From positions 576,001-640,000 of the forward strand of contig OY970067.1 of NCBI GenBank assembly GCA_963705305.1: DNA of 64,000 nt, given 5' to 3'. The position numbers and the translations under genes are program-made. Origin of the DNA: an uncultured Methylomirabilota bacterium. GTDB taxonomy: Bacteria; Methylomirabilota; Methylomirabilia; Methylomirabilales; 2-02-FULL-66-22. Of this stretch, positions 1 to 64,000 are shown one piece after another. The notes beneath the pieces are model-generated. The model saw only the letters and a program-made list of their open reading frames with translations, was not told the origin of the DNA and searched no databases. Position 1 is the stretch's first letter; every line of letters begins with the position of its first letter.

Positions 1-1039
1 CGGTCCGGAGACAGGCATCGGCGATGATGCGGATGGCGAGGCCCACCGGGCCGACGAAGCCCGCCTCCACCCCCGTGGCCTCCCGGATCTCGTCTCCTTG
101 GGCGGGGCGGAACGGCCCCACCACCCGCTGGAGCTTCCGCTCATGGAGCTGCTGGTCGCCTCGCACCAACGCAAGCATCGGCCCGCTCTCCGCCACCACC
201 ACCAACGACTTGATGGTCAGCGCCGGATCGATCCCCAGGAAACTACTCACCCCCTGGATCGTGCGGGTATGGGGGGTGTTCACCGCTTCCAGGGGCCAGG
301 CAGGGAAGGTCGGCTGCGGCGCATGCGAGCGTGCCAGCTCCACATTGGCCGCGTAGCCGCAGGACGAACACAGGGCCACCTGATCCTCGCCGGCCGGACT
401 GGGAGCCATGAATTCGTGCGAGCCCGCCCCGCCCATCATCCCGGGATCGCTCTCCACCACGTAGGCGGTGATGCCGCACCGCTTGAAGATGCGGCAGTAG
501 GCCTGCCGGTGGGCCTCGTACTGCTTTTCCAGTCCGGCCTCGTCCCGGTCCAGGCTGTAGGAGTCCTTCATCACGAACTCCCGCGTTCTCAGGACACCGC
601 TCTTGGGCCTGGCCTCGTCCCGCTCCTTGGTCTGGATCTGGTACCACGACTGGGGCAGGTCCCGGTAGGAGCGGACCTCGCGCGCCGCCAGCCAGGCCAC
701 CACTTCTTCATGGGTCATCCCCAGGCACATGTCGCGCTGGTTCCGGTCCTTGAGGCGGAACATCTCTCCGCCGATGGTGTCCCAGCGGCCCGATTGCTGC
801 CAGAGCTCCGCCGGGTGGATGACCGGCATGGTGATCTCCTGAGCCCCGATGCCGTTCATCTCCTCCCGGATGATGGCCGTGATCTTGCCCATCACCCGCT
901 GCCCCAGCGGCAGGTAGACGTAGATGCCTGCCGCCAGCTGGCGGACCAGCCCGGCCCGGATCATCAGCTTGTGGCTGATCGCCTCGGCGTCGGCCGGATC
1001 TTCCTTGAGGGTCGGGATGAGAGACCGTGACCAGCGCAT
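1..1039 (-). CDS. proS: Proline--tRNA ligase (runs off the window start)
   Basis: Hand translation from ATG 1039: MRWSRSLIPTLKEDPADAEAISHKLMIRAGLVRQLAAGIY...; GMTHEE and FRDEARPR motifs; AAGGAG RBS; follows ispG. Confidence 0.95.
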   Translation of the reverse strand, partial: MRWSRSLIPTLKEDPADAEAISHKLMIRAGLVRQLAAGIYVYLPLGQRVMGKITAIIREEMNGIGAQEITMPVIHPAELWQQSGRWDTIGGEMFRLKDRNQRDMCLGMTHEEVVAWLAAREVRSYRDLPQSWYQIQTKERDEARPKSGVLRTREFVMKDSYSLDRDEAGLEKQYEAHRQAYCRIFKRCGITAYVVESDPGMMGGAGSHEFMAPSPAGEDQVALCSSCGYAANVELARSHAPQPTFPAWPLEAVNTPHTRTIQGVSSFLGIDPALTIKSLVVVAESGPMLALVRGDQQLHERKLQRVVGPFRPAQGDEIREATGVEAGFVGPVGLAIRIIADACLRT

Positions 1040-1157
1040 CGCGTCGCTACTCCTTTGGCACGAGGCCGAATCATTCCGTCCGGCGGTTGGCGTCCCGAGG
1101 CACAAAAAGAGGAGGGCGCATGCCCCCCGGTCGGCCGCCCGCCCTGCGGGGCGCCCC

Positions 1158-2333
1158 TTACGGCTCCTCGGCGTGCGCCGCCAGGGCCTGAACCTCCTCC
1201 ACCAACACGTCCGCCAGCTCCGACTCCTTGACCTTGCGCACGATCTTTCCCTTCTTGATCAGGATCCCCACCCCATTGCCCCCGGCGATCCCGATGTCGG
1301 CACCCCGCGCCTCCCCCGGTCCGTTCACGGCGCACCCCATCACCGCCACATTGAGGGAGCGACGGATGTTGAGCCCCTCCAGGCGCCGCTCCACCTCCTT
1401 GGTCAGGTTCACCAAGTCGATTTCCACGCGACCGCAGGAGGGACAGGCGATGACATTGAGTCCCCGCTTGCGGAGCCCCAGCGCCTTCAGGATTTCGAAG
1501 CCGGCCCGCACCTCCTCGGTGGATTCCTCGGTCAGGCTCACCCGAATCGTGTCGCCGATCCCCTCAGCCAGCAGGGTTCCGATCCCCACGGCGGACTTGA
1601 TGGCCCCCGCGAAGGCGGTTCCCGCCTCGGTGACACCCAGGTGGAACGGATACGGGACCTTGTCGGCCAGCAGCCGGTACGCCTCGATCATCATCCGGGG
1701 ATCCGAGGACTTGAGGGAGACCTTCATCTCGGGGTAGTTGAGGTCCTCCAGGATCCGGATGTGGAACAGCGCACTCTCCACCATGGCCTCGGACGTGGGC
1801 TCTCCAAATCGCTGCAGGAGGTGCTTCTCCAGCGAGCCGGCGTTGACGCCGATGCGGATCGGTACTTTGCGCTCCGCCGCCGCCCGGGTGACCTCCTGCA
1901 CGCGCCACGTCGCTCCGATGTTGCCGGGATTGATGCGCAGGCAGTCGACGCCGGCCGCCAGACACTGGAGCGCCAGGCGATAGTCGAAGTGGATGTCCAC
2001 GATGAGCGGGATCCGGATCTGGGACCGAATGGCCGGCACCGCTGCCGCCGCGTCCGCGTCCGGCACGGCGATCCGGACGATGTCGCAGCCGGCCGCTTCC
2101 AGGGCCCAGATCTGGTCGACCGTCGCCTGGGCGTCCCGGGTGTCGGTCTTGGTCATCGACTGGACCGAGATGGGCGCATCGCCGCCCACTGCGATCTTCC
2201 CTACGTGGATCCGACGGGTGGGACGCCGGGCGAAGCGTCGAGCCGGCGCGATCGAAAGGGTTGGCACTTCAGTGAAGGGGGCGAAGTCCACCGCCTCGCG
2301 CTCCCCGATGCCGGAGACTCCTGCAGTATTCAT
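1158..2333 (-). CDS. ispG: HMBPP synthase (GcpE)
   Basis: VQSMT, DIHF, RINPGN, RIGVNAGS, CPSCGR, MGCAVNGPGE motifs; start taken at the ATG overlapping the rseP stop (ATGA). Confidence 0.96.
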   Translation of the reverse strand: MNTAGVSGIGEREAVDFAPFTEVPTLSIAPARRFARRPTRRIHVGKIAVGGDAPISVQSMTKTDTRDAQATVDQIWALEAAGCDIVRIAVPDADAAAAVPAIRSQIRIPLIVDIHFDYRLALQCLAAGVDCLRINPGNIGATWRVQEVTRAAAERKVPIRIGVNAGSLEKHLLQRFGEPTSEAMVESALFHIRILEDLNYPEMKVSLKSSDPRMMIEAYRLLADKVPYPFHLGVTEAGTAFAGAIKSAVGIGTLLAEGIGDTIRVSLTEESTEEVRAGFEILKALGLRKRGLNVIACPSCGRVEIDLVNLTKEVERRLEGLNIRRSLNVAVMGCAVNGPGEARGADIGIAGGNGVGILIKKGKIVRKVKESELADVLVEEVQALAAHAEEP

Positions 2334-3667
2334 GGATGCCCCAACCAGCGGAAGATATCGTTGTAGAACGCGAATACCATGAGAGCGATCAGCAGGAACA
2401 TGCCCACCTGCTGGGCGATCTCCCGCTTGCGCAGGCTGACCGGCTTCCCTCGCAGCCACTCGATCAGCGAGAAGAGCAGGTGTCCGCCGTCCAGCACCGG
2501 GATCGGCAGCAGGTTCAAGATGGCCAAATTCACCGACAGGAATGCGGCGAAAGACAAAAGCTCCACCAACCCCTGATGGGCCACCTCCCCTGCCAGCTGG
2601 ACGATCAGGATCGGCCCCCCGATGGTCTGGGGCGAAATCTTGGCTTCGATGAGCTTGATGAATCCCTGCACGATCAAAACGGTCATGTCCGCCGTCTTTC
2701 GGATCCCCGCCACCAGAGCTGCCGCCGGGTTCAGCCGCCGGTAGCGGGAGTCAGGCGCCGGCCCGATCCCGATGAGGCCGATCTTCTCCTCCCCCTGGGG
2801 CCCCATCTGATGGGTCGGCTGCGGCGTCACTTCCACGCTCAACTGCTTCCCGTTCCGCTCGGCCGTGACGCGCATGGCCTTCCCCGGGCTGGCATGAATC
2901 GCCGCGGCCAGCTGCTCCCATTCGGTCACCGGCGTCCCGTTCAAGGCTACGATCCGATCGCCGGGCTGGAGACCGGCCCGCTCGGCTGGCTGCCCGGGCA
3001 TCACTTGACCGATGCGGGTAGAGACGAGCGGGTGCAGCCCCAGGTCCCAGATCTTTGTCGGCTGGCCGAAGATGTCCCTCGTCTCCAGTGCCCGCGGCGC
3101 CATCGGGATCGTCAATTCCCGCCCGTCGCGCCGAACGGTCAGGGTCAGCCCGCGCCCGGTGGACGCCCGGAGGGAGGCATCGATCTGATCCCAGCGGCTG
3201 ATCGGGGCGCCATCGACGGCCTCGATTCGATCTCCGGCGAGCAGGCCCGCCTGGGCCGCCGGAGACCCCGGATCGGGCGACCCTGTAACCGGCGGGAAGT
3301 AGCTCTGGCCGACGAAGACGAACACCCCCCAGAAGAGCAGGACGGGCAGAATAAAGTTGGCAGCCGGACCCGCCAGAATGATGAGCGAGCGGATCCCGAC
3401 AGGTCGCAGGGAAAAGGACCGCTTCGGGTCGGCGGCCTCGGCCGATTCATCACTCGGGTCCTCTCCGATCATCTTCACGTAGCCGCCCAGCGGCAAGGCG
3501 GAAAGGAGATATTCCGTCTCCCCCTTCTTCACGCCGACCAACTTAGGCCCAAACCCCAGGGAAAACTTCAGGACCCCGACCCCCGACCGCTTGGCCACCA
3601 GGAAGTGACCCAGCTCGTGGACGAAGATCAGCAGGCCCAGCACCAGAATCGCTGCCAGAATGTTCAT
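2330..3667 (-). CDS. rseP: RIP metalloprotease RseP with two PDZ domains
   Basis: HELGH, LGGYVKM, NLLPIPVLDGG motifs; dxr-rseP-ispG order. Confidence 0.96.
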   Translation of the reverse strand: MNILAAILVLGLLIFVHELGHFLVAKRSGVGVLKFSLGFGPKLVGVKKGETEYLLSALPLGGYVKMIGEDPSDESAEAADPKRSFSLRPVGIRSLIILAGPAANFILPVLLFWGVFVFVGQSYFPPVTGSPDPGSPAAQAGLLAGDRIEAVDGAPISRWDQIDASLRASTGRGLTLTVRRDGRELTIPMAPRALETRDIFGQPTKIWDLGLHPLVSTRIGQVMPGQPAERAGLQPGDRIVALNGTPVTEWEQLAAAIHASPGKAMRVTAERNGKQLSVEVTPQPTHQMGPQGEEKIGLIGIGPAPDSRYRRLNPAAALVAGIRKTADMTVLIVQGFIKLIEAKISPQTIGGPILIVQLAGEVAHQGLVELLSFAAFLSVNLAILNLLPIPVLDGGHLLFSLIEWLRGKPVSLRKREIAQQVGMFLLIALMVFAFYNDIFRWLGHP

Positions 3668-3710
3668 CCCAACTCCATGCGCGCACCGTGGGGCGCCCCG
3701 CGTGCTGGCG

Positions 3711-4853
3711 TTATCCCTCCGCCAGGCGACACCGGACCTCCCGGTCCACCTCCAGGACGTCCTCTATGCTTTGCACGTGCCGTCGCGGGTGGAGGTCCAG
3801 CGCCTTGCGGATCACGCCCGGGATCTCGTCGAAACCGATGCGCCGATCCAGGAACCACTGCACGGCCACCTCGTTGGCGGCATTCAGCACGGCCGGCCAG
3901 GATCCCCCGGCCCGCGTCGCCTCGTAGGCCAGATCGAGGCAGGGGAATTTCTCGTGGTCTACCGTCTCGAACGTGAGACCGGACAGCTTCAGCAAATCCA
4001 GACGCTCGACCGGGCTCCAGCGGCGCTGGGGCCAGGTGAGGGCATATTGGATCGGCACCCGCATGTCGGGCACCCCCAACTGAGCCAGGATGGAGCCATC
4101 CACGAACTCGACCATGGAGTGGACGACGCTTTGGGGATGGATGATCACGTCCACTTGATCGACCGGAATATCGAACAGCCAGTGGGCCTCGATGACCTCC
4201 AGCCCCTTGTTCATCAGCGTGGCAGAGTCGATGGTCACCTTTCGGCCCATCTGCCACGTCGGATGTCTCAGCGCCGCGTCCGGCGTGATCTGCGAGAAGG
4301 CGGCGAGGGGCAGCGTGCGGAACGGTCCGCCCGAGGCCGTGAGGACAATCCGGCGCACGTCCGGCCTGCCGTGAGTCGCGAGGCATTGGAAGACGGCGGA
4401 ATGCTCGCTGTCCACCGGCAGGATGCGGACCTTCCGGGCCCGGGCCTCCGCGGTCATCAATTCTCCCGCGATGACGAGCGTCTCCTTGTTGGCCAGTGCC
4501 ACGTCCTTGCCGGCTCGGATGGCCGCCATGGTCGGGAGGAGTCCGGCCCCGCCGACGATGGCCGAAACCACCACGTCAGCCCCGGACGCTTCGGCCGCCT
4601 GGATCGATCCTTCCGTGCCCCACACCACCTCGGGGGCCTTCGATCCAAGTCGCCTCTCGAGTTCCCGTGCTCCGGCCTCGGTCCCCACGGATACCAAGCG
4701 GGGATGGTGGCGGTGGATCTGTTCGACCAGGATGTCCAGGCTCGAATTCGCTGCCAGGCCCACGATCTGGAAATGCTCCGGATGGGCCGCCACGACCTCC
4801 AGGGTGTGGGTGCCGATGGAGCCCGTGGACCCTAAGACTGCCAGGCGCTTCAT
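3711..4853 (-). CDS. dxr: 1-deoxy-D-xylulose-5-phosphate reductoisomerase
   Basis: GSTGSIG, ANKE, PVDSEH, DSATLMNKGLE motifs. Confidence 0.97.
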   Translation of the reverse strand: MKRLAVLGSTGSIGTHTLEVVAAHPEHFQIVGLAANSSLDILVEQIHRHHPRLVSVGTEAGARELERRLGSKAPEVVWGTEGSIQAAEASGADVVVSAIVGGAGLLPTMAAIRAGKDVALANKETLVIAGELMTAEARARKVRILPVDSEHSAVFQCLATHGRPDVRRIVLTASGGPFRTLPLAAFSQITPDAALRHPTWQMGRKVTIDSATLMNKGLEVIEAHWLFDIPVDQVDVIIHPQSVVHSMVEFVDGSILAQLGVPDMRVPIQYALTWPQRRWSPVERLDLLKLSGLTFETVDHEKFPCLDLAYEATRAGGSWPAVLNAANEVAVQWFLDRRIGFDEIPGVIRKALDLHPRRHVQSIEDVLEVDREVRCRLAEG

Positions 4854-4988
4854 GAGAATTCCTTCCGAGCCCCCCGGTGGGCCGGCTCGGCGGTTGTCGC
4901 AACCGGGAACTCGCCTCCGGATTGCCTCCCGACTTGAAAAAACGGACAGATCTGATCCTGGTGCAGCCGTTTCGGGAGCGGGTTTTTA

Positions 4989-5017
4989 AGTATAGGAGAA
5001 GGAGCAACCGCCTGCAA
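4989..5017 (-). promoter_or_regulatory. Putative sigma70 promoter of the dxr operon
   Basis: Minus strand TTGCAG-N17-TATACT. Confidence 0.6.
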
Positions 5018-5066
5018 GCAGTTTTGGTCGCCTCCTCACGGCAGAAAAGTCTTATGGGAAGAGAAG

Positions 5067-5402
5067 TTAGCGATTTCCGGGAGAGGGCGACAGCGGTGCG
5101 GCCGGTCGAAATTCATACACCAGCTCGCCCGGCTTGACCAAACCCAACTCTTCCCTGGCGATGGCTTCGATCCTGAAGGGATCCGTGCGGAGGGCGCGGA
5201 CCTCATCGGCCAGCGCCGCGTTCTCCGCATTCAGATCCCCGATCTCTCGCTCCAGGGCCGCCTTCTCCTGATGCATGCGATACAACTGCAACAGCCCTCG
5301 GTTGCCCATCACCGAGGCGGCCACGAGCAACAAGAGAAAGATCACAACCACGCGAAGGGTGCGGAACACACGCAACCGGTTCTCCCCGGGCAACAGCCCC
5401 AT
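5067..5402 (-). CDS. ftsB: Septum formation initiator FtsB/DivIC family (start uncertain)
   Basis: Single TM, coiled coil, IEAIAREELGLVKPGE; directly downstream of eno. Confidence 0.85.
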   Translation of the reverse strand: MGLLPGENRLRVFRTLRVVVIFLLLLVAASVMGNRGLLQLYRMHQEKAALEREIGDLNAENAALADEVRALRTDPFRIEAIAREELGLVKPGELVYEFRPAAPLSPSPGNR

Positions 5403-5524
5403 GAATCCCCCCGACATCATCCACGCCGACGGATCGGATGCCGCCGGCCATCCGCGCCGCCACAATCTTCACGATCACACAAGGCCCGCCAGCCTGACGC
5501 CGGAAACGCCGTCCGCCGCGTCGC

Positions 5525-8408
<2,884 letters not shown>

Positions 8409-8639
8409 CGCTAGACTGACCCTCGCCGCCGAAGGCGAAGTCAACTATCGCGCCCGCGGCCCCTTAGATCCCCCTCCCCCGCGACAGCATTTCCCCGACC
8501 CCGAGAGTGCGGCTTCCGCCCTCATGCCTCGGGACCCGCCCACACCCAGCCCCGACGCGCACGAACAGGGTCGCCGGAGTCGTCTCTCCGCCCCGAGCCG
8601 CTTCCGCCTGGCGCCGTTCCCGCCCCGGCTCACACGCGA

Positions 8640-8669
8640 ACTATAGGCGGGGCCCACGAAGCTTGTCAA
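8640..8669 (-). promoter_or_regulatory. Putative sigma70 promoter upstream of the mutase-like gene
   Basis: Minus strand TTGACA-N18-TATAGT. Confidence 0.6.
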
Positions 8670-8694
8670 GGAACTTTGCCCGTTTGCCGCGGGG

Positions 8695-9831
8695 TTACGA
8701 GGCTGGCGACCCGATGGGGAGATAGACGCGGGGAACACGGCCGCTGATCTGACACAGGACCTCATAGCTGATGGTCCCCTGCACGCCCGCAATCTCCTCG
8801 GCGGTGATCGCTTCCGAATCCTGACGTCCGATCAGCACAACTTCGTCGCCCGCCCGTACGCCGGCCACCCCGGTAACATCCACCATGGTCATGTCCATGC
8901 AGATCCGACCGACGATGGGGACGCGCTGACCTCGGACCAGCGCCTGCCCCCGGTTGGACAGCGCGCGCGCGAGGCCGTCCGCATATCCGACGGGCAGTGT
9001 AGCGATGCGCATGTCCCGGGGGGCCACGAACGTGCGCCCATAGCTGACGCTTCGGCCCGCCGACAGGTCTTTCAGCTGGCTGATGCGCGTCCGGAAGCTG
9101 AGGGCCGGCCGGAGCGCCGGATCCGCCGGGCGCCACCCCACCCGCGGATCGCAGCCGTAGAGCATGATCCCGGGACGGACCAGGTCCAGGCGGGCCTCTG
9201 GGCAACCGAGCAGCGCCGCGCTGTTAGCCACATGCCGGGCGGGCACCGGAATCCCCGAGGCGCGCAGAAGGTCGATGGCCTCGCCGAAGCGTCCAAGCTG
9301 CTCCCGGGTGAAGCTGGGGTCCGCGGCGTCCGCCTCCGCGAAATGCGTCATGATTCCGGCCAGGCGGAGCGTGCTCAGCCCTCGGATTGCCGCGGCCAGA
9401 CGAGGGGCCTCCTTGGGGGTGACGCCCACGCGGCCCATGCCGGTATCCACCTTGAGGTGAACGGGGACGGACCCGCCGATGGCGCGAGCGGCCCGATCCA
9501 GCGGCTCGGCCTGCGAGAAGTCCGAGACACACTGATCCAATCGGTGAGAGACCGTCAGTTCCGCCTGCTCCCCATGAATAGGCCCCAACACAAGGATCGG
9601 GCAATGGATGCCCGCCGCCCGCAGGGGAATCGCCTCTTCCGGGATGGCCACTGCCAGCCGGGTCGCACCGGAGGCCAACGCCGCCCGGGCGACCGGTACC
9701 GCTCCGTGGCCGTATGCATCGGCCTTGACTACGGCCATCACAGCGGTTCTTGGACCGGCCAGCTTGCAGGCTAGGGCAACGTTACCAGCAATAGCCTCCA
9801 AGTCGATCTCTACGCGGGTTGGTCGTATCAT
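8695..9831 (-). CDS. alr: Alanine racemase
   Basis: AVVKADAYGHG PLP lysine, HLKVDTGMGRVG, SYG, GRICMD motifs. Confidence 0.96.
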   Translation of the reverse strand: MIRPTRVEIDLEAIAGNVALACKLAGPRTAVMAVVKADAYGHGAVPVARAALASGATRLAVAIPEEAIPLRAAGIHCPILVLGPIHGEQAELTVSHRLDQCVSDFSQAEPLDRAARAIGGSVPVHLKVDTGMGRVGVTPKEAPRLAAAIRGLSTLRLAGIMTHFAEADAADPSFTREQLGRFGEAIDLLRASGIPVPARHVANSAALLGCPEARLDLVRPGIMLYGCDPRVGWRPADPALRPALSFRTRISQLKDLSAGRSVSYGRTFVAPRDMRIATLPVGYADGLARALSNRGQALVRGQRVPIVGRICMDMTMVDVTGVAGVRAGDEVVLIGRQDSEAITAEEIAGVQGTISYEVLCQISGRVPRVYLPIGSPAS

Positions 9832-10052
9832 TTTCCAGTCCTCTCGGCGACTCATCCCCTGGGTCGCCAGCTCAGCACTCGCTTACAGGATGCCTGACGC
9901 CTTGGATTATTAGAGCCATCATCTGCACTGACAATGGATAATATTAGATTTTTAAGAGTAAAATATGGCAAAAAATCGAGATATACTCTTATGTTTAATA
10001 ATGGTAGTCATAAACATCCCGATTTTATCTCATTTTTCCTGAAATAAATGTC

Positions 10053-10081
10053 TTGCAATGATTGCGAAACCAGATTAGATT
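10053..10081 (+). promoter_or_regulatory. Putative sigma70 promoter of groESL
   Basis: TTGCAA-N17-TAGATT in an AT-rich tract just before the CIRCE. Confidence 0.65.
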
Positions 10082-10090
10082 TCATCCCTG

Positions 10091-10117
10091 TTAGCACTCT
10101 CTTGTAGTGAGTGCTAG
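10091..10117 (+). promoter_or_regulatory. CIRCE (HrcA operator)
   Basis: TTAGCACTC-N9-GAGTGCTAG, one mismatch to consensus. Confidence 0.93.
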
Positions 10118-10294
10118 TGCGTGGATGAGGATAGGAAAAGGCGAGCATTTACTGCAAGCATACCTAGACTCAATTTCCAAAATCAATCGAAAAGAGGCGA
10201 GCTCATGCGCGCTGCCCCGAGGCAACGCGCGCCGGGACTCGCCTCGCGGAGCGCACCCGGCAGCACCACCCATTATCGAAAGGAGTGACAGTCC

Positions 10295-10585
10295 ATGAAG
10301 AAGATCAAGCCACTGCAGGACCGGCTCCTGGTAAAGCGCCTGGAGGAGAAAGAGGTCAAGAAGGGCGGGATCATCATCCCGGACACCGCCAAGGAGAAGC
10401 CGCAGGAGGGTGAGGTCATCGCCGTGGGCCCCGGGAAGGTCACCGATGACGGGAAGCTCCAGCCCATGTCGGTGAAGGTCGGAGACAAGATCCTGTTCGG
10501 AAAGTACTCGGGCAGCGAGGTCAAGCTGGACAACGAGGAGTACCTCATCATGCGGGAGGAGGACGTCCTCGGCATCCTGCAGTAA
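10295..10585 (+). CDS. groES: Co-chaperonin GroES
   Basis: [26 protein letters not shown] motifs. Confidence 0.98.
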
Positions 10586-10646
10586 GCGAGAACTGGACAC
10601 GTTCCATTCCGATCTGACGACACGCTTCACGCAATTACACGGGTAA

Positions 10647-12284
<1,638 letters not shown>

Positions 12285-12355
12285 ACCGACCGCACGACGC
12301 AGTCGGGAACGGGGCCGCACGACGTGATGAACCACCCGCGGTCCCGTGGGAATAC

Positions 12356-12394
12356 AGGCCCCGGGCGGCGATCCCGCCCGGGGCCTTTGCCTTT
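12356..12394 (+). terminator. Probable intrinsic terminator after groEL
   Basis: 13-bp stem AGGCCCCGGGCGG/CCGCCCGGGGCCT followed by TTGCCTTT. Confidence 0.7.
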
Positions 12395-12490
12395 GTGGCG
12401 GGGCTCGCCTGCTTCGGGTGGCGGGGCGCGGCAAGGGCCCGTTGACCCGCCAAAAGCGGGGTGATAGATTGCCGCCCTGGAGGCCGGCGC

Positions 12491-12751
12491 ATGAGCGCTC
12501 GCGGGCGGATTCCACTTCGGGTTGAGGGCTACTCGGGATATCGGGCGGACGAGCGGCCCGTCGCGTTCCACCTGGGGGAACGGCGCATTCTCGTGCGCCA
12601 GCTCGTGGACCGCTGGTTCGGGGAGGATCACAATTACTTCAAGCTGGTCGGCGACGATGGCATCCTGTACATTCTGCGTCATGATGGGAGAACCGACACA
12701 TGGGAGCTGAGTCTCATGGAAGTCCCCACGCCGCCCCGGACAGCGGGGTGA
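12491..12751 (+). CDS. Small hypothetical protein
   Basis: GGAGG RBS; globular-looking sequence (YSGYRADERPVAF...DRWFGEDHNYFKL); its stop overlaps the next GTG. Confidence 0.7.
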   Translation: MSARGRIPLRVEGYSGYRADERPVAFHLGERRILVRQLVDRWFGEDHNYFKLVGDDGILYILRHDGRTDTWELSLMEVPTPPRTAG

Positions 12752-13473
12752 CGGCAGGGCGGCCCTTTCGCCTGTTCCCCGCCGAGGACCTCTTGATCGC
12801 CCAGGCGCTCTCGGGCTTTGTTCTCATCATCGGCTGGGCGCTCATGTACGAGATCTACCATGAGGACGGCTCGTATTACACCAGCCTGCTGCAGGAGATC
12901 CTGGCCACCGAGGGGCTGTTTCCGTCTTTCCTCCTCCTGGCGATCCTGATGGCGTTTCCCGTCGGTTTGATCGTGGACTCCGTGCGTGAGGTGGTGGGCG
13001 AGGGATGGCTCGGGCTGCCGCGCACCCGGCCGGACGGCCGGCATCCGGCAGCCGCCCTCCCGGGACTCCCGACGACGGGTCCGGCCTCTCCCGATTTTTG
13101 GGCCCGGTATGCCGTGTACCGGCACGCCTGGGCCGCCGTGCTCGCGCCCGCCCGGGCGGCCGGCAACTTGGCCCTGGTCCTCCTGCTCCTCGCGACCTGG
13201 TTTGTGGTCAAGATGATCACCATTCAGGGGTGGGATCTCTTCCCCCCCGCCTTTCTCGTCGGCGCGCCACTGACGGCGCTGGCGCTGGCCGGCATACTTC
13301 TGACGCGCTACCTGCGGGGAGCGCGCAGTTTCTCCGTGTTCGCACACGACTCCCTGTTTTCCCCCACTGCGTGCGGTCCCAACGGGTCGCCCGAGCCCAT
13401 CGGCTCCTCCGAACCGGGCCCTGCGGCGGACGCGCCCGCTTCTCCCCTTGACACGGATCGGGGGCAGCCGTAG
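12748..13473 (+). CDS. Hypothetical membrane protein (about 4 TM)
   Basis: Hydrophobic segments; GTGA translational coupling to the upstream gene. Confidence 0.65.
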   Translation: MTAGRPFRLFPAEDLLIAQALSGFVLIIGWALMYEIYHEDGSYYTSLLQEILATEGLFPSFLLLAILMAFPVGLIVDSVREVVGEGWLGLPRTRPDGRHPAAALPGLPTTGPASPDFWARYAVYRHAWAAVLAPARAAGNLALVLLLLATWFVVKMITIQGWDLFPPAFLVGAPLTALALAGILLTRYLRGARSFSVFAHDSLFSPTACGPNGSPEPIGSSEPGPAADAPASPLDTDRGQP

Positions 13474-13476
13474 CAT
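13448..13476 (+). promoter_or_regulatory. Putative sigma70 promoter of the trkA-trkA-kimA operon
   Basis: TTGACA-N17-TAGCAT. Confidence 0.65.
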
Positions 13477-13574
13477 TCTCCGCCGGTCAAACGGACCGAG
13501 GCGCGCCGCTTCGAGTCCTAGGGGCCTGGCGCTGGAGGCCCCGCATTCTATGTGATGGGGAAGGAGGTTCCGGC

Positions 13575-14222
13575 ATGCGGGTTGTGATCGTAGGCTGCGG
13601 CCGGGTGGGATCGAACCTTGCGAACGCGCTCTCCGCAGAGCGGCACGACGTGGTGGTGATCGACCGCGACCCGCGCGCGTTTGCCCGGCTGTCGCGGGAC
13701 TTTAGCGGCCGGATGCTGACCGGAATCGGCTTCGACCGGAGCATCCTTCAGAAGGGGGATCTCGAGGGGGCCGAGGCGCTGGCGGCAACCACCGACAGTG
13801 ATAACGTGAACATCGTGGTGGCCGTAACCGCCAAGGAAACCTTCAAGGTTCCGCACGTGGTCGCGCGCATCTACGACCCGCAGGCGGCGGAGATCTATCG
13901 GCGGGAAGGCATTCCAACCGTGAGTCTGACCGTGCAGGCCGCGAACATCATGAAGAGCATGATCGTGCAGCCGCACTTCATCACCCAGGCCGCGTTCGGG
14001 AGCGGCGAGGTCGAGTTGCTCCAGGTGGAGATCCCCAAGTCCATGGCCGGGCGGACGGTCCAGGACTTCATCGTCCCGGCCCATTCCCAGGCGAGCGTGC
14101 TGGTCCGGAAGGGCCAGGCGATGATCCCCGCCCCCGATACCCGCCTGGAGCCCGAGGACATCCTTCACCTCGTGGCCACGGTGACGGCGATCGACAAACT
14201 GCAGAAGCTCTTCGCCCACTGA
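13575..14222 (+). CDS. trkA: TrkA-family RCK potassium uptake regulator
   Basis: GCGRVG Rossmann motif, DNVNIV, VVARIYDP, C-terminal RCK_C domain. Confidence 0.9.
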   Translation: MRVVIVGCGRVGSNLANALSAERHDVVVIDRDPRAFARLSRDFSGRMLTGIGFDRSILQKGDLEGAEALAATTDSDNVNIVVAVTAKETFKVPHVVARIYDPQAAEIYRREGIPTVSLTVQAANIMKSMIVQPHFITQAAFGSGEVELLQVEIPKSMAGRTVQDFIVPAHSQASVLVRKGQAMIPAPDTRLEPEDILHLVATVTAIDKLQKLFAH

Positions 14223-14238
14223 GGAGAAGGAGTACCAT

Positions 14239-14904
14239 ATGCTGGCGGTGATCGTCGGTGGCGGACGGGGCGGCTCGTACCTGGCTCGCGACCTTCAGGC
14301 CCAGGGGTATCGGGTCACGGTGGTGGACAGCCGGACCGAGGTGGTGGCCAAGCTGCGCCAGGAGATCGAGGGCGATGTGATCTGCGGTGACGGCTGCAGC
14401 CCGCAGGTCCTGGAGCAGGTCGGGACGGCGAAGGCAAATCTGGTGGTCGCCCTGACCCATAATGACGAGGATAATCTCGTGGTCTGCCGCCTGGCCAAGC
14501 ACCATTTCCGGGTCCCCCGGGTCATCGCCCGCGTCAACAATCCCAGCAATGAATGGTTGTATACGAAGGACTGGGGAGTGGACGTGGCCATTAGCCAGGT
14601 CCACCTGACCGCCAAGGTCATCGAGGAGCAAATCGGCCTGGGCGAACTGGTCACGCTTCTGAAGTTGAATCGGGGAGAGGCCGCCCTGGTTGAGCTGTTC
14701 CTGCCCGAGGACTCTCCCTGCCGGGGGAAGGCCATCCGCGAGCTCAACCTGCCTCCCCAGACCGTCATTGTCAGCGTCATCCGCGGGGGCAAACTGGTCA
14801 TCCCGCGCGGCGACACCCGACTCGAATCCGGGGATGAGATCCTGGCGGTGAGCACCGTGGCCGCCGAACAGCCCCTGAAGGCCATCCTGGTCGGACCTGC
14901 CTGA
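14239..14904 (+). CDS. trkA: TrkA-family RCK potassium uptake regulator (second paralog)
   Basis: GGGRGG, DEDNLV, VIARVNNP, RCK_C domain. Confidence 0.9.
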   Translation: MLAVIVGGGRGGSYLARDLQAQGYRVTVVDSRTEVVAKLRQEIEGDVICGDGCSPQVLEQVGTAKANLVVALTHNDEDNLVVCRLAKHHFRVPRVIARVNNPSNEWLYTKDWGVDVAISQVHLTAKVIEEQIGLGELVTLLKLNRGEAALVELFLPEDSPCRGKAIRELNLPPQTVIVSVIRGGKLVIPRGDTRLESGDEILAVSTVAAEQPLKAILVGPA

Positions 14905-14915
14905 CAGGGACGCGT

Positions 14916-16727
14916 ATGCCCACAGCGTTGAAGCGGCTCTTCGTCGGCAGTCCGCTGGCGACCGCAGAGTCCCGCCACGAACGGCTGGGGAAGATCGCCG
15001 CGCTGGCGATCTTTGCCTCGGACATGATGTCCTCCGTCGCCTATGCCACGGAGGAGATCCTGCTGATCCTGGTCTTGGGGGGGACGGTCGCCCTCCAGTA
15101 CTCGCCCGAGATTGGCATCAGTATCGGTCTGCTGGCCGCCATGGTGGCCACCTCCTACTGGCAGACGATCCACGCCTATCCCTCCGGGGGCGGGGCCTAC
15201 GTGGTCGCCAACGACAACCTGGGCACCCTGCCCGGGCTCGTGGCCGGCTCCTCCCTTCTCGTGGACTACGTCCTGACCGTGTCGGTGAGCGTGGCGGCGG
15301 GAGTCGCCGCCATCACCTCGGCGTTCCCCGCGCTCTTTCCCCATCGCGTGGCGATGTGCGTGGTTTTCGTGGTCCTGGTCATGACCGCGAACCTGCGGGG
15401 CATCCGGGAGACCGGCCGGCTCTTCACCGTTCCCACCTACTGGTTCATCGGGTGCCTGATCCTTCTCATGGCCGGGGGATTGTATGCCCTGCTCACCCGG
15501 GGCGCCCCGCCGCCCCCGCCGGCCGTGCCGATCCAGGAGCCGTTGACCATCTACCTGCTCTTGCGGGCCTTCTCGTCGGGCTGCGCCGCCCTCACCGGGA
15601 TGGAGGCCGTCGCCAACGGGGTCCAGTTCTTCCGGGCGCCGGAATCCCGCAATGCCGGCATCACCCTGATCTGGATGGCCAGCATTTTGTCCCTGTCCTT
15701 TCTGGGGGTCACCTTCCTGGCCCATGCCTATCATATCGTCCCGCACCCCGAGGAGACGGTAGTGTCCATTCTGACCCGCCAAGTCTTCGGGCGGGGCGGC
15801 ATCTACTTCATGATCCAGGCGGCCACCGCGGTGATCCTCCTCCTGGCGGTCAACACCAGCTTCGCCGGGTTTCCCATGCTGGCCTCCATCATGGCCAAGG
15901 ATCGATTCCTCCCGCGGCAGTTCGCCAATCTGGGCGACCGGCTGGTCTTCAGCAACGGGATCATCATTCTCGCCTGCATCTCCACCGTCCTGCTGGTCGT
16001 GTTTCGCGGCAGCGTCGACGCCCTGATTCCCCTCTACGCCATCGGCGTGTTCACGGCCTTCACCTTGTCCCAAGCCGGCATGGTCAAGCACTGGCGAAAA
16101 GAGCAGGGCCCGCGCTGGCGGTCTCACGCCGTCGTCAACGCCGTGGGTGCCGTCCTGACGGGGGTCGTCGTCGTTGTCATCGGGGCGACCAAGTTCGTGC
16201 ACGGAGCCTGGATCGTCATCATCGTCATCCCGCTTCTGGTTCTCACGTTCCTGAGCATCCGCCGCCACTACGACTCTCTCGGGCGCCAGCTCACCCTGCA
16301 GGGATTTTCACCGCCCAAGCTGGGCCGCCATCCGGTGGTGGTCCTGGTGGGCGGGATTCACCGGGGAGTGGTCACGGCCCTGACCTACGCCAAGGCCATC
16401 TCGCCCAATGTCACCGCCATCACCGTCGACCTGGATCCCACCGCAACCGCCAAGCTCCAGCGGCATTGGGACGAGTGGGCTCCGGGCGTCCCGCTGGTCG
16501 TGCTGGACTCCCCCTACCGATCCATCCTGCAGCCGGTCCTGCACTACATCGATCAGATGGAAAAGCAGCGGGACGGGGACTACATGACCATCATCTTGCC
16601 GGAGTTCATTCCGGCCAAGTGGTGGCAGCACCTTCTGCACAATCAGACGGCCCTCCTGATCAAGGCCGCCCTGCTCTTCCGGCGAGGGAAGGTGGCGATC
16701 AGCATCCCGTATCATCTCGACCAGTAG
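14916..16727 (+). CDS. KimA/YdaO-like APC-fold K+ transporter
   Basis: SDMMSSVAYATEE, AYPSGGGAY, LTGMEAVANG, RLVFSNG, SPYRS, WWQHLLHNQTAL motifs. Confidence 0.88.
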   Translation: MPTALKRLFVGSPLATAESRHERLGKIAALAIFASDMMSSVAYATEEILLILVLGGTVALQYSPEIGISIGLLAAMVATSYWQTIHAYPSGGGAYVVANDNLGTLPGLVAGSSLLVDYVLTVSVSVAAGVAAITSAFPALFPHRVAMCVVFVVLVMTANLRGIRETGRLFTVPTYWFIGCLILLMAGGLYALLTRGAPPPPPAVPIQEPLTIYLLLRAFSSGCAALTGMEAVANGVQFFRAPESRNAGITLIWMASILSLSFLGVTFLAHAYHIVPHPEETVVSILTRQVFGRGGIYFMIQAATAVILLLAVNTSFAGFPMLASIMAKDRFLPRQFANLGDRLVFSNGIIILACISTVLLVVFRGSVDALIPLYAIGVFTAFTLSQAGMVKHWRKEQGPRWRSHAVVNAVGAVLTGVVVVVIGATKFVHGAWIVIIVIPLLVLTFLSIRRHYDSLGRQLTLQGFSPPKLGRHPVVVLVGGIHRGVVTALTYAKAISPNVTAITVDLDPTATAKLQRHWDEWAPGVPLVVLDSPYRSILQPVLHYIDQMEKQRDGDYMTIILPEFIPAKWWQHLLHNQTALLIKAALLFRRGKVAISIPYHLDQ

Positions 16728-16740
16728 CCGGGCCGCTCCC

Positions 16741-16769
16741 TTGACACCCTCCAGGAGCTAGCATAGCAT
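16741..16769 (+). promoter_or_regulatory. Putative internal sigma70 promoter for the second kimA-like gene
   Basis: TTGACA-N17-TAGCAT, same hexamers as at 13448. Confidence 0.65.
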
Positions 16770-16817
16770 TCGCCCCGAACTGGGGGGCACCTGGGCGGTC
16801 CGCTCGGTGGAGGCTGC

Positions 16818-18638
16818 ATGGCAAGTTCCCTGAAGCGCATGATCCTCGGCCGGCCCTTGACCACGCTGGCAGAGCGGCACGAGCGGCTGGGTAAGATCGC
16901 CGGTCTGGCGGTCTTCTCGTCCGACGCCCTCTCGTCGGTCGCCTACGGAACGGAGGAGATCCTCTGGATTCTGGTGACTGCCGGAACGGCGGCGCTGACC
17001 CTCGGCCTGCCCATCATGATCGGGATCGTCGCCCTCGTCACCATCGTGGCCAGCTCTTACTGGCAGACGATTCACGCCTACCCGTCCGGCGGGGGCGCGT
17101 ACATCGTCGCCAAGGACAACCTGGGCACCCTTCCCGGCCTCATCGCGGGGGCGGCGCTCTTGATCGACTACGTCCTGACCGTGGCCGTGAGCACCGCGGC
17201 GGGCGTGGCCGCCATCACGTCGGCCTTCCCTCCGCTGTATCCCTGGCGGGTGGCCTTCTGCGTCCTCAGCGTCATCGCCGTGACCATCGCCAACCTGCGG
17301 GGGGTGCGGGAATCGGGGCGCCTTTTCACCATCCCCACCTACTGGTTCATCGGCAGCATTATCCTGCTCATCCTCGCCGGGCTCTGGCGGGTGGCCAGCG
17401 GGACGGTCCACCCGCTCCCGGCCGAGAACGTCACGCCGACGCATGCGCTCACCGTTTTCCTGATCCTCCGGGCCTTCGCCTCGGGGTGCGCCACCCTCAC
17501 CGGCATCGAGGCCGTGAGCAACGGCATCCCCGCCTTCCGGCCCCCGGAGCCCCGCAATGCCAGCGTCACGCTGGCGTGGATGGCCTCGATCCTCGGCGGC
17601 ACCTCGCTTGGCGTCGCCTTCCTCGCCCACGTCTACAAGGTGATCCCGCACGAGACGCAAACCATCGTGTCCATGCTGGCGCACGGCGTGTTTGGGGACG
17701 GGCTGCTCTATTACAACATCCAGGTCGCCACGGCCCTCATCCTGTTTCTGGCGGTGAACACGTCCTATCAGGACTTCCCGCGCCTGTCCTCCATCCTAGC
17801 GCGCGACGGCTTTATGCCGCGCCAGATGGCCAATCGGGGGGACCGGCTGGTCTTCAGCAACGGCATTCTGATCCTCGCGATCCTCTCCATCGTTCTCCTG
17901 GTGATGTTTCAGGGCAGCGTCAACGAGCTCATCCCCCTGTACGCCGTCGGAGTCTTCCTCTCTTTCACCCTGTCCCAAAGCGGGATGGTCCGCCACTGGC
18001 TGAAGCTCCAGGACGAGCATCCGGCGCCCCACCACATTGCCCTGAACGGACTGGGAGCCCTGTGCACGGGTGTGGTCACGGTGGTCATTGCCGCCACGAA
18101 ATTCACCCACGGGGCCTGGATGGTCATCGTCCTGATCCCCCTCATCGTCTTGGGCTTCCTGCGGGTGCACCGGCACTACCAGTTCGTCGCTTCCCAGCTC
18201 TCGTTGGAGGGAGCCCGCCGTCCGCGGATCGGTAAGAATCCCGTGGTGATCTTGGTGGGGGGCATCCACCGTGGGGTGGTGGAGGCGTTGGAGTACGCCA
18301 AGGCCATTTCACCCGACGTCACCGCGCTCACGGTGGATCTGGACACGACCCAGACCGCTAAGCTACGGCGGCGCTGGGCCGAATGGGCGCCCGACGTCCC
18401 GCTGGTGGTGCTGGAGTCTCCGTACCGCTCCGTCCTGCAGCCCGTCCTAGACTACATCGATCGCATGGAGCGGCAGGGTGCGGGACGCTACCTGACCATC
18501 GTGCTTCCCGAATTCGTCCCGTCCCACTGGTGGGAGCATTTCCTCCACAATCAGACCGCGCTGCTCATCAAGGCGGCCCTGCTCTTCCGGCACGGCAAGA
18601 TCACCGTCAGCATTCCCTACCATTTGGGAGAGGAGTAG
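16818..18638 (+). CDS. KimA/YdaO-like APC-fold K+ transporter (paralog)
   Basis: SDALSSVAYGTEE, LTGIEAVSNG, WWEHFLHNQTAL; colinear with the upstream copy. Confidence 0.88.
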   Translation: MASSLKRMILGRPLTTLAERHERLGKIAGLAVFSSDALSSVAYGTEEILWILVTAGTAALTLGLPIMIGIVALVTIVASSYWQTIHAYPSGGGAYIVAKDNLGTLPGLIAGAALLIDYVLTVAVSTAAGVAAITSAFPPLYPWRVAFCVLSVIAVTIANLRGVRESGRLFTIPTYWFIGSIILLILAGLWRVASGTVHPLPAENVTPTHALTVFLILRAFASGCATLTGIEAVSNGIPAFRPPEPRNASVTLAWMASILGGTSLGVAFLAHVYKVIPHETQTIVSMLAHGVFGDGLLYYNIQVATALILFLAVNTSYQDFPRLSSILARDGFMPRQMANRGDRLVFSNGILILAILSIVLLVMFQGSVNELIPLYAVGVFLSFTLSQSGMVRHWLKLQDEHPAPHHIALNGLGALCTGVVTVVIAATKFTHGAWMVIVLIPLIVLGFLRVHRHYQFVASQLSLEGARRPRIGKNPVVILVGGIHRGVVEALEYAKAISPDVTALTVDLDTTQTAKLRRRWAEWAPDVPLVVLESPYRSVLQPVLDYIDRMERQGAGRYLTIVLPEFVPSHWWEHFLHNQTALLIKAALLFRHGKITVSIPYHLGEE

Positions 18639-18780
18639 GGTCTGTGCGCCGGTTCGCCATTGGCCGGCTGAAGCCGCTGGCCCGCCGGGGTCCCCTCGCC
18701 AACATGGGGCACCCGCTTCCCTCCGGCGTGCGGCATGCCGCGCCAGCGGACCGGCTGGCGGACGCCCCGGGGGGATCGCC

Positions 18781-20676
18781 GTGAATCTGCGCGCCAAGTT
18801 GATCATCGGCTATCTACTTTTCGTGGCGGCCCTGGTTGCGCTGGGGGCCTGGAGCGCCTGGGGCCTGCTGGAGATGGGCGGGGTCTCCCGGCATATCCTG
18901 GCCAATAACTACGATTCGGTGGTGGCGGCTCAGGGTATGCGGGAAAGCCTCGATCGCCAGTGGTCGGCCATCCTGTTTGTCGCGCTGGGGCACCGCGAGA
19001 CGGCGCTCAACACGCTGGCGAAAGAGCGGAGGCGATTCGACACGTTTTTCCAGACGGCGGCCAACAACATCACGGAGCCGACCGAGCAGGACGTCATCGA
19101 CGCGATCCGCCGTGATCGGGACGCGTTCTCCCGCGGCGTGGACGGCCTGCTCGCTCAGTCACGACCCCTCCCCCGCGGACCCTCGATCCCCGCACACGCG
19201 GCCCGGCCAGACCGCGGAGAGGCGGGAACGGGGGTGCTGGGCCTCGAGGGCCGCTTCCACCAGCTCCAGCAGGACTGCGACAGCCTGATCCAGCTCAACC
19301 AGCAGGCCATGGTGGCGAAGTCCGAGGCGGCGGCCAGCGTCGCCCGCCGGTGGGTGCTGGCGACCCTGGGCATCGCGGGGGCGCTCATCGTCGCCGGGAT
19401 AGGGCTGGCGGTGCTTCTGGCCGACCGGATCGTGCAGCCCATCCGCGAGCTCACCTCGACCATGGCCCGGGTTGCCGGCGGCGACCTGGATGCCCGGGCG
19501 CCGGTTCGTTCGCAAGACGAGGTGGGGACGCTGGCTGCGGGGTTCAACAGCATGGCCGAGCGCATCCGGCAGCTCCGACGATCCGATCTGGGCAAGCTGC
19601 TGGTCGCCCAGCAGACTACCCTAGCGGCGATCGACTCGCTCTACGATCCGGTCATCGTCACGGATGCGGGGGGCGCGGTCACCAAGTTGAACCCCGCCGC
19701 CGAAGAGCTCTTCGGACCGGAGCGCCGGCACCTCGGGAAGCACGTGCGCGAGATCGCTCCCGACAGCCGGATCACCATCGCCGTCGCCGAAACCTTGAGC
19801 TCACAGCAGCCGGTGGCCGGCGAGGGGGCCGCCTCGGTGTTCCCGCTGGTGGTCGACGGTGCGGAGCACGCGTTTCGCCTGCGCACGACCCCGATGCGGG
19901 ACGAGGAGGGAGCGCTGCTGGGAGCGGTGACACTGCTGGAAGATATCACGCATCTTCGCGAGATCGACCGCCTCAAATCCGAATTCATCGCCACCGCCTC
20001 CCACGAGCTCCGCACACCGCTCACCAGCGTCCAGATGAGCGTCCACCTGCTGCTGGAGGGGGCCGCCGGGGCGCTCTCGGACAGCCAGCGGGAGCTGCTG
20101 GCGGACTGCCGCGAGGACTGCGACCGGCTGGAGCGACTCATGCACGACCTGCTGGACCTCTCCAAGATCGAGGCCGGGGAATCGGCGCCGCACCTGTCTC
20201 CCACCCCGGCCGGCAGCCTGATCACCGAGGTGGCGGAGGCCCTCCGGCCCCAGATCGAATCCAAGGGGCTGCGGCTGACCTTCGACGCGGCGGCAGACTT
20301 GCCCTGCGTGGCGGCGGATCGGGGGCAGATCGAGCGGGTCATCACTAACCTGGTCAGCAACGCGCTCCGCCATACCGAGCCGGGAGGCGAGATCCGCATC
20401 AGCGCGATCCGCCGGGAAGATGCCGTCGCCGTTTCGGTGACCGACACCGGTCGCGGGATTCCCCCCGAGTACCTCCCCCGGATCTTCGACAAGTTCATCC
20501 GGGTGCCGAACGCCCCGTCCGGAGGCGCCGGATTGGGCCTGGCCATTTCGAAGCAGATCGTGGAGGCCCACGGCGGCCGGATTGTTGTACAATCAAGCCC
20601 GGGGCACGGGACCACGTTCACCTTCACCCTGCGGGCGATTGAGCCACCCGCCGCCGCGCCCCCGATCCACGGGTGA
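18781..20676 (+). CDS. Sensor histidine kinase (TM, extracytoplasmic helical sensor, TM, HAMP, PAS, HisKA, HATPase)
   Basis: ASHELRTPL H-box, NLVSNALRH, DTGRGI, GAGLGLAI motifs. Confidence 0.92.
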   Translation: MNLRAKLIIGYLLFVAALVALGAWSAWGLLEMGGVSRHILANNYDSVVAAQGMRESLDRQWSAILFVALGHRETALNTLAKERRRFDTFFQTAANNITEPTEQDVIDAIRRDRDAFSRGVDGLLAQSRPLPRGPSIPAHAARPDRGEAGTGVLGLEGRFHQLQQDCDSLIQLNQQAMVAKSEAAASVARRWVLATLGIAGALIVAGIGLAVLLADRIVQPIRELTSTMARVAGGDLDARAPVRSQDEVGTLAAGFNSMAERIRQLRRSDLGKLLVAQQTTLAAIDSLYDPVIVTDAGGAVTKLNPAAEELFGPERRHLGKHVREIAPDSRITIAVAETLSSQQPVAGEGAASVFPLVVDGAEHAFRLRTTPMRDEEGALLGAVTLLEDITHLREIDRLKSEFIATASHELRTPLTSVQMSVHLLLEGAAGALSDSQRELLADCREDCDRLERLMHDLLDLSKIEAGESAPHLSPTPAGSLITEVAEALRPQIESKGLRLTFDAAADLPCVAADRGQIERVITNLVSNALRHTEPGGEIRISAIRREDAVAVSVTDTGRGIPPEYLPRIFDKFIRVPNAPSGGAGLGLAISKQIVEAHGGRIVVQSSPGHGTTFTFTLRAIEPPAAAPPIHG

Positions 20677-20686
20677 GAGGAGCAGC

Positions 20687-21436
20687 ATGAGCGCGCGCAT
20701 ACTGATCGTCGACGATGAAGCGCATATCCGGCGCGTCATGCGCATGACCCTTGAGGCCTCCGGCTACGAGGTGGGGGAGGCGGCCGACGGCCTGCGCGGC
20801 CTGGAGGCCTTCGGCGACGGCTCCACCTGGGACGCGGTGCTGCTGGATCAGCGGATGCCCGGCATCGACGGCCTGGAGACGCTCCGGCGCATGAAGGGTC
20901 GGAAGGCGGATGCCTGCATCATCATGGTCACCGCCTACGGCTCCATCGAGCTCGCCGTGGACGCGATGAAGCTCGGCGCGACCGACTTCGTGCGCAAGCC
21001 GATGACGCCGGAGACCGTCCGCAACGCCGTCAGCGTGGCCCTGGCTCGCCCGACGGCCCCCGCACAGGCCCCCGAGCAGGCCCCCATGGTGGTGAGCCGA
21101 CTGACCTTGAACGGGTTCCGCCTGTGGCCGATCTCGGAGCCGCCGGGTCTCCGGTCGTCCGGGAGCAGTGTCCGGCGCTTCACCGTCCGGCAGCCGGACG
21201 GGCAGGAGCAGGAGGTCATCGTGGAGATCGACCCCGGCGCGATCCGGGCGGTCGAGCACGCCACCCACCGCCAGTTCCCCTCCGACAGCAGCTTCTGGAC
21301 CTGGGAGGCGGAACGCGCCCTCAACGATTTTCTCTGGATCGAGGGCCGGGTCCCTCCCGGCGGGAGACTAACGATCCATCAGGTTAGTCGGAATCACCTG
21401 CAGGTCGCCGCGGCGTGGGACAGCGAGGGCGATTGA
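20687..21436 (+). CDS. Response regulator with an unrecognised C-terminal domain
   Basis: ILIVDDE, LLDQRMPG, TAYG, KP receiver motifs; C-terminal ~120 aa shows no evident HTH. Confidence 0.88.
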   Translation: MSARILIVDDEAHIRRVMRMTLEASGYEVGEAADGLRGLEAFGDGSTWDAVLLDQRMPGIDGLETLRRMKGRKADACIIMVTAYGSIELAVDAMKLGATDFVRKPMTPETVRNAVSVALARPTAPAQAPEQAPMVVSRLTLNGFRLWPISEPPGLRSSGSSVRRFTVRQPDGQEQEVIVEIDPGAIRAVEHATHRQFPSDSSFWTWEAERALNDFLWIEGRVPPGGRLTIHQVSRNHLQVAAAWDSEGD

Positions 21437-21610
21437 CGGCGGCCGCCGAAGCGGGATTTCGGCCGCACCGGCCGGCAATCAAGCCTGGCGGTCTTCCGCC
21501 GGGGGAAGAACGGCAGATTCGGCGCTTCCTGCAACCCGCGCTGCCCGGTCAGGGCTCTTGGCTGGCTGCAGGGCGAGGCGGTATGGCGGCTCGGGCGCAC
21601 GTTATAAATC

Positions 21611-24010
21611 TCAATTCTTCCACGGGGGCCGCTGTTCGTTCGTCCCGGCCGACTCCAGCCTGCGGGTTGCCAGTTTGCGGAGTAATTCCTCTCGGTTCGG
21701 TCCGCTGAGCTCTTCCGCCAGTCGCGCGAGCGCCTCCGCAACGATATCCCGGTGGTGCACCCCTTCGGCCCCGGCCTTCTCGGTGACCTCCAGCCACAGG
21801 CGATGGACGAGGTCGATGTCCTCTGCGGTCAAGCTCGGCGTGTGCGCCCCGAGGTAGAAGTCCTGGAGCTGGCCGTCAGGCTGCACCACCCGGTAGCGAA
21901 CGGTGTGCTGTGGCTTTTGCGGGAGGGCCTCCCAGGCCCGTCCCATCCGCCTCGCCATCTCCTCGGACGTCATGACGCCCGAGCGACCGGCGTAGATCTC
22001 CCACGAGTCGAGCTGGTATGCAGTCACCACGGCCGCCTGGAACACGTCGGATGACGGGACCACGAGGAGGTCCACGTGCTTCCCCGCCTTCTCGGCGAGG
22101 GCGACGACACGAGTGAACAACTGCTGTTCGTAGGCAGAGAACAGCCTGTTGACATCCAGATTCTTGTAGCCCATGTCTGGACCTCGCGCCACCCGCACAG
22201 TTATGACCACCAGGTTCTTCTTGCCGGTATGCGTGAACTCCAGCGCCTTGGCCACGTGGCTGAGGTTGTTGTAATCCCGCACCAGGCAGAGGGTGTTCCC
22301 CGGACGGATCCCCACGATCTGAGGCGAGATCTCTTCCTCCGGATGGATTTTGAACTGGTCCAGCTCTACGTGGCCGCGACCCGCCAAGCGGCGCAGATTG
22401 ATCCGCTCGGACACCTCGAACATGATGAAGAACACCAGGGTGAACGCCACCCCGCTGACCGTGGCCACCTGCTTTGTCAGCAGGTTGATCCCGGCGATGG
22501 AGAAGAGCAGGGCTGTAATGATCCCCAGGCCGAGGGGCAGCTCGATTCCACCCAGCGGTAGGTTGAGCGGGACCTTCCACTCGCGCGGCCGCTTGTCGGT
22601 GTAGCGCAAAACGAGGACGGCCAACCCCTTCATGGCGAAGGACCAGATCACGCCGAAGGCGTAGGCCTCCCCCAGGACATAGACGTTGCCCCGGGAGCCG
22701 ATGATGGTCGCGAGCTGCAGGATCACGATGAGGTTGATGAGGCGATAGCTCGTCCCAAAGCGTTTGTGGGGAGCCCGGAACCAATCGGTCAGGACGCCAT
22801 CCTCGCTCACTCGGTTCAACACGCCGTTGGAGCCGACGATGGCGGTGTTGACCGCGCCGGCCAGGATCAGGAAACCCACGATCACAATGAAGGCCTGGAA
22901 GACAAGCTTCAAGGGCACTGGTCCGATCACGTGCATCGCGATCCCGCTGATCAGGTTATCGTAGTACTGCGGCCGGATGGCGTCGGGGATGATGGCGAAG
23001 GCGAAAAAGGAGACGAGGGAGGTGAAGAGCAGGGAGTACACGAAGATCACCAACCCCGCCCGCATGAGGTTCTTGTGTTTCGGGTATTCCAGCTCGCGGT
23101 TGACCTGGGCTAGGGACTCTTCGCCGGACATGGCGAGGACCGAATGGCCGAACGCCATGAGGATGCCGATGAGGCCGAGGAGCATTCCCGCCTTGGGACC
23201 GAGCCCGTACTGCGGCCCCTCTTGCCCGGGGGTCGCCGAGGCGGCGTCGGCCTTGGGCGCTTCGCTGGCCTGGGGCCGGAATGTCCCCGGGAGGAGTTGC
23301 GGCATCCAGCCCACGGCGTCAGTATTGAAGGAGAGGTTGGAGGCTACCGGCAGAGGCGGGAGCTTCTGCGCCGTGGGCTGGGTGAGAATGGTGACCGTGC
23401 TCCACAGGATCATGATGACCACCATCACCGTCGTGACGTACATGATCCTGAGGGCATCCGTGGAGGACTCGTGGATCCCCCGGGTATTCCGCCACCAGAA
23501 ATAGCAGGTGATGAGCACCGCGATACCCGCCGCCAGGAGGTTGACGCTGTCCTTGGGGGGCTCCCACGGGTGGCCGAAGTAGGTCATCGTCTGGGCTGCG
23601 AGGCCAACGATGTACTGCCCGGCAGAAACGCCCGAGATCGGCCCGGTCAGCACGTAGTCAAACATCAGCGCCGAGACCGAGAGCTTCGCCAGCGTGCCGC
23701 CCATGGCCTCCTTGACCACCCGGTAGACACCACCGCGGGTGAACATGGCGCAGGATTCGACATAGACAGCCCGGACAGCGTAAGAGAACAGCATCACGCC
23801 CAGGATAAACCAGGGTGCCGCGTGGCCTACAGCCTGCTCAGCGATGCCACCGGCATAGAAGGCGGAGGATGCGAGATCATTCAAAACGATGGCCGCCGCC
23901 CGCCAGAACGAGATGAAGCTGAGCATGACCGACGTGGCGACGACAACCTTCGTCTGGGTCGTGGGGTGCACCGCGACCGATTTGGCGGTTTGTTCCGGCG
24001 ATGACGACAC
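21611..24010 (-). CDS. APC-family permease with large cytoplasmic C-terminus (distant KimA/YdaO relative)
   Basis: About 12 TM; LNDLASSAFY, RGGVYRVV, MSGEESLAQ; GTG start with AAAGGAG RBS. Confidence 0.8.
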   Translation of the reverse strand: MSSSPEQTAKSVAVHPTTQTKVVVATSVMLSFISFWRAAAIVLNDLASSAFYAGGIAEQAVGHAAPWFILGVMLFSYAVRAVYVESCAMFTRGGVYRVVKEAMGGTLAKLSVSALMFDYVLTGPISGVSAGQYIVGLAAQTMTYFGHPWEPPKDSVNLLAAGIAVLITCYFWWRNTRGIHESSTDALRIMYVTTVMVVIMILWSTVTILTQPTAQKLPPLPVASNLSFNTDAVGWMPQLLPGTFRPQASEAPKADAASATPGQEGPQYGLGPKAGMLLGLIGILMAFGHSVLAMSGEESLAQVNRELEYPKHKNLMRAGLVIFVYSLLFTSLVSFFAFAIIPDAIRPQYYDNLISGIAMHVIGPVPLKLVFQAFIVIVGFLILAGAVNTAIVGSNGVLNRVSEDGVLTDWFRAPHKRFGTSYRLINLIVILQLATIIGSRGNVYVLGEAYAFGVIWSFAMKGLAVLVLRYTDKRPREWKVPLNLPLGGIELPLGLGIITALLFSIAGINLLTKQVATVSGVAFTLVFFIMFEVSERINLRRLAGRGHVELDQFKIHPEEEISPQIVGIRPGNTLCLVRDYNNLSHVAKALEFTHTGKKNLVVITVRVARGPDMGYKNLDVNRLFSAYEQQLFTRVVALAEKAGKHVDLLVVPSSDVFQAAVVTAYQLDSWEIYAGRSGVMTSEEMARRMGRAWEALPQKPQHTVRYRVVQPDGQLQDFYLGAHTPSLTAEDIDLVHRLWLEVTEKAGAEGVHHRDIVAEALARLAEELSGPNREELLRKLATRRLESAGTNEQRPPWKN

Positions 24011-24196
24011 GGGGCTTGCTCCTTTATGGTGGCGGAATGTCCCACTGGATGCCACCCCTTGCGGCCTTCTTTCTCCTCACGGAATCGTGGCCCGTCGGTA
24101 CGGCGGGGAGTCTAGCACCCGACGATACCACCCGCAACCGTCCCCGCACCTGAGCCCGGGCTTGACCCGGGCTGTCGCGCTCCGTAGAATCCTCGC

Positions 24197-24754
24197 GTGA
24201 TCTCCAGCACCTTCGCCACCCCGTTTCGCGCCGCCAGCCGGGCCCGCCGGGCTCGGATGGTCTTCGCTCCCACTTTCTGCTGTTTCTGTCTGCTCCCGGC
24301 CGTTGCCTTCCCCGCCCCCCAGGTGTTCTTCTCCCCGGCTGGGGGCGTGCGCCAGCGGCTCCTGCAGGCAATCCAGGATGCCCGGCGGACCATCGACCTC
24401 GCCATCTACAATCTCACCTCGACCGAACTCGCGGAGGCTCTTCGAGCGGCCCAGGCGCGCGGCGTCTCCGTTCGCATCCTCATGGACCGGGAGAACCTCG
24501 ATGCGGGGAACGCGACCATCGGCCGCCTGCGACGAAGCGGTATCCCTGTGCGCGCGCTCGGGGTCCCCGAACATAGCCTCATGCACAATAAGTTCGCCAT
24601 CTTCGATGGCCGGCTCGCCGCGACCGGAAGCTATAACTGGACCCAGAGCGCCGAACGTGCCAACTACGAGAACCTCGTAGTGCTGGACGATCCCGAGGTG
24701 GTCGGGCACTTTCAGCGGGAGTTCCAGCGCCTTTGGCTGGGGGCCACCGAGTGA
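24197..24754 (+). CDS. Single-HKD phospholipase D / Nuc-like protein, probably exported (start uncertain)
   Basis: MHNKFAIFDG...TGSYNWT...NYEN; signal-like N-terminus. Confidence 0.85.
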   Translation: MISSTFATPFRAASRARRARMVFAPTFCCFCLLPAVAFPAPQVFFSPAGGVRQRLLQAIQDARRTIDLAIYNLTSTELAEALRAAQARGVSVRILMDRENLDAGNATIGRLRRSGIPVRALGVPEHSLMHNKFAIFDGRLAATGSYNWTQSAERANYENLVVLDDPEVVGHFQREFQRLWLGATE

Positions 24755-24891
24755 CGGAGGACTCGTCCGGTTCGGCCAGGCAAGAGAAGGGGGTGCGGAA
24801 TTTTCTTGTCGCCGCCTTGCCCGTCTGCTACATAAAGATTGGAAGGTAGTTGCGGCTCTCTCAGCTTCATGGCCTCCAACGTGGAGGAGAG

Positions 24892-25893
24892 ATGCGCGGG
24901 GTCCATTTCCGGGTTGTTCTGGCGACATGTCTCCTTCTCACTGCGCTGCTTTCCTTGCCGCCGGCCGCGCCGGCCGGCGCCGCCGACCACGTGCCCGCCG
25001 CCTCCTCCTTCCCGAATCCGCCGACGCTCCGGGCCAACGTCGAGTTCTGGAGACAGATCTATTCAGAGTTCGGCGTCGGCGACTTCGTCCTGCACGACCG
25101 CGACAATTTGGAGGTGATCTACGGGGTGGTGCGGGTGCGTGAAAGCAGGAATGCCGCCCGCGCGGCGGCGGCGGCCAAACCGGAAATCGATCGGCTCCGC
25201 TCGCAGTACGAGACGGTCTTCGCCAGGTTGGCGGATGGCACCCCCCCGGAGGAGTTGGGCGACGCCGGGCAACGAGTCGCCCGGCTATGGGGATGCCCCT
25301 GCGCGCCGGATGTGTTGCTCCGGGCTGCCTCCAACATCCGGGTTCAGCAGGGACTCCGCGAGCGGGTGGAGGAGGGCCTGCGTCGTGCGCGGACGCTGCT
25401 CCCCCGCATGCTCGCGATCTTGCATCAACACGGTGTGCCGCCGGAGCTGTCCGCCCTTCCCCTGGTGGAATCCAGCTTCAATCCCGCGGCCCGATCCAAA
25501 GCCGGGGCCGTCGGCCTCTGGCAATTCCTCCGGTCCACCGGGAGGCGATACCTCACGATCACGCGTCGCCGCGACGACCGGCGAAATCCTCTGAAGGCCA
25601 CCGAGGCGGCCGCGCACCTGCTGCGACACAACTACGAAACCCTCGGCTCCTGGCCGCTGGCCATCCTGGCCTATAACCATGGAACCCAGGGAGTTTGCAC
25701 CGCTCGACAGGCGGTCGGCAGCGACGCCATCGAGGATATCATCGCGGGGTATTCGGGGCCGCGGTTCGGATTCGCCTCCAAGAACTTCTACGCGGAGTTC
25801 CTGGCCGCGCTCGAGCTCGTCCAGCCCCTGATCCTTCAGCAGGCGCCCCCCGGGCGCCTGGCGCAGCACTCCCGGTCTCGTCCAGAGAGTTAG
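24892..25893 (+). CDS. Lytic transglycosylase (SLT/MltD-like, no LysM)
   Basis: VESSFNP, GAVGLWQF, AYNHG motifs; signal peptide. Confidence 0.88.
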   Translation: MRGVHFRVVLATCLLLTALLSLPPAAPAGAADHVPAASSFPNPPTLRANVEFWRQIYSEFGVGDFVLHDRDNLEVIYGVVRVRESRNAARAAAAAKPEIDRLRSQYETVFARLADGTPPEELGDAGQRVARLWGCPCAPDVLLRAASNIRVQQGLRERVEEGLRRARTLLPRMLAILHQHGVPPELSALPLVESSFNPAARSKAGAVGLWQFLRSTGRRYLTITRRRDDRRNPLKATEAAAHLLRHNYETLGSWPLAILAYNHGTQGVCTARQAVGSDAIEDIIAGYSGPRFGFASKNFYAEFLAALELVQPLILQQAPPGRLAQHSRSRPES

Positions 25894-26021
25894 CCCCAAT
25901 CCGAGAATATCTCACCACCAAGGCGCCAAGGATTGCACGGCTGGAATAGGCGCATGCCGCCGTCCGTCTGCCGCCGGACCTCAGCCGGCCGCCGGCGGGT
26001 CGTTGCGGCGGGCTATTGCGC

Positions 26022-26783
26022 TCACTCGGATGCCAGGCGATACCCCACACCGGGTTCCGTCAGGATATAACGTGGGCGGGCCGGATCCGCTTCCAGTTTC
26101 CGGCGGAGTTGAGCCATATAGACCCGCAGGTAGTGCGTCTGCTCGGTATAGGTTTGCCCCCAGACCTCGCTCAGCAGCTGGCGGTGGGTCAGCACTTTCC
26201 CGGAGTGTTGCAAGAGGGTATGCATGAGCCGGTATTCGATGGGAGTCAGGTGGACTTCCTGTCCATTCACCCGGACGCGCCGATACGCCAGGTCCATCTC
26301 GATGTTCCCCATGGAGAAGACGGAGCTGCCCGGGTCCTCGCCGACCTGGGCAGCGTGGCGCATCGCGACCCGCATTCGCGCCAGCAGCTCCCCGATCCCG
26401 AACGGCTTGCTCACGTAATCATCCGCCCCGGCATCCAACGCGGCGATCTTGTCAGGCTCGAGGCCTCTCGCCGATAAGACGATAATCGGCACGCTCGTCC
26501 ACTCCCGCAGCCGCCGGATCACCTCCAGCCCGTCCATATCCGGGAGCCCGAGGTCGAGGATGATGATGTCGGGCGTGCACGTGGCGACCTGGGTCAGCCC
26601 TGCCTCGGCCGTCTCCGCCTCGAAGAGCCGAAATCCCTGGCTCGTGAGGGCCGCCCGGAGGAATCGCCGGATTTCCTCATCGTCCTCGATGACGGCCACC
26701 GCCGCCCCACTGCCCGCCTCAAGGCTTTGAGGCGACGCCTGGTCCGGCACATCCGATGTCATGGACTTCGCATTCTCAATCAT
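26022..26783 (-). CDS. kdpE: KdpE response regulator (OmpR family)
   Basis: LDLGLPDMDG, ALDAGADDY, YLRVYMAQLRRKLEADPARP, TEPGVGYR motifs. Confidence 0.92.
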   Translation of the reverse strand: MIENAKSMTSDVPDQASPQSLEAGSGAAVAVIEDDEEIRRFLRAALTSQGFRLFEAETAEAGLTQVATCTPDIIILDLGLPDMDGLEVIRRLREWTSVPIIVLSARGLEPDKIAALDAGADDYVSKPFGIGELLARMRVAMRHAAQVGEDPGSSVFSMGNIEMDLAYRRVRVNGQEVHLTPIEYRLMHTLLQHSGKVLTHRQLLSEVWGQTYTEQTHYLRVYMAQLRRKLEADPARPRYILTEPGVGYRLASE

Positions 26784-28377
26784 CTGTCACCCTAATGTCC
26801 GGCGGGGCATCCACCAGCGGCAGCCGGAAACGGAACGCCGCGCCGCCCCCCGGACGGTTCTCGGCCCAGATATGCCCACCGTGCGCCTGAATGATGCCCT
26901 GGCAAATGGAGAGTCCAAGCCCGGCGCCGCCGCGGCGCCCGACCGAGGACCCACGATAGAACTTCTCGAACACCTGCCCTTCCTCCGCGGGCGCCAACCC
27001 GGGACCACGGTCCAGCACCTCGACCACAATCGTTCCGTCCGCCACCGCGGCTCCGAGCTCGATGGGGCTGTCCGGCGGCGAGTACTTGATCGCATTGTCC
27101 AGGAGATTGATCAACACCTGCTCGATCAGGAGCCCATCCAGGCGGACCAGCGGCAGGTCCGATGGCAGGCGGGTGATGAGCTTCCGATCCCGGAGATATC
27201 GCTCCAGTTGCGCCAGCGCGGCCCCTATCACCTCCTCCAACGGATACCATTCGGCGCGAAGCTTGACGGCGCCCGCTTCCAGACGGGTCATCTCCAAGAG
27301 GTTGCCGACCAGCCGCGCCAGCCGGTCGGCCTGCTCCTGGATCATGATGGTCAATTCGCGACGCGTTTCACGATTCAGGCGCCCCTCGTCTTCCAGGAGG
27401 CTGCTGGCGGCACCGGTGATGGCCGCCAGCGGCGTCCGGAGGTCATGCGACACCGAGCTGAGCAGAGCGTTCCGCAGCCGCTCGGTTTCGACGCGCATGC
27501 GGGCCTGCTGGGCCTCCTCGACCAAGGCGACGCGCTCGATGGCCAGCGCTGTCTGGTTTGCAAAGGTCTCCAGCAGGTGCAGCTGCTCGGAGGTCAGGGC
27601 CGGCGGCGCCTGCGCCAGCCGTACGCCCAGGACGCCGATCGTCCCTCGCGGAGCCGTGAGGGGGACGCAGGTTCGCCGCGCCGCGGGGAAGCGCTTCGTG
27701 CCGGACCCAGCCGGCTGGCTGTTCTGATACACCCACTCAACCACCTCCAGCTCGTCCGGAGTCAACGACGGGCCCTCCCCCCCGTTGCGCTCTTCGGCCA
27801 AGCGACCGTTCGCATCCGCCAGCAGCAGGAGGTTATCCAGCGGAAACACCTCATGCATATGGCGGAGGGTCACTCGCGACACGTCCTCGACGCTGCGGGC
27901 GCCCGCCAGATCGCGACTCATCGCGTAGAGGGCCGCGGTGCGCCGCTCGCGCAGCTCGGCGGCCTCCGCGTGTGCCTGCGCGCGAGCCGTCAGGTCGCTG
28001 ATCACGACGGTCACAACCAGCATCACCGCTAGCGTCAGCAGGTACTGCGTATCGGAGGCGCCAAACGTGAAGTAGGGATGGACAAAAAAGAAGTCGAAGG
28101 CCGCTACGCTCATGGCGGACGCTAGGAGGGCGGGCCCGCGTCCATACCTCAGCGCGACCACCACCACCCCTAAGAGATACACCATGATCAGGTTGGCGTG
28201 CGAGAAGTGATGAAACATTATCCAGGCGACGGCCGTGCAGATTGTGACGACGCCGAGGCTGTGGAGGTAAAGCTTCCCCCGGCTCGGGCTGGTTGTCCGG
28301 CGGAAAGTGGAAGATTCCGCGTCGCTCCCGGCTCCGGGTGCCATGAGGACTGGCTGCTGCGGTGCGGGTCGCGCCAT
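26776..28377 (-). CDS. kdpD: KdpD-like kinase lacking the N-terminal KdpD/Usp domains (4TM, GAF, HK)
   Basis: NLIMVYLLGVV, FDFFFVHPYFTF, LRNALLSSVSHDLRTPL; only 533 aa. Confidence 0.85.
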   Translation of the reverse strand: MARPAPQQPVLMAPGAGSDAESSTFRRTTSPSRGKLYLHSLGVVTICTAVAWIMFHHFSHANLIMVYLLGVVVVALRYGRGPALLASAMSVAAFDFFFVHPYFTFGASDTQYLLTLAVMLVVTVVISDLTARAQAHAEAAELRERRTAALYAMSRDLAGARSVEDVSRVTLRHMHEVFPLDNLLLLADANGRLAEERNGGEGPSLTPDELEVVEWVYQNSQPAGSGTKRFPAARRTCVPLTAPRGTIGVLGVRLAQAPPALTSEQLHLLETFANQTALAIERVALVEEAQQARMRVETERLRNALLSSVSHDLRTPLAAITGAASSLLEDEGRLNRETRRELTIMIQEQADRLARLVGNLLEMTRLEAGAVKLRAEWYPLEEVIGAALAQLERYLRDRKLITRLPSDLPLVRLDGLLIEQVLINLLDNAIKYSPPDSPIELGAAVADGTIVVEVLDRGPGLAPAEEGQVFEKFYRGSSVGRRGGAGLGLSICQGIIQAHGGHIWAENRPGGGAAFRFRLPLVDAPPDIRVTDD

Positions 28378-28624
28378 CGCACTCCCGTTGTGACTGCTGT
28401 CCGGCGGCCCGGTCTCGATCCGCTCTACCGGGCCGGGCGGATTGATCGGGGCATTATACCCCGCCCTGAAGAATTATTGTAGGGGTGTGCTCGAAAAGAA
28501 TGGAATGGCGGCGAACCTCGCCGGTCGGCCTGGGCTGTAGTCGGAATTCCTCTCGCGAGAGAGAAGGGCGTGGCAGGGGGGACCGGGAGCGCGCGTTGCG
28601 GGGCCAGCCGGCCCTCTCGCAATC

Positions 28625-28915
28625 TCATCCATCCTCCTCCGCGGGATCCACCTCGTACCCACGCCCCTCCAATTCCAGGGCGAACAGGGCGAGGAGGCTG
28701 ATCGTGGAGGGGGCCTCCACCCTCGGTTCCGCCTGTGCTGCCCATTCAAGGTGCTCCGGAGGGTGGACGGGGATGCTCTGTGGCGTTTTCAGAACCTCGT
28801 CGGCTGCCGCCCTGAGATCTGGATCATCAGTCTCGACCGCAAGGGATTGCCGATCGGCTCGCCAGCGACCGATTACCTGAGAGGTCCCCCGTCGTCGGAT
28901 CGTTCCTTCCTGCAT
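28625..28915 (-). CDS. Hypothetical protein
   Basis: ATG ORF with protein-like composition filling the gap between kdpD and the FadR gene. Confidence 0.5.
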   Translation of the reverse strand: MQEGTIRRRGTSQVIGRWRADRQSLAVETDDPDLRAAADEVLKTPQSIPVHPPEHLEWAAQAEPRVEAPSTISLLALFALELEGRGYEVDPAEEDG

Positions 28916-29018
28916 CGAAAGCCCCCCGAGCCACGCAAGCGCTGGCGATCTTAAAGCGGACTAAGACGATACAAATTGATTGACCGGTTCCACTAAGGGG
29001 GTAATATAAATTTAGGGA

Positions 29019-29045
29019 TGGTCTGACACCTGAACCATCAGACCA
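29019..29045. promoter_or_regulatory. Putative FadR-family operator (autoregulation)
   Basis: TGGTCTGA...TCAGACCA inverted half-sites just upstream of the regulator start. Confidence 0.6.
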
Positions 29046-29069
29046 GATCATCCAGGAGGATCGTACACG

Positions 29070-29879
29070 ATGGGTCTCCGGGTCGTCAAGAAGACGCGGA
29101 TTTACGAAGACATCGTGGAACAGATCCGGCAGCTCGTGGCCCATGGACACCTAAAGCCGGGGGACCAACTCCCCCCCGAGCGAGAGCTCTCCGACAAGTT
29201 CCAGGTCAGCCGGGCTTCGGTCCGGGAAGCTATCCGCGCCCTGGAATCCATGGGGCTGGTGACCAGCCGGTCGGGCGAAGGAACCTACGTCGCGACCAGC
29301 ATCGAAGCCATCTTTGCCCCGCTGGCAGCGGCCCTCTTGAAAGGGAAGGACACCCTGATCCACATCTTCGAGGCCCGGAAGGTGCTCGAGCCCGAAATCG
29401 CCGCCATAGCGGCCGAGCGGGCAACGCCGGCGGAGGTCAGCAATCTGACCCGCATCTTGCGAGAGCAAGCCCAGGCTATCGCCTTTGGAGGCACCGGGGT
29501 GGAAGCCGACAATGCGTTCCACTCAGCCTTGGCCCACGCCACCAAGAACACTTTCTTCCTGCGCCTCAACGACACGATCGTCGACAGTCTCATCGAAGCC
29601 CGAAGGCAGTATCTGCAGACGCCCGGCCGGGCCGCCCGATCGCTGGCGGGTCATCGCGAGATCCTGAAAGCCATCCAGGCCGAGGACCCGGACGCGACCA
29701 AGCGTGCCATGCTGGCGCACCTTGAGACCATCGAAGAGAGCATTCTGTTCAAACCAACCACGCACACCAGGAAGGAGGCGGCAACCGCCAAGAACGGGTC
29801 CTGGTCATCTAGCGGGAGGGCTGTGGGAATCGAAGGGCTCCCACGGAAGAGGAGGAATGGATATGACCGGCTCGGTTGA
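29070..29879 (+). CDS. FadR/GntR-family transcriptional regulator
   Basis: LKPGDQLPPERELSDKFQVSRASVREAI wHTH plus FCD domain. Confidence 0.93.
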   Translation: MGLRVVKKTRIYEDIVEQIRQLVAHGHLKPGDQLPPERELSDKFQVSRASVREAIRALESMGLVTSRSGEGTYVATSIEAIFAPLAAALLKGKDTLIHIFEARKVLEPEIAAIAAERATPAEVSNLTRILREQAQAIAFGGTGVEADNAFHSALAHATKNTFFLRLNDTIVDSLIEARRQYLQTPGRAARSLAGHREILKAIQAEDPDATKRAMLAHLETIEESILFKPTTHTRKEAATAKNGSWSSSGRAVGIEGLPRKRRNGYDRLG

Positions 29880-31029
29880 AGTCGTCTACCGGGGAATCTT
29901 CCAGAAACACCTGGGACAGCGCATCACCCGCGCGGTGGTCCTGGCCGCCGTCAAGGAAGGCAAGGTCGGGATCTCCTTCGGGCGCTACGGAGACTCGCCG
30001 GAGCGAAACGGCATCCCGGCGAAGAGCTTCGCCGTGGTGGCGGATACGGAAGAGGAGCTCCAGGCGCACCTGGCCCGATATGAACCCAACAACAACGACA
30101 TCACGGTCGCCGTGGATGACACCCTGTGCAAAGGGGTCGAGTCCTGGGCCTGGTATGGTCTGCAGCCGATCAACAAGCTGACGCGTCCCGGCGGAACGGT
30201 GCTCGTCACCTCGATCCAGGCCCCCGAGGAGCTGATCAAGGATTGCCACCGGAAGGACGCGGAGTGGAACCTGGCCGTCCTCAAGGGAACGGCCAGCTTC
30301 TCGGGGCTCTGGGTGTACAAGGATGACCACACCGACGTGCGGGTGCTGGGGGCCATCGCCAAGTTGGCGCCGCACGTCGTCAAGCTCGAATCGGTAGAGG
30401 CCGCCATCCGGGACGAGTGGAATGACGAGCTCAAGGTGGCCTCGGCCCGCAAGGCATACGAGCGGGTCCAGAGCCGTCGGGTCGGGCCGAACGAAGGCAA
30501 TGCCGAGAAGCCGTACGAGTTCCGGCTGCTCACGTGGCAGGAAATGAAGGAGGGACTGGTCATCCCCGGCATCCCCGTCAAGCAGGAGGTCGAAGGGTGG
30601 GACGGGGGCTATCGCCCGGGCCGGAATCCCACCTTCAAGAAGTTCTCCACGCGCACCATGCGGCCGGTGGTGGACTTCGACATCTGCACCAAGTGCACGC
30701 TCTGCTGGCTGCAGTGTCCTGATTCCTGCTTCGACGTAACGCCCAGCGGCCACTACGACGCCAACATGGAGGCGTGCTGCGGCTGCGGCGTCTGCGAGGC
30801 GGTCTGCCCGGTGGAGCACTGCGTCACCATGGTGAACGAGCAGGTCTTTCAGGACAACGCCAGCCAGTTCGAGGCCTACGAGAGGGACAGGGAGGCCTAC
30901 AAGGCCTGGGTCAAGCAGGCGATCGAGAATAAGACCGTCACCCACCGGGAGCACGGCTTCCGCTACCCGGGGCAGTATCAGGAGGAGATCGCCGAGGCGG
31001 CCGTACGCGGCGAGGGGGCCGGCGACTGA
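29863..31029 (+). CDS. 2-oxoacid:ferredoxin oxidoreductase fused gamma-delta subunit, oxalate oxidoreductase-like
   Basis: YGDSPER gamma-type domain fused to CTKCTLCWLQCP and CCGCGVCEAVCP 2x[4Fe-4S] motifs. Confidence 0.85.
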   Translation: MTGSVEVVYRGIFQKHLGQRITRAVVLAAVKEGKVGISFGRYGDSPERNGIPAKSFAVVADTEEELQAHLARYEPNNNDITVAVDDTLCKGVESWAWYGLQPINKLTRPGGTVLVTSIQAPEELIKDCHRKDAEWNLAVLKGTASFSGLWVYKDDHTDVRVLGAIAKLAPHVVKLESVEAAIRDEWNDELKVASARKAYERVQSRRVGPNEGNAEKPYEFRLLTWQEMKEGLVIPGIPVKQEVEGWDGGYRPGRNPTFKKFSTRTMRPVVDFDICTKCTLCWLQCPDSCFDVTPSGHYDANMEACCGCGVCEAVCPVEHCVTMVNEQVFQDNASQFEAYERDREAYKAWVKQAIENKTVTHREHGFRYPGQYQEEIAEAAVRGEGAGD

Positions 31030-31131
31030 CCGCTCGGACCTCGTGGAGAGGGGCGGCGCGGTCCGTTCGGTTCTTCCGGACCGGCACCCGCCGCTGGATC
31101 GACGTATCGGGATCACCATGGAGGTGACGAA

Positions 31132-32355
31132 ATGAGCACAGCGACCGTATCGGCGCCCGTCGCCGAGAAACAGATGTTGATGAGCGGCTGTGCCGCCATC
31201 GCTCAGGCCTTGCGCCTCGCCAACCTGGATGTCGTGACCGCGTATCCTATCCGTCCCTACGACACCGTGATGCAGGCGGTGGCCAAGCTGATCGCCAACG
31301 GCGAGCTGGATGCCGAGTACATCGTGGCCTCCAGCGAGCACGACCAGTTCGAGATCGTCAAGCACGCCTCCGCCGTGGGTGCCCGTGTGTTCTGCGGCAG
31401 CAGCGGCGTGGGCTGGATGTACGCCATGGAAGCCCTGGCGGTGACGCCTGCCCTGCGCCTCCCCCTGCTGGCGCTGGTGGGAAACAGGGCCCTGGACGAC
31501 CCGGGGGCCTTCGGCTGCGAGCACAACGACGCCCTCTGCGTGCGGGACCTGGGCTGGATGCTCACCTGGGTGGACACCGCCCAGGAGGCGCTGGACACCG
31601 CCCTGATCTGCTACCGGGTGGCGGAGGATCCGCGCGTCTTCCTGCCCTGCGCCATCGGCGCGGATGGGGCCTTCCTCACCCACTCCGAGGCCATGGTGAA
31701 GGTCCCCACGCAGGACCAGGTGGATCGCTTCCTTCCCAAGTACGACCGGGGAGACAAGCTGCTCCACCCGGACAACCCCATCACCGTGGCACCCCAGGCC
31801 AACGAGGACTGGGTGATGGAGATCCGGAAGCAGAACGACGAGGCCATGCGCCGGGCGCGCGGGGTGATCCAGGAGGCGTACCAGGACTATCACCGGATCT
31901 TCGGCCGCCAGGAGGGCAACCCCTTCGTGGAAGAGTACATGACCGAGGATGCCGAGGTAATCCTGTTCGGCCAGGGCACGCTGTCCCTGCCGGTGAAGGT
32001 GGGGGTGCGGAAGCTCCGGGAACAGGGCCACAAGGTCGGCTTCGTACGCCTGCGCTGGTTCCGCCCGTTCCCGACCCCGGAAGTCCAGAACGCCCTGCGG
32101 CGGACCAAGGCCGTGGGGGTCATCGACCGCGACTACTCGTTCGGGTCGCCGAACCACGGGGCGGTGCTCTACAACGAGGTCCGCTCTGCCCTCTACGACC
32201 TGGATCAGCGGCCGCACGTGATCAGCTACATTTGCGGTCTGGGCGGCCGGGAGGTGACACTGGACAGCGTGACCGAAATGAGCGAGATCCTACTGAAGAT
32301 CGCCAAGAGCGGCAAGGTGGAACAGCCCAATTACTGGATTGGGGTGAGGGGGTAA
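31132..32355 (+). CDS. Oxalate oxidoreductase-like alpha subunit
   Basis: YPIRP in place of PFOR YPITP; SEH, GSSGVG, NRALDDPG, FRPFP motifs. Confidence 0.85.
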   Translation: MSTATVSAPVAEKQMLMSGCAAIAQALRLANLDVVTAYPIRPYDTVMQAVAKLIANGELDAEYIVASSEHDQFEIVKHASAVGARVFCGSSGVGWMYAMEALAVTPALRLPLLALVGNRALDDPGAFGCEHNDALCVRDLGWMLTWVDTAQEALDTALICYRVAEDPRVFLPCAIGADGAFLTHSEAMVKVPTQDQVDRFLPKYDRGDKLLHPDNPITVAPQANEDWVMEIRKQNDEAMRRARGVIQEAYQDYHRIFGRQEGNPFVEEYMTEDAEVILFGQGTLSLPVKVGVRKLREQGHKVGFVRLRWFRPFPTPEVQNALRRTKAVGVIDRDYSFGSPNHGAVLYNEVRSALYDLDQRPHVISYICGLGGREVTLDSVTEMSEILLKIAKSGKVEQPNYWIGVRG

Positions 32356-32360
32356 TCGCC

Positions 32361-33419
32361 ATGGCGACAGGAACAGAACTGACCGTAGTTCCGACCCAGA
32401 TGTTGAAGCCCTTCAAGGGCGTGAAGAACGTCAGCGTCGAGGAGTATTTCACCTCGGGGCACCGCACCTGCCAGGGCTGCGAGTCCGCCCTGGTGATGAA
32501 GCTGATGGTCAAGGCTGCCGGTCCCCGAACCATCGTCCTGGGCTCGACCGGCTGCATGTACGTGGCCAACACGACCTACTACTCCACCTCCTGGGTGGTG
32601 CCCTGGATGCACACCCAGCTCGGCGCCTCCGGCTCGGCTGCAATGGGCACCGCCGCGGGCCTGAAGGTGCTCATGCGCAAGGGGCGCATCAAGCAGGAGC
32701 CGATCAACGTGATTGCCTTCTGCGGCGACGGCGGGGGGGCGGACATGGGGCTGTCCTCCATCTCGGCGGCCCTGACCTACCCGGAGTACAATTTCCTGAT
32801 CCTGATGTACGACAACGAATCCTACGCCAATACGGACATCCAGCTTTCCAGCATGACCCCCTACGGGGCCAACACCACCTTCTCCCCCCCGGGGAAAGCC
32901 CGGCGGCTCCTCCACACCCGCTGGAAGAAGAACGTCGCCGGCATGCTGGCGGCGGGCCATCCGGAGTGCCGCTACGTGGCGACCGTGGATGCCTCTTACG
33001 CCCTGGAGATGATGAACCGGGTGCGGAAAGCCCTCTCTATCGGCGGCCCCACCTTCATCCACTCCCTGGACCCCTGCCCCAAGGGCTGGGATTACGACCC
33101 GTATATCTCTCACGAGCTGGGCGAGCTGGCCGTGGAGACCGGCGTCTGGCCGCTCTTCGAGGTCGAGGACGGCGTTCTTCGGTTCTACGGCAAGTCGAAG
33201 GCCATCGCCCAGGGCCGCAAACGGAAGCCCGTCCGGGAGTACCTCCTCAAGCAGGGGCGTTTCGCCCACTTCACCGAGGAGGATATCGACTACTTCCAGA
33301 AGAAGATCGACCTGATGTGGGAGCGGTGGATGCTGCCCGGCGTCGCTGCCTTCACCTTGTCGGACGACATCCGCAAGACCTTGGCCAAGTCGGAGGCCGA
33401 GCTGGCTTCCGCCAAGTAG
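32361..33419 (+). CDS. Oxalate oxidoreductase-like beta subunit (TPP-binding)
   Basis: GHRTCQGC, GCMYVANT, GDGG, DNESYANT, PCPKGW motifs. Confidence 0.88.
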   Translation: MATGTELTVVPTQMLKPFKGVKNVSVEEYFTSGHRTCQGCESALVMKLMVKAAGPRTIVLGSTGCMYVANTTYYSTSWVVPWMHTQLGASGSAAMGTAAGLKVLMRKGRIKQEPINVIAFCGDGGGADMGLSSISAALTYPEYNFLILMYDNESYANTDIQLSSMTPYGANTTFSPPGKARRLLHTRWKKNVAGMLAAGHPECRYVATVDASYALEMMNRVRKALSIGGPTFIHSLDPCPKGWDYDPYISHELGELAVETGVWPLFEVEDGVLRFYGKSKAIAQGRKRKPVREYLLKQGRFAHFTEEDIDYFQKKIDLMWERWMLPGVAAFTLSDDIRKTLAKSEAELASAK

Positions 33420-33433
33420 AGACCGGGAGGTGC

Positions 33434-33471
33434 GGCAAACGGGGCGTTCCGGAGGGAACGCCCCGTTTGCC
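33434..33471 (+). terminator. Strong hairpin after the oxidoreductase operon
   Basis: 17-bp perfect stem GGCAAACGGGGCGTTCC, loop GGAG; weak U-tract. Confidence 0.6.
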
Positions 33472-33562
33472 TTCCGCGCCGTCTCTGTCTCCGCTGTCTG
33501 GCCTTCCTGCGACTCCGCCTCCCCGGCCTGTTCATGCCTCGATTCGACCCATGTGATGGAAC

Positions 33563-33573
33563 TGGTCTGACCA
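33563..33573. promoter_or_regulatory. Putative FadR-family operator TGGTCTGACCA
   Basis: Palindrome matching the half-sites at 29019-29045. Confidence 0.65.
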
Positions 33574-33680
33574 TTTGGCCGGCCTCTTCACATCGTTTGG
33601 TCTGGCCCCAGGCAGAGCAGGCTGGTTTTCATCCTTCAACTGATCAAAGGCCGGCCTGGCCGGAAATGAGCTGCCGGAAT

Positions 33681-33709
33681 TTGACAGGCGGACGGAGCCC
33701 TGTTACCCT
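33681..33709 (+). promoter_or_regulatory. Putative sigma70 promoter for leader 1 / oxlT-1
   Basis: TTGACA-N17-TACCCT with extended -10 TG. Confidence 0.6.
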
Positions 33710-33763
33710 TATATTGTCTTGATGCCTCCGGAGAGTCGATGGCGGCCTGGAGGGGCATTCGAA

Positions 33764-34145
33764 ATGCGTAGAGAGCGAGCGGTCCAGGGGCTGGTGGGTT
33801 CTAGTCCTTGTAGCTCTCCTGGCATGTGGGAGTTATTTCATCTTCAATGTTCTTGACCTGAACGGAACAAGATTTGCCGCCCGCTGCGCCGACAATGGCG
33901 TCGCCGCGGTTGACACATCGGATCTTGACGCGGACCGTCTCCTCCGAACCTCCCTCGCATCGACGGATCCGCTTCACCTTGCCAGTCCCTTGCTGCTTGC
34001 TGATGCCGCTCTCGAAGCTCCCGGGCTCATGCTCTCCACGCTCCCGGGAACGCCCTCCCCTCACCAAGACCACACGATCCTCCCGCGGGGAGGTCTGATC
34101 CGAGAGAGGTCCTCGACGCGCCCTTCAACCCCCGATCCCGCTTGA
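33764..34145 (+). pseudogene. Membrane-anchored leader ORF copy 1 (frameshifted near 33791; possibly a sequence error)
   Basis: GGAGGGG RBS plus ATG MRRERAVQG, then the +1 frame reads WWVLVLVALLACGSYFIFNVLDLNGT...STPDPA*, homologous to 36173..36559. Confidence 0.75.
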
Positions 34146-34424
34146 CCTTCGACCATAACGAGCCGGGCGAGCCACGGCGTAGTGTTTCCCGGCGGTGGCA
34201 TGCCCTGGCCTCGTCCTTCGTCTCCAGGTGATTCTGCACCCTGTCTGCTGCTCGACCGGCATTCCCCCGGGGGGGAGGCGGGGCGCTGGCCTCCCGGGAG
34301 CAGATTCGCGGCCAATTCACCTGTGGACGAGAGAGCGTAAGCCCTCGGTGCCTGTCAACCGTCGATGTCCGATAGGATTTCGAGACCCCGCCGGATCGCT
34401 CCGGTGGGGAGGAGGATTCGAGCC

Positions 34425-35762
34425 ATGGCCACCCCAAACAAGGCCGTATCGTTGAGTCAAAGCTCCGAACCTCTCGTCAACCGCTGGTGGCAGCTCGTGG
34501 CGACCATCATCGCCATGATGGCCATCGCAAACCTCCAGTACGCGTGGACCCTGTTCACCACCCCCCTCACCCACACTCTCGGCGCCTCCCTGGCGGCCGT
34601 CCAGGTGGCCTTCGCGGCCTTCATCCTGACGGAGACCTGGCTGGTGCCCTTCGAGGGGGTCCTGGTGGACCGCTTCGGGCCCAAGCTGGTCATCATGGCG
34701 GGTGGTGTGCTGGTCGGCCTGAGCTGGATCGGCTCCGGCCTGGCCCACTCTCTGACGACCCTGTACATCTCCTACGCCTTAGGCGGCATCGGGGCGGGGG
34801 CCGTGTACGGCGCCTCCATCGGCCACTCCCTGAAGTGGTTTCCGGACCACCGGGGCCTGTGCGCCGGGCTGGTCGCTGGGGCGTACGGCATCGGGACGGC
34901 GGTCACGGTGGCGCCGATTGCACACATGATCAAAGTCTCGGGGTATGCGCATACTTTCGTGGTCTGGGGCTTCATTCAGGGGGCCATCGTGCTGGTGGCG
35001 GGCTACTTCGTCCTAGCCCCGCCCCGGGGCTGGAAGCCCGAGGGCTGGGACGAGAAGGCGGAGGCCACCAGCAAGCGTGTGAACCGCTCGGCGGTTGACC
35101 TGAACCCCGGGCAGATGCTCAAGCAGCCCTCCTTCTGGGCACTGTACGTCATGATGACCCTCATGGCCTTCACCGGCCTGGTCATCACCGCCCAGCTCAA
35201 GCCCATCGCCGTGTTCTACCACGTGGACAAGGTGGTCGTGGCATTCGGCCTGACCGCCCTGGTCCTGGCCATCCAGATCGACCGGATCCTCAACGGGGTG
35301 ACCCGGCCCTTCTGGGGGTGGGTGTCCGACCACCTCGGGCGCGAGAACACCATGTGCATCGCCTTCGCGCTGCAGTCCGTGACCATCCTGGCGCTGATGC
35401 AGTGGATCCACCACCCGATCCTGTTCATCCTCCTGTCCGGGTTCGCCTTCTTCTCGTGGGGGGAGATCTTCTCCCTGTTCCCCGCCGCGACGGGCGATCT
35501 CTTCGGCCGGAAGCATGCCGCCACGAACTACGGGATCGTCTACACCGCGAAGGGCCTGGCCTCCATCTTCGCCGCGCCGGTGGCCGCCCTCGTTTCTGTC
35601 GCCGAGGGCTCCTGGCTGCCCATCTTCTGGGCCATGGTGTTCTGCAGCGCCCTGGATGCGGTCCTGGCCCTGGTCTGGCTGAAGCCCCTAGCGAAACGGC
35701 ACGCGCAGAGGAGCCTCGCCATGGCCGGTGCCACCAGCCCCGCCCCCCACGCGGCGGACTGA
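34425..35762 (+). CDS. oxlT: Oxalate/formate antiporter (OFA) family MFS transporter
   Basis: NLQYAWTLF, KWFPDHRG, NGVTRPFWGWVSD (Arg), YTAKG (Lys) motifs. Confidence 0.88.
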   Translation: MATPNKAVSLSQSSEPLVNRWWQLVATIIAMMAIANLQYAWTLFTTPLTHTLGASLAAVQVAFAAFILTETWLVPFEGVLVDRFGPKLVIMAGGVLVGLSWIGSGLAHSLTTLYISYALGGIGAGAVYGASIGHSLKWFPDHRGLCAGLVAGAYGIGTAVTVAPIAHMIKVSGYAHTFVVWGFIQGAIVLVAGYFVLAPPRGWKPEGWDEKAEATSKRVNRSAVDLNPGQMLKQPSFWALYVMMTLMAFTGLVITAQLKPIAVFYHVDKVVVAFGLTALVLAIQIDRILNGVTRPFWGWVSDHLGRENTMCIAFALQSVTILALMQWIHHPILFILLSGFAFFSWGEIFSLFPAATGDLFGRKHAATNYGIVYTAKGLASIFAAPVAALVSVAEGSWLPIFWAMVFCSALDAVLALVWLKPLAKRHAQRSLAMAGATSPAPHAAD

Positions 35763-35770
35763 GTTGGCAA

Positions 35771-35800
35771 CAGGGAAGGGGGGTCGTCCCCCCTTCCCTG
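35771..35800 (+). terminator. Hairpin after oxlT-1
   Basis: 13-bp stem CAGGGAAGGGGGG/CCCCCCTTCCCTG; no U-tract. Confidence 0.5.
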
Positions 35801-36109
35801 CGCCTCATGCGGGATACAGGCGTGTGAAATGATCACGCCCTGTCCGGGACGGCCCAGGCAAGACTCATAGGGCAAGACAGCTCGAGCGGCAATGCGAGCC
35901 TGCCTTTTCAGCCATGGCGGAGCTGCCCTCCTTGTGGCAGCCCTGACGTTCATGCTGATCGCGTTGCCGGGCGCGGCAGGGGCGGCGCCCGGCCCGATCT
36001 CCTCCCTCCACGGCTACCATCCGATCGCAACCGTTCCCTTTTCTTTCGGGCATATTGAAGGGCGATTGTCCACGTGCTGAGCCCTGCCGATTAGTGGTGC
36101 GAATTCTCT

Positions 36110-36138
36110 TTGACGAAATTTTCATTTCTTTGTAGGAT
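36110..36138 (+). promoter_or_regulatory. Putative sigma70 promoter for leader 2 / oxlT-2
   Basis: TTGACG-N17-TAGGAT. Confidence 0.6.
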
Positions 36139-36172
36139 GCCGGCGTCGTCGTCCTTGAATGGGGGACGCCGC

Positions 36173-36559
36173 ATGCGGTTGTTCAGGCGACAAAAGCAGC
36201 AGTCATGGAAATGGTGGTACGTGGTACTGTTTGGACTCCTGGCAATCGGGACATACGTGGTCTTTGATGTTTTGGACATTGACGGTTCGGAGCTAGCTTC
36301 GTGGGACTTGGCGAATAATCTGACCGCGCTCGAGTCGGCCGAACCATCGAGTTGTCGTCCACCACAGATCGTCCCACCAGAGCGATCACTTCCTTCCGCC
36401 GACGACCACCTCTCTCAGTGGCTCAATGCGCAGAGTCAGCAGGGCGCCTCATCCATAAGCACCGGCTTGACGCGTGCTCGCCACGCCCCGACTCTCGCCC
36501 GAATACGTTTGGCCTCCGAATTGACAGCCTCAAATTCCCTCTCCGCTGATCCTGCCTGA
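36173..36559 (+). CDS. Membrane-anchored leader ORF copy 2 (128 aa, unknown function)
   Basis: GGGGGA RBS; MRLFRRQKQQSWKWWYVVLFGLLAIGTYVVFDVLDIDGS...SADPA*; paralog at 33764. Confidence 0.75.
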   Translation: MRLFRRQKQQSWKWWYVVLFGLLAIGTYVVFDVLDIDGSELASWDLANNLTALESAEPSSCRPPQIVPPERSLPSADDHLSQWLNAQSQQGASSISTGLTRARHAPTLARIRLASELTASNSLSADPA

Positions 36560-36744
36560 CCCCCCTTGCCAGACGAGACGGACGGATTCATGTGGTCCGT
36601 CTCTCGACGGCACACCGCTGAAAGACCCTCGCTCGCATCCGGTACTCATGAGCGGATCCTAGTGTGCGATCGGTCGAGCGCCGTCGATTGACGAAATAGG
36701 TTGTATGCCCCGCTGGTTCCTCAACGGGAAGGAGAATTCGAGTC

Positions 36745-38076
36745 ATGTCCACCCCAAGCGCATCTTCTGACCGCAGCGTGGCCGCCCCGGTCAACCGATG
36801 GTGGCAGATGGTGGCCGCGATCATCGCCATGATGGCCATTGCCAACTTGCAGTATGCCTGGACCCTGTTCACCACACCCCTCACCCAAAGCCTGAATGCG
36901 AGCCTCGCGGCCGTCCAGGTGGCCTTCGCCGCCTTCGTGCTGGCGGAGACGTGGCTGGTGCCCTTCGAGGGCGCTCTGGTCGATTATTTCGGCCCGCGAG
37001 TGATCATCATGGTGGGAGGCGTCCTGGTCGGGCTCGGCTGGATCGGGTCGGGATTGACCAGCTCTCTGGGAGGGCTGTACTTCTGGTACATCCTGGGCGG
37101 TGTCGGAGCGGGCGCCGTCTATGGCGCCTGCATCGGTCACGCCCTGAAGTGGTTCCCGGATCACCGCGGCATGTGCGCCGGCTTCGTCGCCGGGGCATAT
37201 GGGATCGGCACCGCGGTCACGGTGGCCCCCATTGCAGCCATGATGAAGTCCTCGGGCTACGCCCACACCTTCGTGGTATGGGGGTTCATCCAGGGGATCA
37301 TCGTGCTGGTGATGGGCCTCTTCATCATCCGGCCCCCGGCTGGCTGGGCGCCAGCGGGCTGGGCGGAAAAGGAGGCGACCATCCGGGCGCACATCAACAC
37401 TTCGACAGTCGATTTGCACCCGGGGCAGATGGTCAAGCATGGCTCTTTCTGGGTCATTTACTTCATGATGACCCTGATGGCTTTCACCGGTCTGGTGATC
37501 ACGGCCCAGGTGAACCCCATTGCCGTGTTCTACCACGTGGACAAGGTCGTGATCGCCTTTGGGATGACCGCCCTGGTCCTCGCCATCCAGATCGAGCGCA
37601 TCCTGAACGGCATCACCCGTCCCTTCTGGGGATGGGTCTCCGACCATATCGGCCGTGAGAACACGATGTTCATCGCCTTCGGGCTGCAGTCCCTGACGAT
37701 CGTCGCCCTGCTGCAGCTCATTCACCGGCCGGTGTGGTTCGTGGTCCTGTCCGGTCTGGCGTTCTTCTCGTGGGGGGAGATCTTCTCCCTGTTCCCCTCG
37801 GTGACCGCCGACTTGTTCGGGAAGAAGTACGCCACGACGAATTACGGGATCGTCTACACCGCCAAGGGGCTGGCCTCGATCTTTGCCGGGCCCGTGGCGG
37901 CCCTGGCCAAGTCGGCAACCGGGTCCTGGGTCCCTGTCTTCTGGGCCATGGTGATTTGCAGCGGGGTGGATGCAGTGCTGGCCTTGGTCCTGCTCAAGCC
38001 CCTTGCCCGGCGGACCGTCCAAGAGACGATGAAATTGGCCGGGGGCACCCGTCCCGCTCCCCACGCGGCGGACTGA
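36745..38076 (+). CDS. oxlT: Oxalate/formate antiporter (OFA) family MFS transporter, paralog
   Basis: Colinear with the first copy; same motifs and the same C-terminus PAPHAAD. Confidence 0.88.
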   Translation: MSTPSASSDRSVAAPVNRWWQMVAAIIAMMAIANLQYAWTLFTTPLTQSLNASLAAVQVAFAAFVLAETWLVPFEGALVDYFGPRVIIMVGGVLVGLGWIGSGLTSSLGGLYFWYILGGVGAGAVYGACIGHALKWFPDHRGMCAGFVAGAYGIGTAVTVAPIAAMMKSSGYAHTFVVWGFIQGIIVLVMGLFIIRPPAGWAPAGWAEKEATIRAHINTSTVDLHPGQMVKHGSFWVIYFMMTLMAFTGLVITAQVNPIAVFYHVDKVVIAFGMTALVLAIQIERILNGITRPFWGWVSDHIGRENTMFIAFGLQSLTIVALLQLIHRPVWFVVLSGLAFFSWGEIFSLFPSVTADLFGKKYATTNYGIVYTAKGLASIFAGPVAALAKSATGSWVPVFWAMVICSGVDAVLALVLLKPLARRTVQETMKLAGGTRPAPHAAD

Positions 38077-38181
38077 GGCCAAGGCGAAGCTCTCCTGTTC
38101 CTGTCTGGGATCACAGACCGAATGGGCCGCACCCGATCTCCGGGTGCGGCCCATTTCTTTCGGAGCCGGATGGACAAAAGC

Positions 38182-38878
38182 CTAGCGCGCGTCCGGCCCC
38201 TCGATCGGTTTCACGGGGGGAACGGGCCGTTGCGCCTCTCCGCGCGTCCGTCGGACGGCGTCCAAGAACTCCCGCGCCCGGCCCGCAATTTCATGCCACC
38301 GACCATTACGCACGAGATCGCCCTCCGTCAGGGCGCCGCCCACCCCGACCGCCAGCGCCCCGGCGCGAACGAACGCTCCGACATCCGCCAGCGTGATGCC
38401 CCCGGCAGCGACCAGAGGAATCTGCGGCGCGGCGGACGGCCTGGAAGTACCGAGGGCCGACGGCGCCCGCCGGACACATCTCTACAAGGGCGGCCCCATG
38501 CTCCCAGGCCATGGCGATCTCCCCGAGAGTGAACGCGCCGGAGATGACCGCCACGTCCGTCTCGCGGCCCAACCGGATGAGGTCGGCGATGATGTAGGGC
38601 GTCACCAAGAACTGCGCCCCCGCCCCGATGGCCTCGCGTCCGGCCTCGGCCGTGGGGATGGCTCCGACGCCGATCAACAGATCGTTTCCCATGGCGGCGC
38701 GAATCCGCCCGACCCCCCGGAGAATTTCCGGATGGGTCGCCACGATCTCCACCACCGGGCGGCCCGCCTCCCGGAGGGATTTCGCCGCCGGCAGCAGATC
38801 CTCCGACCGCTCGGGCCGCAGGATGACGATCAAGCCTTCTGCCCGAATCCGCTCGATCGCATTTGGCTGCACGCTCAA
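38182..38878 (-). pseudogene. KDPG/KHG aldolase (Eda)-like, frameshifted near 38430 and lacking the Schiff-base Lys
   Basis: GAQFLVTP; VEMCPA in place of VKxFPA; after the shift PQIPLVAAGGITLADVGAFVRAGALAVGVGG continues to TAG at 38182. Confidence 0.75.
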
Positions 38879-40434
38879 TCTCCTGCGCGTAACCCCATCA
38901 GGCCGGCTCGGAAGATGCGGGCGTCCATGGGTCTCAGGTCGGGGGCGATCCTCGGGCGGAACGCCATCTGTCCCAGGACCTCGCGCTCCAGGTCCACGCC
39001 TGGGGCGATCTCCGTGAGCATCACCCCCTCACCGGTGACGACCAGGACCGCCCGTTCGGTGATGAACTGCACACGCTGGCCCCGCGCCGCGGCATACTCG
39101 CCGCTAAAGGTGACTTGGGCGACATGCGGCACGAATTTCTTGAACCGGCCCTCCTTCACGATACGCAGCCGGCCATCGCCGATCTCGACCTCCAGGCCGC
39201 CGGCGGTGAACGTGCCGCAGAAGGCCACTGCCTTGGCGCCCTGGGAGATATTGATGAACCCGCCCACGCCAGGCATGCGCCCCTGAAACTTGCTGACGTT
39301 CACATTTCCTTGCGCGTCCGCCTCCGCCATGCCTAGGAATGCCAGATCCAGGCCCCCACCGTCGTAGAAGTCGAACTGATATCCCTGGTCGAGGACGGCT
39401 TCGGGATTCGAGGACATGCCGAAGATGACCCCCGGCGCCGGGATTCCGCCCGTGATCCCCTGCTCGATGGTGGGGGTCATCCGATCGCTGATCCCCTCTT
39501 CCGCCGCCACCAAGGCCACGCCATCGGGCATTCCCACGCCCATGTTGAGGACGGCCCGGGGCAGCTTCACGATCTCCAGGGCGGCCCGCCGAGCGATCAT
39601 CTTCCGCTCGTCGAGCGGCATGGGGGTCAGGCTGGAGATCGGCACCTTGACCTCGCCGCTGTACGCCGGATTGTACTCGCTCTCCACGCTCTGCCACTGC
39701 TCTGGATGCACCACCACGTGGTCCACCATGGTGTGCGGCACCTTGACCATCTTGGGCGGAAGCGTCCCCGCTTGGGCCAGACGCTTCACCTGGGCAATCA
39801 CGATCCCCCCCGAGTTCCGGGTGGCCATCGCCATCGGCAGCACTTCCAGGAACGCCGGCTCCTGCTCCAGGGTAAGGTTTCCCTTCTCGTCCGCCGTGGT
39901 CCCCCGGATGAAACAAACATTCAGCGGAAAGGCACGATAGAACAGCCATTCGCGACCGGCCAGGCTGACGACCTCGATGAGGTCCTCTGTGGTCCGGCCG
40001 TTCAGCCGGCCGCCTTCGAGCCGCGGATCGATGAAGGTCTTTAGCCCGATATGGGTGACGAGGCCCGGCCGACCGGCCGCCACCTCGCGCAGCCACTGGG
40101 ACATCACCCCTTGCGGCCAGTTGTAGGCATCGATCTTGTTGTCGAGGATGAGCTGCGCATATTTGGGGGACATGCCGTAGTGGCCGCCGATGTTCCGGCG
40201 GACCAGCCCCTCGCCGGTGAGCTGGTTCAGGCCGGTAGTTTTCCAGTCCCCCAGCCCGGACACATGGAAGATGGTCAAATCCCGCGGGCGTCCCGTTTCC
40301 GCGAACTTCTCCGCCAGAGCGCGGATGAGCAGATCCGGCTCCACGTTTCCGCCGCCGGCTCCGTGGATGGCCAGCGTGTCGCCCGACTTGACGAGGTCGA
40401 TCGCCGCTCGTGCGCTGGTGACTTTTCCGCTCAC
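38875..40434 (-). CDS. Acyl-CoA:acetate/propionate CoA-transferase (fused, YdiF-like)
   Basis: GLKTFIDPR, NMGVGMP, IEQG catalytic Glu, GGFINISQ, EIAPGVDL motifs. Confidence 0.9.
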   Translation of the reverse strand: MSGKVTSARAAIDLVKSGDTLAIHGAGGGNVEPDLLIRALAEKFAETGRPRDLTIFHVSGLGDWKTTGLNQLTGEGLVRRNIGGHYGMSPKYAQLILDNKIDAYNWPQGVMSQWLREVAAGRPGLVTHIGLKTFIDPRLEGGRLNGRTTEDLIEVVSLAGREWLFYRAFPLNVCFIRGTTADEKGNLTLEQEPAFLEVLPMAMATRNSGGIVIAQVKRLAQAGTLPPKMVKVPHTMVDHVVVHPEQWQSVESEYNPAYSGEVKVPISSLTPMPLDERKMIARRAALEIVKLPRAVLNMGVGMPDGVALVAAEEGISDRMTPTIEQGITGGIPAPGVIFGMSSNPEAVLDQGYQFDFYDGGGLDLAFLGMAEADAQGNVNVSKFQGRMPGVGGFINISQGAKAVAFCGTFTAGGLEVEIGDGRLRIVKEGRFKKFVPHVAQVTFSGEYAAARGQRVQFITERAVLVVTGEGVMLTEIAPGVDLEREVLGQMAFRPRIAPDLRPMDARIFRAGLMGLRAGD

Positions 40435-40472
40435 ACGCTCACCCCATTTCAACTGCCAAGACGGTCAAGTAG

Positions 40473-40549
40473 AAACCGACAACTGACAATCTAAAACCGA
40501 TCACTTGTGACTGCATTGATCGGTTGTCGGTTTTTCATTGTCGGTTTTC
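40473..40549. repeat. Inverted degenerate heptamer array forming a hairpin (no enclosed gene)
   Basis: AAACCGA/CAACTGA/CAATCTA/AAACCGA facing TCGGTTG/TCGGTTT/TTCATTG/TCGGTTT. Confidence 0.65.
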
Positions 40550-40601
40550 AATCGCCCGTGTCCCTTGGCGCCATGGGCGCCCAGAGGTTTCCCGGTTCAG
40601 G

Positions 40602-41375
40602 TTACAAGAAGTACTCCAGCCTTCCCCCATTGATGTCCACGACCGCCCCGTTCAGGTAGGACGCCGCCTCGGAGGCCAGGAACGCCACGACGCGGCCGAT
40701 CTCCGGGGGCTCGCCGATGCGACCGAGCGGGATCTGCTGTTGGAGCTTTTCCACCGTCGGCGGTGCCAGTATCCCACGCACCGTCTCGGTGCCGATGAAT
40801 CCCGGCGCGATGACGTTGGCGGTGATGTCTTTGGGCCCCAGCTCGCGCGCCGCCGTCATGGTGAGGGCGACCACGCCCGCCTTGGCGGCCCCGTAGTGTC
40901 CCAGCGTGGGGCGCCCGCCGACCCGTCCGTGGATCGAGGAGGTATTGATGATCCGCCCCCACCCCCGCCGGACCATGTGGGGGGCTGCATGTTTGATGCA
41001 GAGAAAAACGCTCTTCAGATGATTGCCCACCATGAAGTCCCAGAGCTCTTCCGGCATCTCCAGCAGGGGGGTGTTGAGGTGCGGCCCGGTCGTGCCCGCG
41101 TTGTTGACCAGGATGTCCAGCCGGCCGAAGGCCTTCAGGGTCGTCTCCACCATCCGCTGAACATCGTCCCCCCGGCTCACATCGGCCTGCACCGAGATGG
41201 CCCGCCCTCCTCTGTCCAGCACCCCCCGGACGACCTGGTCCGCCTCGGCCATACTCTTGGCCGTCACCACCACCACCGCGGCCCCCTCGGCCGCCAGGGC
41301 TTCCGCCTCGGCCCGTCCGAGGCCCTTGCTGCCCCCCGTAACGATGGCCACCCGATCCTTCAGGCCCAGATCCAT
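40602..41375 (-). CDS. SDR oxidoreductase (FabG-like)
   Basis: TGGSKGLG, NNAG, YGAAK motifs. Confidence 0.9.
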   Translation of the reverse strand: MDLGLKDRVAIVTGGSKGLGRAEAEALAAEGAAVVVVTAKSMAEADQVVRGVLDRGGRAISVQADVSRGDDVQRMVETTLKAFGRLDILVNNAGTTGPHLNTPLLEMPEELWDFMVGNHLKSVFLCIKHAAPHMVRRGWGRIINTSSIHGRVGGRPTLGHYGAAKAGVVALTMTAARELGPKDITANVIAPGFIGTETVRGILAPPTVEKLQQQIPLGRIGEPPEIGRVVAFLASEAASYLNGAVVDINGGRLEYFL

Positions 41376-41595
41376 GACGCCCCCTTTCCAAGAGCCAACG
41401 GCAGACCGACATCGGACAACCGGCACCCGGTCAATCCATCATCGCTGGGACAAAGTGAGGATATCGTGCATGACCCCGCTGTTCAGCCAAAATGAGTTGA
41501 GAGCCGACTAGCGCTCCACCCCTCCTTCGTTTCGGGCACTCCCCGGTAGCCCACAGGCTCGCTCTCAGCCATGCCCTCCCCGCATGGAGGCGGGT

Positions 41596-42894
41596 TCACT
41601 TGGGCATGATAAGCAGCCCGCCCCACAGCTTAGGCAGCGCGAGGGAGAACCAGGGGACATACGAGAGGAGCAGGATCGTCCCGAACATGATGACCAGGAA
41701 GGGCAGCATCGGCCGGATCAGCCGCTTCATGTTCACCCCGGCCAGCGAGGTCACCACAAAACAGGCGGTCCCCAGTGGCGGGGTCACCAGCGAAATGCCG
41801 AACACTGCGAGGGAAAAGATGGCGAAATGGATGGGGTGCATCCCCGCCTTCTCGGCCAGCGGCATGAACAGCGGGATCAGGATGACTAGGGCGGGGATGC
41901 CGTCGAGCATGGCACCCAGTACCCAAAAGACCACCGTGAGCAAGGTGATGAAGAGCAGGTAGTTATTGAGGACCCCCGCCGCAAGCGCGGCCAGATCGTT
42001 AGAGGCCTGCGTGTACGCCATCACGTAGGCGATGGCCGACGCGGCGCCCACCAGCCCGATCACGATCCCGGTCAGCCGGACGGTCGAGATCAGTACGCGC
42101 CTCACCTTCTCCCAGGTGAGCTCATGGTAGAGCAGCACGCTCACCAAGAGCGCATATAGAACCGCCACCGCGGCAGACTCTGTCGCCGTGAAAACCCCGG
42201 AGAGAATCCCGCCCAGGATAATCCCGGGGGCGATGAGCGCCGGGATCGCCCCGAGACAGGCGCCTACCATCTGGCGTCCCGAGAACGTCATGCGTTCATG
42301 GCTTGGCTCCCATCGCATCTTGGCCTTGTACCAGATGACGATCGCCTTGGAGAGGCCGATGAGGGCGGCCGGAAAGAGGGAGGCCAAGAACAGCTGCCTG
42401 ATGGAGAGGTTCGCGATGGTGCCCAGCACGATCATGGTGATGGAGGGCGGGATCAGAATGCCAGTGCCGGCGGCGGCCGCGACGATGCACGAGGCCCATT
42501 CCTTCCGGTAGCCGGCCTCGTGCATCATAGGGAGCATCACCGACCCAATGGCGGCGGCATCGGCGTTGACGGACCCCGAGATGCCCGAGAAGATCATGGT
42601 GCTGACCACGACCGAGATGCCCAAGCCCCCAGGCAGCCAGCCCACCAACATGACGACGAACTTCGCCAATCGGGCGGAGATCCCGCCCTTGTCCATGATC
42701 TCTCCGGCGAGCACGAAGAGCGGAATGGCGAGCAGCGTGAAGGAGCTCATGCCGTAGAAGGCCGTCTGCGCCAGCAGATACGCCGGCCGTTCGTACGTCA
42801 CCAGGGCAGTCCAGGTTCCCACGCTCATGGCGGCCAGGATGGGGGCGCCCAGGAGCAGCAAGGCCAAGAACGCGACCGTGAGGACTAGTGCCAT
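41596..42894 (-). CDS. dctM: TRAP transporter large permease
   Basis: LLAIPLFVLAG, GISGS, ILIPPS, FTATES, VTPPLG motifs. Confidence 0.92.
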   Translation of the reverse strand: MALVLTVAFLALLLLGAPILAAMSVGTWTALVTYERPAYLLAQTAFYGMSSFTLLAIPLFVLAGEIMDKGGISARLAKFVVMLVGWLPGGLGISVVVSTMIFSGISGSVNADAAAIGSVMLPMMHEAGYRKEWASCIVAAAAGTGILIPPSITMIVLGTIANLSIRQLFLASLFPAALIGLSKAIVIWYKAKMRWEPSHERMTFSGRQMVGACLGAIPALIAPGIILGGILSGVFTATESAAVAVLYALLVSVLLYHELTWEKVRRVLISTVRLTGIVIGLVGAASAIAYVMAYTQASNDLAALAAGVLNNYLLFITLLTVVFWVLGAMLDGIPALVILIPLFMPLAEKAGMHPIHFAIFSLAVFGISLVTPPLGTACFVVTSLAGVNMKRLIRPMLPFLVIMFGTILLLSYVPWFSLALPKLWGGLLIMPK

Positions 42895-43475
42895 GCCTTC
42901 GGCGCCTCCTCTCCACGGAGCAGCCCCGGCAGATCCCGGAGCGTGTGCCAGAGCCCCAGCGTCCCGCCGACCGGCAGCCCGCAGTAGACCACCCATATCG
43001 GGAGCCCCGTGGCCGGTGACCGCTGGACGTGCTGGAGGAAGCTCAACTCCAGCCCGCCCACGCCCAAGAAGAGGAACATCCCGGCGGTCCCCAGCCAGCA
43101 GATCCAGTCCACGGGCCGCTGGAGCGCCCTGGGCAACTTCGGCAGCACCTGCATGGCCGGATGGGCTCGTTCCCGTTGGGCGACGGCCATCCCCAGGAAG
43201 GTGATCCAGAGCAGGAGATACGTGGCGGTTTCCCCGGACCAGGACAGAGGCTGATGCAGGAAAAACCGGAAAATGATCTGGAGGATCACGACCGTCACCA
43301 CCGTGATGACGAGGACGATCCCGAGCACATTCTCAAACCGCGCAATCCCACGATCGATGGTGCGCCCGAGGGAAGAGGAGGGTCGAGCGCAGCTGGCCGC
43401 GGTCGGTTCCATGCCAGAATCCCCCACAGGCGATCGAGGTTGGAAGGTTGCGCACGGCGCCACGGAGGGGGACAT
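42885..43475 (-). CDS. dctQ: TRAP transporter small permease (start uncertain; 43412 is an alternative)
   Basis: 4 TM; IIFRFF..PLSWSGE; lies between dctP and dctM. Confidence 0.85.
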   Translation of the reverse strand: MSPSVAPCATFQPRSPVGDSGMEPTAASCARPSSSLGRTIDRGIARFENVLGIVLVITVVTVVILQIIFRFFLHQPLSWSGETATYLLLWITFLGMAVAQRERAHPAMQVLPKLPRALQRPVDWICWLGTAGMFLFLGVGGLELSFLQHVQRSPATGLPIWVVYCGLPVGGTLGLWHTLRDLPGLLRGEEAPKAWH

Positions 43476-43540
43476 CACGCCCCCCCTCCGTGGCGCCGTG
43501 CAGTCCGGCGCGCCCCCCCGGCGGGGGCCGCACGCATGGC

Positions 43541-44542
43541 CTACTGGTATTCCTTCAAGATCGGGTACAGCTCGCCCAGGCTGGGGCCGTATTTCTCCAG
43601 CACCGGGCGCGCGGCCTTCTGGAAAGCCGGGATGTCGGCGTCGTTGATCTTGACGCCAAGGGCTTTTGCCTTCTCGTAGTTCTTCTGCTCGTCGTCGGCC
43701 CAGGCCTTCCGCTCGAAGGGAATGGTCTCCTTGCCGGCCTGGAGGATCGCCTTCTGGATCTCGGGGGTCTGCTGGTTGAGCCACTTCACACTGACGAACA
43801 ATGGATCCACGCTGTAGAAGTGGTGGGTGAGGGAGAAGTAGGGCGCCACCTCGAAGTGCTTCATGGTCAGGTACCATGTGATGGAGTTCTCGGCCCCGTC
43901 AATGACCCCTTGCTGGATGCCGTTGTAAACCTCGTTGGCTTCCATCGGCGTCGCCTGAGCCCCAAGGATGTTGAACGTGTCGATCATGACGGGGTCCGGC
44001 ATGGAGCGTATCCGCAGCCCCAGCCTCTTCAGGTCATCGGGGGTGCGGATCGGCCCTTTCTTATTGTAGAAATCCCGCGTGCCCGAGTAATAGAGGCCGA
44101 GCAGCTTGAAGCCGTACTTCTCGGCAATTGCCCCATACGTCTGTCCCAGCTTGCCATCGAAAGCTGCAAAGAGCTTCTCAAGGCTGGGGAACGAATAAGG
44201 CAGGCTCCAGATGGAGAGCCGCTTATCGTACGTGCTCATGAAGGCTCCCCCGGTCTTGGCAATCTCGAGCGCGCCGCTGGCGACCTGCTCGTTCATCTGC
44301 GTGTGGCCACCGAGCTGCGCATTCATGAAAATCTTGACCTCGACCCGGCCGTTTGTGAGCTCAGCCACCCGCTTGGCGAAGAACTGATGGGCGAAGAATT
44401 CTGGATTCTGCTCGGTGCCCGTATCCCCCAGGCGGATGACCGTGGCAGCGGCCGCAGCGGGCGCTGTCGGGGTCAGCAGGCACAGGGCGAGAGCCAAGAG
44501 AATAAGGGTCGGAGGAATTCGCTGCCAGACAAAGTGTCGCAT
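43541..44542 (-). CDS. dctP: TRAP substrate-binding protein
   Basis: Signal peptide; GTRDFY, LRIRSM, EVYNGIQQGVIDGAEN motifs. Confidence 0.92.
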   Translation of the reverse strand: MRHFVWQRIPPTLILLALALCLLTPTAPAAAAATVIRLGDTGTEQNPEFFAHQFFAKRVAELTNGRVEVKIFMNAQLGGHTQMNEQVASGALEIAKTGGAFMSTYDKRLSIWSLPYSFPSLEKLFAAFDGKLGQTYGAIAEKYGFKLLGLYYSGTRDFYNKKGPIRTPDDLKRLGLRIRSMPDPVMIDTFNILGAQATPMEANEVYNGIQQGVIDGAENSITWYLTMKHFEVAPYFSLTHHFYSVDPLFVSVKWLNQQTPEIQKAILQAGKETIPFERKAWADDEQKNYEKAKALGVKINDADIPAFQKAARPVLEKYGPSLGELYPILKEYQ

Positions 44543-44673
44543 TGTTCAGGACCTCCCACGCGGTTGCAAGGCGAAAGCGGAAACCACCACTGTGCGGAAC
44601 GATCAAGCCCCTGGAGCAGGAACCGATCACCTCCTTTACCAGATGATCCCCTCAAAAAGCGGCCACCGGTGCA

Positions 44674-45390
44674 TCACAGACGGCACGTTGCCGCGGACTC
44701 AAACTTCACGCGATCAATCCGATACGACATGACCCCGGCTTCTGCCGGCTGCCCGTTCTGGAAGTAGCGGGTGGAGGTATTGACGAGGACGAGGACCCCG
44801 GGGACTATCCCCAGGAGGCTAGCCACCTCGTAGGTCACGGGGGTGATTTCCGTCTCCCAGGTATCCAAGACGATCTTCAGGCCCGCCAGCTTCTCCAGCA
44901 GGTGCAAGACGGGGCTGGTAGCCACCAACTGGGGGTTGAATTGTGCGCTTAGTGCGGAGGGGATGTAGTGCTGATCGAGGCAGAAGATGCGATCGTCCAC
45001 GGCCCGAATCAACGAAAGGCAGGCGACCGTCTCATGTGGCGCGAGGCGGAGGCGCGGGCGGATCGGGTCGGGGGGGGTGGTCGCGGGCTGCCATTGCGCC
45101 ACCCGCGTCTCCAGCTTGAGGCCCTGATCGTGCAGATCCTGTTCGATGGTGGTGAGCGGGAGGAGGTGGCGGGTGATCTTCGGAGGATTGACTATGGTCC
45201 CCCGCCCCCGCTCTCTGGACAGCAGCCCTTTTTGCTCGAGGCAGGAGAGCGCACGCCGGACCGTCACCCGGCTGACTTGGAAGCGCCGGGCCAGTTGCTG
45301 CTCTGCTGGCAGGAGCGAATTAGGGCCCATGCCCAGCATCTGCTCTTCCAGCGCTTCTGCGATAACCCAGTACTTTGCCCGGGTCCCCAT
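44674..45390 (-). CDS. GntR/HutC (UTRA) transcriptional regulator
   Basis: LPAEQQLARRFQVSRVTVRRAL wHTH plus UTRA-like domain. Confidence 0.9.
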   Translation of the reverse strand: MGTRAKYWVIAEALEEQMLGMGPNSLLPAEQQLARRFQVSRVTVRRALSCLEQKGLLSRERGRGTIVNPPKITRHLLPLTTIEQDLHDQGLKLETRVAQWQPATTPPDPIRPRLRLAPHETVACLSLIRAVDDRIFCLDQHYIPSALSAQFNPQLVATSPVLHLLEKLAGLKIVLDTWETEITPVTYEVASLLGIVPGVLVLVNTSTRYFQNGQPAEAGVMSYRIDRVKFESAATCRL

Positions 45391-45408
45391 CGATTGCCTC
45401 GTATTTTT

Positions 45409-45457
45409 ATAATAAAAACATCCCTACCTATCTGTCAATACCTATATGTCTAGACAT
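45409..45457 (-). promoter_or_regulatory. Promoter plus HutC-type operator palindrome
   Basis: Minus strand TTGACA-N18-TATTAT; ATGTCTAGACAT perfect palindrome at 45446-45457 fits the GT-TA-AC pattern. Confidence 0.65.
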
Positions 45458-45612
45458 TACAATTCAACAATTCTCTCCTCTCTCCTCCGCTAACAGCTTA
45501 GCAGTTCTGTCCCATGGCGGGTAAAGGGTGGTGAGCCCGGTTGAGTACCAAAAAACGGACCCACAACAACCTGTGGGCCACTCCAATACCACCTGGCCGC
45601 TCCTGGTCGCGA

Positions 45613-46644
45613 CTAGGCCTTGAGCACCTCCGCCACCAGCGGGGCGACCGCAACCGGCATCCCGGTTTCCACCGAGATAATCGTCGCCTCGATGATGGCC
45701 AGCGTCCGAACGTTGTCTTCCAGGTGCGTCTCCGGCTTCCGCCCCTCACGGATGGCCGTCAGGAATTCCCGCAGGGCATAGGCCTGGTCGGTGAACGACA
45801 ACGGGACGGGAGGGATCACCTCGGACGCCCCCGTCTCGTCGTACCAGCGTACCCGCGAATCGGCCTCCAGCCTGAGCATCCCCCGCTCTCCCATCACCGT
45901 GATGATCCCGTCCTGCGGGGTGCCGGGGCCGCGCCCCACCATCGTCCCGGTGTAGGCCACACTCATCCCCTGCTCGAAGGAGAGGATCGCATCCACGCCG
46001 GGAACGCCCTGGTACCAGCTCCAGGGGGGGCGCACGCCGACTGCCATGACCTGCCGGCACTCCAGACCGGTGCAGGCGCGCATGAGGTCGATGTGGTGCG
46101 GGGCCATGTCGAGGAGGAAGGGATGCGCCATCTTCTCCCGCCACCCATCCGTGGTTGTCCGCGTGATGGCCTGCCGGAACTCGTAGCCGATCGAGGCGAT
46201 CGTCCCGACCCGCCCGTCGCGCAGCGCCGCGCGCAGTGTCTGCGTCTGCGGCCGCCAGCGGTAGTTTTGATCCACCATCACCACCGATCCGGCCGCCCGT
46301 CGGGCGGCCCGGATCACCTCCCCGGCTTCGGCAACGGTCATCGCCAGCGGCTTTTCGGTGAGGACGTGCAGGCCGCGAGCCAGCGCGGCGACGATCGCCT
46401 CCTTGTGGACCATCTCGGGGAGAGCCACGATCGCCGCCTGAGCCTCCGAGCGAGCCAAGCCCTCCTCGATGGTGGCGAAGCGGCGAGCCGCCGGAACCTT
46501 GAACTCTTCCCCGACTGCGGCCAGCAGGTCCGGATGCTTGCCCACGAGCCCCGCCACCTCGCATTCCGGACAGGCCGACAGCTCGCGCAGCCAGTTTCTG
46601 CCAAAGAACCCTGTGCCCAAGACGAGAACGCGCAGCCTGTTCAT
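45613..46644 (-). CDS. Gfo/Idh/MocA oxidoreductase
   Basis: GTGFFG, TEKPLA, DMAPHHID motifs. Confidence 0.9.
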   Translation of the reverse strand: MNRLRVLVLGTGFFGRNWLRELSACPECEVAGLVGKHPDLLAAVGEEFKVPAARRFATIEEGLARSEAQAAIVALPEMVHKEAIVAALARGLHVLTEKPLAMTVAEAGEVIRAARRAAGSVVMVDQNYRWRPQTQTLRAALRDGRVGTIASIGYEFRQAITRTTTDGWREKMAHPFLLDMAPHHIDLMRACTGLECRQVMAVGVRPPWSWYQGVPGVDAILSFEQGMSVAYTGTMVGRGPGTPQDGIITVMGERGMLRLEADSRVRWYDETGASEVIPPVPLSFTDQAYALREFLTAIREGRKPETHLEDNVRTLAIIEATIISVETGMPVAVAPLVAEVLKA

Positions 46645-46660
46645 GGGTACCTCGTTGAGA

Positions 46661-47078
46661 AGCAATCAGCAATCAGCTTTCAGCGCTCAGCTTCAGAATG
46701 AAACGCGCCAGCATTCGTTTCACTTCAGCGGTGCCCCGGCTCAGACCCTCATACTCGTCCAGATCGAGATAGGCAAGCTCACGAGAGAGAAGGAGGTCAT
46801 ACTCGAGTTCGCTGGCGGATCCCATGGCAATCTGGAGGAACCGGCCGAAATCCGCATCTCCCCCTCACCCGCAGCCCTCCGCAATATTCCTCGCAATGGA
46901 GCTGGAGCTCCGCCGCATCTGGCCAATCAAGCCGTACTGTTCTTCCTTGGGGAATTTCCGCGTGGCCTCGTACACTTTCAGCGTCAGATGGGGAGCCTTC
47001 TGCCAGACTTTCAGCTTGCGAAAATCTTTCATTTCGGCACCATGTTATTGCCTGACGGCTGACTGCTGAAAGCTGGAA
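46661..47078. repeat. Inverted heptamer arrays flanking the four-helix-bundle gene
   Basis: AGCAATC AGCAATC AGCTTTC AGCGCTC (46661-46688) versus CCTGACG GCTGACT GCTGAAA GCTGGAA (47051-47078). Confidence 0.75.
46673..47032 (-). pseudogene. Four-helix-bundle protein (23S rRNA IVP/bAvd-like family) with an in-frame TGA
   Basis: Hand translation: MKDFRKLKVWQKA...FPKEEQYGLIGQMRRSSSSIARNIAEGCG*GGDADFGRFLQIAMGSASELEY...; TGA at 46865-46867. Confidence 0.88.
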
Positions 47079-47083
47079 GCCCG

Positions 47084-47857
47084 TTAAAGCGCGGCCAGAA
47101 TCCCCCCGTCCACGTAGATGATCTGCCCGCTCACGAAATCCGACGCCCGCGAAGAGAGGAAGACGGCGGCCCCCACCAGCTCCGACGGATCTCCCCAGCG
47201 CCCCATGGGCGTTCGCCCGCGAATCCACGCGTCGAATTTGGGGTCCTCGTAGAGGGGCCGATTCATCTCGGTGGTGAAGTAGCCGGGACCGATGCCGTTC
47301 ACTTGGATGTTGTACTTTCCCCACTCCACGGTCATGGCCTTGGTGAGCATCTTCACGCCGCCCTTGGCCGCCGTGTAGGCCCCCACGGTGGGCCGCCCCA
47401 TCTCGCACATCAGGGAGCAGATGTTGATGATCTTGCCCGCCTTGCGGGCGATCATGCCCTGGACCACTTGCCGGGTCACCAGGAAGAGCCCGGTCAGGTT
47501 GATGTCCAGGACCTCCCGCCACACCGCCTCCTCGAACTGCTCCAGGGGGCTCCGCCGCTGGATGCCGGCGTTGTTGACCAGGATGTCGATGTGACCGACC
47601 GCCTTTTCCAGAGCCGGGATCTTTTCCTGGAGCTGGGCCGCCTTCGACACGTCGAAACAGCAGCCCGAGACCTCCAGCCCCTCCCGGGAAAGGGCCGAGA
47701 CGGCCCGGTGGAGCTTGTCCTCGCTCCGGCCGTTCAGCACGAGCCGGGCCCCGGCCTGCCCCAGTCCGCGGGCAATGGCCATTCCCAGCCCCTGATACGA
47801 GCCGGTGATCAGGGCGACCCTTCCGGTCAGGTCGAAGAGCGGATTTGTCGTCGGCAT
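47084..47857 (-). CDS. Gluconate 5-dehydrogenase-like SDR (IdnO/KduD group)
   Basis: NNAGIQRR, KIINICSL, YTAAKGG, NGIGPGYF, RTPMGRWG motifs. Confidence 0.85.
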   Translation of the reverse strand: MPTTNPLFDLTGRVALITGSYQGLGMAIARGLGQAGARLVLNGRSEDKLHRAVSALSREGLEVSGCCFDVSKAAQLQEKIPALEKAVGHIDILVNNAGIQRRSPLEQFEEAVWREVLDINLTGLFLVTRQVVQGMIARKAGKIINICSLMCEMGRPTVGAYTAAKGGVKMLTKAMTVEWGKYNIQVNGIGPGYFTTEMNRPLYEDPKFDAWIRGRTPMGRWGDPSELVGAAVFLSSRASDFVSGQIIYVDGGILAAL

Positions 47858-47915
47858 GTGTCCTCGTTCCTCCGCAATCGGATGGTGTCTCGGTGGAGAC
47901 GGCCGGATCGGCCGG

Positions 47916-48755
47916 TCACTTGAACTTGTCCACCATGTCCTGGATGCCGGGGATCCCGCTCATGATATGCCGGTACTCGTCCTTGAAATTTTGCACCAGC
48001 GAGCGCTGGTGCTTGCCCACCAGGACGGTGAAGATGTACTCCTCATGCCCAGGCGAAGTCACTGTCGGGTGGTACCCCCGGTCCAGCAGGAAGGTGTCTC
48101 CGTTTCGCGTCATGAAGCATTGCGACGAGCCGTCGGGCTGGAAACTGAGCTGGGCGCCGAAACCGTTCTCCGGACGGAAGCGGTAATGGTATAGCTCTTC
48201 GAAAGCGGTCTCGGCAGAACCCTGCTCCTCGTCGTGCTTGTGGGGCGGATAGCCGGACCAGCAGCCCTCGTCGCAGTACAGCTCGCTCACCAGCAGATTT
48301 CCCGCGCGGCTCGCCCCGTTGTGCCCGAGGACATGGAAGATCCGCCGGTGCGACTTGCTCTCGGCGGAGCCGATATCCACCACCTCCACCTCGGCGGGGA
48401 GCACGCGAAACGGCGGGAACTTCGTGTCGCAGCGGCCGCCCGCCACGGCGATCTCCGTCCCGGCCCGGCTGCCCCGCACCTCGACCGGGGCCCCGCTGGT
48501 TGCGTACACCGAATCCGCCTTCCCCGACCAGAGATCGGCCCGCTGTCCCACACCCTTGAACCATTGGCCGCCGACCTGGATGTCCGCCTGCCCCGAGAGG
48601 ACGACGTACACGGCCTCGAATCCCGGGGCGGCTGCGCGGTACTCCTCCCCGCGTCCGAGGCGGACCAGGTTGAAGTACGTCAGGGACAGGGTCCCGGTCT
48701 TCTCCGTAACGATCGGCTGGTTCCTGTTGTCGTAGCGGCGAACGAGTGCCGGCAT
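47916..48755 (-). CDS. iolB: IolB/KduI-family isomerase (5-deoxy-glucuronate isomerase-like)
   Basis: WSGYPPHKHD, EELYHY, GYHP motifs. Confidence 0.85.
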   Translation of the reverse strand: MPALVRRYDNRNQPIVTEKTGTLSLTYFNLVRLGRGEEYRAAAPGFEAVYVVLSGQADIQVGGQWFKGVGQRADLWSGKADSVYATSGAPVEVRGSRAGTEIAVAGGRCDTKFPPFRVLPAEVEVVDIGSAESKSHRRIFHVLGHNGASRAGNLLVSELYCDEGCWSGYPPHKHDEEQGSAETAFEELYHYRFRPENGFGAQLSFQPDGSSQCFMTRNGDTFLLDRGYHPTVTSPGHEEYIFTVLVGKHQRSLVQNFKDEYRHIMSGIPGIQDMVDKFK

Positions 48756-48957
48756 GGGCTGCTCCTCTTCCTGGAGATTGGAAGGCGCCAATTCCCCGCG
48801 AGGCGTCTGTGCCGCGCTGGGAATCGGGAGAGCGCACCGTTCAGGGCGAAACGAACCGCAGTATCATAGCACCGATCAGGAAGGCTGACATCTTCAGATT
48901 GAGGTGGGGCGGCACGGCGACTTGTCTCGCGGCGGCTCCTCGCCCGTCGGCTCAATG

Positions 48958-49617
48958 TCAGCCGCCCAGGAGCGCCTTCAGGCGTGCCACAGCGGTTTCC
49001 GGCGCGGTGAGTACCGGCACGGCGACTCTCGCCTGGACCGCCGGTCGGGCCCTGGACATGGAGAACTGTGCCAGACAGATTACGTCCACGGCACCGGCCA
49101 ACCGCCCGGCGGCTTCCCCCACCAACTGGTCGTGCCTGGCCGCATCCCCGGCGCTGAGCGCCTCCATGGCCCCTGCGGCCAGTGCGCTTCTCACCTGAAG
49201 CTCCAGTCCCCGCCCTCTCGCCGAGGCCCGCAGCTGTTCCTCCTGGAGGGGTATCGTCGCGGGAAAGGTCGCCACCACGCCGATGCGCGTGCCCGCGTCC
49301 ACGGCGGCGGCCACCATGGCCTCGTCCGGCTTGAGGAGGGGGACGCATACGAGGCGCCTGGCCGCATCCATGGCAGGAGTGAAAGCGGAGCAGGTGAACA
49401 GGATGCCATCGGCGCCGGCACGCGCCGCGTATGCCGCCAGATCGCAGATCCGTTGCACGATGTGCGGCGTCAGGCCGCCCTCGCGTCCCAGTGCCGGGAG
49501 CAGGTCATCGTCCAGAAGGCTGGCCACCTCGGCCTCTGGCCATCCCTGCGTGAAGGCCTCAAGGATCGGGGGCATCGAAATGGGAATGGCATGGATCAGC
49601 GTGATGCGCGGCCTCAA
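48958..49617 (-). CDS. Asp/Glu/hydantoin racemase-family protein
   Basis: ILFTCSAF, KPDEAM, ATFPAT, LAQFSM motifs. Confidence 0.75.
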   Translation of the reverse strand: MRPRITLIHAIPISMPPILEAFTQGWPEAEVASLLDDDLLPALGREGGLTPHIVQRICDLAAYAARAGADGILFTCSAFTPAMDAARRLVCVPLLKPDEAMVAAAVDAGTRIGVVATFPATIPLQEEQLRASARGRGLELQVRSALAAGAMEALSAGDAARHDQLVGEAAGRLAGAVDVICLAQFSMSRARPAVQARVAVPVLTAPETAVARLKALLGG

Positions 49618-49703
49618 TGCGTTCCTCTCAAAAGGGTTCGACAGCGGCGGCGGAGACGTTCAGCGCGCATCTCCGCCGCCGTGGTCGCGGCTGCTGTGGA
49701 TCT

Positions 49704-50774
49704 CTACAGGCCGGCCGGCAGCGGCAGGCCGAATCGCTGGGACGCATTCCGGAGCTTGAGGATCGTCCCCTCCGGAAGCGGGATCCCGCTCTTGGAGCGC
49801 TCGTCGTGCACGCGGTCCTCGGGCTCGCCGGGCACCAGGACCTCTGTGAAGCCCTCGGCCGTGGGCAAGGCCTTGATCCCGTCCACGATCGCATCGGCGT
49901 TGGTCGTGTACTGCCCCAGGTCGGTGAACGTCGCAATGTCGATGGCCGCCACCACGCTGTTCTGCCGGTGGGTCATGGCGCCCGGCTGCCCCTGAAATGC
50001 CGGGGTCAGCAGCGGGTTGCCGACGAAGAGACTGGTCAGGCATTCGAACAGCATGGCCAGGCCGGACCCCTTGCCGCCCCCTGCCGGCAGCAGGACGGCG
50101 GCCTGCTTGGGGTCGGTGGTGGGCTTCCCGTCTTTGTCCAGCGCCCAGCCTAGCGGAATGGGAATCCCCTTGTCCTCGGCCACGTCGATCTTGCCGCGCG
50201 CGGCGATGCTGGTGGCCATGTCCAGCATCAGGGGCCGATGCCGCTTCCCCGGCACGCAGATGGCGATCGGGCTGTTGTGCACGCCGACGGCCCGGGCGCC
50301 ATGGGGAGCCATGTTGGGCGGATTGCAGACGATGGCGATCCCCGCCATCCCCTCCTTGGCCGCCATCAGGGAGTAGTAGCCCATGGCCCCCTGGTGGAGG
50401 GTGTTGCGGATCACGGCCCACCCGATGCCGACCCTCCGCGCCTTCTCGATGGCCTTCCGCATAGCCATCACGGTCACCACCGGCCCCGGCGAGTAGTCCG
50501 CGTCGACGAGCAGGATGGCCGGCGTCTCCTTCTGGATCTGGATGTTCGGCCGGGGCTTCATGTGCCCCTTGTCCACGAGCTCCAGGTACCAGGAGAGCCG
50601 CTGCACTCCGTGCGAGTCCACGCCGCGGAGGTTCGCCCACACCAGCACGTCCGCCTGGGCCTCAGCCCCCTCGGCCGTGAAGCCCGCCTTCTCGAACACC
50701 GCCTTGATGAACCGCTTCAGATCCTCTGCCTTCACCCGCACGTCGTTGCCTGCCATGGACATCCTCGCTGTCAT
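49704..50774 (-). CDS. Ldh_2-family (malate/lactate/ureidoglycolate-type) dehydrogenase
   Basis: RGVDSHG, LDMATS, KGSGLA, VPGEPE motifs. Confidence 0.9.
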   Translation of the reverse strand: MTARMSMAGNDVRVKAEDLKRFIKAVFEKAGFTAEGAEAQADVLVWANLRGVDSHGVQRLSWYLELVDKGHMKPRPNIQIQKETPAILLVDADYSPGPVVTVMAMRKAIEKARRVGIGWAVIRNTLHQGAMGYYSLMAAKEGMAGIAIVCNPPNMAPHGARAVGVHNSPIAICVPGKRHRPLMLDMATSIAARGKIDVAEDKGIPIPLGWALDKDGKPTTDPKQAAVLLPAGGGKGSGLAMLFECLTSLFVGNPLLTPAFQGQPGAMTHRQNSVVAAIDIATFTDLGQYTTNADAIVDGIKALPTAEGFTEVLVPGEPEDRVHDERSKSGIPLPEGTILKLRNASQRFGLPLPAGL

Positions 50775-51189
50775 GGGTTATCCGTCTGGGGCCGGCGCGC
50801 CCGCCGGTCATACTTTCTTACTATATCACGAAATTCCGGTAAGGAGACGCTACAGCAACGAGTACAGGGAGGGGAGCGTCTTGACCGAGCTCCATTCGGC
50901 TAGGGGCCGCCCCAGGGTAGCGGGATCGACGCGGCCCGCGATGGCCGTGAGCGCCCGGGCGAGGCGGAAGTCCCGAGGGGCACACGCTCAGTCCCAATGG
51001 CCGCCGTGATCGCTCGGCGGGTCGCCGAGAGACCGTCGGCTGCAGGTTCTCGCCTCCAGGGGGAAAGCAGATTCGCCCAAAGACCATTTCATAGCGTAGA
51101 ATCCATCCAGAGCCGTACACTGGCGAGGAGTTCAAGGAACAGTCCGGCAGGACTTGCACCGCAACTGATCGAAGAATGGAGACCTCCCG

Positions 51190-51846
51190 ATGGGCATCCG
51201 CTTCTCTCCGAACACGACACTGATCCATTTTCCTTCTCCCGACGGGCTCAGGCTGGAGGGGCGCTTCACGCCGGCAGGGTCGGAGCGAGCCGTGGTCCTC
51301 TGCCATCCCCACCCCCTCTACGGCGGCTCCATGCTCACCCCCATCATCATGCACGTGGAGCAGGCCTTCCAGGAGGCCGGCTACACGACGCTGGCATTCA
51401 ACTTCCGCGGGGTCAGCGGCAGTCAGGGAGTCTATGGGGAAGGCCGGAGCGAGGCTGCCGATGTCCGCGGGGCCCTGGCATACCTGGTCGAGACCTTGAG
51501 AGGAGCGCCGCGCTTCCAGGCGGTGGCGGGCTACTCATTCGGCAGCTTCGTGGGTGGGCGCGTGGCGGCCTCCGACCCCGCGGTGCACTTCTACCTGGGC
51601 GTGGCCCCCCCTCTCGGCTCGTACGACTTCGGGTTTCTGCATACGGCGGCGTGCCGCATTGCCCTGATCGGGGCGGCCCGGGACGAGCACTGCGACGGGG
51701 ACCGCTTTGCGGCACTCGTGGCCGATCTGCCGGGCTCGCCCTGGATCCGGGTGCTGGACACCAACCACTTCTTCGCCGCGGCCGTCCCCGACCTCGTGGC
51801 AGCCCTCCGCGAGGCCATCGCCTGGGCCGCCCCGCCGCGCCCATAG
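51190..51846 (+). CDS. Alpha/beta hydrolase
   Basis: CHPHPLYGGSM, FNFRGV, GYSFG nucleophile, NHFF. Confidence 0.9.
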   Translation: MGIRFSPNTTLIHFPSPDGLRLEGRFTPAGSERAVVLCHPHPLYGGSMLTPIIMHVEQAFQEAGYTTLAFNFRGVSGSQGVYGEGRSEAADVRGALAYLVETLRGAPRFQAVAGYSFGSFVGGRVAASDPAVHFYLGVAPPLGSYDFGFLHTAACRIALIGAARDEHCDGDRFAALVADLPGSPWIRVLDTNHFFAAAVPDLVAALREAIAWAAPPRP

Positions 51847-51970
51847 CCGACCTCCGGAGCGCGGCAATTGGGGACGCATCCGGGTCCAGGCCGACCTCTC
51901 CCTGCGGCCGGCACGTGGCGGCCCCGAAGGGGACAAGATCTATGACCGACTCAGACTGACAAGGGAGGGA

Positions 51971-53182
51971 TCATACGGTCCAAGGGCTGCGCAGGAACCT
52001 GAGGCTCAGAAGGATGGAGATGACCAGGACGCCCACGATCGGGAGGGCGGCGGCGGTAAACCCCCATCCACCGATCATCCATCCCACCGTCGCCGGCGCC
52101 ACGATGAAGCCCAGGTCGGTCACGAGCCGGTACTTCGCGGCGGCCCGGCCCCCGAAGGCGCCCCTCGCCTGCTCTGCCAGGAGTGCCGGCACCAGCATCC
52201 ACACGCTCATCCCAACGTTCAGGAGCACATAGGCCACGCCAAATCCCAGGACGCCCGAGGCCAGGGGCCCGAGAATCGTCCCGAGCAGCATGGCGCCGAA
52301 CCCGGGAACCATGATGCGGGCCTTTCCCCACACATCCGCGGCCCAGCCGACGGGCACCAGCAGGCAGACTTCGATCCAGAACGCCACGGCCAGCGACTGT
52401 CCGATGGCCGCTGACGAGAGGCCCAGGGCGCTCCCGCCGTATAGCGGAAACAGGGTCGAGATCCCGCCCCCCCAGGCGAATGCCTGGGCGAAAGTCGCCA
52501 CGAAGACTGCCGCCATCGGCCCCCAGGAGGCTCGCGGCGGCACCTGGATCGGGGGGGATGCGGGCGACCGGCTCTCCTCCAGGAGCATTCCCCGGAGTCC
52601 CGGCAGGACCCCTCGCGCCGCCACGATCCACGTCACGGTCTGCACCCCGGCGGCCAGACCGAAGCTGGCGCGCCAGTGCCAGCGCGTGGCGACCTCGCCC
52701 GCCGCAAAGGCGCTCGCCGCCATTCCGGCGATCACCGCCAGCTCGTACATGTTGGCGCGGCGATTCACCTGTCGGGGAGCGGACCGGCGCATCAGGTACA
52801 GGACGGCCAGGATATTGGCCATGCCCGAGCCTATGCCCGCCAAGAATTGGGCCGCCAGCATGGCTTCGAATGAGCCTGCGACGGCGGCGAGGAGCCCGCC
52901 GAGAAGCAGGAGTCCCGAGGCGCCGTGCACCAAGCAGGAGACCCCCAGGCGCTCGGCCAGGACTCCTGCCGGCAGATCTACCAAGAACCGCGCCAGGGCA
53001 AATCCGCTCCCCAGCAGGCCACTCGAGGCGAAGGTCAGGCCCAGATCCTCCATGACCTTCGGCAGGAGGGGGGTGAAGGCCCCCTGACCCACGTTCCAGA
53101 GGAAATATTGCACCAGGAACCACCCGAAGGTGGTATCCCACAGGCGGTCTCGGCTCTGCAACTCCTGTGTGGAACCATTCAC
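51971..53182 (-). CDS. MFS transporter
   Basis: About 12 hydrophobic segments; GVLAERLG and GWAADVWGK motif A; GTG start inferred. Confidence 0.8.
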   Translation of the reverse strand: MNGSTQELQSRDRLWDTTFGWFLVQYFLWNVGQGAFTPLLPKVMEDLGLTFASSGLLGSGFALARFLVDLPAGVLAERLGVSCLVHGASGLLLLGGLLAAVAGSFEAMLAAQFLAGIGSGMANILAVLYLMRRSAPRQVNRRANMYELAVIAGMAASAFAAGEVATRWHWRASFGLAAGVQTVTWIVAARGVLPGLRGMLLEESRSPASPPIQVPPRASWGPMAAVFVATFAQAFAWGGGISTLFPLYGGSALGLSSAAIGQSLAVAFWIEVCLLVPVGWAADVWGKARIMVPGFGAMLLGTILGPLASGVLGFGVAYVLLNVGMSVWMLVPALLAEQARGAFGGRAAAKYRLVTDLGFIVAPATVGWMIGGWGFTAAALPIVGVLVISILLSLRFLRSPWTV

Positions 53183-53193
53183 CTTTGAGCCTG

Positions 53194-54390
53194 CTAGGCG
53201 CTCGGCGCTTGCAGCGAGACCCGCCGTCCCTCCTGCGCCGATAGGTAGGCCGCGTAGACGACCCCGATGCAGTCCGCGGCCAACTCCACCCCCGCCAGCG
53301 GCTCGCGGTCCTCCAAGATGGCGTCCACGAAGTTGCGCATCTCCTGTTGGTAGCCGCGGAACCACTCCTCGTCCGGACTGGGGAACGTCCAGCCCGCCTT
53401 CGTCTCGATCTTCTCGGTGAAGTACTCCTCGCCGAAGATCGTCCCATCGGGGGCATACGCCTGCACGGCGGTGTTCTGGGCCAGGTTGGCGTGGAGCACC
53501 GCGTTCGTCATGTAGACGCTGACTTTCTCCTGGAGGCCGCCCAGTCCCGCGTCCGTCACGGTGACGACGGCCCGGCTCCCGTCCTCGAACGCCAGCAGGA
53601 CGCTGGCCCAGTTCTCCACGTCCTCCGGCTCCGCCGCGATCCATTTGCGCGGGCCGCGGCGCGCGGCCTCCAGCCGCATCAAGGGGGCGACCTCCGCCAT
53701 CACCGACACCGGGCGGATGGGCCGGCCGTCATGCAGCTGCCCTTCGAAGGCCTTCAGGTGAAGGCAGGTGCCCAGGGGATGCACCCCCATCCGGACGAGC
53801 GATCCCCCGCCCGTGTGCTTCCACTGCTTGGCAAACGCGGAGTGCGATCCCGAGTGGCACTCCTCGGCGCGCAGGTCGAGGATGCTGCCGCCGGCCGCCC
53901 GGATGAGCCGGCGGAGCTTCTCCACCGGCGGGGCGTAGACCCAGTTCTCGGCATAGCCGAGCTTCACCTTGTGCCGACGGACCGCCTCCACCACGGCGGC
54001 CGCATTCTTGCGGGCCCCTTCCAGCATCTTGGCGCGGCCCACGCGGTCGCCGATCGGTTCGGGGTCGCCCGGCTCGCCGAAATACCCGGTCAGCGGCTTT
54101 TCCACGATGATGTGCTTCCCCGCCTGGGCGGCCTGGATCGCCATGGTGTGGTGCACTGCCGGCGGCACGCACAGGTCCACCGCGTCCACGTCCTTGCGGT
54201 CGAGCAGGGCGCGGAAGTCGGTGGTGACGAAAGAAATCCCAAAGCGCTGCGCCATGGTGTCGGCGCGCTCCCGCGTGCGGGAGCAGATGCCCGCGAACTC
54301 CACCTGCCGCCCCCGCAGCGCCGCCAGGGTTTGCAGGTGGAGGGCGGCGCCGAACCCCGCACCCACCATCCCGATCCGAACTCTGTCCAT
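53194..54390 (-). CDS. Gfo/Idh/MocA oxidoreductase
   Basis: GAGFGA, VEKPL, YAEN, GGGSL motifs. Confidence 0.9.
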   Translation of the reverse strand: MDRVRIGMVGAGFGAALHLQTLAALRGRQVEFAGICSRTRERADTMAQRFGISFVTTDFRALLDRKDVDAVDLCVPPAVHHTMAIQAAQAGKHIIVEKPLTGYFGEPGDPEPIGDRVGRAKMLEGARKNAAAVVEAVRRHKVKLGYAENWVYAPPVEKLRRLIRAAGGSILDLRAEECHSGSHSAFAKQWKHTGGGSLVRMGVHPLGTCLHLKAFEGQLHDGRPIRPVSVMAEVAPLMRLEAARRGPRKWIAAEPEDVENWASVLLAFEDGSRAVVTVTDAGLGGLQEKVSVYMTNAVLHANLAQNTAVQAYAPDGTIFGEEYFTEKIETKAGWTFPSPDEEWFRGYQQEMRNFVDAILEDREPLAGVELAADCIGVVYAAYLSAQEGRRVSLQAPSA

Positions 54391-54420
54391 CCCGCGCCTC
54401 CTTCGGTGCCGACTATTGGT

Positions 54421-55080
54421 CAGTAGTCAGAAAGCGGTAGGCAGTAAGCAGTGGTCCGTGGCCTACGCCCTGTGCCACGTGCCCTATGCTCGTTAGCGCA
54501 CCACCCGGACAGTCGCCCTGTGTGGCGGTCTGGTCGGCTGACTGACCTCGTCTCCCACCGACTTTCCGAGTATGGCCCTGGCCACCGGGGTCCCCGGTGT
54601 AACCACGCGCACCGCCGGCTTCTCATTCGGCAGCCGGATCTCCATCCCGCCGCAAACCGGAAGCAAGAAGTAGAATGTCTCCTCCGCATCGTCTTCGGCC
54701 GCAAGGCCGACCAGGCACCCCAGCGCCGCCCGCCCCGGGCGCTCCGGCAGCCGCAGACTTCGCAACGAGCGGAGCTCGTACTCCCGCTCCTGGATGTTCA
54801 GCCCCAGCGCATTGGCCAGATACGCCGACTCCTGGCCGAAGACCTCCCGCTTGCCCTTCATGACGTGCGGGCTGCTCAGCGTGGCGTCGCGCGCCGCTTC
54901 GTACCCGGCCCGCAGCTCCTCCAGCTTGGCTTCCACCTGCCCGATCACTGCCGCCAGGAGCTCCGATTTATCGAGCGCTGGAATTTCCACTGTCAGGCCG
55001 CCCCTCCCGAATCAGCGATCGGCAATCAGCGGTCAGCAACAACCGAGGCTGCCTACTGCCTGCTGCATACTGCTTACTGG
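54421..55080. repeat. Heptamer arrays on both sides of the GreA-like gene; the outer pair is inverted
   Basis: CAGTAGT CAGAAAG CGGTAGG CAGTAAG CAGTGGT versus CTGCCTA CTGCCTG CTGCATA CTGCTTA; inner arrays CCTATGC-like (54462-54489) and AATCAGC-like (55010-55037). Confidence 0.7.
54493..54990 (-). CDS. GreA/GreB-family elongation factor-like protein
   Basis: N-terminal coiled coil; C-terminal VVTPGTPVARAILGKSVGDEV. Confidence 0.7.
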   Translation of the reverse strand: MEIPALDKSELLAAVIGQVEAKLEELRAGYEAARDATLSSPHVMKGKREVFGQESAYLANALGLNIQEREYELRSLRSLRLPERPGRAALGCLVGLAAEDDAEETFYFLLPVCGGMEIRLPNEKPAVRVVTPGTPVARAILGKSVGDEVSQPTRPPHRATVRVVR

Positions 55081-55092
55081 TTCGTGGTGGCC

Positions 55093-55857
55093 TCAGTGGA
55101 ACCACATCGCACCGTTGATACCCAGCACCTCCCCCGAGATGAAGGAGGCCGCCGGGGACGCGAGGAAGACCGCGGCCGGCCCGATCTCATCGGCCGTTCC
55201 CTCCCGTCCCAGCGGAATGGTGCGGACGGTGGCCGCCCGTCCCTCCGGCGTGCTGAACCGGTCGTGGAACTGGGTGCCGATCTGGCCCGGTGCTATCGCA
55301 TTCACCCGGACACCCTTGGGCCCCACCTCTTTCGACAATGCCCGGGTGAACCCGACGATGGCCGCCTTGCTCGCCGCATAGACCGTCGCCCCGCTCCCGC
55401 CCCCGGCGAAGGCGGCTGCGGAAGCGATGTTGACGATGCTGCCAGAACCCTGGGGCAGCATGTGGCGCAGGGCGGCGCGGCACATGGCGAATGTGGAGGT
55501 CATGTTGACGTCCATGATGGTCCGGTAGAGCTCGTCCGACATCTGCGGGACGGGACAGCGTTCCACCAGGTTCCCGGCGTTGTTCACGAGAATATCCAGG
55601 CCCCCCAGAGCGATCACCGTCTCGCTGACGACGCGATCCGCGGCGGCCGGCTTGGCCAGATCGGCCTTCACCAGGAACGGCTGCCTCCCCATGCCCCGGA
55701 CTGCCCTGCCCACCTCCTCGGCCCCCGCCTCGCTGCTGAGGTAGTGAACGGCCACCTGGGCGCCCGCCTCGGCCAGCGCCAGCGAGATCGCCTTCCCGAT
55801 CCCCGACGCGCCGCCGGTCACCAGCGCCACCTTTCCATCCAAACGAAATGCACTCAT
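55093..55857 (-). CDS. SDR oxidoreductase
   Basis: TGGASGIG, NNAG, YAASK motifs. Confidence 0.9.
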   Translation of the reverse strand: MSAFRLDGKVALVTGGASGIGKAISLALAEAGAQVAVHYLSSEAGAEEVGRAVRGMGRQPFLVKADLAKPAAADRVVSETVIALGGLDILVNNAGNLVERCPVPQMSDELYRTIMDVNMTSTFAMCRAALRHMLPQGSGSIVNIASAAAFAGGGSGATVYAASKAAIVGFTRALSKEVGPKGVRVNAIAPGQIGTQFHDRFSTPEGRAATVRTIPLGREGTADEIGPAAVFLASPAASFISGEVLGINGAMWFH

Positions 55858-55971
55858 GGAATTCACCTCCATCGCCGCGGGTTCCGGCCGCCCATGTTCG
55901 GCGCCGGTCGCACGCCGCGCGCCGCGGCGGATCACCCCGCGGACTAATCCGGCCAGCTACCCACTTTCATT

Positions 55972-56118
55972 CAGGCTGCTCAAAAGGGCCCAGATGCAAG
56001 GCGCCACGCGATCCGCGGGGTACCCACCGGAGGTGGGTCGGAGGCGTACTTACTCCGAACGTCGCAGCGCCCCGGGAGCGTGCGGGTACCCGGCAGATGG
56101 GCGCTTTTCAGCAGCCTG
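55972..56118. mobile_element. 147-bp MITE-like element with terminal inverted repeats
   Basis: CAGGCTGCTCAAAAG ... CTTTTCAGCAGCCTG (14/15 match, extending imperfectly inward); abuts a TAG stop. Confidence 0.7.
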
Positions 56119-57123
56119 CTACAGCGCCACCGGGACCCCGCTCTGGACCGAGGCTCGGGCGGCATCCAGCATCCGCATGACGTCGACGATTTCCCGGCCC
56201 GAGGCCGGAGGGGTCCGCCCGTCCCACACCGCACCCGCGAACTCGCGGAGCTGATTCGCATACAGGCTGGGCGCCTGGAGCCCCTCCCGTAGGACCTGTC
56301 CGTTGAGCTCCAGGCGGTACACGTTCTCAAACGGGGGCCCGGCCGGCCGCTCGATCAGGCGCAGATGCCCCCGGGTCCCCACCACCAGGCCCTCATGCAG
56401 GGGAGGGTTCGTGCTCAGCGACAGGTGAACGGAGCCCGTCACTCCTCCCGGAAAGGTGCACAATATGTCCGCCTCGTCCTCGCCTTCCCAGGCGGGATTC
56501 GTGCGCCGCGCCGTAGCGTAGATCCGGTCGGGGACGCGGCCGAGCCACCAGTAGAGACTGTCCAGCGAGTGGCTCCCCTGGAGCAGGATGACCAGGCCGC
56601 CGGCTTGCGCGGCCGACCGCCACCAGTCGGTGGGCGGCGAGGCGAAGGGAACCAGGAAGAGGATGTGGGAGCGAAGGATGGTGCCGATCTCCGGAAGCCG
56701 GCGGACCAGCTCTTGCATCGCATCCGAAAAGCGTCGGCTCTGGGCCACCATTAGGGTCACGCCTGCGACCTCGGCCGCCCGGACCATCGCCTCGGCCGAA
56801 TGCGTATCCAGCGCCATCGGCTTTTCGACCAGGATATGCTTCCCCGCCTTGGCGGCATCGCAGGCGATGGCCGCATGGGAATCGTTGGGCGTGGTAATGA
56901 CCACGGCCTGGACCGCGGGATCCCTCAGGAGGATCCGGTACTCCTCCGTCACGCGGGGAATCCCGAACTCGCGCGCCACCCCCTCCGCCCGATCGCGCCG
57001 GCGGCCGGCAATGGCCACGGCGCGCACGCGATCGGGGAGATCGGCCGCGGCCTTCAGATGGGCCCGAGCGATCCGGCCGCTCCCAATGAATCCCAGGCCC
57101 AGCGGTTTCGTTGCACGCGACAT
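56119..57123 (-). CDS. Gfo/Idh/MocA oxidoreductase
   Basis: GSGRIA, TPNDSH, VEKPMA motifs. Confidence 0.9.
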
Positions 57124-57178
57124 GCGCAACCTCCCGACCCGGCCTCCATCCGACCGGCCGGTCTCCGTGGCACCTGGA

Positions 57179-58168
57179 CTATAGGAGCGCACTCCGAGCC
57201 CGAAGCTTCGGACTGTCGTACACCTGGGAGTTCACCGGGGACTCCGGGCGCTGGCCCCGCAGGACCGCCACCGCCGCCTCGGCGGTTTTGCGTTTCAGCT
57301 CGGCGACCGACTGGTCGGAGTACCAGCCGGCGTGCGGGTTCAGGATGACATTCGGCATGGACAGCAACGGGGAATCCTGCGGCACCGGCTCCTGTTCCAG
57401 GACGTCCAGCGCCGCCCCGGCAATCCGCCCCTCTTGCAGGGCCCGGATGAGGGCGGAGGTGTCCACGATTCCCCCCCGGGCGGTGTTGACCAGGAGCGCT
57501 GTGGGCTTCATCTTTCGCAACGCGGCCTCGTTGATCAGGTGCCGGCTTTCCGCCACGAGAGGGAGATGAAGGGACACCGCGTCCGACTGTCTCAACAGGG
57601 CATCCAATGTCACCTGCTCGATGCCCGCCGGGAGGTGGGTCAAGTACGGATCGTAGCCCCGAACCCGCATGCCCACTCCGGCCGCCTTGCGGGCCGCCAG
57701 CGATCCGATGCGGCCCACGCCGATCACCCCGAAGACCCTCCCGGCCAGCCGCGGCATGGGGGGCTTTCCCGTGGCGCCCCACGTCCCGCCGCGGATGGCC
57801 CGGTCATAGTAGGTCACACCGCGCCACAGTGACAGCAGCATGGCTATGGCGTGGTCCGAGACCTCCTCGGGACAGTAATCGGGCACGTTGGCGACCACCA
57901 CTCCGCGCGCCGTCGCCGCATCCAGGTCGATAGTGTCCACGCCCACACCGTACCGAACCGCCACCCGGCAGCGTGGCAGCGCGTCCAGGACGCGCCCTGT
58001 GATGGGCGCGGCCTGGAGGATGATCGCGTCCGCCTCTCGCCCCACGGCGATGACGTCTTCCTCCGTCTTGGCCTGCTCCAACCGAAACTCGACGCCGGCC
58101 GCCTTCAAGACGGCCTCCTCCTGGGCAATGGTTCCATGATCGCAGTCCACAATCACGACGAGTGGCAT
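57179..58168 (-). CDS. D-2-hydroxyacid dehydrogenase (CtBP-like)
   Basis: RYGVGVD, GVGRIG, NTARG, DVLEQEP, PHAGW motifs. Confidence 0.92.
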
Positions 58169-58312
58169 CGATTCACACCTCGCTAGGGGTTGTAGGGTTC
58201 GTCTCACGATCTCCCGCACGCGGAAGACGTATCAACAGCAGGCCGCGGATGTCAAGCGGTCCGGGGCCTGCTGCCGCGGACCGATGCCGTGGGGGAGCGG
58301 GGGCAAACGCTG

Positions 58313-59185
58313 CTACGGATCTCGCGGACGCCCGTACACGTCCAGCAGAAAGCGGGCAATGCTCAGCCTGGGCGGGAGGTCCGGCAATGCGCGGACCGAG
58401 AACCAGCGCGCGTCCTCCAACTCCTCCGTGTTCACGCGAAGGTCGCCCCCCGCATAGGCCGCCGTGAACCCGACCATAAGCTGGCTGGGAAAGGGCCAGT
58501 ACTGGCTGGTGATGTAGCGGAGGTCACGAATCCGGACACCGACCTCCTCCTGGACCTCGCGCTGCACGGCCCCTTCCAGCGATTCCCCGGCGTCCACGAA
58601 GCCCGCCACCAGGCCGTACCGGTTCGCCGGCCAGAACGACTTCCGGGTCAGGAGCAGCTGGTCCCCATCCCGCACCAGGACGATGATCGCCGGGTGCAGG
58701 TGCGGATAATGCTCGTAGGCGCAGCCGGGGCACCGCTTCCCGAGTTCGCCCGGCATGGCCGCCGTCCGCTCCCCGCAGCGGGGGCAGAAGCGACTGATGA
58801 CCTGCCAGTGGACGGCCTGGAGCGCCAGGCCCCCCAGCGACAGCACGTCTTCAGTCAACCGGGTGCGCGCCGGCAGCAGGCTTTCCAGCCGGAGGCCGGC
58901 GGGCAGCTCCCCGCCGGAGGCGATCGAGGCCGCCCAGCAGGGGACATCCCGGTAGGTACCGAGATACACGACATCCTCGACGCGATCCTCCAGCCCGTCT
59001 GGAAGCCCGCCCCGGGGAAGCTGCCACTCTGCCGCGGCGCCGTTCTCCACGACCAGCAGCGCCTGCTCCTGGATGAGGAGCCACAGCCCCGAACGATCCG
59101 CCGGCAGGTTCATGTTCTTCCCGGGGACGAACGTTTCGTGCAGGCAATCGCAATTGAAGGGGAGAATGATCTTCAATGGTTCCAT
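58313..59185 (-). CDS. nudC: NAD(+) diphosphatase NudC
   Basis: FCPRCG/CPGC zinc ribbon, Nudix box AGFVDAGESLEGAVQREVQEEVG, SQYWPFP. Confidence 0.95.
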   Translation of the reverse strand: MEPLKIILPFNCDCLHETFVPGKNMNLPADRSGLWLLIQEQALLVVENGAAAEWQLPRGGLPDGLEDRVEDVVYLGTYRDVPCWAASIASGGELPAGLRLESLLPARTRLTEDVLSLGGLALQAVHWQVISRFCPRCGERTAAMPGELGKRCPGCAYEHYPHLHPAIIVLVRDGDQLLLTRKSFWPANRYGLVAGFVDAGESLEGAVQREVQEEVGVRIRDLRYITSQYWPFPSQLMVGFTAAYAGGDLRVNTEELEDARWFSVRALPDLPPRLSIARFLLDVYGRPRDP

Positions 59186-59701
59186 CCCGACCTCGTTTGC
59201 ACCCCGGCAAAATCCGGGTGAGCAAAGCTCACCCGCCGAAGAAGGCCCCCACCTGCGTGATGAACTGACTGTCCTTCAGGCGGCTGTCCGCCGCATGGAT
59301 CACGCCCGAGGGCGTGGGTCCCCCGGCGTCACCCATCGGTTCGATCTCCGAGCAATAACCTGGCGACTATACCACACTCCCGGTGTCGGCTCCACGTCGC
59401 TCCGGGGGATCTCCGGGTCCGCACTGCCTGTTTCGGGAACGTCGCGCGAGGGCCAGCGGCTTTCCCGCCGGTGCGGACGCCCTGGATCGCCGATATGATC
59501 AATCTGTCGTCGTCTTTTGCCGCGATCGGCGGGGTCGTGCGGAAGACCATTCCCGGCTGGAGGACTGATGTCGTCGGGATGGCGCTGCTGGTCATTCCCG
59601 TGCTCAACCAGCTGCGCCGCTGCGGGTTCCGGCAGGCGGCCCAGACCGCTCTCGACCGCGCCTGCGGTGGCCGGCAAAAGAGGTTCGCCGCGGGCCGCCC
59701 C

Positions 59702-61015
59702 TCACTCCCTCGGAACCAGGGAGGCCACCTGCCGCGAGACGGCCAGGCGGCCGTGGACGAAGCGGTCGTGGTTGGCCTCGATCGCGCCGGGGTCGTAGAC
59801 GTAATTCGCCATGATGCCGAGCGACTGGCGGAGACCCTGCTTGGATTGGTCCGCCGCCCAGTTCAGCCGCTCCAGGCGCGCCCCGTTGTTGAGGTGAAAG
59901 CGGGCCACCGGATCCAGCGCGGGCTCGGCCTCCGCGCCGGGGCTGAGCAAGAAGGCGGCGCACAGGGCTTTGAGGGGCTCTTCGACCGGCTTCAGGCGAT
60001 CCCATGCCGCCGCAGGATCGGCGGCGATCCCGGCGGGGTCCGCCCCGATCCCCCGCACGACGTCCCGCAGGGCCGCGGCCAGCGCCGCCGGATATTCCGC
60101 CTCCGGAGTGCGCGCCAGTGACGAGAGCCATCGCGAGAAGCCGGGGATCGGCGACAGCGTGCAAAATCGCCGGATCCGCGGAAACTCCGCGGAGAGAAGA
60201 TCAACCACCTGCTTGATGAGGAAGTTGCCGAGCGATACGCCGCGAAGGCCGGGCTGGCAGTTGCTGATGGAATAGAGTGCGGCCACCGTCGCCCGGCTCG
60301 CATCCCGAGGTGTCGTCCGGGTGTCAAGCAGGGGTGCGATGGCGGAAGGCATCTCGTCGGTCAGTGCCACCTCCACGAAGATCAGCGGCTCGTCCGGCAG
60401 CGCCGGGTGGAAGAAGGCAAAGCAGCGGCGATCACTCTCCAGGCGGCGGCGGAGGTCCCCCCAGCCCTGGATCTCATGCACCGCCTCGTGCGCAATGACT
60501 TTCTCGAGGAGGTAGGCGGGAGATCGCCAGTCCGCACGGACGATTTGCAGGAATCCCGGGTTGAACCACGACGCCAGCAGGTGGCGGAAATCCCAGTCGA
60601 GTCCCGCCAGGGCCGGTTGCTCGCGCACGCAATGGAGCAGCTGCTCGCGCATCCGCAGGATAGCCGCCGTTCCTCCCGGCACCCGGTTGAGGCGCCGCAG
60701 CAGCTCCTGGCGCGGCGCCTCGGCCGCCGCATTCAGCCGCGCAAGCCGCTCGGCGTTCGGCTGATCGGCGTACTGCCGGGCGGCCTCCAGGACTTCCGCC
60801 GGATCGGGAGAGAAGTCTTCCAGCAGGAACTGGAAAAATGCCGCCTGCTGCCGCCGGTCGAGCTCCCCGCACAGCGCCAGCGCTTCGCGCGAGAGCGAGA
60901 GGCTTCCCGCCTGCCCGCGCTCGGTCAGCAGCTTCTGGCATTGCCCGACCAGCCGGGTCACCTTGATGCCGCCCCGCGCCACCATAGCCGCCTGCTTGCC
61001 CATCCGTCCGAACAT
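59702..61015 (-). CDS. Malonyl-CoA decarboxylase
   Basis: HEAVHEI, RRCFAFFHP, YSISNCQPGL, TLSPIPGF, DPVARFHL motifs. Confidence 0.93.
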   Translation of the reverse strand: MFGRMGKQAAMVARGGIKVTRLVGQCQKLLTERGQAGSLSLSREALALCGELDRRQQAAFFQFLLEDFSPDPAEVLEAARQYADQPNAERLARLNAAAEAPRQELLRRLNRVPGGTAAILRMREQLLHCVREQPALAGLDWDFRHLLASWFNPGFLQIVRADWRSPAYLLEKVIAHEAVHEIQGWGDLRRRLESDRRCFAFFHPALPDEPLIFVEVALTDEMPSAIAPLLDTRTTPRDASRATVAALYSISNCQPGLRGVSLGNFLIKQVVDLLSAEFPRIRRFCTLSPIPGFSRWLSSLARTPEAEYPAALAAALRDVVRGIGADPAGIAADPAAAWDRLKPVEEPLKALCAAFLLSPGAEAEPALDPVARFHLNNGARLERLNWAADQSKQGLRQSLGIMANYVYDPGAIEANHDRFVHGRLAVSRQVASLVPRE

Positions 61016-61284
61016 GGGAGTCCCTCCGATGATAGGGGAGCGCCGAACCCCCTTATTGTACCCTTCGGTCGGGGAAATTACGAGAGCTCGGCACGGGAGG
61101 CGATTCGTCGGCCGTGTCCCGAAGGTGAGACAGACCGGACGCGGCACGTTTCTGTGTTTGCGCACCGCCGAGGGATGGCGATATACTTCTCGCCGCTCCG
61201 CACCTCTACCCGACGCGCTGTGTGTTCCAGGCGAAATTCCCCGCCGGCGGGAAGGGCCGTGAAGAACCAGGAAGGAGAGCGCCA

Positions 61285-62692
61285 ATGAAAGCGGACATCG
61301 GGGTCATCGGCATGGCGGTCATGGGCCAGAACCTTGCCCTCAATATGGAAAGCAAGGGATTCACCGTGGCCGTGTTCAACCGAACGACCGAAAAGACCAA
61401 GGAGTTCTTCGAGGAGCGGTGCAAGGGGAAGAAGGTGGTCCCCGGCTACACCCTCGAAGAGTTCCTCGGCAGCCTGAAGAAGCCCCGCCGGATCATGATC
61501 ATGGTCAAGGCCGGGAAGCCCGTGGACGACATGATCGCCCTGGTGGCGCCGCACCTGGAGAAGGGCGACATCCTGATCGACGGCGGCAACTCCTTCTTCC
61601 AGGATACGCGCCGGCGCGCCGCGGGGGCAGAGGCCAAAGGCCTCCTGTACATCGGCACAGGGGTCTCCGGCGGCGAGGAGGGTGCGCTGCACGGCCCCAG
61701 CATCATGCCGGGGGACTCCCGAGGCGTACCAGGCCGTGGGACCCATTCTTACGGCGATCTCGGCCAAGGTGGAGGGAGATCCCTGCTGCACCTACATCGG
61801 GCGGGACGGCGCCGGGCACTACGTCAAGATGGTCCACAACGGGATCGAGTACGGCGACATGCAGTTGATCAGTGAGGCTTACACCCTGATGCGGGACGTC
61901 CTAGGCATGAACCACCAGGACATGCAGCGGACCTTCGCGGAGTGGAACCGCGGCGAGCTGGATTCCTACCTGATCGAGATCACCGCCGATATTCTCTCCA
62001 AGACGGATCCGGACACCGGCCAGCCGCTCGTGGAGGTCATCCTGGATAAGGCCGGACAGAAGGGCACCGGGAAGTGGACCAGCCAATCCGCCCTGGACCT
62101 GGGGATCAGCGCCCCGACCATTGCCGAGGCCGTCTTCGCGCGCTGCATCTCCGCCGTCAAGGAGGAGCGGGTCAAAGCCGCGGCCGTCCTGCGGGGCCCC
62201 ACGGGGACCTTTCAGGGGGACCGGAAGGAGTTCGTGGAATCCATCCGCCAAGCCCTCTACGCCTCCAAGATCTGCTCCTACGCTCAGGGCTTCGCCCTGA
62301 TGCGGGCGGCAGCCCAGGAATACGGCTGGCAGCTCAAGATGGGTGAGATGGCCATGATCTGGCGAGGCGGCTGCATCATCCGGGCGAAGTTCCTGTCCAA
62401 GATCAAGGAGGCCTTTGATCGGAACCCCGGCCTCGCCAACCTGCTCATGGACCCGTACTTCAGCCGGATCGTCATCGAAAATCAGCCCCGCTGGCGCCAG
62501 GTGACCTCTACGGCCATCCAGCTGGGCGTGCCCGTGCCGGCGCTCTCGTCGGCCATCACCTACTTTGACGCCTACCGCAGCGGCCGCCTCTGGGCCAACA
62601 TGATCCAGGCCCAGCGCGACTACTTCGGCGCCCACACCTACGAGCGGGTGGACAAGGCGGGCAGCTTTCATACCGAGTGGATGAAGATATAG
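61285..62692 (+). CDS. gnd: 6-phosphogluconate dehydrogenase, split by a frameshift near 61712 (likely homopolymer error)
   Basis: GMAVMGQN...GVSGGEEGA...SIMPG in one frame, then TPEAY...KMVHNGIEY...[10 protein letters not shown] in another; the shift is inside a G5 run. Confidence 0.92.
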
Positions 62693-62719
62693 CAGGCTGC
62701 TAGAGCTGGGAGGCGGACC

Positions 62720-63547
62720 ATGAGCTACGTCGAAGAGATGTTTGATCTCTCCGGAACCCGGGCCATCATCACGGGCGGGGCCGGCGCCATCGCCGGCGGC
62801 TTCGCCGAGGCTTTGCTCAAGGCTGGGACCACGGTGGCCCTGTGGGGGCATCGCCAGAGTACCATCGACGAGGCCGTCCAGCGGCTCTCCGGGGTCGTGC
62901 CGGAAGGCCGGGAAAGGCTGGCGGGGTTTCAGGCGGATACTGGAAAGGACTCGGACGTCCGGGCGGCCCTCGCCGCAACCGAGAAGGCCGTGGGACCCCC
63001 CAACCTCCTGATCAACGGAGTGGGCGGCACCGGAGGCCCCAAGGGCAAGTCGGCCTTCGCGGACACGGACATGGAGATCTTCGAGTCGGTCCTGAAGTTG
63101 AATGTCATCGCCGGCCTGATGATCCCCACCAAGCTGGTAGCCGCCTACTGGATCGAACGGAAGATCAAGGGCTCGATCATCAACATCACCTCCATGTCAT
63201 CCTATGTTCCGCTCTCCGGGGTGTGGGGTTACGGCGCCGCCAAGGCCGGCGTCCTCAACCTCACCCAGGCGGCGGCCAAGGAGTTCGCGCCCTACGGCAT
63301 TCGCGTCAATGCCATCGCGCCCGGATTCGTCATCGGGAAGCAGAACCGGGCCTTGCTCATCGACGAGAAGACCGGCGAGCTCACCGCGCGGGGCAAGGCC
63401 ATCATCGCTCACACCCCCTTCGGCCGCTTCAGTGAGGCGTCCGAGCTGGCGGGCGCCCTGTTGTTCCTGGCCAGCGAGAAGGCATCCGGTTTCGTCACCG
63501 GCATCTCGCTCCCCGTGGACGGGGGATACCTGGTCCACAACATCTGA
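62720..63547 (+). CDS. SDR oxidoreductase, D-mannonate oxidoreductase-like
   Basis: YGAAKAG, NAIAPGF...QNRALL, ARGKAIIAHTPFGRF motifs. Confidence 0.8.
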   Translation: MSYVEEMFDLSGTRAIITGGAGAIAGGFAEALLKAGTTVALWGHRQSTIDEAVQRLSGVVPEGRERLAGFQADTGKDSDVRAALAATEKAVGPPNLLINGVGGTGGPKGKSAFADTDMEIFESVLKLNVIAGLMIPTKLVAAYWIERKIKGSIINITSMSSYVPLSGVWGYGAAKAGVLNLTQAAAKEFAPYGIRVNAIAPGFVIGKQNRALLIDEKTGELTARGKAIIAHTPFGRFSEASELAGALLFLASEKASGFVTGISLPVDGGYLVHNI

Positions 63548-63599
63548 GAGCCGTGAGCGGACCCGTCGGCAGGCCGCGGACCGCGGGCTAGAGGATAGA

Positions 63600-64000
63600 A
63601 TGGCTGTCGAGAAAGGAAATCCAGGCTGGGACCTGAGCCTCCAAGAGGCCCAGCGGATCATCGCCCAGGGGACCCCGGAGGAGCTGGTGCGGGGCAAGCG
63701 CGTGCTGGTCCTGACCCCGGACACGACCCGGACCTGTCCGCTCCCCCGCATGGTCCGTGCCGTCCGGGAGACCCTCGGCGGGCTGGCCAGGCAGCTGGAC
63801 TTCATGGTCGCCCTGGGCTCGCACCGGCCGCTCCCGGAGGGGCAGATCCTGGCCCTCTACGGCATCACCCCCGAGGCGCGCGCCCGGGATTTCGCCGCGA
63901 CCCGCTTCCTGAACCACCGCTGGGACATTCCCGGGACGCTGGTGAAACTGGGGACGATCACGGCCGACGAGATCGCCGCCCTCACCGGCGGCCTCTTCCG
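63600..64000 (+). CDS. LarA (lactate racemase) family protein, partial
   Basis: Hand translation: RVLVLTPDTTRT...VALGSHRPL...NHRWD; runs off the window end. Confidence 0.85.
   Translation, partial: MAVEKGNPGWDLSLQEAQRIIAQGTPEELVRGKRVLVLTPDTTRTCPLPRMVRAVRETLGGLARQLDFMVALGSHRPLPEGQILALYGITPEARARDFAATRFLNHRWDIPGTLVKLGTITADEIAALTGGLF

Follow-up and report, generated by a model that had tools for sequence, protein, structure and literature searches.

Small membrane-anchored ORFs upstream of oxlT genes: candidate cis-acting sensory leaders

The two small ORFs that precede the oxlT genes in the 64,000-nucleotide stretch of DNA analysed here (the window) are, judging from profile comparisons, members of a widespread family without a name, of about 128 residues, membrane-anchored and otherwise apparently disordered. 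They look most like the copper-sensing leaders CruR and CutF, but with other motifs and other target genes. In our assessment, the chances are about even that each of them is a cis-acting sensory leader of the CruR/CutF kind, drawn from an unrelated family, and it is more doubtful that the Rho route in particular is the one taken. If this is true, the principle by which a nascent exported chain senses an extracytoplasmic cue and controls the next gene from within the ribosome would not be a copper speciality of a single Pfam family, but a convergent general design with different sensor and end motifs, which in the present case would have spread over about 11 operons of one genome, with targets in carboxylate uptake, heavy-metal efflux and the Tat pathway. 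A further gain would be a new termination-proximal candidate for an arrest sequence, (L/R)-P-R-x-x-L...D-P-A-stop, together with an identity for a gene that is annotated by pipelines as hypothetical or overlooked entirely.

The window contains two modules, whose features all lie on the + strand. In module 2, a consensus scan of positions 33300-38300 found a sigma70-like promoter (TTGACG-17-TAGGAT, 36110..36138) that has 9 of 12 matches and is the sole such site in the scan, where shuffles expect 0.6. Leader ORF copy 2 (36173..36559) is intact, and it runs from the ATG at 36173 through 128 codons to a TGA (36557-36559). Its TM segment (36206-36265) and the motif F-D-V-L-D-I-D-G-S (36263-36289) together span 36206..36289, and its C-terminal block, L-A-R-I-R-L ... 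D-P-A followed by the TGA, lies at 36494..36559. AlphaFold2 gives a helix at 6-47 and a pLDDT of 54-64 for the remainder, and the tail is predicted to be disordered. A C>G bubble (36306..36617) reaches its maximum, C-G +0.27, at 36488-36565. The 185-nt spacer (36560..36744) contains a 9-bp hairpin beginning 15 nt past the stop, and the scan found neither a promoter-like nor a terminator-like site in it. The oxlT copy 2 that follows (36745..38076, 443 aa) scores 458.9 bits against TIGR04259, the NCBIfam equivalog for the oxalate/formate MFS antiporter, whose cut-off is 335 bits.

The original prediction had placed a sigma70-like promoter and an ORF of 126-128 codons in front of each oxlT copy, and this description is right for module 2 and only partly so for module 1. 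There, the promoter-like site (TTGACA at 33681-33686, 17 nt, TACCCT; 33681..33709), read from the sequence, is weaker and falls below the threshold of the same sigma70 scan. Leader ORF copy 1 (33723..34145) is an open frame with the end D-P-A-TGA: the frame that carries WWVLV...DPA has no stop from 33723 up to its TGA (34143-34145), yet it contains no ATG, GTG or TTG upstream of 33990, and the ATG at 33764-33766 is in a different frame, so that this assembly does contain a frame break, as had been suspected. Its position is another matter. Since the open frame reads E-R-S-R-G-W-W immediately N-terminal to the TM segment and so matches the family consensus R-R-S-x-x-W-W, the break more likely falls between 33767 and ~33776 than in the GGGG run at 33786-33789, close to which it had been put. 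The family profile matches copy 1 at G000:C1:609771-610142 (E 4e-37). Its TM segment (33792-33845) and juxtamembrane motif (33843-33869) span 33792..33869; the latter, F-N-V-L-D-L-N-G-T, has three departures from the family consensus. The C-terminal block, L-P-R-G-G-L-I-R ... D-P-A plus the TGA, lies at 34080..34145, and the C>G bubble, computed in 78-nt windows, at 33896..34207 (maximum C-G +0.26). Spacer 1 (34146..34424, 279 nt) contains no Rfam family and no terminator-like or promoter-like site, and it leads to oxlT copy 1 (34425..35762, 445 aa), with its ATG at 34425, GGAGGAGGA just upstream of it and a TIGR04259 score of 467.7 bits (same cut-off, 335).

The two copies can be aligned by BLASTP over the TM segment and the motif (18 of 51 positions identical, E 7e-13), and they do share a DNA string, GATCCYGCYTGACC, as had been noted. 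The distances from leader stop to transporter start, 279 and 185 nt, agree with the ~280 and 185 nt given earlier. The layout that the two ORFs had been said to share turns out, from the profile search and the family alignment, to be a property of the whole family and beyond chance.

This family is large. The genome itself carries at least 11 paralogs, the two window copies included, and 3 of 11 are damaged (copy 1, which has no start, one with an in-frame TAG and one frameshifted). A library of 1.84 billion proteins yielded 234 cluster representatives with E<=1e-3, of which 87 reach E<=1e-10; their median length is 126 aa. Family members are present in 25 of the 151 sampled genomes of the phylum and also on contigs labelled Binatia and Acidobacteriota. 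Neither window copy has a Pfam or NCBIfam match at E<=0.01; a word-index homology search with copy 2 returned only the query itself, and the ESM Atlas search gave no usable match. The motif strings of the family do not occur in the main text of the literature searched, and queries of main text that combined uORF, tatA, Rho and taxon terms returned nothing on such a leader family.

The members have a common anatomy: a basic N-terminus, one TM helix of ~20 hydrophobic residues, the motif, a spacer and a C-terminal block. The near-invariant juxtamembrane motif F-D-V-L-D-L-D-G-S is the strongest conservation in the family, and the pattern F[DE][VIL]LD[VLI]DGS is found in 103 of 150 representatives. 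The spacer between the motif and the C-terminal block is not conserved in sequence but is conserved in length. The block itself, (L/R)-P-R-x-x-L...D-P-A, abuts the stop codon directly, with P at -20 in 58 and R at -19 in 71 of 107 C-termini. The conserved length and D-P-A end for which the original prediction had proposed an HMM search are both borne out, the motif-to-end distance being 95-99 residues in 67 of 94 representatives (median 97), and the C-terminal end being [DE]P[AVLF] in 105 of 150. Some subfamilies carry conserved extensions past D-P-A, or another end, such as ...L-P-R-S-S-P-S-D-P-F-Q-S-L. To our knowledge, D-P-A-stop is not among the known arrest motifs, and neither RAPP nor polyproline is found in the family consensus. 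The leader ORF is conserved at the translated level: the nine codons of the motif occur in 72 distinct DNA versions, with all synonymous codons used, and a near-identical contig carries one I-to-V and one synonymous change within the ORF. Its GC3 of 0.62-0.81, against 0.8-0.9 in neighbouring genes, indicates weak codon adaptation. The R-R-S-x-x-W-W N-terminus is, we presume, a poor fit to the Tat (twin-arginine) consensus.

In the genome of the window, 7 of 9 intact copies are upstream of, and co-directional with, secondary transporters of organic anions from five superfamilies (OxlT twice, an MFS metabolite/H+ symporter, LctP, TctCBA, DASS and DctPQM), which bears out the link to a downstream gene class that had been proposed as a check. 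The 22 same-genus loci comprise 7 such transporters, 4 tatA/tatC, 2 GT2, 2 response regulators, 5 others and 2 with none. Outside the genus but within the phylum, efflux genes of the OEP-HlyD-AcrB type follow 17 of 20 copies. Relatives are found at the head of tatA/tatC and czcCBA-like efflux operons, and nine loci have the leader ORF in front of tatA and/or tatC. Across the family, the arrangement is one leader to one operon, in the same direction, ahead of transporters whose folds are unrelated. Non-transporter genes (GT2, GGT, HD and response regulators) also occur downstream, and the gene that follows the relative L026 is convergent. The leader-to-gene spacers measure 100-350 nt, which is unusually long between operon partners. 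The other function considered at the outset, that of a small accessory subunit, loses ground here. Indeed, dedicated small subunits such as TctB and DctQ belong to one transporter family, whereas this family precedes MFS, LctP, DASS, TTT and TRAP transporters as well as Tat and RND systems, and with so wide a range, at least five transporter superfamilies besides Tat and RND systems, it is unlikely to be the dedicated partner of any of them.

The 3' part of these ORFs has a marked nucleotide bias. In their last 30 nt, C amounts to 0.51 and G to 0.17, while C and G are about equal in control genes. Four-fold sites give a C/(C+G) of 0.63 over the last 66 codons, compared with 0.50 for control genes and 0.51 for the earlier part of these ORFs; the p-values overstate the significance, since the loci are related. 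The C richness is due in part to the Pro/Ser/Thr/Ala-rich composition. The bubble covers the last ~200 nt of the ORF and ~50 nt of the spacer and is seen at synonymous sites too. Both window copies have a C>G bubble of ~300 nt that ends ~50 nt into the spacer, and the genome encodes Rho from one rho gene.

In MFE folds, the ORF end was paired with the downstream RBS at 5 of 7 loci of the genome itself. This duplex is no better than in dinucleotide shuffles (median p 0.64, 6 of 71 below 0.05), which retain the CU-rich composition that is possibly itself the adaptation, and RBS pairing of the ORF 3' end is no better than that of two upstream control windows (mean energies -15.7, -15.9, -15.1 kcal/mol). 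Efflux-type members can pair their last two codons and the first stop base with the RBS 46 nt downstream, and 86% of the cells of this stop-adjacent stem are paired over 14 loci, a level that 137 of 500 shuffles reached; covariation does not support the stem. RNAalifold on these spacers (n=14) returned -2.8 kcal/mol as consensus energy, with a covariation term of 0.01. Structure past the stop shows a weak enrichment (mean z of -0.63 over 31 loci, p 0.02); the folds of the two window spacers have z of +0.40 and -2.42. A GAGCCGGA box lies 14-15 nt past the stop in 8 of the 31 D-P-A-type loci, where no consistent structure was found for it, and Rfam returned only two sub-threshold matches to miRNA models over 33300-37000. 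The original reading of these ORFs as arrest leaders is supported in part, by the family anatomy, the position at the operon head and the C>G bubble; an RBS stem of the SecM/MifM type did not exceed shuffles, and stalling itself is a prediction.

Several known leaders share parts of this organization. TnaC has a conserved C-terminus that abuts its stop, followed by a long spacer, with Rho loading beside the stop, a layout that the leader family would share; TnaC differs from the family in being a cytoplasmic peptide of 24 residues that ends in Pro. In SecM, MifM, VemP and the RAPP-type leaders, a spacer separates a targeting segment at the N-terminus from a conserved C-terminal element, and the ORF lies ahead of the gene that it regulates; the likeness extends to the members of our family that head tatA/tatC; the difference is that the leader targets are not Sec/YidC (in the window, oxlT) and that the arrest motifs of those classes are absent. 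The two surveys of monitoring substrates that were searched do not mention tatA, tatC or twin-arginine.

The closest parallel is CruR (Bordetella pertussis Bp2923; DUF2946, PF11162). cruR is reported to combine a signal peptide, a sensor motif, a fixed spacing and a C-terminal arrest motif with Rho-dependent termination and a C>G bubble that extends from its ORF across part of the spacer (PMC9426467). Like the leader family, it is an ORF of >100 codons that heads an envelope-transporter operon, with an N-terminal export signal, a poor predicted structure, a conserved sensor motif at a fixed distance from a conserved C-terminal motif, a bubble that begins inside the ORF and ends within a long spacer, of 162 nt in cruR, and Rho present (PMC9426467, PMC9973294). 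The leader family does not appear to be homologous to DUF2946, since a set of 23 members from three subfamilies gave no PF11162 match even at E<=10. The CruR sensor motif is C-x-x-C, while ours is the acidic F-D-V-L-D-L-D-G-S without a conserved Cys pair; CruR has a RAPP end instead of D-P-A-stop, a motif spacing of 45 residues instead of ~97, and a cleavable signal instead of a signal-anchor-like TM. The metal motif of the DUF2946 proteins CutF, CruR and CzcI is CXXC or CXXXC, and the leader family conserves neither. Its targets also differ (carboxylate transporters, Tat and RND systems), and it is multi-copy within one genome. CutF (Rhodobacter capsulatus; DUF2946-like) is reported to be a nascent exported chain whose response to a cue in the periplasm sets the expression of the gene that follows (bioRxiv 10.1101/2025.02.05.636593), and the efflux-type stop-RBS stem recalls its cutF-cutO stem-loop. 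Our family lacks polyproline, however, and covariation for that stem, and the window's subfamily has long spacers and no pairing signal. CzcI (Cupriavidus metallidurans), placed by the CutF authors with the CutF-like proteins, is a small ORF that immediately precedes czcCBA-type efflux genes and has no C-terminal proline motif (PMC9973294). The 17 of 20 copies from other genera have a CzcI-like position, but no sequence relation was detected in the comparison with the PF11162 profile.

How could such a leader work? The nascent chain would be inserted N-in/C-out, which would bring its acidic motif to the external membrane surface. The time that the ribosome dwells at (L/R)-P-R-x-x-L...D-P-A-stop would then be set by the state of the exported part, namely a bound cation or ligand, or the ease with which the acidic segment is translocated. 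We can only guess that the motif binds a metal, in view of the relatives that head czcCBA-like efflux operons. As the TM is ~97 residues from the C-terminus, its insertion would be finished well before the ribosome reaches the stop. A dwelling ribosome would cover the C-rich tract and keep Rho off, so that transcription passes the 185-280 nt spacer into oxlT, whereas quick release would expose the tract and allow Rho termination within the spacer. In the efflux-type subfamily, where the spacer is ~46 nt, unmasking of the downstream RBS would be the likelier read-out.

A reading that we find possible, but well short of even, is that the finished product acts in trans, as a small membrane protein with a TM anchor and a disordered periplasmic tail bearing short linear motifs, which would contact a common partner (for example a protease, a kinase, an insertase or an envelope scaffold) and thereby modulate or assist the envelope system encoded next to it. 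A near-invariant motif at the membrane surface and a conserved block at a free C-terminus would suit binding motifs, as would the predicted disorder of the tail; the conserved extensions of some subfamilies point to a protein-level use of the end, and some copies precede regulators or enzymes, not transporters. This would leave unexplained why 11 paralogs are each tied to a different operon in the same orientation, as well as the spacers of 100-350 nt, the G depletion at synonymous sites of the 3' part and the weak codon adaptation. Several observations nonetheless count against a cis-acting leader: the D-P-A-stop end is not known as an arrest motif; the C richness has a partly compositional origin; RBS pairing does not exceed shuffles, and the enrichment of structure past the stop is slight; the motif, ~97 residues from the C-terminus, fits a protein or ligand contact of the finished protein equally well; some subfamilies extend past D-P-A; copy 1 is startless while its oxlT stays intact; and L026 has a convergent next gene, with several non-transporter genes downstream of other copies.

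A strict force sensor of the SecM/MifM/VemP kind, whose arrest would be relieved when membrane insertion pulls on the chain and would report Sec/YidC capacity, seems quite improbable to us: its TM-spacer-C-terminus layout is present and the nine tatA and/or tatC loci do concern protein localization, but most targets are solute transporters or efflux pumps and not Sec/YidC genes, the TM is ~97 residues from the end, the stem between ORF end and RBS does not exceed shuffles, and a pure insertion monitor has no need of a near-invariant acidic motif. That the family is a decaying duplicated element or a functionless chance ORF would agree with the three damaged copies of the genome, yet this is close to negligible and already contradicted by the conservation data, with 234 divergent representatives that keep their length and motifs under synonymous codon turnover, and a distribution that includes 25 of 151 phylum genomes and Binatia- and Acidobacteriota-labelled contigs.

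Within the preferred reading of a cis-acting sensory leader, a further proposal, which we regard as unlikely, is that the nascent chain senses membrane energisation, or else a divalent cation in the periplasm, and so gates gradient-driven envelope machines. Translocation of the acidic juxtamembrane segment would set the dwell at D-P-A-stop in cis, operon by operon, and the machines so gated would be secondary carboxylate transporters, RND efflux pumps, TonB and the Tat translocase; if true, this would include the first leader ORF linked to Tat.

The leader ORFs of the two window modules belong to a real, unnamed family and are not a coincidence. Six-frame searches recovered at least 11 copies in the genome that contains the window: 9 are open frames, and the remaining 2 are degraded, by an in-frame TAG in one case and a frameshift in the other. 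A profile built from nine copies retrieved, from 1.84 billion proteins, 234 cluster representatives at E<=1e-3, 87 of which reached E<=1e-10. In the best 150 of these 234, the motif F[DE][VIL]LD[VLI]DGS is present in 103 and a [DE]P[AVLF] end in 105, and lengths have quartiles of 119 and 129 aa around a median of 126 aa. The motif lies 95-99 residues from the end in 67 of the 94 representatives having both, and the sequence between them is unconserved. The original prediction had looked to homologs for a conserved length, D-P-A-type end and downstream gene class; length and end are conserved in most representatives, and the downstream genes fall into several classes. Among 107 representatives anchored at the C-terminus, a set whose selection itself fixes D-P-A, we found R at -26 in 61, P at -20 in 58, R at -19 in 71 and L at -16 in 45, together with L or R at -21 and a Ser/Pro/Thr/Ala-rich run from -10 to -4. 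AlphaFold2, with a 43-row alignment, predicts a single helix at residues 6-47, the remainder being of low confidence. No Pfam match was obtained for 23 members even at E<=10, PF11162 included; NCBIfam gave none either, 'hypothetical protein' was the sole name found, and the motif strings did not appear in the literature searched. The motif exists in 72 distinct DNA versions using every synonymous codon; since its amino acids are fixed by the search pattern in the pattern-fetched loci, only this codon turnover counts as evidence there. At G000:C1:3355561-3357239 (own-genome coordinates; 8561-10239 in fetched locus L019), two degraded copies flank a Crp-like regulator gene, and TAG replaces a Trp codon in one of them. 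Copies are thus both multiplying and degenerating in this genome.

In the window, three genes (29857-33416) that score best against the NCBIfam models for the delta, alpha and beta subunits of oxalate oxidoreductase, each short of the curated cut-off, are followed by the two modules in tandem. Their position directly ahead of both leader-oxlT modules gives the locus the look of an oxalate catabolism island. Module 2 is unbroken: its sigma70-like site at 36110-36138 (the single site found in 5 kb, with 0.6 expected from shuffles) is followed by the 128-codon copy 2 (36173-36559), a 185-nt spacer and an MFS gene encoding 443 aa (36745-38076). Module 1 has the same parts; the copy 1 frame stays open between 33723 and its TGA stop (34143-34145), and a 279-nt spacer precedes the MFS start at 34425. 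As oxalate/formate antiporters, both MFS proteins score above the equivalog cut-off of NCBIfam. Between the modules, a perfect 11-bp GC-rich hairpin (35773-35798, loop TCGT, no U tract), which is the origin of a sub-threshold Rfam miRNA-model match, lies 11 nt past the oxlT1 stop and probably marks the end of the module 1 transcript; a 62-codon ORF (35892-36080) with a signal-peptide-like start and no Pfam match precedes the module 2 promoter.

The sharing of a TM segment, motif and DPA-stop end noted for the two ORFs is confirmed, as their products align across the TM segment and following motif (E 7e-13) and each ORF finishes with D-P-A-TGA-C-C, the Pro and Ala codons differing synonymously between the two. 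The frame shift proposed near 33791 in copy 1 holds in part. The break itself stands in this assembly, since the frame has no ATG, GTG or TTG 5' of 33990 and the ATG at 33764 is in a different frame; the public contigs compared do not reach the site. Its position probably does not: the open frame already reads E-R-S-R-G-W-W ahead of the TM segment, in agreement with the family's R-R-S-x-x-W-W, so the break more likely lies nearer the ATG than the GGGG run.

The genes behind the copies are varied. In the window's genome, the co-directional ones encode OxlT (twice), LctP, TctC-TctB-TctA, a DASS symporter, DctP-Q-M, an MFS metabolite/H+ symporter adjoining galactarate-dehydratase-like genes, a weak receiver-domain protein and two ORFs without Pfam match. 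Across 22 same-genus loci, we found 7 such transporters, 4 tatA and/or tatC, 2 GT2, 2 response regulators and one each of VTT, TonB_C, GGT, OMP barrel and HD; 2 have no co-directional gene, one of them (L026) facing a convergent TPP enzyme gene. Among 65 contig loci fetched by the exact pattern FDVLDLDG, 36 had a downstream Pfam match: OEP and/or HlyD/CusB-type in 23, tatA in 5, PMT_2 in 2, and MFS, TctBA, GT2, ABC ATPase, response regulator and polyamine synthesis genes in one each. Sampling 151 genomes of the phylum found the family in 25; among the 20 copies examined from genera other than the window's, 17 precede OEP-HlyD-AcrB-type genes, and titles of related contig records name Binatia, Methylomirabilis and Acidobacteriota. 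At G000:C1:168668-170304 (L016, 8668-10304), two head-to-head copies are separated by about 890 nt that include a fragment of a Bmp/PnrA-like binding-protein gene, and each copy faces its own downstream gene (MFS symporter; receiver-domain protein). A DDE transposase gene lies directly upstream of the leader-DASS module on the same strand (L021, 9156-10604; G000:C1:5064156-5065604). The leader-following TatA-family genes of L024, L027, L035, L073, L077, L108, L118 and L134 carry a C-terminal zinc-ribbon (Zn_Ribbon_1 / DUF7575 matches), which is an unusual TatA architecture.

The closest described systems are the DUF2946 leader ORFs. CruR is described with a signal peptide, CXXC, a fixed 45-residue spacing, RAPP three residues before the end, a C>G bubble from ORF into spacer and Rho-dependent termination (PMC9426467); CutF combines a signal peptide with CXXXC, PPP and a stem-loop covering the cutO ribosome-binding site (bioRxiv 10.1101/2025.02.05.636593); CzcI, upstream of czcCBA, is classed as CutF-like (PMC9973294). 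Our family resembles them in architecture and position, but shows no sequence match to them and has neither their Cys motif nor their proline motif. In 30 loci of leaders ending D-P-A-stop, C outweighs G between about -200 and +50 relative to the stop codon (C 0.51, G 0.17 in the last 30 nt of the ORF), whereas C and G are about equal in 300 control genes. Over the four-fold degenerate sites in the final 66 codons, C/(C+G) reaches 0.63, compared with 0.50 for controls and 0.51 for the initial part of these ORFs, with p-values that are too strong because the loci are related. Both window copies have a bubble of about 300 nt ending about 50 nt inside the spacer, and a single rho gene is present in the genome.

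A cis-acting sensory leader ORF is the most likely role of the family, at about even chances, and its dynamic steps would be ribosome stalling, a Rho route and a signal. The main rival, a small membrane protein acting in trans, is appreciably less probable. A more speculative candidate is that the family acts as a sensor of membrane energisation or of a divalent cation, through which a cis-regulon including Tat would be gated; the preference for gradient-driven systems and the acidic motif that is translocated agree with it, and we consider it unlikely. Tat goes unmentioned in the two surveys that cover arrest peptides close to localization genes.

Members linked to efflux genes make up a second subfamily, with the end ...G-Y-R-I-A-L-P-R-S-S-P-S-D-P-F-Q-S-L and a spacer of about 46 nt. 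A GGAGGGA lying 46 nt downstream can pair with their last two codons and first stop base, in 86% of cells, and this stem displays no covariation. In 5 of the 7 own-genome loci, the MFE structure joins the end of the ORF to the ribosome-binding site downstream; against a stem masking this site, duplex energies were not better than those of shuffles or upstream control windows. In the last three codons of the D-P-A-type leaders (34134-34142 and 36548-36556 in the window), GAT outnumbers GAC 21 to 9, versus 74 to 125 elsewhere in the ORFs, and CCG is used in 3 of 31 and GCG in 0 of 24, a skew opposite to the high-GC3 habit of these genomes. A GAG[CA]CGG[AG] box lies 14-15 nt past the stop in 8 of 31 such loci with different downstream genes, including both window copies (34160-34167 and 36575-36582), and the copy 2 box forms the 5' arm of a 9-bp hairpin.
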